In this document: piece by piece, positions 1 through 64,000 of the stretch
How the letters are laid out: every line of letters starts with the position of its first letter
Position numbering within the stretch: the first letter of the stretch is position 1
Assembly: GCA_026770705.1 (NCBI GenBank)
Contig: JANJGN010000041.1
Location: 1,736,001 to 1,800,000 of the forward strand
DNA: 64,000 bases
Origin: Isurus oxyrinchus
Taxonomy: Eukaryota
Reading direction: 5' to 3'
The notes under the pieces: generated by a model
The model's database searches: none
Told to the model about the DNA's origin: nothing
Seen by the model: the letters and a program-made list of their open reading frames with translations, nothing else
Made by a program: the position numbers and the translations under genes

Positions 1-574
1 CATTGGCTCCATGACACTTGAACATTTTTCAAAATGAAAGCTACCAAATGCAGTTTTTAAAATGATTCATTTGTTTTCTAAATTAACCTCAAAGCACCAT
101 GTTGTTAATCCTTGTCTCCTCGTACTACCCCTCTCCCTGTAGTCACTTTCTGATATATTGCATCATTCATATACCATGTTTCCAAATCCCGAGATCTGCT
201 CATCCCCTCCTTATCTCTGAAATCATCTCCTGCCCAATAATTAATTCAGGTATTAATGGTTCTCGAATTCACGCCTCATTTGCTTTGCTTGGCAGGAATG
301 CATTCTGCTGCTGGAGCCTCGAACTCCTGTATTCCGTCTGTTCGCCTCTCCACCTCTCTCTTCCCGTTTTAGATAATCCCTAAAATAAAATGTTCTCATT
401 TGAACTTGAGGTCGACTATTCCTAATATGTTTCGGGGAGGGTTTTGGTAATTTATCCCAATCTCAGGCTTCTGTGTGGCGCCTTGGGACATTTCTTCACT
501 CACCTGGAGGGACAAAGATATCACCTTGCTAATTGGGCAGTGCAGATGCCTCCGTTCATCTCAGTTTGACACGA

Positions 575-950
575 TTGGAGCACTCTGAGTATGGCTGGTC
601 CCATATCCCTCACTTCTAACACAGTCTGAGGACCGTGTGCAGTGTTGGTGTCTGTATCCCTCTGCTAGAGCAACCTTGGAGAACTGTCCGCAGTTCTGGT
701 CTCCATATCACTCGGTTAGACCACACTTGGAGCGCTGAGCAAAGTTCTGGTCACAATATCCCTCGGTTTGTTAACATTTGTAGCGCTGTGCACATTTCTG
801 GTCTCGATATCCCTCTGTTAGACCGCACTTGGAGCGTTGTGCACAGATCCGGTCTCCATATCCATTCGTTAGCCGAAGCATGGATCTCTGAGCACAGTTA
901 TGGTCTAATATGCGTTGGTTAGACCACACCTGGAGTATTGCGATGAAGTG
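575..950. repeat. 51-bp minisatellite, about 7 diverged units
   Basis: The motif ctggtctccatatc recurs near 594, 645, 696, 747, 798, 849 and 900 (51-bp period). ORF 635-922 shows the resulting 17-aa repeat (SGLHIPLLDHTWSAVHS-like). Confidence 0.85.
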
Positions 951-974
951 AAGCAATTGTGTGCAAAGTTATTT

Positions 975-3335
975 CCGCTCCCACGACCAAACCCCACAAC
1001 CACCAAACGCGCAGTGGAGTTAATCATGTTGTGCTTATTGCTGCTTCCGTTTTATTTCATCATATAACCTTCGGATTTCCAGATTTATATTGGCGCTCAT
1101 GAGATTTCAAGTTTCCAAATTCACAGACGTGAGTGAACATATGAACCATTGAACTGTGGGTCACAGGCATGATGGATTGCTTGCGTTTGTGAACAAAGAG
1201 TTTTGTGAATTAAAGATAGAGCAAGAGGTCATTTTGGTCCAGCAAACTGGCCTCACCAGATCAGGCTGCTTGTTGTTATTAGTTATCTTTCAAGACAGAG
1301 TGCTGAAGAACGGGACTTCTGAGCAAACACACCAAACAATGCAAATGGGATTTCTCAACATCAGCTTTGAAAACCAGCAAGCCTGAAAACAATTGTTTCT
1401 GAAAGCGAAATTCATAAAGGAAACTGGACATCAGCTTCTATTCACCCATTTCAAAGGGAAATGTACCTGACGTTTAAGGGGATAAACAAATTCCAACTTT
1501 CAAAAGAAGAACGCTAGTCGGAAACAGTTCAGGCGGCTCCTTGAAAAAAACATGTTTTTTTTGGAAGAAATAAATTGAACACTAAATTCAACATGGAGCA
1601 ACATTAAAAATCGGACACAGCTAAAAGGTTACTTCTGTCAAACCAAAATTATACCTGAAGAAAGAACAAACAGGGCAACACATGCTAATAACTGGAGTCA
1701 AGCGTTTGATTCCAATTTCAAAGATATTATCAAAAATTTTCCTTTTCAGCGCATTCGACCATGACTCAGTGCCAATGGCGCTCTAATTTGAAAACAAAAT
1801 GCAGAACAATCATCACAAAATCGGTCAAACCTTCTCTGTCAGGCTTCAAGGCCATGCTGCCACCAGTGTATTACTCAGGGGTGCAAAATAAACTGGAAGT
1901 TTTGACAGATCAAAAATGACTTGCGGTCGCCCAGGACACAGTTTGAAGAACATTACATGCTATCATCATGCCATTACAAGCCAACAAGCTATTACTAAAT
2001 GATATTCAGAGGTCTGTTAACTCCTGCCATCTTGTTATTGCATTGAGAATACTGCCTTTTCCGGTGCATTTTAAAACATAAGCATTAACCGAGCCCTCCA
2101 GTTTCTTGCCCTTCTTAATGTGAAAAACATCAAACTCCATCACTTTCAGCAGTTCAGCCTCTGCTTCAGTCTTTCCCTCCATCCCTGCCTCCACATTCTC
2201 TTGTTGTTCTGAAACGTGACCTTTCTGTTTCGAAGACTTGTGAGCTGACCTCGAGGTACACCTGCCACGTTCCCGGTCTCGATCTTATGACCTTGAGCGG
2301 CCATGTCACCTGGCTCCCCTCACTTTGCCCTACAATATTTCCCCAGGCCTCATGAAAGAGGTGAGGTATTCAGTATTGCAACTGTATGAGGATCCGAGGA
2401 AAGGATTGAGGGTAAGATCTAGAAGTAGGGTAAAAAGGCAAACATCACTTGTGAATTGGCAGAACCTACCTCCGGTGTCGTTCAATGTAACACATCAATT
2501 TCGTGTCCATGTACGTTCTAATGAATGTAAAGAGTAGATTAAGGGAATGACGTTAGATTGTTCTCTTTGATATAAGTTTCTCTTTGCCTACAAGCTTTTT
2601 ATGAGAATTGAAATTGATCATTTGGCCGCCGGTTGAGACATTGGGACCGTAGAGGAGTAGAAAAACAAAGAGCTTGAGATAACTACCCCCCTTTTATCGT
2701 TTTGGAAGTTACCTGGAAAAAAACAGAATGAATTATTGATTGGCGCATCCTTTTAAACATATGAAATCCCAGATTGAAGTTGATTGGCAGAATCCTGTAT
2801 CCCCAGATTCAGATCTCCAGCCTCCAGTAAGACGGATATTTTGGAAACGAATTTAAATTATAAGTCCCCTGATTCAGATCTCCAGCCGACAGTAACAATT
2901 ATGTTTTGGAGATGAATTTAAAACCTGTGCACAATGATTCAGATCTCCAGTCTGCAGGAACAGGGACTTGTTGGAGGAGGTTTTGAATCTTGTCTCCTCT
3001 TTTCCAGATCTCTATCCTGGGGTACGTGGGAAGTTGTGGAGTTGAAAATGAGTACTGTAGCCGCTGATCCAGATTTCGAGTCTGGAGTCAACAGCCATGG
3101 TTAGAGATGGACTTCAATCCTGTATACATGGGTCCAGGTATGCTTTCAGAGGTTCATGGGATGTTCTGGAGAAGGTTTTAAATCCTCTATGCATTGGTCC
3201 AGATCTGCAGTCTGCAGTAACTGGCATGTTGCTGAGGTGAATGAGAATCATGCACCCACTGATCCAGATCTTCAGTCTGCAGCTACTACGATGGTATGCA
3301 GTTGTAGCTGAAACCGATATCCACTGACTCACTTT
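975..3335. repeat. Copy 1 of a ~2.4 kb interspersed duplicated unit (decayed coding-like region plus 65-bp array)
   Basis: Colinear, same-orientation similarity to 27125-29510, e.g. ORFs MGHRHDGLLAFVNKE vs MGHRHDELLAFFNKD and MEAGMEGKTEAEAELLKVMEFDV vs MEAGTEGGTEAKAEILKVMEFDV. Confidence 0.9.
2790..3335. repeat. 65-bp tandem array (8 or more units)
   Basis: The core cagatctccag (or variants) starts at 2810, 2875, 2940, 3005, 3070, 3135, 3200 and 3265, an exact 65-bp period. Confidence 0.9.
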
Positions 3336-4617
3336 TCAAGATTCTCCGTCAGGAACTTGGTGTCCATACGTTGATGGTTTTCTGATTTAATCAACAAGAA
3401 TGGACAAGCTTAGATTTCTGTCTGTACTGCATTATAAACTCCCTTAAAGCCCTCCCACAAATAATTCAGAATTAAAGTATTATGAGGGACCAAGAGACAG
3501 TGAATATTAAGAACATCTTCCCATGGGCAGGGAGGGCAATGTCCAGGTTAAATATAATCAGTGAAACAGTTGGAAAAGTTATACTGAAATTGAGTCCTTT
3601 TTTCACCCAGAGGCTGGTGGGTGTTTGGCTCTCGCTGTCCCAAAAGGGAATAGAGTGAAAGACACTCTCACATTTAATTCAAAATAACTCGGGTATGAAG
3701 TTTAAATGCAGTTACTGCCAATAGCAGAACGGGTAAAACGTTTTGTGACTAAATTTAATCCGTGTAAATCATTGAACGTTTACAAGAGACAGGGAGTCCA
3801 TTCAGCTCTTCACACCTGTATTAACTGCCTGCAAATGTTATTCATCTGGTCCCCGTGCTCCGCCCTTCCCTGTAGACAGGTACATATACCTCTTTCAAGC
3901 TCAATACCAATTGCCTCTTGAAAACCATGATCAAAATTCCCTCAATCACATCCGAGACCATTCCCGCAGGCTGTATTAACTCCCCCATCCTCACTCTCTT
4001 CCCGCTTTTTATAAACCATTTCCTGACTACTTAGAATATAAATCTGTTTTCCAGGCCCTTGGCTTTAAAGCTTCCGTTTCTGCCGGGGGTTTCTTAATCT
4101 AAGTCCACTTCATGCATTTATAAAAACAGACGCTTGCCCAGGGGTAAAATAATTTGCGACATCACCCCGGTGTTATTAACCACCGTTTGTCACCGTTTTT
4201 GTTATGATTTTTACCGCCAGCCTACCACTAGGCTATATTAGCCAACGCCCCCTCCCAGATTAAATCACCATTGAACCTAACCCCAGACCACCCTGTTGCT
4301 TATCAGACCCTCACTGGAGATTAAGGATCCAGCCCCCGCTTCGCAGAGCTTTCAAACAGTTTGCTCTCTATCAGGGTTCACAACGTTGCCCCCTCTCTCA
4401 CAGTTTTTATTAATGAGAACAATCCCGTCGTTGAATACTAATATCAGCCCCTAACCAGCATTCATGGATTAGCCACCCTTACCTGCTGCTCTTCGTATGC
4501 CGCTTGCACCCAGCGCATTTTATTAAAACGCTCCCATAAACTGAGTCTATTGATCCAAATGTTCTTCTTATGGTTGAAACAAGGGTCTAGCCCAAAGGGG
4601 TGTGTAAGTTGCTGCTC

Positions 4618-4647
4618 TTCTTCCTTTCTTTTTTTCTATTTTTCTTT

Positions 4648-4699
<52 letters not shown>

Positions 4700-4745
4700 T
4701 TTATTTTTTCATTTCTTGCTTTCTTTCTCAGCAGTTTTCTCTCTA
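4618..4745. repeat. (TTTC)n microsatellite
   Basis: Direct run of ttctttctttctttc; it produces the spurious F/S/L-rich ORFs 4550-4954 and 4600-4824. Confidence 0.95.
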
Positions 4746-5397
4746 CGTTTCATATGGGGTCTTCACCTCCTGTACCCTCCTCCCGGTGTGTAATTATCCA
4801 CCCCCTCGTCCTCAGTTTCATTAACCCCAACCACCCCCTCCCCACACTCAAATCACCCAGCACACCGCCCCACACCCAATCGACCACCACGACCTCATTG
4901 GTGCCATGGATGAAAAGGCCCAGCTTGCTGGCAGGTCTTAGTAAGAGTTTCTGATGGCCCGGGTGTATTTAGAGACTCATTGACCAACAGCTCCTGCACA
5001 TGTGTTTTTTGAAAATCCTTCCTCAGCTCAATTTACAGGTCAATTGCCATCTCATTCCCCAAGGCTTAGTGAACCGTTGGTGGCACCTGTGCTACAAACC
5101 ATCCCTTTCCTTGAGCATTTGCAAACCAATACACTGGGCCCTTTTTGCAATATACTCAAAGCTCCACCAAGATTACTAACTCTCTCCCTACCAAGGCATG
5201 TCAAACCTGTCCCTCTTCAACTGTTATGATCTTGCTAAGTAATTTATAATTCTCTTCCTTAGAGCGATAGTGGTGAAATTATTCCGAGACGGTCCAAATA
5301 CTTTCAAATTCTTGTAAAAGTGCTGTGTCCAGTACTGAAAACAATATCTCTTTGATGGCTTGATGTTCTGTATTTTGGAAATCTAGTTAAACCATAT

Positions 5398-8300
5398 TGT
5401 GACGAATGTATAATATTTCTTGTGATATTATTCTGTAATTAGGTTAATATTGGGTTTCAGAAAGTTTCAGTGCATGTGTGTGTGTGACTTAATTTAAATG
5501 CAGACATAATTAAATTGATAATTTTCGGGGCCTTCATCAATAAAATAAGGAAGTTCTGAAATGCAAAATATGTAAACATGGCTGCAGATTTGGAATGTGA
5601 GATGAGTAAAGTATGCATTTTAGGTAAATTTGGGTAGTTTGAGTTTCAAAGAGGATGTAACACCTAGCCTGTGAAGCCTAGCAAAGCGGTGTGTTTATAT
5701 TGGATTCAAAAAGGTTAACAATAACATTAGCACCATGTAATGATTTTTTGTAGGGAAAAAAGTAATGTTCGATAGCCATATTGGGAAAATGAAATTTTCA
5801 ATAAAAGGGAAAAAACATGTTACATGGATGTAGAAGTTCTTTATTAGAGGAGACATAGCAAAATCTAACATAAATGGGAAAAATCCTCCATCGTTTCAGC
5901 ATTAAGCCTCTGTCCACAGAAATCAAAGCTGTGAAAAACGCCACTTTGAATTCTTCTATCCAGGGTGTTGTGTTGACTAGCCTGGATGTGATTCAGGCTT
6001 TACTGTTACTGTAATGAGGGTATAAATGGAAATCACGTTAATTAGGCTTTCTGGGCTTTATTATTGTATTAATTTGTACACCTATGAATTTACTTTAAAT
6101 CTTAATTGTTGTTATTAAATGTTTAATTTAATTTTCCGAAATCTTGCTGGTCTTCTTACCCCTCAATTCAGGGCATGCATCTCGAAACAAATACATAATG
6201 CAAAACCGTTGTGACTGCTTTACCAGATATTTTTTTTTGTAGGATTCTTCCAACTAGCACACATCACCTGCCGCATCATAAAAATTGTTGGTCGTTGCAA
6301 TAGGTTTGAAAATACTTGTGTGGCTTGGAGTAGCTGAACTTTAACGTTGCAAATACGAGAAGCACTTTGAATTAAGGATTTGGTGTGAAATGTTGTTTTT
6401 TAAAAAGTCGGGAGACTGCAAGATGCCCGTATCAATGGGTAAATCTTTGTTGGAAATAGCAGGAATAACTCTGATTTGTTTACCAGAATAAAAGCTAATG
6501 TAAACAACAGGTCTGTTGGTTAAGTTGCTTTTGAGGTTAAATGTGAGAGCAAAGAATACAGACATAGTTGAAGTGATAGCGCAGCATTTTAAGTTGGAAG
6601 TGAAAACTGAAAGTAATGAGTCAACTCTGGTGGTAGCGAAACTCCAGTTGGAATTGAGGAGGCAGAAATTTCAATGAGCAAAGGAACTGGAAAACCTTGA
6701 ACTGGATGCAAAAGAAAAACGAAAGAGAGATTGTTTCAAAAATATATTGGAAATGTGAAAACTCCAGAGGAAAACATTAACAATTCACGAGAGAGTCAAG
6801 GAAAGTGACAGAGAGTTCTGACTTTAATACGTTAGAGTTTACAAAAAGAGACATATGATGCTGATAAATGTTGTGATAATGAAAAACATATAACCCGTTG
6901 GTAAGATATCTAAACTTGTGCAAGCTTTTCCAAAAATTGAAGAAAGAGTTGTGAAGTCGCACTCTGTTACATTTGAGAAGATAATACAGAGATGAAAAGG
7001 CCAGAAGTAAACTTGACATTGTAGTTACGGTATACATAATTGGGTAGAGCTCATTTCGGTTATGCTTCACTGTCAGCAGGAAGGTCAGTGGACTTGGACG
7101 TGATAAAATACATATTTTGAGTGCATATGAGTTGGATCTTGAGGCAGACATGAGGAAATTTAGGAGTATAAGAAAGTAGCCTGGGAACATGTAACCTGAG
7201 TTTAGGAGAGTGTAACACAGTAATTTCGACTGATAAATCCAGGAATTAAATACAGAGACAACATATGCTGCTTTAGAGAATCAATTATTTTAGATTAACT
7301 AAAGTATTCGTGACCTTCAGAAGTGAGATCTCATGTTGATGGACAGAGGGTTACAACAGTAAGACATGCCGCAGAAATAGATGATCATTAAATGTTATCT
7401 CGTACACCTAATCATTTTTGGCACACTTTTAAATAAGGGAGGCAGAGAAAATAGGAAGCTAAAGGACTGTGTGCAATCAGGGGAGGGAGGGAGTAGTTGC
7501 AAATTCCATGGCATTCAGTGTTTTTGACCTGATATTTGGTTTCATAAAGATGTTTTTATTTTCTGCCAGGCATGACATACATGCCAATAGTGGCGAAACC
7601 ACAATCAGCAATTAAAGCGCACCCTTTATTCATTCCAATACCAGCTTGTAGAGAACCATTTAGCACTGCCTTAATAGATTGTTTTGGACCCTCAGCTGAA
7701 GCAGAAGTGGGAAACAGTGTCTTTCAAAAATTATGGTAGCTCTAACAACATTTCCAGCGGCAGTGCATTTCGGGAAGATCATAGTGAAAATTGCAGGGGA
7801 AAAGCCATTTCACTTCTTCGCAATATGTTGGTTACCTCTGGAAAAGCAATTAGATCAAGGCTCAAATTTTATGTCACAAATATTCAAATAAAAGAAATGG
7901 AAAGTTTGGGAACGGAGAAAAAAATCAGCCTTTAGCATAATACTCACAATCATAAGGAACTTTAGCAAGTTGAAATCTAATGTTAAAGAGCACGATTAAA
8001 GTTTATTGAAAATGATGTTCCATTTTTGGGATAAAGTCCCTCCATTTGCATTTCTAAGGGATGCCCACGGGGAGTCCATGGCATTCAGTGTTTTTGACCT
8101 GATATTTGAGGTAGTGGCGGGAGACGCAGTGAAATTAATTAAAGAAAAAGTTATCAATCAAGGTTCCGAGAATTCACATTAGAACAAAATGTCAGATCGC
8201 TGGGAAAGACTAAGCAAGGCCTGCGGCTCGTCCAAAAAACATATAAAAATAAAAATGCTCCGCAACACTGAAGGCAAGAGCAGATATCTCTTCTAAAGAT

Positions 8301-11230
8301 CAAAGTTTTCTTGCTGGAGGAAATATGTGATTGTGGTGACTTTTCGCTAGTAACAAGAGAAAAGCAAGGTTCACGGGCCTTCGCTAAATCAAAAAGAAAC
8401 TCAATTCTGTGAATAATATAGTGAACAGTCTAAGCAGCTGGAAATTCAACTGAATGTTTCCCGTTAATATGTTAATTCCATATAATGGCTGGGAAGGTAT
8501 ACAGGAGAGGAACTTTTTTGCATTAGTGAAAGGAGAAAGTGGAGAACTTAATATCTCAAACATTTGAAGAATGAAACATAAATGGGATATTGTAAACTCG
8601 ACCCTCCAGTAGTTAAATTGAACAGTTCTGAGGCGGTTAAAATTTAGATGAGAGCATAAGAAATAACAACAGGGGTAGAACATTCGGTCCCTTGAACCTG
8701 CTCCGCCATTCAATAAGATAATATTTGATCTTCCAGTGTTTAGATTTCCATATAGCAATGTAACCCGGATAACCCTTGATTCCCCTGCGATGTTACACTA
8801 AATTCCAGAAAATAATTTCGAGATGCCTTATGAAAGTTATTACAAACTCATGAAAGTCAATGTACAGATCGACCAAGGAAAACGGCTTTGGCTTTATATG
8901 TTGCAATGTTGGGGATGTCACCAATAAAGCAACATCTACTCATTCTCAATCCATGGACGTTAATCCAAGCGAAGGAAGCAATAAAGTTTATGTTCGAGGA
9001 TGACATTATTAAACCGAGTAACAACATATGGAGCTCATCTCCTGTAAAGGCACCTAAACTAGATGGGTCACAATGATTGTATATAGTTTATGGCAACGTT
9101 AATGCATTCACATATGCAGATCCATATCTTATTCCACGATTGGAAAACTGTATTGAAAAGATTGGGCAAGCAAGTTTCCTGTTAGAAAAATGATTTATTG
9201 TAGGGGTATTAAAAGTCCCGTTAACTGAAGAGGCCAAAGTAACATCAGATTTTGGAACCACGAATGGGCTTTTTCAATTTAATGTCATGCCTTTCGGAAA
9301 GAAGAACACAACAGTAACATTTCAATGATTAAGCAAAACGTTATTGAAGGATTATTTAATTGTCGTACATATGTAGTGAGACTTTCGTTGCTTTCAGCTG
9401 AGCTAGGGGGGAAGTTTACAACTATACAATGATGTGTTTGGTCATTTAGAAAGATACAATTTAGTCTTAAACTTTGCATAAAGTGAATTTTCCAAAATGA
9501 AGTTGATTGATTTGCGCCAAACTATGGAGAAAAGGCAAAGTGATCTCCAGAAAAGCAAAAAATGAGGGTCATCTAGTATTGAAAGTGCTTAAGAATACTG
9601 GAGAGATGTTATGGTCTATTAGCATACGTGGATTTTTTCGGAAGTTTGTCCTGAATTTCAGCAGGGCAGTGTTTCCCCTGACAACTCAGTAAAGAAAAGC
9701 AAAAATATTTGAATGGAAAAAGGATTGTCTAAGTGCCTTTAGCAGCCGGAATGGTGTACTCACCACTCCCACGTTTTTCACAGCATCAAAATATGTGAAG
9801 CCATTTAAGCTGGCTTTTGATGCTAGTGAATGTTGGATCAGTTTTATCACAGGGCAACGAGACGGGAATTGAACGGCCAGTCTGTTACGTTACTGGCAAT
9901 ATATTTTTTTTTTTCCCCCAGGGAAAATACTCAGAAGTGAGAAAGATAACCTAAATATAGTGCTGGCTGCAGAACATGTTGAAGTTCACTCATCCTAAAA
10001 TTCTGCAGAAATTATTATATTCTAACGACCAGAATCCATTATCCTTCCTAGAAATGTTTCAGAACAAGAATGTGATACTATGTTTTTTAAGTTTAATGCT
10101 ATTCCCTTAAAAGTTAAAACTCAGCCATGTCGCTGGAAGTTACTTTATCTAGAGCAAATATGGAGGACGAACAAAACCATAATTAAAATGGGCCTGCGTA
10201 GATTATGTTTCTTATGGAAAATACTAGCATATTTGCTGTAAGAACATAGTTAAAGCCGTAAGACAAGATAAATGTAGTGAAGAGACGAGATGCTAACAGG
10301 AAATGAAAATGCCTCTTAAAGCTACCTTTTCAATTCTTATCTTGTTACGGGGTAAGTGATGGGAATTAGATGTAATTTTAGACAAGCTACAAATGTATTT
10401 ATAATGTGAAGCCTGGGTTTGGTTTCAGTTTGGACTTTTGCAACATTCAGCGGGCCAGCCTGGGGCACTGCTTGGATGTTTACATTTTAATGAATGCTTT
10501 ACTAATCTTCAAATTAAGAGATTGGCTTCGATAGGATTTGGTGATTTAGGCAAATTGAAACTAAAACAAGAAGTAGGAAATAAAACTGCGTTGTTGACTC
10601 ACAACTGGTGATCCCGGGGATGTGCAGAGATCCATAAAGACAAGGAGCCTATCACCTTGTAGTTTCAGTTGGTGTTAGAGTGCCAACGAGTCAAGACCCG
10701 ACGAAAAGGCCTCAGTCTCTTTCCAACTGGGCATGATGCCAGATTCTTGAGGAACTCGTGGATAACCCTCTAAGGGTAAGGTATAGGTGAATTTGAGCGT
10801 TCTGGATATCTCAAGAGAGATACCAATTGTGCAATTGCTTCTAGTGAATGGTCGGAAGACTACTGGAAAACCAAATTCTTTACCACTGAACAAGCGTTAT
10901 TCTTGGTCCAGAACTAATCGTGCCTTATCACTGGGGTCCTGGGTTAATAAGGGCATTAGTAGGATGAAAGGGGCAGTGTGAGTTTCTGTCACTTATTTCG
11001 TGTTCTCTGTAATGAAAACTTACCAAGTGTTTGGTTGCCTGGTGTAATATGATCATGATTAATTAAACTTTTTTTGCGACTCATGCAAAGTCAAATAAGA
11101 CTCCTGTGAACCTTCTTCACTAAGGAACCCACGGTTTCAAAATAAATGATTTCTTAAAATAGGCCATCAATCCAGGTTGCATTCTGCTGTGTAACTCTGT
11201 TTTTATAAACAGCGTGGAAAACTTATAACC
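5398..11230 (+). mobile_element. Decayed Ty3/gypsy LTR retrotransposon, Gmr1-like (gag - integrase - RT - RNase H order)
   Basis: Gag-like text from ~6435 (ISKLVQAFPKIEE; ILSAYELDLEADMRKFR, resembling the SCAN-like ILxAYELVPEAYRQKFR). Integrase ~7540-8350 (FC..xHTCQ, PIPA..EPFS...IDCFGP, ESMAFSVFDLIF). RT ~8900-9700 (IIKPSNNIWSSSPVKAPKLDGS, YLIPRLENCIEKIGQAS, FNVMPFG). RNase H ~9780-10150 (KPFKLAFDAS, ERPVCY). Putative LTRs 5398-~6282 and ~10357-11230. Many stops and frameshifts. Confidence 0.85.
8652..8790 (-). mobile_element. CR1-type LINE/SINE 3' tail inserted into the gypsy element
   Basis: cataagaaata...cattcggtcccttgaacctgctccgccattcaataagat matches the reverse complement of the CR1 3' end seen repeatedly in this window. 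It interrupts the pol region between integrase and RT. Confidence 0.7.
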
Positions 11231-11616
11231 CTCCAGTCCTCGGATATCACTCCAAGGTGCACTTACATGTCATGGTCAGTCAAACCTCTACTCGCAGCCT
11301 TCCATCCATTAGCGACCCACATACATCCGATAGAGGGCAGGTAATGTTCTATTCTGTTGTGATTAAAAAAATGTTGGATAGCAAGATGTTAACTGAACCG
11401 CTTTGTTCAGTCCCTGTAATTAACTTCAATCTCCCTGGATCCTAATTGTGTCACAGGAGGGTTCCACTCTGCTATTTATATGGGGCTCATTTCAATGTGC
11501 CTTCCCCTAATGTCAGGGGGACAGTCGCATTCAGCACTCACAAGGATCAACGACTCCATAGAGAGGGGGAGAGAAAATATCAGAACCTGAGAATAATAGA
11601 TTGGAACGTCACAACA

Positions 11617-11791
11617 ATGAATCAGAATCTTAGAACAAAGTCTTGGAATGTTACAAAAATGGACAAGAGTTTATCCTCGGGGCTTTATTACCTTTCTCCA
11701 GATCGGATATCATTAGCTGATAGGATCCTGGGTGTAATTTCGTTAATCCAAGTGGGTTACTTTCCCATCCTGGCTCTTTTCGGTGTCACCG
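11617..11791 (+). CDS. GPR139/GPR142-like class A GPCR 1, coding exon 1 (N-terminus and first half of TM1)
   Basis: MNQNLRTKSWNVTKMDKSLSSGLYYLSPDRISLADRILGVISLIQVGYFPILALFGVT-G, followed by donor gtaaga at 11792. The phase-1 G joins TG at 14881 to give Val-Asn (conserved TM1 Asn). An alternative start is the downstream in-frame ATG (MDKSL). Confidence 0.85.
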
Positions 11792-12899
11792 GTAAGAACC
11801 TATATGCAACAATCTGTTATTTGAACCAGATTGACTGCATTGCCTTTACTGTCTTTTACATTTCAGGAAGATGGAAGTCATTTGCTACTGTTCCCATTTT
11901 AATGACCGTTCCCTATCCAGTCGCTCCACCCGCCTACCACGCCACTATCTAAGTCTGATCCATAGTGTCGTCGACCCCGAGGCCCCATTTGGCCCTGAGC
12001 TGATTTCTGAGTCCATACCCTTTCCATCCATAAGCCTGTCTTCGACCAGATCTGAAGCCTCACCCACGATCCTCACAGCAGTAGCACATCACCGGAATGC
12101 TCCCTCAGCTGTGCATTTGTCAAAGCCAGACTCGACTTTTAAAATGTTAATCTGGCCATACAATTGCAGTTATAAACCTTCTTGAAACATACCATGTACA
12201 AAACTCTGCTTTCTGTAAACTAACCCATGCCAAATCTCATTCCACCATCATCCCTGCGCTCACGGGCCAACATTGCTTCCAGGTCTTTCAGCTAGTCAAT
12301 TTCAAAATTCCAATCCTGTCACCTGATTACTCTTTAATCTCATTTCTCCAATCACTCCCATGCCCAGACACTCAGACATGGTGCCCCTTGTTGTGCAGGG
12401 GTTTTCAGCATGTTTGACACTTGCCTTTTAAACACTGTCTGTACCTGCCCACCGAAAGCCTGTGTTAATCACTCTCAGCTAAATGTTTGTTAAACAACAC
12501 GAGGCACCCTCTCCAATTTAATTGAAACGGGCCGGACATCTAACTGTCAGCTGAAGGGCTTTTGACTGACTTCTGTTATTGCAGGGTCCATTGAGGTGCT
12601 GTAGATGGTTTTCATGGTGCTGTGCTGTGAGGGGCTGCATACATTGAGAGAGGAAAGAGAATTTATAGGCCATACCTTGGAAGAGTTTTTGGGCCTGTAA
12701 TTACAGTGCATCTGGACCTCTACCATGACTAGCGAAAGAAGTGGAGTGAAGAGGGAGCGGAACGCCTGTTAACATTTGGGTGTCGGGGGGTGGGGGTTGC
12801 TTTGGGGGGCGGGTGAGGGGGGTTGCACTGCCCTAAGCACCGCGGGATTTTCAGGGACACTTTAGAAACCTATACTTAAAACATGGGCAGAGACAGATA

Positions 12900-13800
12900 T
12901 AACTCTGCCACGACACTAGGGTGTTACAGAGCCATCTCATCTCCTTTAACAACACTTGGGGCCGCACACCAGGTTGAGAGAGCTGCAGTCTTTGGACACG
13001 AATTTCACAAGATCAGTGAAACTTCTATGGATTCGGAAGATTCCAGGCAGGGGAATAGTTGTTGTTATATTCATTATCTCCCAGTATTTTGCCTAACTAT
13101 GTATTCACTAGCCGACAGAAAACATCTATGCTGGGTGCCACGTTTATACCGGTGCTCCCTCAACAGGGAGAAGCATAATGATTGGTCTCATGGCCTCCTA
13201 GGGTAGAGGGATTCCCGATGGCATGAGTGATTCCGCCGTGGCCAATTAGAATTGACAGAGAAAAGGCTCTGAAAGAACTATCACTGTATTGACGTGCATT
13301 TGATGTATGTTTATGCACAGTACATCATGTTGGTGAATAGCCACTATCCTGACTAGAGCCACAATCCCTTCATTATGAAGCACTCGGACATTTACAGCAT
13401 CTTTGATGCTCCATAGAGAACCACAAAGTGGATTTTCGGAGTTGAAGGCTGCCCCGTCGGTACATGGATCAAAAAACTTTACTTTGCCATTCTGTAACTC
13501 CAACCAAGCAGGTGAACATAGCATGTCAATGCCAAAAGCGATGGAGTTGCATAGAGTATTGTGGATCAGCCTGCCAGAGTGGCAAAGAAACGCTTCTGAT
13601 TCCTGCGCCGTTTGGAGTGAACCCTCCAGTACACACTGGAGCAGCTGATCATTTTCATAGTGTTCTGCTTGATCCTTCATATCATCACCATCATAAGGAT
13701 ACAGGAAATGTCACCAAGAATCCAGAGGGCAACGAAGGTGAAGAGGAGATTGTGTTAAGATATATCGTGGATGCTTTCGCCTTTGACAGGTTGTCTAGAT
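12900..13800 (+). mobile_element. Degenerate PIF/Harbinger transposase (HARBI1-like) inside the GPCR1 intron
   Basis: Frameshifted motifs: YHCIDVHLMYVYAQYIMLVNSHYP, HNPFIMKHSDIYSIFDAP, WIFG..G.P and LQYTLEQLIIFIVFCLILH. These match Harbinger HSINVQ..V.A.YPGS.HD..., GD.GYP and LQY.P....II..C..LHN. Confidence 0.75.
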
Positions 13801-14880
13801 GTGCCCGCTAAGAATCCTGTTTGCACAAAACTTCCTTTTCTGAAGTTGTACTGAACGTAAATTTAAATGTTTACACAATGGAAATCCAACAGCAAGATCA
13901 AAGGACAGGGACACTGTTGCTAATAAATGAAACACTTCAAAATTAGATAAGCTAAGAGACATTTTTGAAGATTTCACGCATTAAAAGAGGTTGATAGGCT
14001 TTACATGTTGGTACATTTCTTCAACACAGAGGCTCCGCCACACTGCAGACTAAAAGCCACATATTTACAAAATCCATTTGTCTTCAATCACGGAGGAACG
14101 AACAATTCAGTCCTGCAACGTTTTCAACCAACACATTAAGCAATTTAAGAAATGAGCTGTTCCTCTTCTACACTCCTAATAATTTAAGTATGTGTTGCAT
14201 TTCTGCAAATCATCATGCTTTGTGTGAGGGTGTATGAGTGTTTGTGTTGTACATGATCGTTATTATTTGTGTTTGTGCATTTTGTAAGAAACGGACGTTT
14301 ATTCTTTCGTTTGAAATGATAATTCGCAAGAAAGCTCGCTTCGAAATTCTTAAAATACCATCTGTGGAGAAAAGAAACATTCCTTCTGATAACCGCTGAG
14401 CATTCCTGTCAGGAAGATATGTTGAGCAAAATATTAAATTAACCCATTTCTCTTCTTTCTCCTTAATGGAATCATCACCTCTGGCGCCTCTCGATCAACT
14501 GCGTCTGCCCTCTCACTTATGGATTCCACACTCACCCATGGGTACCACCCGTAATACGCACGCTGACCTGGCACTCCGTAAGCCTCAATCACCGCTAAGT
14601 GCAACTATTATCCTCCGATTACTCCTTTACTCCCTTGTCTCTTAAATATTCCCGGTCTCCTGCAACTCTCATCTCCACTCCATTTCCACCTCCTTATTTA
14701 AACTATTCAATGTATTCTTCCTTCCATGGAATAACAGAGATTTTTTATACCTTCTTTCAGGGCCGTTCATTTCAATACACCAGAGGATGCTGTAATACAT
14801 CTCCATCGCATCTCAATCATACTGGCAACTTTGGTGCCAGAGTGATATATCATTTTACTAATTATTACCTTTCCTTGCAG

Positions 14881-15758
14881 TGAACATATTCACGATTGTG
14901 ATATTGAGGCGCCAGAGGTGCGGTCTCTCCAATTGTGTTACCCGTTACCTGGTGGCCATGGCAGTGGCTGATCTACTGGTCATTATCCTCGACCTGATAC
15001 TGAGGCATATTCCAATTGTGTTTGATAAGTATTTTATTTTCCTGCAATCAGTCCCAGTGTGTAATATCCACGCCGTCCTGCTCTATGCAGCCACTGACTG
15101 TTCTGTGTGGTTCACCGTCACTTTTACCTTGGATCGATTTGTGGCCATTTGTTGCCCGAAACTGAAAACTAAATATTGCAATGAAAAAACGGCAGCTGTG
15201 ATTCTGAGAACCGTCATTGCACTGAGCTGTTCAAAGAACATTTTCTGGTATTTTTTGTTCACAGGTCAGTACTGGCTGGTAAACTTCCCCTGGTTTTGTG
15301 GTTACACAAAAGAGGTTCTGTTCTCTCCTGTCTGGGTAACAATCGAGTTCACCCATCACATTCTAACACCTTGTGTCCCATTTGTACTGATCCTGCTCAT
15401 CAATATTTTGACAGTCGAGTATATTTTAGTGACCAGCATGACCCGCAGGCGACTTCGGTCTCATAGGAGAGGGGAGAGCCCCAGAGACCCAGAGATGGAC
15501 AATCGAAAGAAATCGATCATGTTACTGTTTTATATTTCAGCCAATTTCATTGTTTTATGGGCAATGTTAATGTTTTATTCCATATGGACCCGAATGCATG
15601 ATTTTGGCTTTAATACACTGTATCTACATGTTTTTGTTCTGGAATTGGGTTTCATGCTGCAGCTCCTGAGTTGCTGCACAAACACTTGGATTTATGCTGT
15701 GACACAGACTAAGTTCAGGGAGCAGTTTTGGAAAATGTTGAAATATCCCTTCAATTAA
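14881..15758 (+). CDS. GPR139/GPR142-like class A GPCR 1, coding exon 2 (TM1-TM7 and C-tail); spliced product 350 aa
   Basis: Acceptor ttccttgcag ends at 14880. Open frame contains CGLSNCVTRYLVAMAVADL, TM3 Cys, SVWFTVTFTLDRFVAICCP, TPCVPF and LSCCTNTWIYAVTQTKFR, ending at TAA 15756-15758. Exon lengths 175+878 = 351 codons. Confidence 0.93.
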
Positions 15759-16839
15759 TTTTTTAATTAGTTCAATGATTGGAAGAGCTGAATATCTGAC
15801 ATTTCTAGGACATAATTTCACAATTCCACACTGCATAACGGTCTGTCACTGGGTGGAATGAATCAATGCAAACTTCCATAATTTTAACATTGAACTTAAC
15901 GTTTTCAGTGGACAGGGGTGGAAACTGGGGTGGGGCTGTTGGGGTGGAGGGACTGCTTTAAGTTGGAATTGAGAAGTCGTAAATTACTAGGAGTTTCCTG
16001 AATTCTCTCAATGAATTTAACATTTCCAGCTGGCACGGGGGAATGGGGGTAGGATGGGGGTGTCTTGTGCATTCAATGGGTCCGTTTCAATGGAACCGAA
16101 TCACTCAAAGCTTCCAATATTTTCTCCTTCCATTGCTCAGTTTGAATTGAGGAAAATTCATCTCATTGGGAGAACAAATACACCACGGTTTTCCAGAATT
16201 AAAGCATTTTCTCTTATTTATAGCTGTGGGGGTGGAGTGGTGGAGGGAGGGGGCGAGGGGAGGCCGTGAATGTTACCTCACTGACCAACTACTCCCATCC
16301 AATTGGCCGATTGTAAAGCCTATCGTCCCCTCCGCCACACAGGAACGGAAGGTAATAAAGGTAATAAAGCCATTTGCACACTTCCATTGCCCACAAGACA
16401 TGTCCATTATCCTTCTCTCTCGTACTGATTGAACAGAAAACTAAGCCACTGATAGCCTACTTCCAAAATCGCCGATGCAACTGTCCACTGCTTCTCAGTG
16501 ATTGCACAGGAATCCTCCATCCAACACGTGATTGGAAGCCGAAATGGAATGCCGGAGTGGAACGTGGTGAGGTCTTGTCAGAGGAGGAGTGGTCGCAGCA
16601 TACAATTCAAGTAACCAACAACGGCAGTAAGAAAACAAACTGAAAGTGAGGTATCAGCAGAAATTAGTGCATGGCAGCAGCCCAGCTCACACTGAATTCT
16701 ATTGTTTATAAAGGAAGTGGGTATCAATTCATCTGCAGAAAGAGGGCGGCGTTGTAGTGGATTTGGTGTGTGTGTGCGGGTCAAGACGGCACAACTGGAC
16801 CTCGATCTCCCTAAAAGAGATGCAGATTGACATACAAAA

Positions 16840-17150
16840 AGGGAGAGCGAGAGAGAGGCATGTTGCTTAACAGACAGAAAGACACAGAGACTTTGAAAAA
16901 GAGATAGAAAGAATTTGAGTGGTGTGGGGGGGGAGAGAAAGAGGCTGATAGAGAGAGAGGTGGAGGCAGAGTGAGAGATGAACGTACTGGGATGTAGAGG
17001 GACAGAAAAACAGAGAGCGGGAAAGAGATAAAGGGAGAAAAAGAGGCTGGAAGAGAACAACAGTGAGAAAGGGAGAGACGAACAATGAGACAGGGAGAGA
17101 GGAAGACATTGAGTAACGGGAGGGGAGGTGAAAAAGAGGTAAGACAGGGA
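16840..17150. repeat. GA-rich low-complexity tract
   Basis: Degenerate gagagag/agacag runs; source of the spurious S/L-rich minus-strand ORFs. Confidence 0.8.
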
Positions 17151-17210
17151 TTGGGTTAGTCACATCGTGGATGAGATTTGGGAATTAAGCAGGGGGACAT
17201 GGAACTTGCA

Positions 17211-17730
17211 GCTGAATGTATTTTAAATAGGGTGAAATCCCATTCACTTAGCACCAATCTGCTGAATGTATTTTAGCCAGTATGCACTTATCAACACCGT
17301 GCTGAATCTATTTTAACCAACAATAAATCCCACTCACATATTATGACCCCGCTGAACGTATTTTAACCAGCACTAAATCCCATTAACTTATCAATGATCC
17401 GCTGAATATATTTTAACCAGCACTAAATCCATTAATTTGTCAACAATCTGTTGAATGTATGTTAGTCAGCAATAAATCCCACTCACACATTACCACTCTG
17501 TTGCTTGTATTTTAACCAGCTCTAAATACCATTCACTTATCACCACTTTGCTGAATGCATTTTATCCAGCACGAAACACCATTCACTAATCAATACCCTG
17601 CTGAATGTATTTTAACCAGCAGTAAACCCATTCACTTATGAGCACTCTGCTGTATATATGTTAGCCAACACTAAATCCACTCAATTATCAACACCCTGCT
17701 GAATCTATTCTAAAAGGCACAAAATCACAT
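17211..17730. repeat. ~50-bp minisatellite, about 11 units
   Basis: The unit gctgaatgtattttaaccagcactaaatcccattcacttatcaacaccct recurs at 17211, 17261, 17301, 17351, 17401, ~17450, ~17500, ~17550, ~17600, ~17648 and ~17697. Confidence 0.92.
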
Positions 17731-18299
17731 TCCTGGTCGGGGAATCTTATACATTCGTATGTGTTAAAATTAGAGAATTAGCTTACTATTGATATCCTGA
17801 ATATATATGTCAACTTATGGTGATGACTTAAAATTACTGCACAAACACGTTAATTTATGCAGTGAGTCACTCCAAAATCAGACAGCAGTTAAAGTCTGTG
17901 GTGAAGCATCCATTCCGAACATCATTCAGAGAATGAGCCAATCCGGGAGCACCACTGCTGTCTGACAGGCAGCACAGCCAATCTGGAGCTTCTCCCAGGG
18001 ACTCACACAACCACTACCCAAAAACACCATCTCCACAGCCACTCAACTAATTCACACACCCCGTTATTAAAAGCCACCTCATCCAATTGGTATGATTGAC
18101 CAGGTGAATCACGATTCACTGAGCCTATTTGGTATTTTGTTGACATTCGCGTGACAAAATCCTCGAAATCCGCCTGCTGAATGACACCTTACGTGAACCA
18201 AACAGGGAGCATCATTATGTGGCTAAAAAACGCAACAGCCAATCTGGGACTTCATTTGGTAACTCAGGGCCTTCTTCCCCAATCAGGCAGCTGCTTTTG

Positions 18300-20940
18300 G
18301 TGCTTTACGGTCGGGACAGTTGGTCAGCAAGTTTTAGATAGAGGCTAACATACTTACGGCACTCCTGGCTGCCTGGATGACCATATATGCAGAATGTGGC
18401 ATCTGTTTAACGCGCTTGAGAACCGGGTTTTGGAGCTCAACCATCGGCTGGATGCAGTGGTGCACTCCGGTGCGCGAGACTCATATAGACAGCATGTTTC
18501 TTTTTTTTCACACAGTCACCGCACAGCTTAAGGAAGTGCAGTCAGACAAGGAATGGGTTACCCAAGTCAGAGGAAGGGGTGCTAGCAGTTAGTCAGGAAA
18601 GCCACCGAGTGTGTCTCATTTAAAAACAGTTTCTTTCTCTGCGTTGGAAAATGGTGACCGTGTTTATTCCCATTGAGAATGCAGCCAGAGCCCAGCTACA
18701 CAAGCTGGGAGTGGACAAAGTGAGGGAGAACAATCGTGTCGGAGACCCCAAGTTGTGGGTGAGTCAGGCGTATCAGCGGCCAAAGGCATAACTCCAGAAT
18801 GGTGTGTTGCATCCCTGGAGCCAGGGTCAAGACTGTCATTTTACTGCTCCAAGGAATTCTGAATGGGGAGGGCGAGCAGCCAAATGACATGGTTCACATT
18901 CGTCCTAAATGACTTATGCACAAAGCGGGATGAGGACCAAGAATTTAGGGAGCAAGGTAGCAGCTTGAAAAGCAGGGCATCAAAGATTCTAATTTCTGGA
19001 TTAATTCCGATGCCACGTCCTACTGTGAAGAAAAATAGGTGGATAGATTAAATTCATGTGTGGCTGATGATGTGGTGCAGGAGGACTACTGAAAGTTTTT
19101 CGGTCATTGGGTGTGTTTCTTGTAGAGGTGGGAGGTGAGGAAGTCCAAGATATTTTACCTCAACCGGAAATGCATCAAAATTATGTATTGGTAGGGCTGG
19201 GGTTGGGGGTGGTGGCGTGGTGCGGGCGCTGGAGAGTGGAGGTTTGCTGGTGCTGTTGTTGCGGGTTTAAACAAATTTGGCAATGCGATAGGATATGTAA
19301 TGGATGTTACGTAGGATGTGATTTATAGGCAAGTTTAGAAGAAAAACTACGTCAGCCAGGAAGATAGCGATTATATAGTCAAGTTAAGGCACAAAGGAGA
19401 ATGGCAGGGATGGATGGCACTTATTTTCATCCAAAGAGTCATGTGAGTCGGGCAGAATAATTGACAGTGTTGATTATCACAGAGATCTGGTGAAGGAAAG
19501 GGCAGGGCTGGCAGCTCAAAATTCTGTTTATGAAATCCGCAGTCGAGACGAGGCTGCCGTTGGGGGGGAGGGCGGTCGGAATAGAGGAGTTGGTTCACAA
19601 CATTAATCAATGAGTCAATTGCTGCAAAGAGGAAAGATGATACCTTAGTGAGTTCCTCAGATGAGGCCGTATGGTTTGAGCTGAAATTCAAAAAGGGGCC
19701 AATCAATTTGCTACACCGAAACAGCCAGATTGATAGAAAGGCTGACATGTAGCCAAAATCAGAGAAGTGGAATAATAACAGGGTAAAAATAGTAGCTTTC
19801 CACTTTCCCCTATCTACGAGGATATACAAAGTGGTGATGGCTTAGAGGGGACAGAATTTTCAAAATGTACCGAGGGGAGATTTTTAATGTGAAGAACATG
19901 AATCCCACAAGAAAGGCAGTAGTGCTGGGCTTAGCATTTGGGAACAAAGCTGGGCTATTGGTAGAAGTTTAAAAGGGGGAGAATTTCTCTGATTTTGTCC
20001 ATAATTCAGTAAGTGTTAAGGTAGTTATTGGGAAGGATAAAATGCACCTGATGTAAAGCTGCTGAATTGGGAAAGCATGTTTTTAATAATTTAGTATACG
20101 ATCCTGTCAAAGTGAACTGGAAGCATCCATCTGTCCAAAAACCTGCATCAGAGCAGAGGGAGTTTTGCAAAAAATGAAATATTGAGTGTTGGGGCAAACA
20201 TTTCCAGAGAGCCCTGGATTTCGAGGAATGCACTGGATTGAATGAGGGAAAACAGGAAGCTCCTCGAGGAAGCTGATGGCTCAAAAAAGCATGAGTCCTT
20301 CAAAATATGTAAATTGTGTATAGTTACTTAAATAAGGAAAGTAGGAGATCGAAGAGGGAGCATTGGAAAACACTGGCAGGTAAAATAAAGTAAAGCAAAA
20401 AGGCTTTTCGTAAGTATTTTACGGTCAGAGGATCACCAGAGAAAGAGCAGCTCGCATTTGGGACAAAATTAGTGTGTGGATTTATGAGATTTCGATGTTA
20501 TTTCAAAAGTGCACCTTGTATCTGTATTTAGTGTAGAGAAGAGCGATGTAGGTATAGAAATCAGCGACGGGGACTGTGATGCACATGAACAATTTAGGAT
20601 TGAGAGGGAGGAGATATTAGATGTTTTATCTGACTTTGAATTAGATAACTCGCCAGACCTAGATGCGATGATTTCCAGGCTGCTCTGCAAGGCAAGGAAG
20701 GAGATTGAAGTGTCCCTGGCATTAGTTTCAAAATCCAGCCTCGTCACAGGAGAATCTCAGTTGACTTAAGGTCAGCGAATGTATTATCATTATTCAAATT
20801 AGGTGCCAAAAATCCAGGCAGCATTAAATTAGAGGATCTAAAATCAGTGTAGGGAAACTTTCGGAAAAAAAAAAATATCTGGGAGAGGACTGACCTCTGC
20901 TGGAGAGGCAGGGATTAATCAGCGATAGTCAGCATTATTA
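18300..20940 (+). mobile_element. Decayed CR1 LINE (ORF1 esterase, ORF2 endonuclease and start of RT), 3'-truncated
   Basis: ORF1 motif MVCCIPGARVKTV..LQGILNGEGEQP..VHI; EN motif NPTRKAVVLGL.FGNKAG; RT-region DNSPDLDAMISRLLCKARKEIEVSLALVSKSSLVTGE (KSPGPD...PRLL-like). Confidence 0.85.
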
Positions 20941-21344
20941 ACCTGGATTGCCATTGACTTTCCCGCAGTTAATCAAAACATTCTGGTTCTTTTAATCTGT
21001 GCAGGGTCTCTTGCGAAATTTTGATCCAGTTGGTACACATAATTTCCAAGTATGTGGTCCAGCAGAGCCTCATTTCTCCTGGAACTGGAAACGCACTGCA
21101 GTAGAAATGTTTCCTGAGCACAGTTTAGGAACTGCTATTATCAGTATCTACATTCGACTAATTGAACTCCCTCGTTCTAAGTATTCTACAATGCTTGCAC
21201 TTCAGTGTAATTTCCTTGCCAATTCGAGATTGTGCCCTTGCCACTTTGGTCTATACTATTTCTCCTGCACTGCAACATCATACAAGTCTCGACGATGCCA
21301 CTGGAAGTCACCTAATAAGAATTTGCAACATCGCAACAGCTAAA

Positions 21345-24300
21345 TGAATGAAGCCAAAATCTAAAAAATGGCTGGAATAAGTCCCCAGATTCCCATGGTG
21401 TGACCTGAGATAACATGTCAACATTGCTGATGGAGTTAGTGGTAGTTTTACAAAATGAAAACAGAAACCCCAAGAGGAGTTTGCTAAATTATGAAGCTTC
21501 CTTTGAGACGTGGAGGCCTAAGGTCTGCACCAGAAGAAGTGGAAGTCCATTGCCTGGCTGCCCAAAAGTGCAGAATCGAGGAACATGCGCTGATCTCAAA
21601 AAACTGAATGCAATGCACAAACAAACAGAAGAAAAGAGAACGGATGATAGATGTATCCATTTTAGGGGAAATCCACTTTTTTTTTTAGAAGAAGCACCTG
21701 AGTAAGGCAGAGGCCATACACCTGGCCAAATCAATACAGATTGAGCAAAATACAAAATGAAGCTGGAGGTAAGTATTAAAATAGGCAGGACTCTCAGGAC
21801 TTAGCACATCAAGGCGGCAGCTGGAGGAAAGCTGCAGCAAAAACTCGCAGCATTCCACCAGGAGGCCCAGCTGAAGTGAACGTAAGTTTTATTTATACAA
21901 TTAATGCAATTAATTTAAACGACATGCTGAGTAAGAAGAACCTGCAGCATTTAATAAAAAAAATGCTCCTTTCATTTGAACCCTGGGTTCTTGCTTTAAG
22001 AAAAATGAAAGCCGGGTTAACAGGCCTAACCTTTTGAATAAAATGGGATGGCCACAGTGCAATACTGCCGAATATTTAAAAAAAGTGTGGAAATTCACAG
22101 CAGGGTTATTGACAGCTGCAGAGCCATCCTGAAGTGGATAAAAATGGATGTGGCACAGACAGCCATAAATGCGCAATGGCATTTAAAAAGATTAACTCAG
22201 GAAAAGAAAAATAAATTGCCTTGGATACGAAATTCCATCACAGCCACATTTTTGCTTCTGCAAAGGCTGAAGGGATAGTTTTCTTTATTTAAATTATTGG
22301 ATGATTCAAGTCAAAGCACAATCTCTGGAGTCGTCCAGGCCAGCACCAACTTTACCCTCATTTACTGAATTGCATGACCGGTAATCCCAAGCTTCAATGA
22401 CAAAATAAATGCCTTTCATGAATCTTTGAAACATCAAGTTGAGGACTCTGTAGAGCCTTACAAGATGCATACAAATCCTGTAGCAAATTAACAATCGGCG
22501 AAATTACGTCCTTGAACACGTTATATGAGGCAACATAAAGGTCCAGAACTTCCTGGAAATCCCTGGAACCTGTTTTTATGGGGGGGCCTGTGAGATGATT
22601 GCTAATTACTTTCCCTATAAAATACCGATAGTTGCTTCCAGCATTGTGCAAGCAGCTGGTAGTGAGCAGCAGGGAAATTAATAAAACTAGCGACTTGTCA
22701 CGTGAAGGAGAAAAAGCATTAAATAAAAAGCAATCGCTTGTTTCAAAGCTGAACAGGATGAATTGAAGTGTGAGATTCAGGCTGGATATGTAGATTTGAA
22801 AATGCATCGCAAAACGCAGTCTTCAAAGAGCCAGAATTTTCGAGGCCTGAACAAACAGAAGTTAGAGATAAAACAAATGGGGCAGGGTGGGAATTAGCAC
22901 CCTCAAATGCACAGTTGGCAAATCAAACCGTGAGTTAGAAAATCTCATCCACATGTACAGCCAAGCAAAACAATAGGGAATAAAAAGATTCAAATAAGCA
23001 GGAAAATTGAAAGGCTCTCTGCAGAATGAACCTATATAGGTCAAAAAATCATCAAAAAACAAGATGTTGAATATTATTTGAGAATAAAGCTGCATTGGAA
23101 CTATCAGCAGTATCAAAGGGACAGACTGAAGCTCAGGGTGAGTTGGTGTTAGTTGGCCAAGGAATTAATTAGTCGGAAAACAGCTGATTGTTCTGCTTCT
23201 TCAAAAAGCACAAATAAGTACATTATTCTTCAGCAGCATGAATACATTAAAATCTCTCCTACACAGCAGAACGGAAGAAGAGCACAGTAAAATCGAGGAG
23301 AACTTGCTGAATAAAAGGAAAGTGAAGATGAAGCAGTTGAAGCTTCACAGCGCGAAAGAAAGCCTGGAGAAAAAAATTAACACATTACAGATGTCCCTGA
23401 GGCCAAATCATTTTCCTATGCAAAATGATGAAGAGTAGCAGCTTAAATTTCATCTGACTCTGAACAAAATGGAAACGCAATTTGCAGGGAAGACTCCAGA
23501 ATTTTGAAAATTATAGGAATAAGCCTAATCTGCCAGAAAAAAAGGACAGAAGAGCTGAAGAAACAGCTGACATTGAAAGGAAAAGTTAAAGCCCTTTCCA
23601 AAAATGCAAGCAGGTGATGAAGTTATGAACAAAACATTTGGAGAACTGTAGGAATTTACGTGCCAACGGAGACAGGCCTGGCCAACAGTGAAACCCACAT
23701 GAAGGACAAAGAGAAATCACTGCTGCAGGCAGAGGACGGAGGGGGGCACTGGCAAACTGGCAGGGTCACTGCATTGGAAGCCCAGAGACCCAGGCTACTG
23801 CTCTGGAAGCATGGGCGCCACATCCACCACGGCGGCTGGAGGAATTAGAATTCAGCTCTTAAACCTGTAATTGCAAGCTAGCCCCAGTGATGGGCACCAT
23901 GAAACTATCATCGATTATCATCAAATCCCATCACTTTACCAATGTACGTTAATTGAATGTCTGCCTTGCTGAATTGTTTTAACCGAAAAGTGGCTCCAGG
24001 AACCCAGCAATGCAGCCGGCTATAAACTGCGCTCAGCAGTCACCTAGTGAGTTCAGTTCAAAAGCAAAATCTATGGTCAAACAAATGTCGGTTTTCCAGC
24101 TATGCCCACAACCTGTGGAAGAATAAGGAAGAAAAAAGATTGAAAAAAAGATTGTAATTTGCGAATCTGATACTGAAGCTCAAGAGACAAAAATGCAAAA
24201 TCACTGGATTCCTCAAACGGACTGAGGGTTGTTGAAAAGTGACCTGGCTGAAATGGAGATCAAGAAGCGGGAACATCAAAGAAATGGTGAGCAATTCCAA

Positions 24301-25170
24301 GGAGAAGTCAAAGTTCTCACAGAATAGCGGGAGGATTTTCATCTACAAAAAGGCCAAGTAAACTTAAAGAATGTGACTGTGCAGCACGGCACTCATGAAA
24401 GCGACGCTGCTGAGCGAAAAATGGTCAGTGTAGAGAACTAACATTCATGTACAGAGGTTCAGTTTGCTGAGATGTTGGATCTTCAGCATGAAAATCCCCC
24501 CAAAAAATTAAGCCGCCATCCAATGTGAAGAAGATGGAGAATGAGATGTGTCATTTGGAAGAGGGAAGACAGACTCTGAAGACTCGAACAAGCAGTTTCA
24601 GGATTTAATGACTGAATTGGGCGAATCAAAGGGGCAGTCAATGGGCATATAAAAAAAACCTGAAAGGAACTGACTGTACAGGTCAGCGTAACCCTGTATA
24701 AAGATTTCACAGATAACTCCGAAGGAAAAGCAGCTCAACTTCCAGACCAATTGCTGACCTCAAGGAAAATGTTCAGATGTGTGCAAAAAGTTTTGCAGAT
24801 AAAAGAGCAATCACAACTTTGGCTGAAGTTGTGAAACAAATGGAAGTTAATGTCCCATTTCTCAATCATCAACATCAAGCTCGATCATGGGGGACACAGT
24901 GGAAATAGAAAATCCCAGTCCACTCCAATATTGCTCGGAGTGCATATTCCCCTCATAAAGAATGGAACAAACACACCTTGCCCGAGCAGATCAAATGGGA
25001 TGCTGATAATCAAAAAGGGAACTCAAAGGAGCACAATAATCCAATCAAATGGAGAGAAACAAGTGTGAGAAATACGGAGCATCACAATCTAAAGCTTAAA
25101 CTGAAAACGTCAGCCCGAAGAAGCTTTTTAAACTATTCATCCACATGGAACACACAGGAATGTTAAAGAA
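21345..25170 (+). pseudogene. Heavily decayed long coiled-coil protein gene, possibly a PMFBP1-like retrocopy
   Basis: K/E/Q/L-rich fragments over ~3.8 kb with many stops: RRQLEE..QQKLAAFHQE, KTSDL, MNLYRSKNHQ, AQGEL, EENLLNKRKVKMKQLKLHSAKES, EQIKWDADNQKGNSKEH. Their order matches my recollection of mammalian PMFBP1; this is not verified by search. Confidence 0.45.
23850..24130 (+). mobile_element. SINE/LINE 3' fragment inserted into the coiled-coil pseudogene
   Basis: Interrupts the coiled-coil text and ends in ...caaatgtcggttttccagctatgcccacaacctgtggaagaataa, similar to the tail of the LINE at 62575-63500. Confidence 0.55.
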
Positions 25171-26354
25171 TGTTCAAATATCAAGACAGCTGAATTCATG
25201 ATGTATTAGCGTTGCCCAGGTCCGCGAGGTTGGGGGGTGGGGAGAGGGGGAGTGGGGGTGCTGTGGGGAGTAGTTGCGAGGTGGCGGTATTGTGTCAGAG
25301 AAATGTAGCAAACAAATGTTTTATTGGAAATAATTATAGTCAGATGGAAGGAAGGATGGTTGGTTTTAAAGGATGGTGCTATTGTCTCGAGTAGCAGCAT
25401 GGCGATTGTAATGTAAAGGTTTTCAGGACAGTAAGGGTTAATGTGGCTTTGGGGAATAGTATAGCGAATGGTCTGATGCATAGGGTTACATGATTGTAGA
25501 CTTAGAAGCCAAGTATGAAGCAACTAGTAAAGTGGCTGCACCCATGTATGCGGAACATCGGATATGTATATCATTATGGCTTAACAATGAATAGTTCATG
25601 TTTAAACATTGCAAGTCGGGAGACCTCTCAGTGGGAGATCAAAGCAGCATTTTCAGCAATCCCCAGGTTAGGGCAGGAAGCAACACTGACCAATCAAACA
25701 TTGCCAGGGCAGGTATAGCATATGACTATATATAGATTAATGCCCCATCTAAACGCTCCTAATTACAGAATACATGAACTTGTATTTCACGTGGTTTGAT
25801 GCAGACAAATTTCCCTCTAAAGACATCAAACACTCTAAGGGAAGGTACAACAGTAGATGAGGTATATAACCAATCTCCCTATTCACTGTCCTCATCGTAC
25901 CCATCTCAGCACTGATACACCAAAGATTTGGATACGGACAACTCTCTGTCTGCAATGTCTCCTTCGAGCATTCCAAGGGCTGTTATAACACTGGCTTAGA
26001 TTGACAACTGCGCATTCCCCAGTAAACCTTCCAATAGCTTGCTCAGTCCGGGGGTTGAGGCATAAGTCTGCGGGGAATAACCAGACAGTACTATTAATGT
26101 GATATATAAAGTGAGCTTTATTCAATGCAGGCATATCCCACTATACTTATAGTATTTCACAGCTGGTCAAATCATCTGCCAATGTTCTCGTAGATGTGTT
26201 TTCCTATTTATGGCGTCCCTATTGCCGATAATCCCAAGCTGTTTTAGAGTAGCTTTTGTTTTCCATACACCTTGTAATTTCTCACTAACTTGCAGCCAAA
26301 GCAGCCTGGACTGCTGCCACTGTGCTCCGCATAATTGTTGTTATTTCCGTTTCT

Positions 26355-26570
26355 CTTTTAGATGCTTCCGTGCACTGAATTTCTGAGAAGGAAAAAGAAA
26401 CAAAAGCACTCTTCTTAGGTTCTGGTTTCTTACGTTAGGTGTTTCATGAATGTAATTGTCGTTAATCTTTTAGATGCTTCCGTTAAATGATTTTGTGAGA
26501 AGGAAGATGAAACATAAGCACTTCTCTTAATTTCCGTGTTGTTACGTCTGGTGTGTCGTGAATGGAGATA
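26355..26570. repeat. Tandem duplication of ~112 bp (two copies)
   Basis: cttttagatgcttccg...tgagaaggaa..gaaaca..agcact..tt.ttacgt..ggtgt..c.tgaatg occurs at ~26355 and ~26467. Confidence 0.85.
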
Positions 26571-26589
26571 GCAAAATGAGTAATAAAGA

Positions 26590-26735
26590 GTCTATGTGGA
26601 TAGCTAGTCTGCGTGTGTCTGTGTGTCTCTTTGTGTGTTTTGTTCATGCATGTTTCTGTGTGTGTTTATGTTTCTGTGTGTGTATGTATGCATGTGTCTG
26701 TGAGTGTGTGTGTATGTGGGTGTGTGTGTGCGTGC
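26590..26735. repeat. Degenerate (TG)n microsatellite
   Basis: gtgtgtctgtgtgt...gtgtgtgtgcgtg run. Confidence 0.9.
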
Positions 26736-27124
26736 CTGAATTTTTAATGCTTTTTCTCCCTGAACATTAATTTTGCAGAGGAGCCTCAACACTTTGAATA
26801 TGGAATCGTTTAATCAGTCATATTAAAGGAAAGCAAAAAGGAAAGAATATGTTTCAAGTTAAAAGATTTGAATTAAATTCTTGCCAAAGATCACAACCTG
26901 ATTATGTGTTCATGAGCACGTGTGAATTTTACCATAGATACAAATTCAACCAAAGGGGGAATGGGGGGTGTTTTAATGTTCCACAGTGTGAATTGGAACT
27001 GTGATGCAGCTGATCCTCCGTTGGAGTTATCTTGGGTCAGACACGTCTTAAAGCGTTTAAAGATGTTAGGTTTGGCTCCTGATAAAGTTGTCAAAGCAGC
27101 TAAATCATTTTTAATGAAGTTGTC

Positions 27125-29510
27125 TCCGGTCCACAACCAAACACCTCCACCACAAAACACGCTGTGGAGTTAATCATGTTGTGCTCATAGCTACTTCCGT
27201 TTTAGTTAATGATATAACCTTATGATTACCAGAATTATATTGGCCGTTATTAGATTTCAATTTTCCAAGTTTACAGACGTGAGTGAACATATCAACCCAT
27301 TGAAGTGTGGGTCATAGGCACGATGAATTGCTTGCGTTTTTTAACAAAGATGATTATTCATTAAAGCGCCGTGTGAACCCAAGAGATTTTTTTGAATTAA
27401 AGACAGAGAATAAGGTAATTGTGCTCCAGAGGACTGGCCTTACCAGTTCACGCTGCTTGTTACAACTAGATAACTTTCGAGAAAGACTGCTTGAGAACGG
27501 GACTTCTGAGCAAACTCACCGACCAATGAAGATCGGATTTCTCAAAACCAGTTTTGAATACCACCAAGCTTCAGCACAGTTGTTTCTGAAACCAGAATTC
27601 ATAAAATAAATTAGACATGAGCTTATATTTCCCGTTTTCAAAGGGAGACTTAACTGACTTTTAAGGAGATTTACAAACTTTCAAAAGAAGAACGCTAATC
27701 GGAAAACAGTTCAGGCGGCTCCTTGGAACAAAAAACAAGTTTCTTTCTAGGAAGGAATATATTGAACAATGAATTCAAAATTTGGGCAACATTAAAAATC
27801 GGACACAGGCTAACAAGTTACTTTTGTGAAAACAAAATTATATTTGAAGGAAGAACAAACAGGGCAAAACATGCTAACACCTGCAGTCAAGCATTTGATT
27901 CAAATTTGAAAGATATTATCAAAATATTTTCCTTTTGAGCGCATTCGATCATCACTCCTTGCTAATGGCGTTGCAAGTTGAAAACGAAATGCAGAACAAT
28001 CATCAGAAATTCAGTCAAACCTTCTCTGTAAGGCTTCAAGGCCATCCTGCCACCAGTGCATGACTCGTGGTGCAAACTGCACAATGCAGGTCTCTGTCTG
28101 GAAGTTAGAGCACATGAGAAATGGCTGCGGTCGCCAAGACCCATTCTGAAGATTATCAGATGCTATCATCATTCCATTACAAGCCAAGAAGCAGTTATGC
28201 AATGATATCCAGAGGTCTTCTGAATCCAGCCTTCTTGTTATTGTGCTGACAATACTGCCTTTTCCGGTGCACATTAACAACGTAAGCATTAACCGAGCCC
28301 TCCAGTTGCTTTCCCTTCGTAGTGTGAGAAACATCAAATTCCATCACTTTCAGAATTTCAGCCTTTGCTTCAGTCCCTCCCTCCGTTCCTGCCTCCACAA
28401 ACTCTTGTTGTTCTGAAACGTAATCTTTCTGTTTCGAAGTTGATATTTAAATCGGTTTGTGAGCTGACCTCGAGTTACACTTCCCACGTTCCCGGTTTGG
28501 AACTCATGAACTGGAGTGGTCATGTAACCTGGCTCCCCTCACTTTGCCCTACAAAATCTTCCCAGGTCTCATGAACGAGATGAGGTGTTCACTATTGTAA
28601 CTGTATGGCGATTCGTGGAAATGATTGAGGGTAAGATCTAGAATTAGGGTAAATAGGCACAACATCAAATGGGAATTGGAAGAACCCACCTCGGGTGTCG
28701 TTCATGTAATTTATCAATTTGGTGACCATGTATGTTCTAATGATTGTAAAGAGTAGATGAGGGGAATAAAGGTAGATTTTTTATTTCTCTTTTGTATATG
28801 TGTTTTTCTTTGCCTACGAAATCTTTATGAGAATTGAATTCGAGGCATTGGGACTGTTGGGGAGCAGAAAAGCAAAGAGCTTGAAATAACGACCGCATTT
28901 TATCCTCTTGGAAGTTAACTGGAAAAACAGGATGAATTATCTATTGGCACATCCTTTTAAATATAATAAAATCACGTATTGAAGTTGATTGGCAGAAACC
29001 TGTATCCCCTGATTCAGACCTCCAGCCTACAGTAAGATGGGAATTTTGGAGATGAATTTAATTATGTATCCGTTGATCCAGATCTTCAGCCTACAGTAAC
29101 AATTATATCTTAGAGATAAACTTAAACCCTATATACACTGATACAGATCTCCAGTCTGCAGGGACAGGGATGTGTTTGATGAGGATTTGAATCTTGTCTC
29201 CACTTTTCCAGATCTCCATCTTGGGGTTCCTGGGATGTTGTGGAGTTGAAAGTGAATAATGTAACTACTGATCCAGATTTCCAGTCTGGAGTAACCAGCC
29301 ACGGTTGCAGATGGGCATGCAGTTAGTGCTACATGGGATGTTGCGAGAAGGTTCTGAACTCTGTATTCATTTCTCCACATCATCAGTCTGCAGTCATTGC
29401 CATGTTGCTCAGCTGAATCTGAATCATGTACCCACTGATCCAGATCTTTAGTCTGCAGCTACTATGATGTTATGTAGTTGTAGAAGAATCCGATCTGCAT
29501 TGACTCACTG
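27125..29510. repeat. Copy 2 of the ~2.4 kb duplicated unit (coding-like text continues leftward to ~26890)
   Basis: Colinear with 975-3335. The 65-bp array cores fall at 29015, 29079, 29144, 29209, 29274 and 29441. Confidence 0.9.
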
Positions 29511-29849
29511 TGATATACCACACTTGGGGAACTGTGCACATTTTCCCTGGTTCGGACACACTAGACTTTCCTGGCTCATGGCGTCAATAACCTCCGCCTG
29601 TCTCTTCATCAGGTAGCTGACTGGGATATCCCAGCCTTGGAGGGAAATGCAGACATCGCCATTGTAAGGGCGATGAGAACCGCGTCAAAAAAAATGTTTT
29701 CCTTTCTTTGAGTGCTGCATGAAGGATAGAGTCACTAAAAGTAAACATGTACCATTGTGAGCCCTGTCTGCGTCTCCGACTGCAGCTGACTGTCATTTCC
29801 GTAAGTCACGCTCTGCTGCCTCCTCAAGATGCAGCGCCCGGTGGTCCAG

Positions 29850-30170
29850 TGCTTTCTGCTTCATGTGAATAAAACCTGCTGCAGTGCGCAGTGCTCCTTG
29901 TCCATGCTCATTTCATATTTGCATCACCGCGCACTGACAAGGGAAGGAGATGGAGTTTGGGAAATGTTATGGCCGCATTGACATGCGATTATGCCACAAC
30001 AGATCTGGTCGCAGACACAAACAATTTGCCACCAATGTCCAAGGCTCGTCCAGCACAATCCAGGATATGCCCTGCAACACAAGAAGGGCAGAGGCATCCT
30101 GGGTAACGGCAGAGTGGCAGACAGTCCAGTGGGGCAATATTGCCGAGCTCCCAGCATTTACTGCAGACAC
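29850..30170 (-). mobile_element. Very degenerate Harbinger transposase fragment
   Basis: Minus strand reads LQGI..LDC and QIVCVCDQ...HVNA, resembling Harbinger VQGAIDCTH and VQLVCDH...HVNARYPG. Confidence 0.4.
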
Positions 30171-30899
30171 TATGGTGCCTCAAAGCGCATCAGGGCAAAG
30201 ACAGCAAACGGGGAGAAATAGAAAATACTGTGGATGCTGCTAATCTGAAAAGAAAATCCTTAAAATATTGGAAAATTTCAGCAGATTTGACAGCATCTGG
30301 GCATAAGAAAGAAACTGACAAACATTTAGGGTCTGTGTGACTCTTCCTAAGAGCCTTGCATCAGAGGAAGACTCATAGGGACACAGAAAAGAAAGACTCC
30401 TGCTGCTTCCCAAATGCCATCTACCCTCAGCTGATGGATATTTTATCCTCTGTGCTGAACACCACTTTAAAGGAGTAATGGCAGCGCAGATTTCACTCTG
30501 ATTGTGAGTCCGAGATGTTCCTTACCAGGAATGAATCAGTAGTGGTACGGCTCACGAGTTGGCTGAGTCATGAAGGAGCTGGAATGCGAGGATTCAAGAA
30601 CAGGGTTCCTGCTCACCTTCACGAGGGCAACTTACAGAGGGAAGTAACAATGTGGCCTAACCACATACACCTACTGCCGAATGAATAATAATAGGCCATA
30701 TCTGTCAGGGTTGCTCTGTGCCAGCTGGTGAAAGAAACAGCATCAGGCAAATAAAAAACATGTCGATATTGTCCTCACCAACTATCGCTGTTGCATGTGC
30801 CAAAAGTGGTCTTAGTTGGAGTGATATCCGCACAAAGCTTTTGGAGTTGAAGTGTTGCCTTCACATCAAAGAATCATTCCAGCGTGCTGAAGTCACTCC

Positions 30900-32900
30900 C
30901 ACTCTGTTAGATGTGTTACATTCAGAACGGAGCTAACAGCGCTAAACTGGGCATATGTGAGGCTATGTAGGCCATCAGCAGCAGCAGAATTCTGGCACAA
31001 CCAAAATCACCAATCATGTCCCTGCTTAAACGGGATAAGCCACTGCTTATCCAACTCCATACCTTTCAGCAAAACTTCCCAATCTAAAATAGCCAATCAC
31101 TCCCCCGCCCCCATCCCCGAATTCTTTAACACTCTCTTTGTTCAGATTAAGAGCAGTTTCTCTGATTGGAACATAGTACATTGAAACTTAATGAAACATT
31201 CTACCATATTATGCTCACTCTTTCCTAAGTGCACCTTTACATCAAGTGTATCAATGAGCAATGTTCAGTAGCACAAGGCTAGATCTGAAATAAGACGTTC
31301 AATGTCTGGTTGTTCAACGTTCTGCTCTAGAACACCATCTTGCAAATGTTGTAAGAATTCATTCGCCCAAAACATTAGAAGGAATTAGTTTTACTCACCC
31401 TGTAATTACGGTGAAATCTCCCATAATTAGATTTCTGTGCTTCACACAAGAATCTCCAATGTAATGATATATTCAGAGATGTACATTACCACTGCCGTTT
31501 GGTCGACTGTAAACAACTCACTGCAATGTTTTCTGCCCCCTGCTGTCCCTTAGTTGACCCAAATTGATTCTATATTTTGATATTTCCAACACCAGGCATT
31601 TCGCAGCACTGTACCAATGCCATCTTTGATCAATAGGTTTACTGCAATAACTTTTCCCAGCTCCTTGTCCTTCCAGAATGACACATGCCTTGGATATTAA
31701 GTTCCCAACATTAGTTTGCTTGCAGATACGTCTGTGCAATGTCTAACAGATCAAACATATCAATTTCTATTTGAGAATAAAATTCACGTGTTTTCCTGCG
31801 AATGCTGCAGGCATTCAGAAACAGAGCCCTTAATTCATTGTTTCATTACCATTTTTGCAAACACTGTCCCTGCCTGCTAGCACACTCCTAAACTTGCAAT
31901 GTCTTCTCCTTTCTTCCATTACCTGATTACTTTCGTCTTTAAGCCTTCAGTCATATATTGTCTTGCCATTTCCATTTCATTTATTCCAACTGCCCGAGAT
32001 GATCACTTCACCATTTGGTTATTTAAAAACCATCTCTACTTCCTTTGTACCATATCCCAATCGAACACAGGGCAGGGCACGGTTAAAGTCTAGACTTCCC
32101 TAATGCTAAATTTCCCACAGTCCCAGTTGTAGTGCCAGTGCGACTACATCCGCACCCATTTCTCCTACACTATTTTTGAGACACATATTAATATTCCTAA
32201 TGTTATTCACCTGACACCGTTTTTTACATCACACCAGTCATAGTTATAGATTGTTAACGTTTCTTTTCTGCTGCTTTACCTCGTGCCTATCTCCCCAGAA
32301 TCGCTATGCAGAAATTGTTTCCTAGTTTTTCCAATGTTTTTTGTACTTACATGGACAACGACCCAATAAATCCACTCCCTCCAAGTTGAAGCTTCTCTAC
32401 AGCCTCAGCAGGTGTCGCAAAAGGTACAAACCTGGAGGTAACCCAGCAGCCTGGTCTCGTGGCAGCGAACACAACATGACTAAACAGACGCCTATCACTA
32501 TTATAATCCTCATTGCCCCACCCATTGACAAAACATTGTTCAGCATTGTGTCATAATCATTCCACTTGTCTATCTTGCAGTCCTCCCCATTCACAATGGT
32601 TCCATCACTTCATACCTATTCAAAAGGTCATGGACCGAGGCTCCTTGAAGTCTCGGTTCTGGGTGGCCTTATTCACCAGACATGCACTCACACTCCTGCT
32701 CGTGACCATTGAACAATCTGAAGTTCTCTCTAAGCTAAGGGAAATTACTGCCTTCTGGGGCAAAGTTCCCAAGCAACATTTGCCCCCCATTGACTCCCGA
32801 CAAATGCTTCACAATTTCCGCAGCTCATAATCCAGCTCAATGTATTCAATGTACTCCATCGAAATGTACATACTGCTATAATGGCACACCGCCAGCCTGC
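30900..32900 (-). mobile_element. Decayed CR1 LINE 5' part (ORF1 and endonuclease)
   Basis: Minus strand has IIIVIGVCLV..LCSLPRD...LPPG (ORF1, IGDSIV/CLPGA-like), VVYSRPNG (GVVYRPPN-like) and LIMGDF. Confidence 0.65.
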
Positions 32901-35900
32901 CACTGCTGACAACCTTACTCATTTAATTTGCCAATTAAATAATAATTTACAGAGATACAGAATGTTGTGCTCAGCTATTTTGGAGACGAGGAGGAAAGCT
33001 GTCCAATGACCGGGTGCTGACAAAAGTAGGAAAAGAAACAAGTCTTGACCTCACTTTCGCAAGTACCCATCTGATCCAGAATCCCAACTCCTCACTCAGT
33101 CCACTTCTGTCTCAGATGTAGCCGCGAGTCCATGCCTCCTGTTTGACATGCACTTTGAACAACCCAGTGTTTTTATAAAACATCTATTGAATCCCCAGCT
33201 AGCTCAGCATTCTCTGACGATAGTTAACATTTATTAAGGGGAATTACGTACAGTGCCATGGTGCTGGTGTGATGGCCCAGAAAGAGGACACCGTGCGTAG
33301 GAATCGGACAATATGACCAGATGACGTTTTAATGCTGAGTAATTGGTAGCGGTGTGACTTCTGCACCAGTTCTTCAGCTGGATCTTAAATGTTTGAAGCT
33401 TGTACACTTCTCAATAAAATCTTCAAAAAGGAAACCACGCTGTAACCATGTTGTGTCCTGATTTTCAACGTTAACACACCAAACATAGAAAAAGGATTGG
33501 TAAAATGAATGTTAACATTTTGAAACTTGAAAATACACAGAATTTGGCGAAAGGTAGCCAAGGAAAATTACAGCTGATTAATGTCTAACGCCATCAAACA
33601 ACGGTTGGATCACTTGTGTGCCATGTTAACATCAAGTGAAGATGCACTGAAGGTGTGAAGGACAAAAGGTAGATTTGCTTGAGAAGTATGAAAGCATCAA
33701 CCCTTGCAGATCTGTGCATCTCTAGTCGGTTTCCCTTTGGTCTTCACTGTGGCAACATCTGAATGATTTGAAAAGCGATTTCTGAGCTTAATTTCAGACT
33801 TAGGAATGCTGTGGGTCCGCAGTCAAATGCAGGTTAGACCGGGTTAAGATGGCAGTTCTTCTCCCTAAGTGTTCAAGATGGGCCGTCCATACAGTCCTTG
33901 AATCTCTTGCTGGACGCAACTGATAATGGTTATTTTTAATACAGTAGGATCAGAACAGACGCCCCCTTCCTGCAACCCTGCATTGAGCTTGCCGCTGGTG
34001 ACATACAAAATTTCCCGGCTGCCATCCCCTGGGACAGTCGTGAACTGAGCCGTTTTTTTAGGATCAGTTGGTAAATCAGTCAGTCTGGAGACACTTATGT
34101 TTCCTTTGGAGTTACTGATTACTGGCGGGTACATCCTGCAGCTGCATCTACATCAGTCACTTTGTCTAACACCTCTGCCACAACTGCACAGCCCAATTTT
34201 CCTTCCACTCTGGTCTGCCCTTCGGAAGACCATCCCCCCTCACAACCACATTCCCACAATTCTGTCTCCCCTGCTCCCCACTGTCAACACCTTCTTCCCA
34301 TGACTGCTCTTCCCATTGGTCCCACACTGCATTGGAGCTGCGAGAACTCGATTGGCCGAATGGCCTGCTAGTCCTTACTGTCTCAAACTTTTGTTGGAAT
34401 CAATTGTATTCCAAAGGTGGGCTTTGGCTGCAGTCTAATATCATTTCAGGTATGTGAAAGCGAGATAAAATGCTGGTCGTGTGTGCTCTATGCAGTTCGT
34501 GTGCACAGTGCTCAATACCATTCAACTGAGTTGGAATACATACGGGTCGTGTTCGGACGCTTATGGGTATGTTAAATATTTGCTGGGGGGGAAAGGATAG
34601 ACCAACGGCCACTTACCATCCAGCCTGATAGTTTGGCACAAGTGCGGGAGGATGGGAAAATAATGAATCATCACAAGATAAGATCCAACAGCCCATTGCT
34701 GGTCAGTCTGGAGAAAACAAAAGCTGTCCATTGCCAAACGTCCACAAAATTAAGCGCTAATTTCACTTGATAAACACTGAAGGGTGCGCTTCAGTGTGAC
34801 GTTTCAAACGGGCCCTGAAAGGTTTTTTTTTTCAAATTTTTGTTCCCAGTTGGCAATTAAATTAATTTAAAATTGTTGATTGAGGTTAACACGGAAACAG
34901 CTGGGCTCAGTTTCACCCAATTCCAGATTGAGCACATTATTCTTCTCGCATTACCTGTGGGCACCTTGCACGATCTCTGGGTCTTGTAGACTGTCAGGCA
35001 TACAGTGTCACCCTGCCCTGAGACCCTGCTGCAAAGGGTGAGGGAGCACAGATTGTTATAACAGCTCACAGGACATTTGAATGGCGATATAAAAGAGGAA
35101 GAAAGATTCTCACTTCAGCAATGGTGAATGAGGCCATTTCACCCTCCTGTCGCTTTCTCCCTAAAACAGATCATGCTTCCTACCCTCCATTTGTTCTCTA
35201 ATGGGACACCTAGCAAGATGCCAATAACCAAGAGCTCCCCTCCCTGCGTGAAACATAGGAGGTACCAGTATGAACAAGGAGCACAGGACTCACTATTTTT
35301 AGTTGATATCTGTAGGAGGCACTGTCTTAAACTACCTGACCCACAATGTTGCCTCAGGCAAAACGAGACTTAACGTCGATTTTTGCTTAAGATGAACTAC
35401 GACTCGGGGTGTGCATCGTCATGAACAAAACGCACTGAACGAATTGTATTAATTAGTCACTGGTGAAAACCACTAACACTCTCGCTTGCAGCCCTGCACA
35501 CCAGCATTCACACACGAATCGACTGTGCTGTGTGTTGGAAAACATGCGAAAGAAATAGAGATACAAGGAGGAAGACTGGAAAGGCTGGATGAACAGAGTG
35601 GGGCCCTCATATCAAAATAGGTACGATTATGAAAGATTTATTTTAACATACTGGATGCAGAGCAAAGATTTGCTCTAACGACAATGCTTATAAAACGAGG
35701 TCTTAAATAAGAAACAATTGCCAAGAGAACTCACAGGGAATTCAAGAATACTTATTTCCACAGAGAAAGATGAGAATGTGGGAGTCATTACCAAATGGAG
35801 TGCTCTGTTGTATACATTAGCTCTATTTAAGTGGAAGCTATGCAGTCATATTCCAGGGACTGAAATAGACGGACACCCTAACTAGTTATGATTTGAATGG

Positions 35901-36429
35901 TCAGGCTCTTTCGGTCGGGCGTCTAACTTTTCAGGGGTCTCTGCTTAAGGGGACGTGGTGGAGGGGAGTGAAGGCACCATTTCACCCTGCTGCTCTTCTC
36001 TGCAGCTACAGCTCGTGTTGTTTGGCCTCACCCCATTTTCCCATTCACCAGAAAGAACAACGAGTAATCTCCGCAGCCCCCGTCCCCCACTCAAGCAGGA
36101 TGCCCCTGTCTAGCAATTTCCTTTACCCCCTGTCCAACATAATCCGTTATTTTAGAATTGCCTCTGCCTTGGGTGATGTGTTTTTGAGACAGTGGCTTCA
36201 TCACTGATAGAAAGGGACTGTGTGTCCCGCTAAATTACCATTCCGTTTCAAAGTTAAGCCTTGTCTACAGTGCAGCATCATCAGCGTTACACCACCCATC
36301 CAGTTTGAGTTCTACCAAACTACGTGATCTCTCCCCACGAGGACATTGCTCCCAGTTCTCTGCGAAGCCATCAATTCGGTTTGGATGGTGCCTCCTGCCC
36401 AGGCCTTCTTCAACACATTCATGATATGG

Positions 36430-37780
36430 ACCAATAACTCCTCAAGTGAGTGGTTTGATTTTATTCATTCATGGGTTGGAAAGCTCGCTGGCTGGGGGAA
36501 ATGTATTGCCCATCCCAAGTTGCCATTGTGAAGGTGGTGATGAGCTGCCTTTTGAACGGTTGCAGTGTCTGTCGTATACCTACAACAACAGGGCTGTTAG
36601 GAGGTGTTGCGGGGTGGTGTTGGTCGTACCAAAGGATACTGGCCCAGCGACAGTTAAGTAACACTGATGCATTTCCAAAATGGATGGACGTGTCTTGGGG
36701 AGGGGATTGAAGATTGTTTTGCTGCCATCTATCTCCTTACCTTCTTCAAGGTGCAATTGCCGTAAGCTGGAAGGTGCAGTCGAAGGAGTCGTGTTTTTTT
36801 CCTTGCAGTGCATTTTATAGACGGTATGCACTGCTGCTTTTGTGCATCGGTGAAGGAGGGAGTGAATGATTGGTTTAGCATCATAATCAAGCGGAATGCT
36901 TTTCCTGGATGGTGACGAAATTCTGTACTGTTTTGGAGCTGTGCTCATCCTTAAAAATGGAGAGTATTCCGTCAAACTTCCGACTTGTGCCTGATAGGCA
37001 GTGGACAGCCTTTGGGGAGTAAGGAAGTGTGTAACTCCTCTGTCAATTCTTGGCAGCTGAACTGCTTTTTTAGCCACGTTACCTAGGTGACTAGTCTAGA
37101 TCAGTTTCTGGTAAATGGCGACCTCCTGAAAGTAGATAGTGGGGGGATTCAGTGAGGGGGATGCCATTGATTGCCTAGGGGCAATGGTTAGATTGTCTCT
37201 TGATGGAGATGGTCATTGTCTGGCACTTTTCTGGCTTGATTGTTACTTGCAACTTTTCCGCAACGTGCTGGATATTTTCGAGGGCCTGTATTTCTTTTTC
37301 CTGACACGTTGTTTCTCAGTACCAACCATCCCAGCCTCACACCATGCCCACCACCAGCCTCCTCGGAGGATGAGATGTGCTATGTTATTCATAATCAGTT
37401 CGGCAGGAACTTAATACCCTGCATGGCCGGAGGGGCCACAACATCCTGACCAGGTCATGCTGCATTTGAACCTGGGCTGCTTCATTTTCTGAGGAATCAC
37501 GAATGCTCCTGAACATTGTGCAAACGTCAGTGAACATCCCCACTTCCGACCAGATGATAGATGGACACACATTTATGAAGCAACTGACGCCGTTTGGCAC
37601 TCGGGAATTACCCTGAGGAAATCCTAAAGAGTATTGTCTTCCTTTGCACCTAAGGCGAGTTACCAAACGTCAACAATTTTATTCCGGCTCATTGAGGCCA
37701 CCCACGGTCAAATGCTGCCTTTCTGTCAACGGCTGTCACTCTCCTCTCGCCTCAGGAAATAGAGCTTTTCTTCAGTTTGT
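36430..37780 (-). mobile_element. Non-LTR LINE RT fragment plus 3' tail (CR1/L2-group, Zenon-like)
   Basis: CFINVCPSIIWSEVGMFTDVCTMF (FINDL...FADD) and LSTAYQAQVGSLTEYSP (YKAQVR..MEYSP). Same family as 62575-63500. Confidence 0.75.
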
Positions 37781-38999
37781 ATTCATACTGTGTTTTATAA
37801 TGATTAACCAAAACATCTCGAAAGGTTATATTTAATTCAATATGACTTGTGGCTGTTGTGGAAGTGCACACCAGGCCTGAAGAGATCATGGAGAGATAAA
37901 GAATGTTCTTGGCTCTTACCTTGCGGTGCTGGTAATGGTGAAAAACCCTGAATGTCATCTCTATGGAGCGTGCAATGACACAGATATTCTGTTGAGCTCA
38001 CCTAAGGGAAAAGGCCAGAAGTTGTAACATGTCCAAGTCAAATCTCCACCGAAACCTTTGGATCAAGATGTATAGCTGACTGCTCAGCACTTATGTACAA
38101 TCATAATTTGTTTTATTGTGGCTGGTTCGTATCATGTTGAGTGGCTGCTCAGTAGAACAGACCTTTAAACGATCACTCTGCCAACATCTCTGCTTGTCGC
38201 AAACCCCTTCCATCCTGCACTCAGACAACATTAGCTCTTCTCCCCCATGTCTCACCACCTTACCGTCAATCAGTCACCCATTACAACTCGTCACCCAAAC
38301 TCCCACGGCACACTAGCACCTGGTAACACTCCCCTTCAAACCATCAACACTAATTTCCCCATTCCCAATGATGCCTCATCGCATGCAATTTTCCTCCATC
38401 AACCCTGCTACTCTTCTGTCCACACTGCTATTCCAAGGCTGCCTGCCATCAGGCCTGGATATCCCTATCAACCCATATCTTCTTCGTTACAAATTTCACC
38501 TCAATAGCCTCAGCTTCCCCCATCAACATTAGCTCCTCACCTCTCACTTCTCCAACATCCCTGCTTACCCCATAACCTCCGATTTCCACCCTCAAACCGT
38601 CTTTTCTACTCCAATAACTTCCATTTAATTGTCCTGGCCTTCGAGCATATCAACAACCGTCTGGTCAATAAGGTAGAATGATTCCGAAATGTTCAGTAAG
38701 TCCTTACGCAACTTGTAAGTTTTGTATTGTACATTTCTCTTTCACTCAGCTAACAAAGTGATGATTGTGTCACTTTTGCAGATAGTGTGGTCTCTCCAAA
38801 TGTGACACTCGGCAGATGCTGACTATGGCAGAGCAAAACTGGTTTCCTCAGCCTGATATTTCGACTCTTTCTGATAGTTTTAGGAAAAGAGTTTTGTTTC
38901 TTCAACTCCACCCCCGTGCGTAATGCCAACACTATCAGAAACTGACTGTTCTCCCTGGTTCACAGTCACTCACACCATTGAAATCTCTGTAGCCATTTT

Positions 39000-39950
39000 T
39001 TAGCAAAATCTGAAGAGTAAGTATGGTGTTGGCGGAACAGCGGCTGAGCTTCGGGTAATAGTGACCGTTTTGGTATGTTTAAGGAAAATTTCCTGATATT
39101 TTTTGTAAGCCAATGAGTATTGGCTGACGATAAAAGTCCATTCTGTTATGTGACAATAAATGACCTGCATTCTCAGTTTTGGAGAAAAATCGAGTTCCTT
39201 GATCACATTCTAACGCCGGAGAGGCTATTTGCCCCGCTTCTGCTGTTGAATGGTTTCACTGTCAGGCACAGGTTAATGACCAGCAGAAATTGCAAGACAT
39301 TCCTGTTAATTAGAAACATGGAAGATCGAAGGGAACCCAACAATTTGCTTTTGTCCTCTCAACCAATTGCATCAAGTTATGGTCAAAGTTTATGGTTTAC
39401 TCATTGTGGTGGCAGATGTTGGATATGTTGTCCAGTTTGATGCATCCAGAAACCTTGCACAATGGTTTAATTCATTCTGCAGCTCCTGAGTTGATTCACA
39501 ATCATTTGTGTTTGTACTATGACTCAGAATATGTTGCGATTGCATTTGGAGAACGTGCTCGGATATTAAAATAACTGAAACACTGTTCGTGTGCAGCATT
39601 GTCCACTGCTCCTTCAGGTTTTCAGCGTCTGGAGGGGCTTGCCAGAAAGGCAAATGAAAAATCTTGGGGCTTGTCGCTAATGATAACATTGTCTGTTGAA
39701 CAATTGACTTTTACAACATGAAGTTTCCTCGCTCTGATTAGACATCATAGTACCAAGAATAACAGAACTCACATTGGGCAATCCACTGGTCCACTTTTCT
39801 TCTCCTTCACAACCATCTGCAAGGGCCCCTCCCAGCAGCATCACCCACATAACCCAGCACCCCCACCCACCACCCCTAAACTTCATTTGGCCAGCCCATT
39901 TGTCCATCATAACGCATTCCACAATTGTCCCTTGCAGATGTTGCACCTAT
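39000..39950 (-). mobile_element. Degenerate Harbinger transposase remnant
   Basis: Minus-strand fragments GAVD.., HSTNTQMIVN..., ARFLDA (ARFPG-like) and ITEWTF, in the expected DDE order. Confidence 0.5.
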
Positions 39951-40079
39951 TTTGTGGAATGATGAGGTGAGTTACAAAGTGTTGCCAGACCCCGGCCTGT
40001 TCTTTTTTTAGCAAAATTATTAATCGATTTACTGAAGAACATGAAAAATATGTGTCACAGTGATGTTGCCAAAAGGGAC

Positions 40080-40760
40080 ATTGTCTTTGTTCAATAACTC
40101 TACGAGCCTCCACGCATCTTGACTCATCCATGTCCACCATTGTTACCCTCCATGTCACTCTCTCTCAGCTGCTTTCCTGGTTTGGCCTTGAAGAGATTCA
40201 TTATGTTCACCTGAACCATCCCATCTCGTAGCGAGTTCCACATTCTCACCAATCTCTGGACATGAGGTCTCTCCTGAATTCCCGATTGGATAATTTGCTG
40301 ATTGTCATACATTCATGACCATATAGTTGCGTCCCTCCCCATAAGATGAAACATTCTCTCTGTATCCAATCACTCAAAAAGCCTGCTTTTAAACTCCTCT
40401 ATTGTGCCATCCCGGAGACTTGTTTACAATTTTCCAGAGAGAAGAGTCACAGCCTGAAAAGTCCTCCTGATATGTGTACCCGCACATTCCTGCATCATCC
40501 TTATCAGTCCTGTCTGCACTAGTGCCTCTATATGGCTTTTATAACCATGCATGTTGACCATGAGTGTAATTGCCTAACTTTGGTCAACCAAAGTTTTAAT
40601 CGGGTACAGCATATCCTTCTGACTTTTGAATTCTATCCCCTAAGGCATGAAGCCAAGTGTGTGGTTTGGAATTTTTAACGCCCGGTTAACATATAGGTCT
40701 ACTTTCAATGGTGGAGTTATTTTTACTCACAAATCGCTAAGTACCTCTTCCCCTTCGAGA
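40080..40760 (-). mobile_element. CR1 LINE 3' region fragment
   Basis: Minus ORF ...VQRLVRMWNSLRDGMVQVNIMNLFKAKPGK (CR1 C-terminal RVV..WNSL...F K motif). Confidence 0.7.
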
Positions 40761-42249
40761 GGAAAGACGAAAGAAGAAGAGATTCTTTTTTTAGTGCCAG
40801 TGGGATCAGTTCTGTAAAGCCGGCACATTTAATGCTACATGGGTTGAACTGGGGGCCACTGTCATCGGTCGTGATAGGTGTTTAGGCAGTGACGGTGCGG
40901 CATGGGAATAGGGACACATGTACAAGCTAATTCGCTTTGCTGTGAGGCGGGCTTCATGACCCTCTGCTGTAGCCGATGTGAAAGCTTGAACTTAAGCGCC
41001 AGCTGAGAACTCATTTATACTCAAGCTCCATCTTGGTTAAAGGGATTTTTCCATATCCTCAAAATGACATCATCTAAAAATAGCGAGTGTTTGTGCTGCT
41101 GGGCGATATCGGACGCCTTGTAGAATTTTAATAGATGATATTAGTGGAGACTGGGTAAATCCACATTAACTAAAATGCTATTAATTGCTGTTTATTTAAA
41201 GTGCCCTGATCTGAAGTGATGGACTTGTATTTGGAGATGGTTTTAATGTTTATGGGAGAAAATTAGGGTGATGGTGTTCAGCGTACTTCAGAAAGCTGTT
41301 AGTTGAATGGATGGAAATGCTCGAAGTGCGAAATAGATACCAAGTGTTCTAAACCATATCGATATAAGGTAGCTCCTGTGAAATATGCTCACCTCCATTA
41401 GGTTCAGTTGCAATAAAGACTATCTGTGCTCCAGTTATCTCATGTGTGTCTCTGAGGTGCTCAAGAGAGAATGTGCAAATCTTTGTTCTTGGTACTTGGA
41501 TTTCTGGTGCTCTACCAGCACAGATGCTGTTTATTAGAACTGAGCAGGTATTATGTATTTACTAATAGCATGCACGCAATGAAGATTGCCTCCACTTTGA
41601 GCATGATAAAGACGGAGTCACCTAAGCTAGTTACTTGCTAATCAACAGAGAGACCGATCTGTGTAATGATTGAACAAGTGAAAGTTTAAAATAATTGTTA
41701 ACGACTTATAATTTCAGAGCCAATCTGCAGAGAAGAGGGCCATTTAGCCCATTAAGCACCTCCTGGATCTTTGAAATTGCTGCTCAATTCTCCCCACTCG
41801 ATCTCTCCACTTTCCCCATTGCTCTGCCATTGCTCCTTTTTTAGTTCAATGACTTCCACACCCCTCATTTGCGATTCAACATTGCACCTTCCTCCATTAC
41901 CCTTTCAGGAATCCCCTTACATGTCACATGGACAGATTGTGTATAGATAATTTTTCCGCAGCTCCCATCGGGTTATCTGCTTATTACCTTCAATCTGTTT
42001 CACCCGATCTTCCAAAAACCCACACTGATTGCCACTATTGAAAGAAATGTGTATTTCTCCCTTGGGGCAGATATTGTTCATTTGACCAGCATCAGCAAAA
42101 CAGATTACCTGATTATTAACTGGCTGATGAATTTTCTTGCTTGAAGGATTAACGACAGCAACTCATTCTATCTTCAGAGCTCAGGGGCAGCCCAAGGACT
42201 GGAATGGTCCACAGGAATTTATCGAGTTCACATGTTCATTTTCTGCATT

Positions 42250-42555
42250 TTGCGTCATCACTGTCTCTCTTTCTATTTCTCATCTCTTTCTGTCGTTATC
42301 CTTTGTTCTCCGTATGCCCTCTAGCTCAGCCTCTCCTCCTTTCTGCTCCTCTCTCTCTCACATTCTCGCTCTGCATCTTCCTCGCTACGCTCTCTCCCTC
42401 TCCCTTCACTCACTTTCTATTTCTCTTTCATTTGATGATTCTATTTTGCTCTGTCTCGCTCCTTGTATATTCCACCGTTTTTTTTTTCTTTCTCGTTGCT
42501 CCATCTTATTCTCCAGCTTCCTTTCAAGCTGTATCTCTGTCTCTCTCTTTCCCTA
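42250..42555. repeat. CT-rich low-complexity tract
   Basis: Degenerate ctctct/tttc runs that give spurious S/L/F ORFs. Confidence 0.75.
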
Positions 42556-43588
42556 TATTATCACCTGGACCGGATAGGTAAATATTTGTAATTTTAACAC
42601 GTTTTCTGTTTGTTAAATATTTGCCTCGAAACGGGACTGAGCTGTCACAATTAGCTCTCCTCCCTGGCACCGTTCAACAAGGTCCGTGGAATGAGCTGAA
42701 TATAAAGCAGCAGCTCACTCACTCTCTGAGGGGCAAAGCACAAACTACCAATGCTAACTATCATATTCAATCATTTTAATTTTTCAATTACATATGGACG
42801 TTCTCTGAGCCGAATAAATATAAGCAGGTGAATATACGAACTCAAATATTTGATAATTAGAACGAGGCTATGAACGTTTTGTCATTCAGGGGACGTGAGT
42901 GTCGCTGCATCTGCCATCAGATTTTATTGTCAAGCACTGTATACCATTGAGAGTCTGTTGGTCAGCCTCCTTCCTGACCACTGCAGTCCATATTATTTAT
43001 GTACAACGGACGTGCTGTTCAGGAATGTGTATTCAAGGGCCTGGAAGATGTCCCTGGTGTTCAGCATCAGAAACTGTTTTATTCATCGTCTCCCATTCTC
43101 TGTAGCTAGGCCCAGTGAGTTATTCACAATTTTATGAGTTCACGCAGAGATTCAGCCTCCTCCACCCCTCTAGTCCCTATGTACACTTCCCTCCACCAGC
43201 ACACCGTCCTGAAATACCCCAATTTCCTTCCGCACACCGGTGCCTCATGAACTTCCGAAACTGTTCCCCATTTCCTTTCCAACCTGCACCGCTTTTCATT
43301 TCCTCTAACCAGACCCTCGACCGAAATGTTCTCTCACTGCTTCAGGTTAAATGGGCTAGTTGGACCGAATGGCCTGTTGTGACGAAATCACTACGAATGT
43401 CCCTATTACAAAGTACTCCAGTGGTGGGCATTGGCTGGAGACGAAAGTCAACTCATTTTTACAGGAGAGGGTAAAAATGTTGAAGTTGTCCAAAATGCAC
43501 TGTGTCTACAATTCTTTGCATGTTGACCAGCTGAGCTTTGGTTACCATGGATATTTGGAGCACTTTGCCAATTTGTTTAATATTTGCT

Positions 43589-43961
43589 TGTAACACGGAT
43601 CTGACCAGGTTAGGCAGTTGCCATCCTGCCTGCCTGTATTGAACAAGGTGTGACGATCTGGAATTAATGACAAACCCCAGGATGGGATCCAGCTGCTCAC
43701 TGCCAGTGTGTGTTGTCAATACACAGACCGCCCACTCTTGAGTCTCCTAATTTTGCTTTTTGCAATCGATACACACGGCGGGCTGGTGCTATGCTAACTT
43801 TGACCAATGGACGACAGGCGGCTCAGGTACCGGTCACGATCATTTATTCCAGTAATTGCGAGGACAGAAGCATCTCTAGGCATCATGCACTAACATGCAG
43901 TCAAACTGCAATCATGCAGCGTATTTTATACATTGCTGATCCCGTACAAGAAGAATATTCA
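43589..43961 (-). mobile_element. Putative 3' LTR of an env-bearing retroelement
   Basis: On the minus strand, the purine tract gacaagaaggggat (43963-43976) is followed by TG at 43961, and the segment ends ...gatccgtgttaCA at 43589. It lies downstream of the env-like frame. Confidence 0.6.
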
Positions 43962-44490
43962 AATCCCCTTCTTGTCAGAATATATGTTATGTCATACATG
44001 CTCTTTGACACCGGCAGACAACTCACCCCTATCCTGGCTGGGACCAACTTTAGTTTCCTTTTCGGTTGAAAGGATCACTTCATCTATGTTGTTGTCAGCC
44101 TCTGCCTCCAATCAGGATCCCAAAGCCTTACTGTTTTTTGCAGGCTCTAAGACTTTGCAATATTCATCTGGTAACTTTAACTGTTAATGTGCTAGATAGC
44201 ACCGGATGCATGACGTATTCAAATAATCATTCACTTTCAATACATTCTTCCTGCATGACCCCTAAGAATCACCAATACTGGGTCGTTGCCTAGCCCGGAT
44301 TCGACAAATACATTTGTACTGTCCGTCCCTTTATGTACCAACACACATTGATACTGGCCACTAATACAGCTTTGCATTAAAAATTTTGACGGTCAGGTCG
44401 GCTGTATCATCTGGTCCTACACTTGAGGTCTCAGATTTGTTAAACTTCTTCTCCCCCTTCTACATGCCTCCAGCTCCTCTTCTGTGACCC

Positions 44491-45725
44491 TCAGTCACGA
44501 TGAATCAGGTAGGTAAAATATATAATAGTTATCAGCTGAATCAGAACCAGTGCATGGGAAATAATCCAAATACACGGGTGCATTTGTACATTGGAGCCTC
44601 AATTCCACCGTTACGGTGAGGAGGAATCTACTTGCTCTATATCCTCTTTTGACACTCTAACCCGTTTACAGTAAGTTCAATACATCTGCAGAGCTTGTCT
44701 CCGAATCGGGGTTAGGTGCTCTGGCAGTTAATATATTATCATATGAGAACTGATTCAAATACCGTACCGGGTTATCGTTATGGCTTTCCATGACCTGGGT
44801 ATTAGTCCATCCTCTCTTGTATATTTAGAGCAGTTGTACATTTCCCAGGCTTGCCGGCACCTGCGGGTGTAGGGACAACAATTGATTATGGATGGATCAC
44901 ATCAAGTTACCCCAATACTGGATCATTTGCTGCCACGCAGTGATACAATATCTCCTATTCCCCATGTATGCAACATGGGTCGGTTTTTTTGCAGCCCATG
45001 CAGTTTCCATTATACAATTTGCTGCTGCTTTGAATTCACACTTTGTTTCTTCCATCTCATATATTGGATGAGCACATACAAAGGCTGTGCTTTCGAAACC
45101 GCGCCCTTCTAATATTGTGCTAACTATATTCCCTTGTATGTCAACTGCTTATGGCAGAATGTCATGTTGCCTAACATAATAGTTTCCCCACATCACCCCA
45201 ACATGTTCGGCTCAATACAATGTTCTGCTGGGTGTTGACGTAGGTATAACAGGTATCACTAAGTCAATGCCAATTAGCATGTTACAATTCACAATGCATT
45301 CAACATTCTTTCTACATACACGTGTTAAACCTCTGAGCTGGCACACAGCCAAGTCATGATTTCTATGTCGTGGATGGTTAAATAAAAGTTCATTGGTTGC
45401 CCATGAAGCAACTCCATCTTCATTAATCTCTTAAATTCAGTCGGGCTTGTTCCAGTGTACAGGGTCCATTGGTCCTGCAGACATAACTACTGTTTGCTTA
45501 ACCTGAAATATGTTTTCCTTTACTGTTAAATTTATTGATAGACCACGCATGACCTTCGAGCAAGTTAGCCATGTTATGAATTAACTGTTTCATGTCATGG
45601 CCTGTATTAAATTGGATGTCGTGAAATCCATGTCCCCGCTTAAAATTTCCTTTAGCTGGGAGATCAAGGATTGGACAATTTTGTCAACAGTTTACAGGTC
45701 AGTGTACTTAACACAGAAGCTTCCC
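44491..45725 (-). pseudogene. Endogenous viral envelope remnant, class I fusion (F-like, lokiretrovirus-type) glycoprotein
   Basis: Manual minus-strand translation across about 3 frameshifts and several stops: DL*TVDKIVQSLISQLKEILSG..KQLIHNMANLLEGHAWSINK (HR1), LVIPVIP...LY*AEHVGVMWGNYYVRQHDILP, FVCAHPIYEMEETKCEFKAAANCIME...HVAYMGNRRYCIT (Cys-rich core), IRRQALQMY*TYCKRVRVSKEDIEQV (HR2), RWN*GSNVQMHPCIWIISHALVLIQLITIIYFTYL (TM). Confidence 0.7.
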
Positions 45726-47060
45726 CACTGAAGCATTCTGAAGTTTCTATCCATTTGAGTAATAAGGCGGTATTATTCTTCCAACCAAAATGCATAAACT
45801 CACTATTCTCAATATTAAACAACATCTAGCAAATGTTGTCCCATTCACCTTACTTGTCCATATCCATTTGTAAATATCTTATATCTTCATTACAACTTAT
45901 TCCCCACCTATTTTGGAATTATCTGTAATTTTAGCTATTGTACATTCTATCCCTCAACCAAAGTCATTCATAACGATTATGAATAGTTGGGCCCTAGGAC
46001 CGAACCCATTGGAAACCCAATAATTACAGCTGGTGTTCGGGAAAAAAAGAACCATTTACCCAAACTCCTTTCTTTCTGTTGGTTAGCCAATCCTCTCTCC
46101 AAGCTAATATAATACCCATGACTCCATGCGATGTACCTTGTGAATTAATCTTTTGTGCAGCTTCTTTTCAAAGGCCTTCTGCAGTGCAGAAATACAACAT
46201 CCACAGTATCTCCATTATCCACTTTGTTTGTCACATGTTCCAAAAACTGTAGCAAATTACCCAAACACGAGTTAATTTCATAAAAAAATGCTGACTCTGT
46301 TGGACTTTATTTCGACGTTCCAAATGCCCCGTTAGTAATTCCTTAATAACTGTTTCCAACAATTTCTAAACGATAGATATTAAACTGGTTTAGAGCTTCC
46401 TAATTTCTGCCTCCCCCAATCCTTCTGAATAAGGTCATTATATTAATATTGTTCCAATCCAGTGCAACCTTTTTGGAATCCAGGGAATTTTGGAACGTAA
46501 TTACCAACGCATTCACTATTTCTGCTGCCACATCCTTTACGACCACTGGATTTAGGTCAACAGGTCCTGGGGACTTGTCACCCTTTAATCCAAAATGTTT
46601 GCTCAGTACGTTTTCTCTAGTTATGGTCATTGTTCTAGGTTCCTGCATCTCTATTCCCTCTGCTCTGCCTGTTACGATTGGTGTGGCAGTAGTTTCCTCC
46701 GCCGTGAAAATTGAGGCAATATATTGAGACTAAACATATAGTGCCTTTTCTATGTTCCCCACTGTTAACTCTCCAGTCCTACCATCCAACTGACCAACAT
46801 TCGCGTTTGCTACACTATTTATTTTTATATACTTTTGGAAGAATTTGATATCACTTTTTTAATTTTGCGCTAGTTTACTTTCATAGTTTTCCTTTGTTAT
46901 TTTTATTAACTCTTTGTTCGTCTTTATAATGTTCCAAATCTTCCTGCTTGTCACTTTCCTTTTCCACTTGGGATGCCTTAATTTTGGATTTTGTGTTGCC
47001 TTTAACTTCCTTGCTTAGCCCTGAAAGATTTTTTTCCCACTCTTACCATCATTCTTCCTC
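45725..47060 (-). mobile_element. CR1 LINE ORF2/RT fragment
   Basis: ORF 46400-46648 ITRENVLSKHFGLKGDKSPGPVDLNPVVVKDVAAEIVNALVITFQNSLDS..DW..NI..LF, with downstream FEKKLHK.L, GF.MGSVLGP.LF..YMND and ADNSKIGG motifs. Confidence 0.88.
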
Positions 47061-47574
47061 ATTGGAACGATTGTTCTCTTTATTTTTGCGATTTGGCCAA
47101 GGCATTTTTGATAATGGTATTTGCACACATTTTTGTGACTGAATGTGCTGTACAGGTTGGTTATTGTTTTACATAATTAGTCTGATCGTTTTAAACCGAG
47201 TAGGGATGAAATGTACCCTTGGCTCCTGCTATGCTGAATCAGTTTTGATTTGTTTTCCCCAATGTTTTTCTCTTCCCGGTAAATTAGTGATGCTTTTGTT
47301 CCTGACACGAAGAAATATTTATCCCTCAAATTGTATTATTTGCTACCAGAATTGAATGGCAGATACCGAATTCCTGGACGTCATATATGTTCCGAAATTA
47401 AGGGGAATTTGTCAGGCGAAATTCCCAGATTTATTTGTGTGCAATATTGGCATTCATTGTGTTTCTCTCTTTCTGTTTAAATAACAATCACATTTTTTTG
47501 CATCACGGTCGCATTTATCAATGATCCGTCAGCGGATATTTATTGCAAGAAGCATTTCTACCCTTCATGATCTT

Positions 47575-47870
47575 ATCTTTCTATCCATCTATCCATCCAC
47601 TCATCTATCTATCTATCCATTTATCTATCTATCTATGTATTTATCTATCTATCTATCTTCTCCATATCTATCAACCTATCAATACATTTCACTCTCATAC
47701 TCTCTTGCTCTTTCATTCACACGCTCCATTTCTTGCTCGTTCTGTCTCGCTCTCTCTCTCTCTCCCACGTACAACTCTCTTTTCTAATCAGTGTATTCAG
47801 TTGGATATCTGTCTATCTGTGCATCTATATGTCTGCCTATCTGTCTGTCGGTCTGCCTGTCTAACTATCA
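47575..47870. repeat. (TCTA/TCCA)n, CT and TCTG microsatellite cluster
   Basis: ctatccatctatccatcc...atctatctatct, followed by ctctctct and tctgtctgt runs. Confidence 0.88.
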
Positions 47871-48799
47871 TGATGATTGATTCTCCCGGGACTTCACCAT
47901 GTGAGTACGTGGCAAAAAAAAAGTGGCAGTCTGTTATCACTTGTGACATTAGATCAAGTCAATATTTGCACAATCGATTGCCAAATGCTGCATACAATGC
48001 CCGTTCAGGTGGAATTAATTAACTTTGCCCTCTCTTCCTTGTCTTTAGGTCACTTGACTCAGTTCTCCACAAATGCCTAAATCATTGGATGATTCCTCTA
48101 TTTGGTTGTGCCAAAGGTTTTCTTATTTCGTTCAGAATCATGTTTTCAAATATATCCTTTCCTGTGGCGGGGATGTTGTTAGATGGACCACAAGTTATTG
48201 CCAGATCCAAATTGCCCTTGAAAAGGCGGAGGTGCCCTACATTCCAGAAATTCTATATTTCATCTGATTGACGTCAGTGGCATTCCCTCAGTACCTAGAA
48301 AAAAGTTCGTCAGGCTCAGTGTGAATTCAGATGACTGAGGAGTCCCATTCTGGATCTACATGTTCTTGATAAAGACGGGCACATTTTTTTGTGCTGGAGA
48401 TTTGAAATCAAAGGTCACTTCTCCATGCTGTGCTTTGGCCGTTCCACCACTCTTGAGCCGCTGAGACTCGAAGCGGTTTTCGATTTGATGCACTGGATGA
48501 TTCAGGCCGAGTGATCAGCAGCATTCTCCTCCCGCCCCCTGGTTTTAAGACATCCGTGCATTAGGAAAAACTGGAGATTATACAAACAACGTTCTCTTTG
48601 ACCGCCCTTTGGACGAGGACTGCTAAGTGGTAGATGCAAGTATGGAAACGCAACCCTTTCCTGAAACATGTGCCCTACAACCGCCAGATGTCTGCTGCAT
48701 TTGTACAGGATTTTGGCTGGGTGCCTGTGGCATCAGAGCCTTGCCAAGTCACCAATCCTCCATGCCTACAGGGCTTTTCACCTGAAGCATGGTTGTAAA

Positions 48800-51200
48800 C
48801 CCATATGTTAATACCAGGATTTCGGTGTGCCGTGTCTATGCTTCAAACGATGCAGGCACACCGGGATGCTTTTAGCAATGTAGTGTCAGGGTCCCATGTA
48901 TTGGGATCCAACTTGCAATCTCTGAGCTTAGTTTTCAGATTTCAGACATCCTCTAGTGGAGCTTCCTGTGCTCACCGAGTGTGGCGTGTTTCTACGTACG
49001 TATTTTCCAGATGAACAGCATGACCTAGCCAGGGAACCGGGGCTCTAACGAACATACTTTTGATATCATGCTTGCTGCACTTTGCAAGTTCATTGGTTTT
49101 GCGGATTTTCTCCTGCCAGGAACCGTTGGAAATTCTTCACAGACAGTGATGTTTGAAAGTTTTCATTAGCTTTCTATGTGGCCGAAAGGTTATGCAAGTC
49201 TCGCAATAATATAGAAGTGATATAATAAAAACTGCCTGGAAGGGCTTGATCTTCCATCCGAGGGAAGATTCCATGTTCTCTTTGCCGAAGTCAGTGAGTG
49301 AATGCTGTCAAGTGCCGAGCTTGTTTTTGTCAGTTGGTGTGTAATTTGCCCATCCAGTTAGTGGCCTTGGAGTCCATGTGGCCAAGTGAGAAAAACGTGC
49401 TTAATGAACAAAGTGGTGCATTGCTCAAAGCGGCTGTGGTATCTTGGAGCACGTGACCAGCAACGGTTTAATGCAGCATCTCTATCCTTAGTTATATTGT
49501 CAAACGAAAACATTCTGTGTTTCCCGCAACGCCCTGAGTACACAGCTGAATGTCTCTGGATACTGACGTATGAGAGCGCATTTTTCCACGAATACGACTT
49601 CCCTCTGTAGCTGCCCAGCAGCCTCTGTGCAAGGTTTTATTCTTGGCTCATTCAAAAGGCTGCCGGTGGTCCTGAAATGAATCGATAATACTTTGTCAAG
49701 TTGTTTGAGTCCATGCTTGGACAAAGACCTACAAATATATGACAAACAGAGCTGGTGATATTAAACAGCATTATTTGGCACTGCAAGTGATATGCAAAGG
49801 GTTCACACAGACCAAACAGTTTGTATCCCTCTGATCATGACGCCTTCATCATAGAGCGAATGACACTGACCATCTGTTCAGTGCTGTCGCATATTCCTAG
49901 CTGTATTGGATAGTTTATTGAACAAGAAGGGAGTCTAGGTTGTGTTTTGTGAGGGAGTTGGACGAGGGGGCGGATATACGGCGCTGGTTGGGGAAGAACA
50001 GGCAGGAGAGCGGGTCTGAGGACACAATCAGAAAAACCATGATCTTTCCGAATTACAGGACAGGCTCAAGGGGCTAAATGACCTACTGAACTTTACTATT
50101 CTGTTTTTGGTGTTTGGTTGAAATGCAGCCCACACCAAAGGTGGAGGAGCCATCGATTTTGGTTCATTGTAATCAGTGTATCTATCTTCTAATGATTGTC
50201 TTCAGACTAGATTTGAGGGCCAAGACTAAAATGTTCAGCGCGGAATGCCGTCCCAGCGATGCACTCTACATATCCGATTGTTTTATTCAAGTAATTGTTT
50301 TTCATTCAGTTGAATCATCACTCTGGTTGGACTATGTGAGTGGGTGAGCAGGAGGATTGGATGACTCGGTGAATTGTTACTGGGGCTGTATAGGGTCGGA
50401 ATGCCTTGAAAGCATTATGTTGAAATATTTTGTTTGAGAAAACAAAGGCCTTCTTCATACAGTATTTATTGAACATCAAGTCACCACCAACACCAACCTT
50501 CCAGGTTGAACGTTTGCGGTTATAATTTCCAGGCAGAATGGTGCAAAGTTATGTGCAATGGAAAAGAATTTCGGTCAAGTCACTGACGGAAGTGTCAGTG
50601 CTAGAGGAATCCATGGAAAGATCTGGGAAGCGCATGAGTTCCCTCTGGAAGTTTAAATGTCACAGACAAACATCACACATGTGCCCTGCTGGGAGATAAA
50701 ATTTGTCCCGAAAAACATGACAGTGGTGAACATTTGAAATTTCCCGCACTACCTCTCCTGACAGTTGAGGCCGATTGAGTTTCCTCGAATCATTTTGAGC
50801 TACATTAGTAAAGATTAGATTTCCAATATCCCTCCGTGGGTAAAGCATTTCCCACCGTGATTATCCACTATGGGATCTACCAGCTGCTCGTTAAAATATA
50901 GCCCCTTCAATTGTATTGACCACAAACATCATTCGAATGTTCGATGTTTCATTTCGAAACGGTTCCTTTTTGAAACAGAGCGACTGACGTAACCTGTTTG
51001 TTCAGTGACTAAAACTAATTGATTTCTTTAGGGGACATGAATGCTCTAATGGGGATTGATCTGCTGCTTATATAACAGTTTCGCTGAATGTCAAATTTCA
51101 TGTTTTGCAACAGGCTCGGTGTATCGGTTTCAACGTGAGTTAGCTCCTCTTACAGTGAATATAATTTGTTGTACTTCATAAGATACGATCCATTTTCAAA
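48800..51200 (-). mobile_element. Decayed RTE-clade LINE, interrupted by a CR1 tail near 49930-50100
   Basis: Minus strand reads QAVFIISLLYYCETCITFRPHRKLMKTFKHHCL*RISNGSWQEKIRKTNEL...PWLGHAVHL, matching the RTE/BovB C-terminal LLY.CETW..Y.RH...FH.RCLR.I..I.WQD...W.GHV.RM. Confidence 0.7.
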
Positions 51201-51719
51201 CCCATACTCGAAGCTGTCATTTCCCGATGTACGTTTATGAACATGCTCTCGGACTAACAATATCAATTTCTGTCCTTCTTTCGATTCATAGATGAGGGAA
51301 ATGCAGGCATGGCGAGCATTTATTGCCCATCTTTAATTCAACTTGTGAAGTGGGTGGTGAGCTGCTGCAATCTTTGTGGTGTAGTTACATCCACAGTATT
51401 ATTAGGGGGAAATCCATTAATTTGACAAAGAGACAAAATGGTAGCGGCCATGGGTTTGATTAGTTAACTGAAGGGCTTCATATTGAGTAAAGGTAACAGC
51501 TGTTCTCTGTCCCCTGCCAGGAATGATGTCATGCTAGTTTTTCCCTGATGCTCTAGAATAATTAATGTGACATCTCCTTCCGAAGCTCTTAGATTTTAAA
51601 GTGTTTCTCCTGTTTTCCTGAGATAAAACTTAAAGAAGAAGAGGATTTTTACGTTTCAGCTCACACGTTTATTTCTTCTTGTGCACCCATCTCTGTAGGA
51701 AAGACATCTCCTTAAAAAG

Positions 51720-51789
51720 ATGGGTGAACTGATACTTCACCAGCTAGAAGCGATTTATTATCCTGTTCTCGCGGCTATTGGGGTTCCTG
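51720..51789 (+). CDS. GPR139/GPR142-like class A GPCR 2, coding exon 1
   Basis: MGELILHQLEAIYYPVLAAIGVP-G, followed by donor gtaaga at 51790. The phase-1 G plus TT at 60059 gives Val-Asn. A pyrimidine-rich acceptor ctctgtag at 51698 suggests an upstream 5' UTR exon. Too short to appear in the ORF track. Confidence 0.85.
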
Positions 51790-54349
51790 GTAAGAGCTTT
51801 AATGCAATCATTACCCGTATAAATGCATGTTGACGTTCTTCTCAAGTGCTGGTTCTGATAACATGGAATCGTTTCTTTACAGTTGGGGACACATGAAAGC
51901 AGGGATGTAAGTTTAAACATAACTTTAAAAGATTTCTTACTGTTGCTGTATCTTTCACTCAGGCGTCTCCACTGCCAACACCTTATTCACGGAATGTCTT
52001 GAAACAGAGTGGGCTCTACAATAGATATCATAATCAAGTGCAAACCGAGTTTGAACTAGTAGAAAACCCAATCTGTGAAAATCTGTGCAGAGGCAATTTA
52101 TCATTCTGCAAGTTCCTGCGTGAAATACTTGAATGCTTTGCTAATGCTCTTCATCCATTTCCCAATAGTTAAAGGGACAGGATCACTGTCAAATCGCATA
52201 CTTATTGCCACAGCGATACTTTTACAAATCTGGATTCAAAGAGGATATCTGGAAGTCTGGGTGAAACAGATTCCGTTTGTGCAGAAGGCATTTGGATGTT
52301 TTAGTAACCTGTCTATTGAAATGCATGTATTTCTAGAGCCTCCTTTATCGAACTTAATGAATGTATTTGAAGTGCAGTCAACGAAGTGACGCAAAAGTTG
52401 ACAGGCAATTTCTGGTGGAGAAGCTTCTACAGGCAGCAAGTTTACAATGAGCTGATTATCCGTTTTTGGGCTTTGGCCGAGGTTCAAATAGTGCTCAGGA
52501 CACAAGGGGCTACGACAATGTTGTTCTTCGAAATAGGGGCATGGAAACTTTGAAAATAACTGCGAATCGATTAGTCATGTGTTACAAAAGTTATTATAAC
52601 CCATAGTGCAGAACTACTTCACTACAGCAATGGAGCATTAGCAGGGAATTTTCAGTGAGGGTGCTAACTGAGACATACGTGGTCAGATTTTGGAAACCCT
52701 ATGCACCCTGAGTAGTAATCTGGTTATCATTAATATGCTCATTTCAATTTCTAGCCCTCCACTTCCTGTTGTTGAAAACCCTGCTTCCAAATCTAACTGA
52801 TTTACATTGAGGATTAGTGTAAATTGATATTAAGCATTGCCGGAATCCCCTGTGGCTTTGGCAAACCCACATTGCCATGTTACATGGTGGCGCTGACAGA
52901 GGGACATTGGAGCATAGGAAATTCGAGTATGAGTTGACCATTTGGCCGCACGACGGTGCTCCACTACTCAATTATATCATTGCTTAAATTATGCCTCCAC
53001 GACATTCCTCGCACTATCTCATATCTTTGGACGCATTTACTATTGCGAAATCAGTTCATTGACACATTCAACATACTCAATGATTGCCAATCCACGGAGG
53101 TTGCAGTACATAATTTCGAAAATTTACCCCTCCCTGAGTGATGAATTCTCCCTAGACCAGTTCTAAATGCAGACCTCTTATTCTGATATTGCTTTTCAGG
53201 GTTTTAGGCACCCCCAACAGGGGAACAATCCAGGCAAATCTACACCAACGAAATTTATAAGAACGATGGATGCTTCAGTGAGATCAATTTTCATGTGCCA
53301 ATGCTCCAGAAAGCAGAAGATGAGTCTCGTCAATGTCTCCACATAGGACAATCCCAGCGACCTTAATGTAATCCAAGAGGTAATGTGTTGAACATTCCTT
53401 GTCGCAGAGCTACAACAGCACCTAATGAAATCCACACAAAAGTGGCAAAGTAGATGCTTTACTGGAAGCACGAACATCACCATAAACATTCCACATGAAT
53501 ATTGCAGATTTGGGTAATCGCTGGCTTGGGGTTACAAATTATTCTTATGCACAAATCAGCTAACGCTGATGGTCCACAGTGCCTCGCGAATGCCCTGTTT
53601 TGAGTGGTTTATCAAGGTGAATTGTACGCCATTTAGCACAATGATTGTCTCACAAAATACAATCGAGAGAAGCCCTGATGTGAAGGCGGAATTTGTCTGA
53701 ACAAGTACCGTGCGGCGGTTATTCCTATTAATCCTTTAATGAACAGATGCACCTGTGGTGGGTATGTTGGTGGACCGAATTTACATAGGGTTTTGCACCT
53801 GCGTTGTTCCCTGATCATCTGCCAAAGACCCAGTCTAGCATTTACATTTATGGACTGGCCAGCTCGAAAATTAATGGCTCAACCGATCCTCTCTTGCTCA
53901 CAGACATCGAGGTCCGCATTGTGAAGCATTTTTCTTTCCCTGTCATTCCCCAAAAGATCATCGATCCATCCACTGAGGGAAAAGGGAGGTGGTCAGCAGG
54001 AGGGGATATTCTTTGCCCATGTGTTTCATGATGTCATGAGATTTCATTAAATACCACGTGCTCTCAAGGATATGAAAAGTGATGCACACTGAAAGTGTTG
54101 CAAAATGGTATTTAGGAATCAGTAATTCAATTGAGCAATACCGAGAAATTCACATGATATTTCACCGTTTAGATCAGACAATTTCACTCAGATGTTTGCT
54201 GATGATTCATAAGAACTTTAAAAGCTTTAAGAGGAATTACTCAGATAAGGATAAACATCTTGAATCATTAAATCTACGGAATGATTGCAAATCAAACTGT
54301 CTGCTTTGTCTTGGAATAAGTCAATATTGTTGAATTATATTAGAGCGTA

Positions 54350-55990
54350 AATCATCCAGACAGGTGTAGCATATTCCATCATACGCCTGATCTGAGTATT
54401 TAAATGAAGGAAAGGTTTTGGATAGTCAGGGGGTGCTTTGCTCACAACAGCATTCTCAGATTCTGACCTGCCCTTCTAGTCACAGTTTCTTGTCAATGGT
54501 TTGTCCAAGGATGGTGAAATTGGCTTCTTAAGCGATGGTGATGTCATTAAAACTCAAGGACATTTTGATGGATACTCCTTCGGTTCAGTTGGTCATTGCC
54601 TGTCAATTTTGTGGGATGCAAATTACCTGTCGAATTTCAGCATAAGTATGGCTATTGCCCAGGTATGGATGGACATGGGCATGGATGTTATTAGCATAAG
54701 TTGTGTCGTGAATGGCGCTGAACTTTGAACAATTGTCAGCGGACACAACCTTCTCCCAGTAGCCCACACCCTACCCACCACACCAAACCTCTTTCTGTGT
54801 TTTAAATGGAAATAATTTCATTGATGCAGCAGCTTAAGATGGCTGAGCTCAGAGCACTGCCCTCAGGCTCTCGTCAAGTTATGTCATGGGAAACAAAGAA
54901 TAAAGAAAAAAAATCCTTTTCACTTGATATGACTTCAAGCACTGGAGACTTTGCTCCTTTTTCTTATTGACTAAAATTCTGATAGCCCTCCTTGACACCA
55001 TAGTGTGATAGCTGTTGTCTTGATATAAAACACTGCTCCTCTCTCCTCACCTAATGAGTACAGCACTTTTGAACATGTTTCAACCAAGGTTGAACCGAGA
55101 GTTGGAGTTCACACGAAGCAAGAAGTGAGCGTCAGTGAGCAGTTTACTGTGAGCACCTGGCGATTGAAAGCATTGTCCATGATACTTTTCATCACTTTGA
55201 TCATGATGAAGTGTAGGCAGACGGTGCTGTAATTAGATTGCTTGGATTTGGCGTGTGTTTTTGTGGATAGGCATGTGAAAATGCTGACATTTTTGCATCG
55301 ATACCAGTATTTTAGATGCACCATACGAGCTTCGATAAAGTAGTCTTATTCAGGAGCACTGATCTCCCATACTATTGGCATTGTCTAAAATTACCCTTAG
55401 CCTCTGCATCATCCAGATCCTTCTGTCATTCCTTAAATTCGAGTGCTGAGAATCACATTGTATTACGCCTGGCATCTGTGTTGCTTTTTATCCAATGGAG
55501 GAGCCTGGGATGGTTCATCCACCCGTCACTTCAGGGTGAATGTGGCTGCAAATTCTTCAGCCATGTATATGCACTGGTGCACAGTGCTACACAGTCATTT
55601 CCGATGGGGATATTGGTGGTGATCCGTCCACCAGTGAGTTGCAGAATTTTCCACCGCCATTCAAGGCGACTGTGACTTGACTTCAGAGCTGAGCTATCGT
55701 TACTTGGTAGGGCGATCAATGAGCCCTGCTTTTCTGATGCTGAATACGCTGTTTTGCCTGCAAGTAGCCTTGTCTTAAAATTCAACAGGTGAAGCCTTGT
55801 TGTTAGGAATGGTCACTGTTGCTTTGGACATATGACAGATGTCGGCAAAGTTCCTTCATTTGTGCACTTGACCTCGAAAGCATGGAAGGACAACAGCAGA
55901 AGAGGCATGGGAACACTTTTAATTACAAAGTCCTTTCCAAGTCTCGCACCAAGTGGACTTGGAGATGAATCACCATTCCTTGACTGTCAC
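54350..55990 (-). mobile_element. Zenon/L2-like LINE fragments (endonuclease and RT) inside the GPCR2 intron
   Basis: Diverged copy of the same text as 36430-37780; endonuclease-like SLIALPSNDSSALKS/EWRWKILQLTG region at 55530-55790. Confidence 0.55.
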
Positions 55991-58900
55991 TGGATCAAAA
56001 ACCTGGAAATCCATCACTCGTAGCATTTTGTCTGCACCCGCTTCATATGGACTCCAAAGCTAGAAACATCTTATTTTCAAGAAGAATAATTGAAAACAGA
56101 AATAAAATTACTAATCTTGTCAATATATCCAAAGAAAAAAAAATCCATGATGAACGAGTTATGAAGAGTGATATTCTTTTTGTATTGAAATGACGGCCCT
56201 GGCTTTTGCTTTTTTTCGAGCTCAACAAAGAATAACTACAATATCCATGCTTAAATGTAAATTATTTCGGACAATACTGGTCCCAAACTGAGAATGTATA
56301 TTTTGAATTCACTCCTGAATATCCAAATCTTTAACCAAAATAATTGGCTGAAATTTTCGTCCACATTTCATACCTCTCCCCCACCCTCTAAAGGCCCCAC
56401 TCCCCATCACCCACCCACCTCAAAAATGCCGAATCTGCACGCAGATCAATGACATGCATCGGGTATAATGATGTCAGTTACATGAACCTCCCCGGTTTCA
56501 GATGGAGAACAGTTACAAGTTACTAATTAGCCACTTATTGAGTTTCTGAACGACACAACCGAATGTTTTCTTGATTCGTGCCTTGCATTTGCCGTGGCCC
56601 AGACGAGAGAGAAAACATATTTTTGTGCAGCTACCATCAGACCAGAATCGCGTGGAAGAGAGGTTCTGCGTCCGGGTCCATGATTAAATGCAGCAACAGA
56701 TGGTGCTGGCAAGGTGGCAGCGGCTTCAGGATTACTTTTCACTTTTCTTGTTTCTTGCCTGAGCTTTCAACAAAAAATATTTTTGGCAAAACCGTTTCTG
56801 AGATCATGTGGTCTTGAGCTTGCAGCCGTACCGACTTCCTGTTCACAGCATTACATTCTGTCGCAGGATGTTCAGGCTTTCACTGCCGATTGGACGCATA
56901 CCCCATTGTGCATCACTCATTGCCTCTTCACAGTGGCAATTTAATTAATTGTGGAGCTGGAGATGGTCTATGGGAGAGTGTGGAGGGAAAGGGCTAATTT
57001 TACATTTCTCCAATCTCACCTGCCTAAAAACGTAAAATCCATGCCACTGTCTACTTATTATAATGATTCTGTATGATTTTAAATCACGATTACGTTTTGC
57101 ACATGCACCGGAGGATCTGTGTCACTTCTCTAGTGTAACTGCTGCTGACTGTATACTTAATTTGCTAGGTAAATAGTGGATAATCGTTTGGATAGGTCAC
57201 TATTTAATTAGGTAGATAATTGGGTACTTCAGTCCTGCGCAACTTCAATGTTTAATTCGGAAAGAAATTTGGAAATATACTGATAATTTATTGGATAACA
57301 GTTTTGATAATGAATTTGTTCAAACATTGGCTGCTTCATTGTATAATTTTTTTTTCAATTACTCTATATTTGAACCTCTTTCCTTATTTAGAGTGTGGCC
57401 AGAACAGTTTAAAGTGATGATAATTTGGCGAACAATCTTTGTATATTTCACAACAGCGCACAGATAATTATGCCTCTCAGTTTAAATGCATGTCATTGTC
57501 GGAATATAAATATTCGGTTTGCTCAAATAATAATAGATATTGGGTAAATGAAGGTAAATTTTCATTTTTGACATTTATTTCAGCTGCAGCTGTGTCAAAA
57601 TAGCTTCGATTAATAAAGCTTCCACCTTTTCCAGTTCAACCTACATTCCTAACAGAAACCCAAAATTTAATTTTGATCTATTGCCTAGCGTTTTCAAGGC
57701 TGTTTGTGATTACCTTTGACAGCTCCATTAAGTCCATCAATATTTGATGCTTGCATTCGAGTTAGAGAATTGTGAATTGGGGGCTGCCAACTGGGCTGTG
57801 TATGTAATGCAAATAGATACTTGCTTTTTTTATGTGTGGTCAAACATTGCCAATTTGCAATCTGATCCAAAAATGTAAAAAAACTATTTATCTTTATCCG
57901 ACTATTTTGCATTACTTCATTCAAAGTTCATCTGAATCATTAACCAACAACATATTGAAATAACATGATCCAATATGTTAATTAACCACCCGTTTATAGA
58001 CCATCAATGCATTGTTATTTCCCTACATTGAAGTTTGTGAAAAATCTACGCTCAGTCTGCACCATGTTGCATAGCCTGGAAAACAGTTGATAATTGAAAT
58101 AACTCTCTATCTACTCATCCCATTGTTTTGCGCATGTGCATTATCCATTCATTAATCTGTGCCTTCCAAATCTGACCGCAGATTTCGGTCGGAAAGCTAT
58201 TCAGCACCCTTGAAGGAACCATGACATCCTCTCCTATAGCAGCGCCAGCAGAACTAAAAACAAAATTTCGGCAGCGAGCCGATTACCCACTTTCGATAAT
58301 AATTCAAGCTAGAGTTATTTAATTTGATTTTAAATGCCGAAAATAATCTAGTAAACGTGTGCATCAAGTTATTACATATCTAGCAGCTACAAATTAGTTC
58401 AGAAATATTCACTTAGAAAATATAATCTTCAAAATTCAAATGGACATTCACTATCTAAAGAACAGAAAACATAATGCAACCGTGATTATCTGAGGCTCAC
58501 ATCAATTACGCTTAACTTATATAGATGATTGGGTTTCATCAGTAATCAGTATAAATGTCTGAAGTTAATCTTGTGGAAAATAATGCAGCATTGAATAACG
58601 GCGTTAATTCTCGAAAAATGTTCGTGCATTTTGAAAAAAAATATGCATTTTAACAAATAATGCTAAGATTCATGTGTTTTATGAACCTGGCCAATCTGAA
58701 ATGAAATAAGCTGTAGAGGTTGTTAATTTAAACATGGGTGTGATAGGTTTAATGTCTCTTTCGTCAGTTTATCGACAATTCGTAATTTCACTTTTCTGAA
58801 CATATATTAGTTTAAAGATTCAAATTGATGTCCCCATCACCTTCAATCTTTATCACGATCTTTCGCACTTGATGCCCAGCAGAAATCAATTTTCAGCTTC

Positions 58901-60058
58901 ATATTTAAAATCACTTCGCACGGATGCTGTGCTTGAGATGCCCTTTCGGCAATAAAGTGAATGGTTTTGCAGCCGATCAATTAATGGGAACTCTGTCCTG
59001 TCTACTAGGAAGTAAAACGCTAGTTATGACCTCAGTACAATCACATCATCGAATTGGTCATTAACTTTGCCTTGCAAGAAATGTGCCCCTATGGCCAATA
59101 AACATTGCCCACTCAATCTGATAGCAATGTCACCGTTCCCACTCCGCCATTAAATTGCCCTATTGATCAGGACTGACTCCACTCATTCTGCATAGCAATG
59201 TTGCTTCACACCTTCTGCAATGAATTAGCGATGCATTCACCTGAAATAATCCTGCACAATGCCCAGCCAGCATATCAATCTTACATTACTCATTCTGACT
59301 TAAAACACATGACTGATCAGCTCTCATTCATGAATAAAACTTCTCGCTGTGAACCTGCATAGGAATGTCACTTTGTACTGATTGTCATTGTACCGCCACC
59401 GTGATAACTGCAGTGTAAACTTGCATTCAGCCTTGTCTATGCTGTCTTTTATGTAGCTCAGTGACCATTTTCTGGTCGTATGTTTTTGCCATTCTATCTT
59501 TCATCCTCTCAGGCATTCAGAGTATGTTCATGCCACTGGACAATATTTTACCTTCAAGCTGGATGTCCTGTAGCACAGTAATGCTTCCCAGTATTTATCA
59601 CATCTGTAGACCACCCATATGCATTGCACCAATACCTCTTCCAGAGTATAAGTCAACTTGGCACAGATACTATTTTGCGCGTTAATTTCCCATTTCACAT
59701 TGTACCAACACACATGAATTGCCACTTTACATTTACCTTCTATTATTCACGATGCCCAGCCATTTGTTTGCTTTCAAATTTTCCAGGTCACATTCGCCCT
59801 CAGTAATCTCAATCATTACTAAACAATAGTTGCCTAGTTTACTTTGAATATGGTCATTTCAAATTACGAATTATCAACTGAGGTTTTCCTTCCCTATCCA
59901 CTTTGATTCGGTCCAGTTTAAATTTAGAACATGCTCGCCTCGGAATGCAGACTGTGCATATTTGGGTTGAAAGCACAATCCTTTGCTGCAACAGGAACAA
60001 AATTAGTAATGTTCATTTGTGTCGTCTATCTCTTGCTCTCTTTATCCCTCTCTTACAG

Positions 60059-60960
60059 TTAATCTTGTTGCGATTGTGATTCTTTCCCGAGGAAACTGTG
60101 GCCTTTCCAAATGTATTAGCTACTATATGATCGCCATGGCCGTGGCAGATCTCCTGGTTGTTTGTGCTGAAGTCATACTGAAAAATACGCTGGATATTTA
60201 TTTCCCTGTTTTATTCTTGACCACGAGCACGGTGTGCCCTCTAACTGTGATTCTGACTTACGCAGTCATATCAGCCTCTGTCTGGTTAACAGTGGTGTTC
60301 ACCTTCGATCGTTTTGTGGTCATATGTTGTAAGAAGCTGCGAAAAAATTATTGCACAGGGACAACAGCGGTAGCTGTCACATCAGTGGTGAGTGTGTTGA
60401 GTTGTTTGATAAACATTCCCTGGTACTTTGCGTTTGAAACTGCATATATAATGGACAATGTAAATCGTGGTTGTGTCCTAACACAGAATTTTTTCATTTC
60501 TGCTGAATGGGCCGCATTTGACTTGTTTACCATTATCATGACGCCATGTATTCCATTTATCCTAATTTTGTTGCTAAATGTTTTGACGGCTAGACGTATT
60601 TTGCTGGCCAGTAAAGTTCGCAGATGTCTCCGCGTTTGCAACAAGGATTCTGAAATAGAAAGCCGAAGAACGTCCATTATTTTACTCTTCAGTATAACCG
60701 GGAGCTTTATATTGCTCTGGACAACTCCGGTTATATATATTATCTCTTTGCATGTAACAGTCACATCGAATTCTGGCGCACATGCACTTCAGTCACTTGG
60801 ATCCATGCTTGGGATCCTCAGTTGCTGCACAAATACATTCATTTATGTGCTGACACAGGCTAAGTTTAGGAAGGAGCTGAAGAACGGAATGCAGTATCTT
60901 GTGAAATTGGGCATAAAATTAGGCAAATTACAGTGGAGTACCCGTGCACCATTTCAGTAG
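60059..60960 (+). CDS. GPR139/GPR142-like class A GPCR 2, coding exon 2; spliced product 323 aa
   Basis: Acceptor ccctctcttacag ends at 60058. Frame reads VNLVAIVILSRGNCGLSKCISYYMIAMAVADL, SVWLTVVFTFDRFVVICC, TPCIPF, LSCCTNTFIYVLTQAKFR, ending at TAG 60958-60960. Exon lengths 70+902 = 324 codons. AATAAA at 61147. Confidence 0.93.
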
Positions 60961-61169
60961 GACATGAGGTTTGTGCCTTGAATGAACTCATGTTAGGAAA
61001 ATGCTTGTAACAACGTTGAAGCATTCTGCATAAAATAATATCCTACTAAAAATCTTCATTTATACTATAATGTCAAACTGAACTCATTTTCACAGTGTAC
61101 AGTATTCAATGCTGATTTGTATGTTGTGATAATATTAATAAATGATAATAAAACGTACTGAACCTCCAC

Positions 61170-61600
61170 TGTTAGCTGTGCAGAGATTGAAAGGGTGAAT
61201 TGTGATGCCAGCTGCTGACAGCCTGGTGTTCATTGGAACAGTTGTTCTTATCAACATAAGAACACCCCAAACATCAGCAGCTGCATCACGATAACTCGAC
61301 AAATGTAACATAGACAAACATCAGGAATTTCCTACAATCTACTCTGGGCCAAATAGTACATAGGGGGAATTTTCAGAACATGTTTCATGAAGTCTGGCAC
61401 CCTGCAAATATCGGACAGTTGCACAATGAGCTGCTTCTCCAAGTTCCATATACCTCAAACGATTGAAACAAGGAAGGCCTGGTCATCACGTGTTTTGTTA
61501 AAAGTCGGGTATTGACGCAATTGATCACACATTCCCACGATCCATAGTGCACAGAGACGACACCATATAATGGATTCAAAACTTTTAAATGCGATTACCC
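61170..61600 (-). mobile_element. Possible Harbinger transposase N-terminal fragment
   Basis: Minus strand KHVMTRPSLF (F..FRMT..SF-like) and LHLSSYRDAAADVWGV (YL...SYR..A..FGV HTH-like). Confidence 0.4.
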
Positions 61601-62574
61601 TACGATTCATTTGAAAGCACAAATGAAATCATACTTGTTTTTGCACGATTAATGGGACTACCTCCTCCCCACATGTTCATTCACAACACTCTCTGTCTCA
61701 TGTTATCTGGTCCTTTCACACAAACAGCCTTCAAATGGCTGTTATCATATTCTCGAATGTTTTAATATGTTTGACTTTATAGCCACTCATCAATGTAGTG
61801 TATGACGCTTCGACCAGGTATCAGCACGATTTCCCAGCCAAGAAACGTCTGATCACACGTGGCCCTCCCACCAACTTACGTCTTTGTATACCTATGCATA
61901 TTGAATGTGAAAAAATGTAACGCAATTGTTCTCGTCGCATATTCTTATCATTTACCTAACTTAAATGCCATTCGTAGAAAGCAACCATTGACAGTCTACA
62001 GCACAGAAGCAGACTATTTGAACCGTCCTTTCCTTACTGTGTCTCTGCAGGAAGATGCAGGCGGCAGCCACTCTTCCAGCTTCTCCCTATTATCTGGGTC
62101 ATTCGTTTTTCTCAGATTTAAAATTCAAAATCCTCTTGATCATTATTAGTTACCCACTCCAAACACCGGGTATAATGATTGGCCAGAACAACTGCCAGTT
62201 AAAGCATCATTACATAGAAACCCACAACCGCTGTCATTGAATAAATAAACATTAAAAACAAGACAGATTCGGTCATGGCATGAGGGGCATAGCTGGCACG
62301 AAGAGCAATTATTGTCAATCTTTAATTGCTCTTGCAGCAAATAATATGTGCTCCATCCTTCTGAGCAGCTGCAGTGCTTCTGATATCTTCGCCCTGGCTG
62401 CTTAGGGCCTGAATTACTAATTTCCCAGACCACCGGCTCAGCTAGCACTCTTTTCTAAATGTTTAATCTGGCTTTTCGGCAACAGGACTTTCTATATATG
62501 CACCCCGACTGTTCAGCTTCCAGTTTGTTCGGTTCCTGAAGGAACCTAAGTTCCACAAAGTAATGCCACGACTC

Positions 62575-63500
62575 AACACTGTTTAGGTCCTTCATCAATG
62601 ACCTCCTCTCCAGCTTAAGGTCGGAAATGGGGATGTTCGCTCATGATTCCACAATGTTCAACACAATTCATGATTCCTGAGATAATGAGGTTGTCCATTG
62701 CCAGATGCAGCATGTTCAGGCTTCGGCTCACAAGTGGAAAATGACATTTACAGCATACAAGTACCAGGCAATGACTATCTCCAAAATAGAATATCGAACC
62801 ATTGCCCGTCAACATTCAATGACATTACCATAGCCGAAAATCGTACTAGCAGCATTGTAGTGGATATCATTGACCAGAAACAACATAACTGGATTGGCCA
62901 ATAAATACAACGTTTACAAATGCAGTTGAGATGCCAGGAATCCTGCAGCGAATAACACAAGTGCTGAAACCCCAATTCCTTTCCACCATTTACAAGACAG
63001 GAATTTCATGGTATACTCTCTACTTGCTGGGATGCATGCAGCTCCAATATTAGTCAAGAAGCATGATAGCATCTGGGATAAATCAGCCATTGATTGACAC
63101 CACATCAGTGAACGTTGACACTCTCCACCACTGATGAACAATGGCAGCAGTGCTTAATATCTGCAAGGTGCGCGGCAGGAATTCTGGAAATCAACTTGGA
63201 CCATTCAGTCCAAACCCACGAAGGATAATGGGCAGCAGCTTTATGCGAACACGACTATTTGGAAGTTCCCCTCCAAGCTACTCACCAGCTTGATTTGAAA
63301 TGATATCCCTGTCCCTTCCTTGTCATCGTGTCAAATTCCAGGAACTCCATCCCCAAGGGCACTATGCATGCAGAGTGGCCAGAGGGACTGCTGCGGTTCA
63401 AGAAGGCAGCTCCACACCACTTTCTCTAGGGTACTTATATCTGGGCATTAAACACTTGCGAACGACTGCCACCAACATCCTCTTAACGAATAATAATAAA
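62575..63500 (+). mobile_element. Zenon/L2-like LINE RT 3' part with tail
   Basis: SFINDLLSSLRSEMGMFAHDSTMF (RT catalytic YADD-type box), DQKQHNW and STIYKT..MVYSLLAG; tail ...gggcattaaacacttgcgaacgactgccaccaacatcctcttaacgaataataataaa. Confidence 0.8.
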
Positions 63501-64000
63501 ATATAATTGTCCCTCTGGCTGCACAGCTACTGCGCTTCCCATTTTTTCCAGTCTGTCAGCTCTGTTCTACTATAACCAAATCACTTTCCTAGCTAATACT
63601 TACTGCTTCTTATAAAACTAACCTCTTGCTATTTAGCTCCCGGACTTTTATAAATCTCTGCTCTGGGGGAAGAGTGCCTTTTACCTTCCAATCTGTGTTT
63701 TGATTATCTAAGGCACGCTTTTTTTTATCTCTGTTATGGGGGTGTAGCCCCTTTCTAATCTTTGCTTTTAATATCTCTCTCTAGCTCTTTTTAAATCGCT
63801 CCTCTGGCCACTCAGCTTCCGCTCTTTTTACATATCTGCCATAGTGCCTCAACTACTCCTCTTTTTAAAAAAATATCACCTGTTCGTGCACAGCTCCCAG
63901 CTCGCTCTAAATCTCTGCTCTCATTGTTCAGCTGCAGCAGTAAAAGAATAATTAAACCTGCCCTGACTGCCAAGTGTCTAGCCCGCAATTGGAGACTGTT

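Follow-up and report, generated by a model that had tools for sequence, protein, structure and literature searches.

A decayed 3' fragment of a probably SnRV-like retrovirus family in Isurus oxyrinchus, with a predicted F-type envelope and a candidate captured env paralogue

The 64,000 nucleotides of Isurus oxyrinchus analyzed here (the window; contig C41, positions 1736001–1800000) carry a decayed minus-strand reading frame that resembles a viral fusion protein and is followed by a long terminal repeat (LTR). The locus raises the question of which kind of retrovirus left this fragment. A first-pass annotation had proposed a lokiretrovirus-like element with an F-type envelope. We find it very probable that the window holds the dead 3' fragment of a multi-copy LTR–gag–pol–env–LTR family, likely related to snakehead retrovirus (SnRV-like, clade Huo), whose Env is predicted to adopt the F fold.

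The env remnant and its LTR

The env remnant lies at 44467–45712 of the window on the minus strand and corresponds to codons ~301–722 of the family Env, from the end of the fusion peptide to the cytoplasmic tail. The reference for it was P0001, a natural open Env paralogue of 724 aa that is the translation of a dispersed genomic copy. Three-frame translation recovered the minus-strand frame with the motifs first quoted for it. The protein alignment spans aa 297–720 in two HSPs (51% and 61% identity, E 4e-106), and the DNA is 77% identical over codons 308–722. The remnant is non-coding, with eight stops in the 403 aligned codons, three frameshifting indels and a branch dN/dS of 0.60 (three-point estimate). 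Its 5' limit, at ~45712, falls within the fusion peptide and abuts a decayed LINE ORF2 fragment (45713–46990, minus strand, seen in translated frames), which we take to be CR1-like from its motifs. Both gag and pol are missing at this junction, together with the 5' 40% of env. The signal peptide and the N-terminal domain are absent from the remnant, as are the F2-like segment and the furin site. No gag or pol was found upstream of the remnant in the window, and Pfam searches of window positions 43000–43800, 45730–47000 and 47900–49400 gave no match. The window copy is an inert fossil that does nothing as a protein gene.

The P0001 model, mapped by alignment, places the elements of a fusion protein along the remnant, all on the minus strand. 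The HR1 or long helical region (aa ~305–398) lies at approximately 45424–45700, the Cys-rich β region (aa 425–600, predicted F1 DI/DII-like domains) at 44818–45343, HR2 (aa ~630–665) at approximately 44631–44727 and the transmembrane helix (aa ~685–712) at 44496–44577. The proposed order of HR1, Cys-rich domain, HR2, Trp-rich segment and transmembrane helix holds in the model of P0001; in the window copy the Trp-rich segment has partly decayed. From the start of HR1 to the transmembrane helix P0001 has ~380 aa, in line with the >350 aa first estimated.

The limits of the LTR were set by aligning it with a duplicate and with the 3' LTRs of six sister copies. The 3' LTR spans 481 bp (43787–44267, minus strand), starts with a decayed TG at 44267 and ends at 43787, its termini having decayed from TG...CA. 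It contains a TATA box at ~43924–43930 and AATAAA at 43843–43848, both on the minus strand. A decayed polypurine tract (44268–44280, minus strand) aligns with the purine tract of the sister copies. The span of 43589–43961 given for the LTR in the first-pass annotation was misplaced: the purine tract and TG that it took for the boundary (43960–43973) belong to U3 and directly precede the TATA box. Positions 43589–43786 are host flank rather than LTR: they lie past the LTR end of the six sister copies and are also carried by the duplicate L047, whose LTR is shorter.

Searching the genome at the DNA level yielded 949 first-look candidates, of which 40 were scored, and at least 42 matches. Fourteen lie on contig C41 with flanks that align too, and dispersed copies are 75–78% identical. 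Of the C41 env copies, ten are 93–100% identical and four, in opposite orientation, 79%, flanks included. The C41 copies are segmental duplicates of a GPCR cluster, and the fragment was copied later together with that cluster. Rhodopsin-family GPCR genes with a single exon, along with relics of such genes (7tm_1), lie in tandem in the window at 14862–15755 and 60010–60957 (plus strand), with further GPCR fragments near 17800 and 39450. Two diverged duplicate blocks, ~980–3330 and ~27130–29510, lie ~26.2 kb apart, each with a terminal 65-bp tandem array.

The envelope protein and its predicted fold

The N-terminal part of P0001 consists of a hydrophobic N-terminus, a Cys/Trp-containing domain of ~150 aa and a Pro/Thr hinge. 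The middle is made up of a segment that terminates in RDKR (281–284), a mildly hydrophobic fusion peptide and long helices. The Cys-rich β region, HR2, a Trp-rich stretch and a transmembrane helix follow, and the tail is short and basic. Among 1.84 billion representative sequences searched, 42 Env relatives were found; of the 20 looked up, 13 are from shark or skate and 3 from frog. The P0001 model, built with an alignment of 33 of the 42, is of moderate quality (pLDDT 61.6, pTM 0.45, aa 10–196 not resolved) and shows helices at 281–398, strands at 432–595 and helices at 631–665 and 685–723.

By sequence, Env had no match in Pfam (no PF00523), in PDB sequence and profile searches or in a search of 5.8 billion sequences, and Pfam searches of 43 relatives gave weak matches to Baculo_F (E 0.001) and GP41 (E 0.04) only. 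The predicted model was compared with known structures by Foldseek, a check that the first-pass annotation had suggested, and the best PDB matches are F proteins: RSV F (3rki, E 3.4e-11) and hPIV3 F (1ztm, E 2.2e-10). There were 240 PDB matches at E<=0.001, F proteins filled 40 of the 40 rows listed, and TM-scores were 0.2–0.33 of the query. The best 12 VIA-align rows are all F proteins or foamy virus Env (Z 11.5–7.9, rmsd 5–41 Å), among them NDV F (Z 11.5, rmsd 16 Å) and foamy Env 8rm0/8rm1 (Z 8.4/8.1, with rmsd 6 Å at Z 8.4). The BFVD matches listed include walleye epsilonretrovirus Env (E 1.6e-9 and 2.9e-8), with models from the walleye dermal sarcoma and epidermal hyperplasia viruses, and feline foamy virus Env. 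Also listed there are fish filovirus GP, lispivirus F, baculovirus F, and ORFs of abalone and ranid herpesviruses. The top Atlas match was a Fusion_gly/Baculo_F cluster (0.93, 211 of 256 features), with a recognition of 1468 where the mark for reliability is 2300.

An F-type class I fusogen, as opposed to a gamma-type Env, was the central proposal for this frame, and the model of the unbroken paralogue bears it out. The fold searches match F proteins and the F1-like ectodomain measures ~400 aa. P0001 lacks both CX6–7CC and CXXC, and the open env has neither ISD nor CX6CC, as had been noted for the window copy. The predicted assignment of Env to the paramyxo/pneumovirus F fold is well supported. 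The N-terminal domain had no usable Atlas match and its own model reached a pLDDT of 34; an Ig-like fold is merely hinted at in relatives, by a V-set match (E 0.045) in P0036 and a UniRef name for P0013.

Other members of this Env family that are open over their full length, with variable N-terminal domains, are P0013, P0017, P0046 and P0036 (bamboo shark, parsley frog, Mantella and a further run). The open Mantella Env belongs to a cluster of 16 members, which suggests a young expansion. Pieces of env are also spliced into annotated shark gene models (P0015, P0027 and P0038: an fbxo15 isoform, a Niban-like and a cadherin-related 5-like gene), through either exonisation or annotation artefact.

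Established class I fusion biology suggests how the ancestral virus may have entered cells. A spliced env mRNA would give a type I membrane protein with a signal peptide, in which the variable ~150-aa N-terminal domain on its Pro/Thr hinge would likely bind a receptor. Furin could cleave behind the F2-like segment at RDKR (281–284) and release an F1-like subunit, whose HR1 and HR2 would refold into a six-helix bundle and drive membrane fusion.

Complete proviruses and placement among retroviruses

The window fragment had been attributed to an enveloped LTR element, and complete copies of such an element, with env linked to pol, exist. Of 13 RT-anchored 10-kb loci, 9 have env after pol, and a genome search for full-length copies recovered paired LTRs around gag-pol-env in five loci (L111, L115, L116, L122 and L038). 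The layout is typical of Retroviridae (LTR-PBS-gag-pro-pol-env-PPT-LTR, TG..CA termini, target-site duplication). Family LTRs run from TG to CA over about 460–590 bp; five of nine complete LTR pairs have a 4-bp duplication and four have no clean one. The primer site matches tRNA genes called Ser in three of the four loci scanned. Pfam domains in L038 are zf-CCHC (E 0.012), RVT_1, RT_RNaseH_2 (E 0.048) and Integrase_H2C2. Both the tether and the RNase H region can be aligned with guide sequences that contain RT_RNaseH_2 and RNase_H, a feature common to all retroviruses. Pol is broken in every copy examined. LTR K2P distances range from 0.03 to 0.23 across 14 pairs; dating from them is unreliable, giving ~7–53 My on a mammalian rate and tenfold more on the rate of PMC4422223.

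Many other copies are LTR-env-LTR elements of 4–6.5 kb without pol, which likely spread in trans. A large sub-family has one common deletion in the N-terminal Env domain (env nt ~210–490/520).

The RT sequences make it likely that the family belongs to the SnRV-like clade Huo (PMC6001957). The motif LPQ is present in seven of seven natural frames, and PFG in 24 of 24 published lokiretrovirus rows (PMC7947760, supplement). The family and the SnRV row have the stretches NSxIWPVxKPDGS, NGFW, GCK..QYVDD and LGLFNxCR in common. Over ~258 columns, counted by eye without a program, the SnRV row shares ~40% identity with the RT of L111, WDSV 34% and Loki-Str 31%. Against PDB sequences, the RT scored 168–171 bits with MLV/XMRV, 102–105 with foamy virus and 88 with Ty3.

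An RT phylogeny, as the first-pass annotation had advised, put the family within the retroviruses; named SnRV (clade Huo), lokiretrovirus and foamy virus rows are absent from the tree, and the clade Huo call is made from motifs and from identities counted by hand with published rows. Of 132 tree candidates, 22 covered too little of the RT and were left out; 38 of the remaining 110, all with enough RT, make up the tree described here, and a quick tree was made of all 110. The family forms one clade (support 100/99), sister to one further pol, with a minnow pol and another pol as next neighbors (100/97). It falls inside the retroviral clade (100/98), outside Gypsy, and outside the class I group (100/99), a label assigned from Gag_p30 domains and motifs. 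The 38-row tree does not settle how the ERV-L-like, element and class I groups join at the backbone. A scan of IMG/VR for reference retroviruses found none.

The low RT identity to SnRV, only ~40%, and the open backbone of the tree would also fit a separate basal lineage near clade Huo but not inside it, or a recombinant that joined an SnRV-like pol to an env from another aquatic virus. SnRV Env is absent both from the Env relatives that were looked up (20 of 42) and from the 50 BFVD rows listed, as either version would allow. SnRV-type motifs nevertheless run along the whole RT, and env and pol occur together in those 9 of 13 loci and have synonymous branches of similar length, so we regard both versions as improbable. 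The reading as a chondrichthyan foamy-like ERV (clade Tu) has still less in its favor. The Env match to 8rm0/8rm1, the NGFW motif and the 4-bp duplication would fit, and foamy-like ERVs of sharks are cited in PMC11468914. The RT, however, is far closer in score to MLV than to foamy virus, and the family combines a 724-aa Env that has an N-terminal signal peptide of cleavable type with a Gag CCHC zinc knuckle and a Ser primer site. Foamy viruses have a long Env leader peptide, a Gag without CCHC and a Lys primer. A foamy-like origin is accordingly very unlikely.

The lokiretrovirus identity first proposed, which would have been the first in cartilaginous fish, is largely refuted and the least credible of these readings: the F-like Env with its RXKR site, the dual RNase H, YVDD and a GP..G motif that likens the start of the F-like body to a lokiretrovirus Env row speak for it, and the Wang and Han screen covered just a handful of chondrichthyan genomes, but the RT has LPQ rather than PFG, a longer spacer before YVDD and LGLFNYCR in place of an LG[VIM]xNYSR-type motif, is far nearer to MLV than to Ty3 or foamy virus, and goes with an Env whose extra N-terminal domain and hinge (~180 aa) are missing from one lokiretrovirus Env row. 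Nor does the F-like Env point to lokiretroviruses, as had been assumed; the fold is not diagnostic of them because the model also matches foamy and walleye-virus Env. Placement in the SnRV-like clade Huo remains our preferred reading, and SnRV-like ERVs have already been described in elephant shark as CmiERV lineage I (PMC4422223).

The open env paralogue and comparison with known systems

One provirus of the family, L038, contains an open env of 724 codons (L038:1552–3723, minus strand; G000:C40:8928251–8930422). It is the only full-length stop-free env among 62 scored candidates, drawn from 6367 first-look candidates by protein, and all 54 locus rows compared with it, some copies being counted twice, have stops and frameshifts. 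The provirus around it is old and ruined. Its LTR K2P distance is 0.167, its primer site is partly deleted and its 3' LTR stops short of the poly(A) signal AATAAA. The 671 codons of its pol include nine stops, and 13 private frameshifting indels are spread over 3533 pol bases; env has no stop, and its 2132 bases are free of private indels. At the pol rate, the Poisson chance of a frameshift-free env is 4e-4, stops not counted. Histone genes (H2B, H3 and H1) lie within about 10 kb downstream of the open env (L124).

The L038 env branch has dS 0.22 and dN 0.034, a three-point ratio of 0.15, where 24 decayed copies have 0.30–0.84. Across ten proviruses, the L038 ratios are 0.50 for pol (dN 0.104, dS 0.21) and 0.17 for env (dN 0.030, dS 0.18). 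The dN of its env is thus less than one third of that of its own pol, and in the other nine proviruses env dN roughly matches or exceeds that of pol. Low dN/dS alone can come from the viral phase, because the env of L115, a distant sub-lineage, also has a ratio of 0.17 and yet carries 10 stops.

A second organism, B, has the same insertion, as a contig spanning the 3' LTR–flank junction in two runs indicates; cover of the orthologue consists of short, fragmentary contigs. In the long contigs listed, flank, pol and LTR have 169 differences in 4820 positions and env 15 in 857 (p 0.006), a comparison in which a 95% cut-off and the choice of low-depth contigs lower the env figure. Six of the eight env differences listed are synonymous. 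A 1-bp loss and a 1-bp gain, five bases apart near the env C-terminus, appear at a 90% cut-off only.

These patterns suggest that the L038 env is probably maintained by the host, under purifying selection within a ruined provirus. The fuller scenario is slightly less secure but still favored: the shark would have captured an F-type retroviral env as a host gene, selected since before the split from a related species while the provirus decayed, and syncytin-like or receptor-blocking in function. Fusion (syncytin-like) and receptor blocking are its two likely candidate roles.

It is also possible, if rather unlikely, that this env stayed open by chance or was restored by late gene conversion from a younger virus. 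The number of candidates gave chance many trials, the low three-point ratio may reflect the viral phase (other pol branches have 0.09–0.21), and the 3' LTR is cut before AATAAA. No run on record as RNA contains the L038 env; the presumed-RNA runs X1 and X3 contain only env pieces of 31–121 bp that may come from paralogues and that speak neither for nor against expression. Against this reading, env dN is far below that of its own pol at similar dS, the reverse of the other nine proviruses, and chance retention of the frame has the low Poisson value given above. The nearest paralogue is 88–89% identical, and therefore the assembly holds no young donor; in organism B, env differs less than flank and pol, mostly at synonymous sites. 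Maintenance by the host remains the better supported explanation.

What is new here is the open and apparently selected env paralogue in L038; shark SnRV-like ERVs as such were already known. Our mostly open-access literature search found no description of an F-type SnRV-like or captured shark env, and surveys or supplements may already list the family or the open env. An F-type Env in a canonical SnRV-like shark retrovirus, with relatives in frogs, adds to the foamy, walleye-virus and lokiretrovirus cases. It favors the F fold as an old and widespread retroviral Env type rather than a lokiretrovirus peculiarity, and bears on four scenarios of Env origin left open in PMC7947760. The L038 env is a concrete candidate for a captured non-gamma env, which gamma-type screens for ISD and CX6CC would reject. 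If the capture is real, the gene would be syncytin-like or receptor-blocking and would belong to a class of fusogens invisible to such screens.

Among known systems, SnRV and the clade Huo ERVs, including CmiERV-I (PMC4422223, PMC6001957), are alike in RT motifs, host group and LTR-gag-pol-env layout. They differ in the ~40% RT identity by eye and in the Ser primer site of the shark family, and the portions of PMC4422223 and PMC6001957 available to us do not describe an F-type Env. Lokiretroviruses (PMC7947760, PMC9040795) have a similar F-like Env with an RXKR site, and tether plus RNase H. Unlike the shark family, they have an RT with PFG and a short spacer, and an Env of ~570 aa with a furin site near residue 115 (in one row), compared with 724 aa and a site at 281 behind the extra domain. 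Lokiretroviruses are reported to be missing from the chondrichthyans screened, and Wang and Han give Chondrichthyes orders with 0 lokiretrovirus-positive genomes.

Foamy Env (8rm0/8rm1, PMC11468914) and walleye epsilonretrovirus Env likewise join an F-like fusion core to an extra part for receptor binding, but are larger (981–1317 aa in the rows compared) and belong to other RT clades. The paramyxovirus and pneumovirus F proteins (RSV, hPIV3, NDV) resemble the predicted fold of aa 203–670 and the F2/F1 cleavage layout at 8–14% identity; the shark protein differs in its retroviral context and in having a built-in N-terminal domain instead of a separate attachment protein. Syncytins, percomORF and the chondrichthyan syncytin-like Envs (bioRxiv 10.64898/2026.05.06.723177) resemble L038 in combining an open env with a disrupted pol and in being common to related species. 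Those captured envs are gamma-type, and the chondrichthyan screen, as described in the accessible part of that preprint, required ISD and CX6–7CC, whereas the L038 env is F-type by prediction and has neither ISD nor CX6CC.
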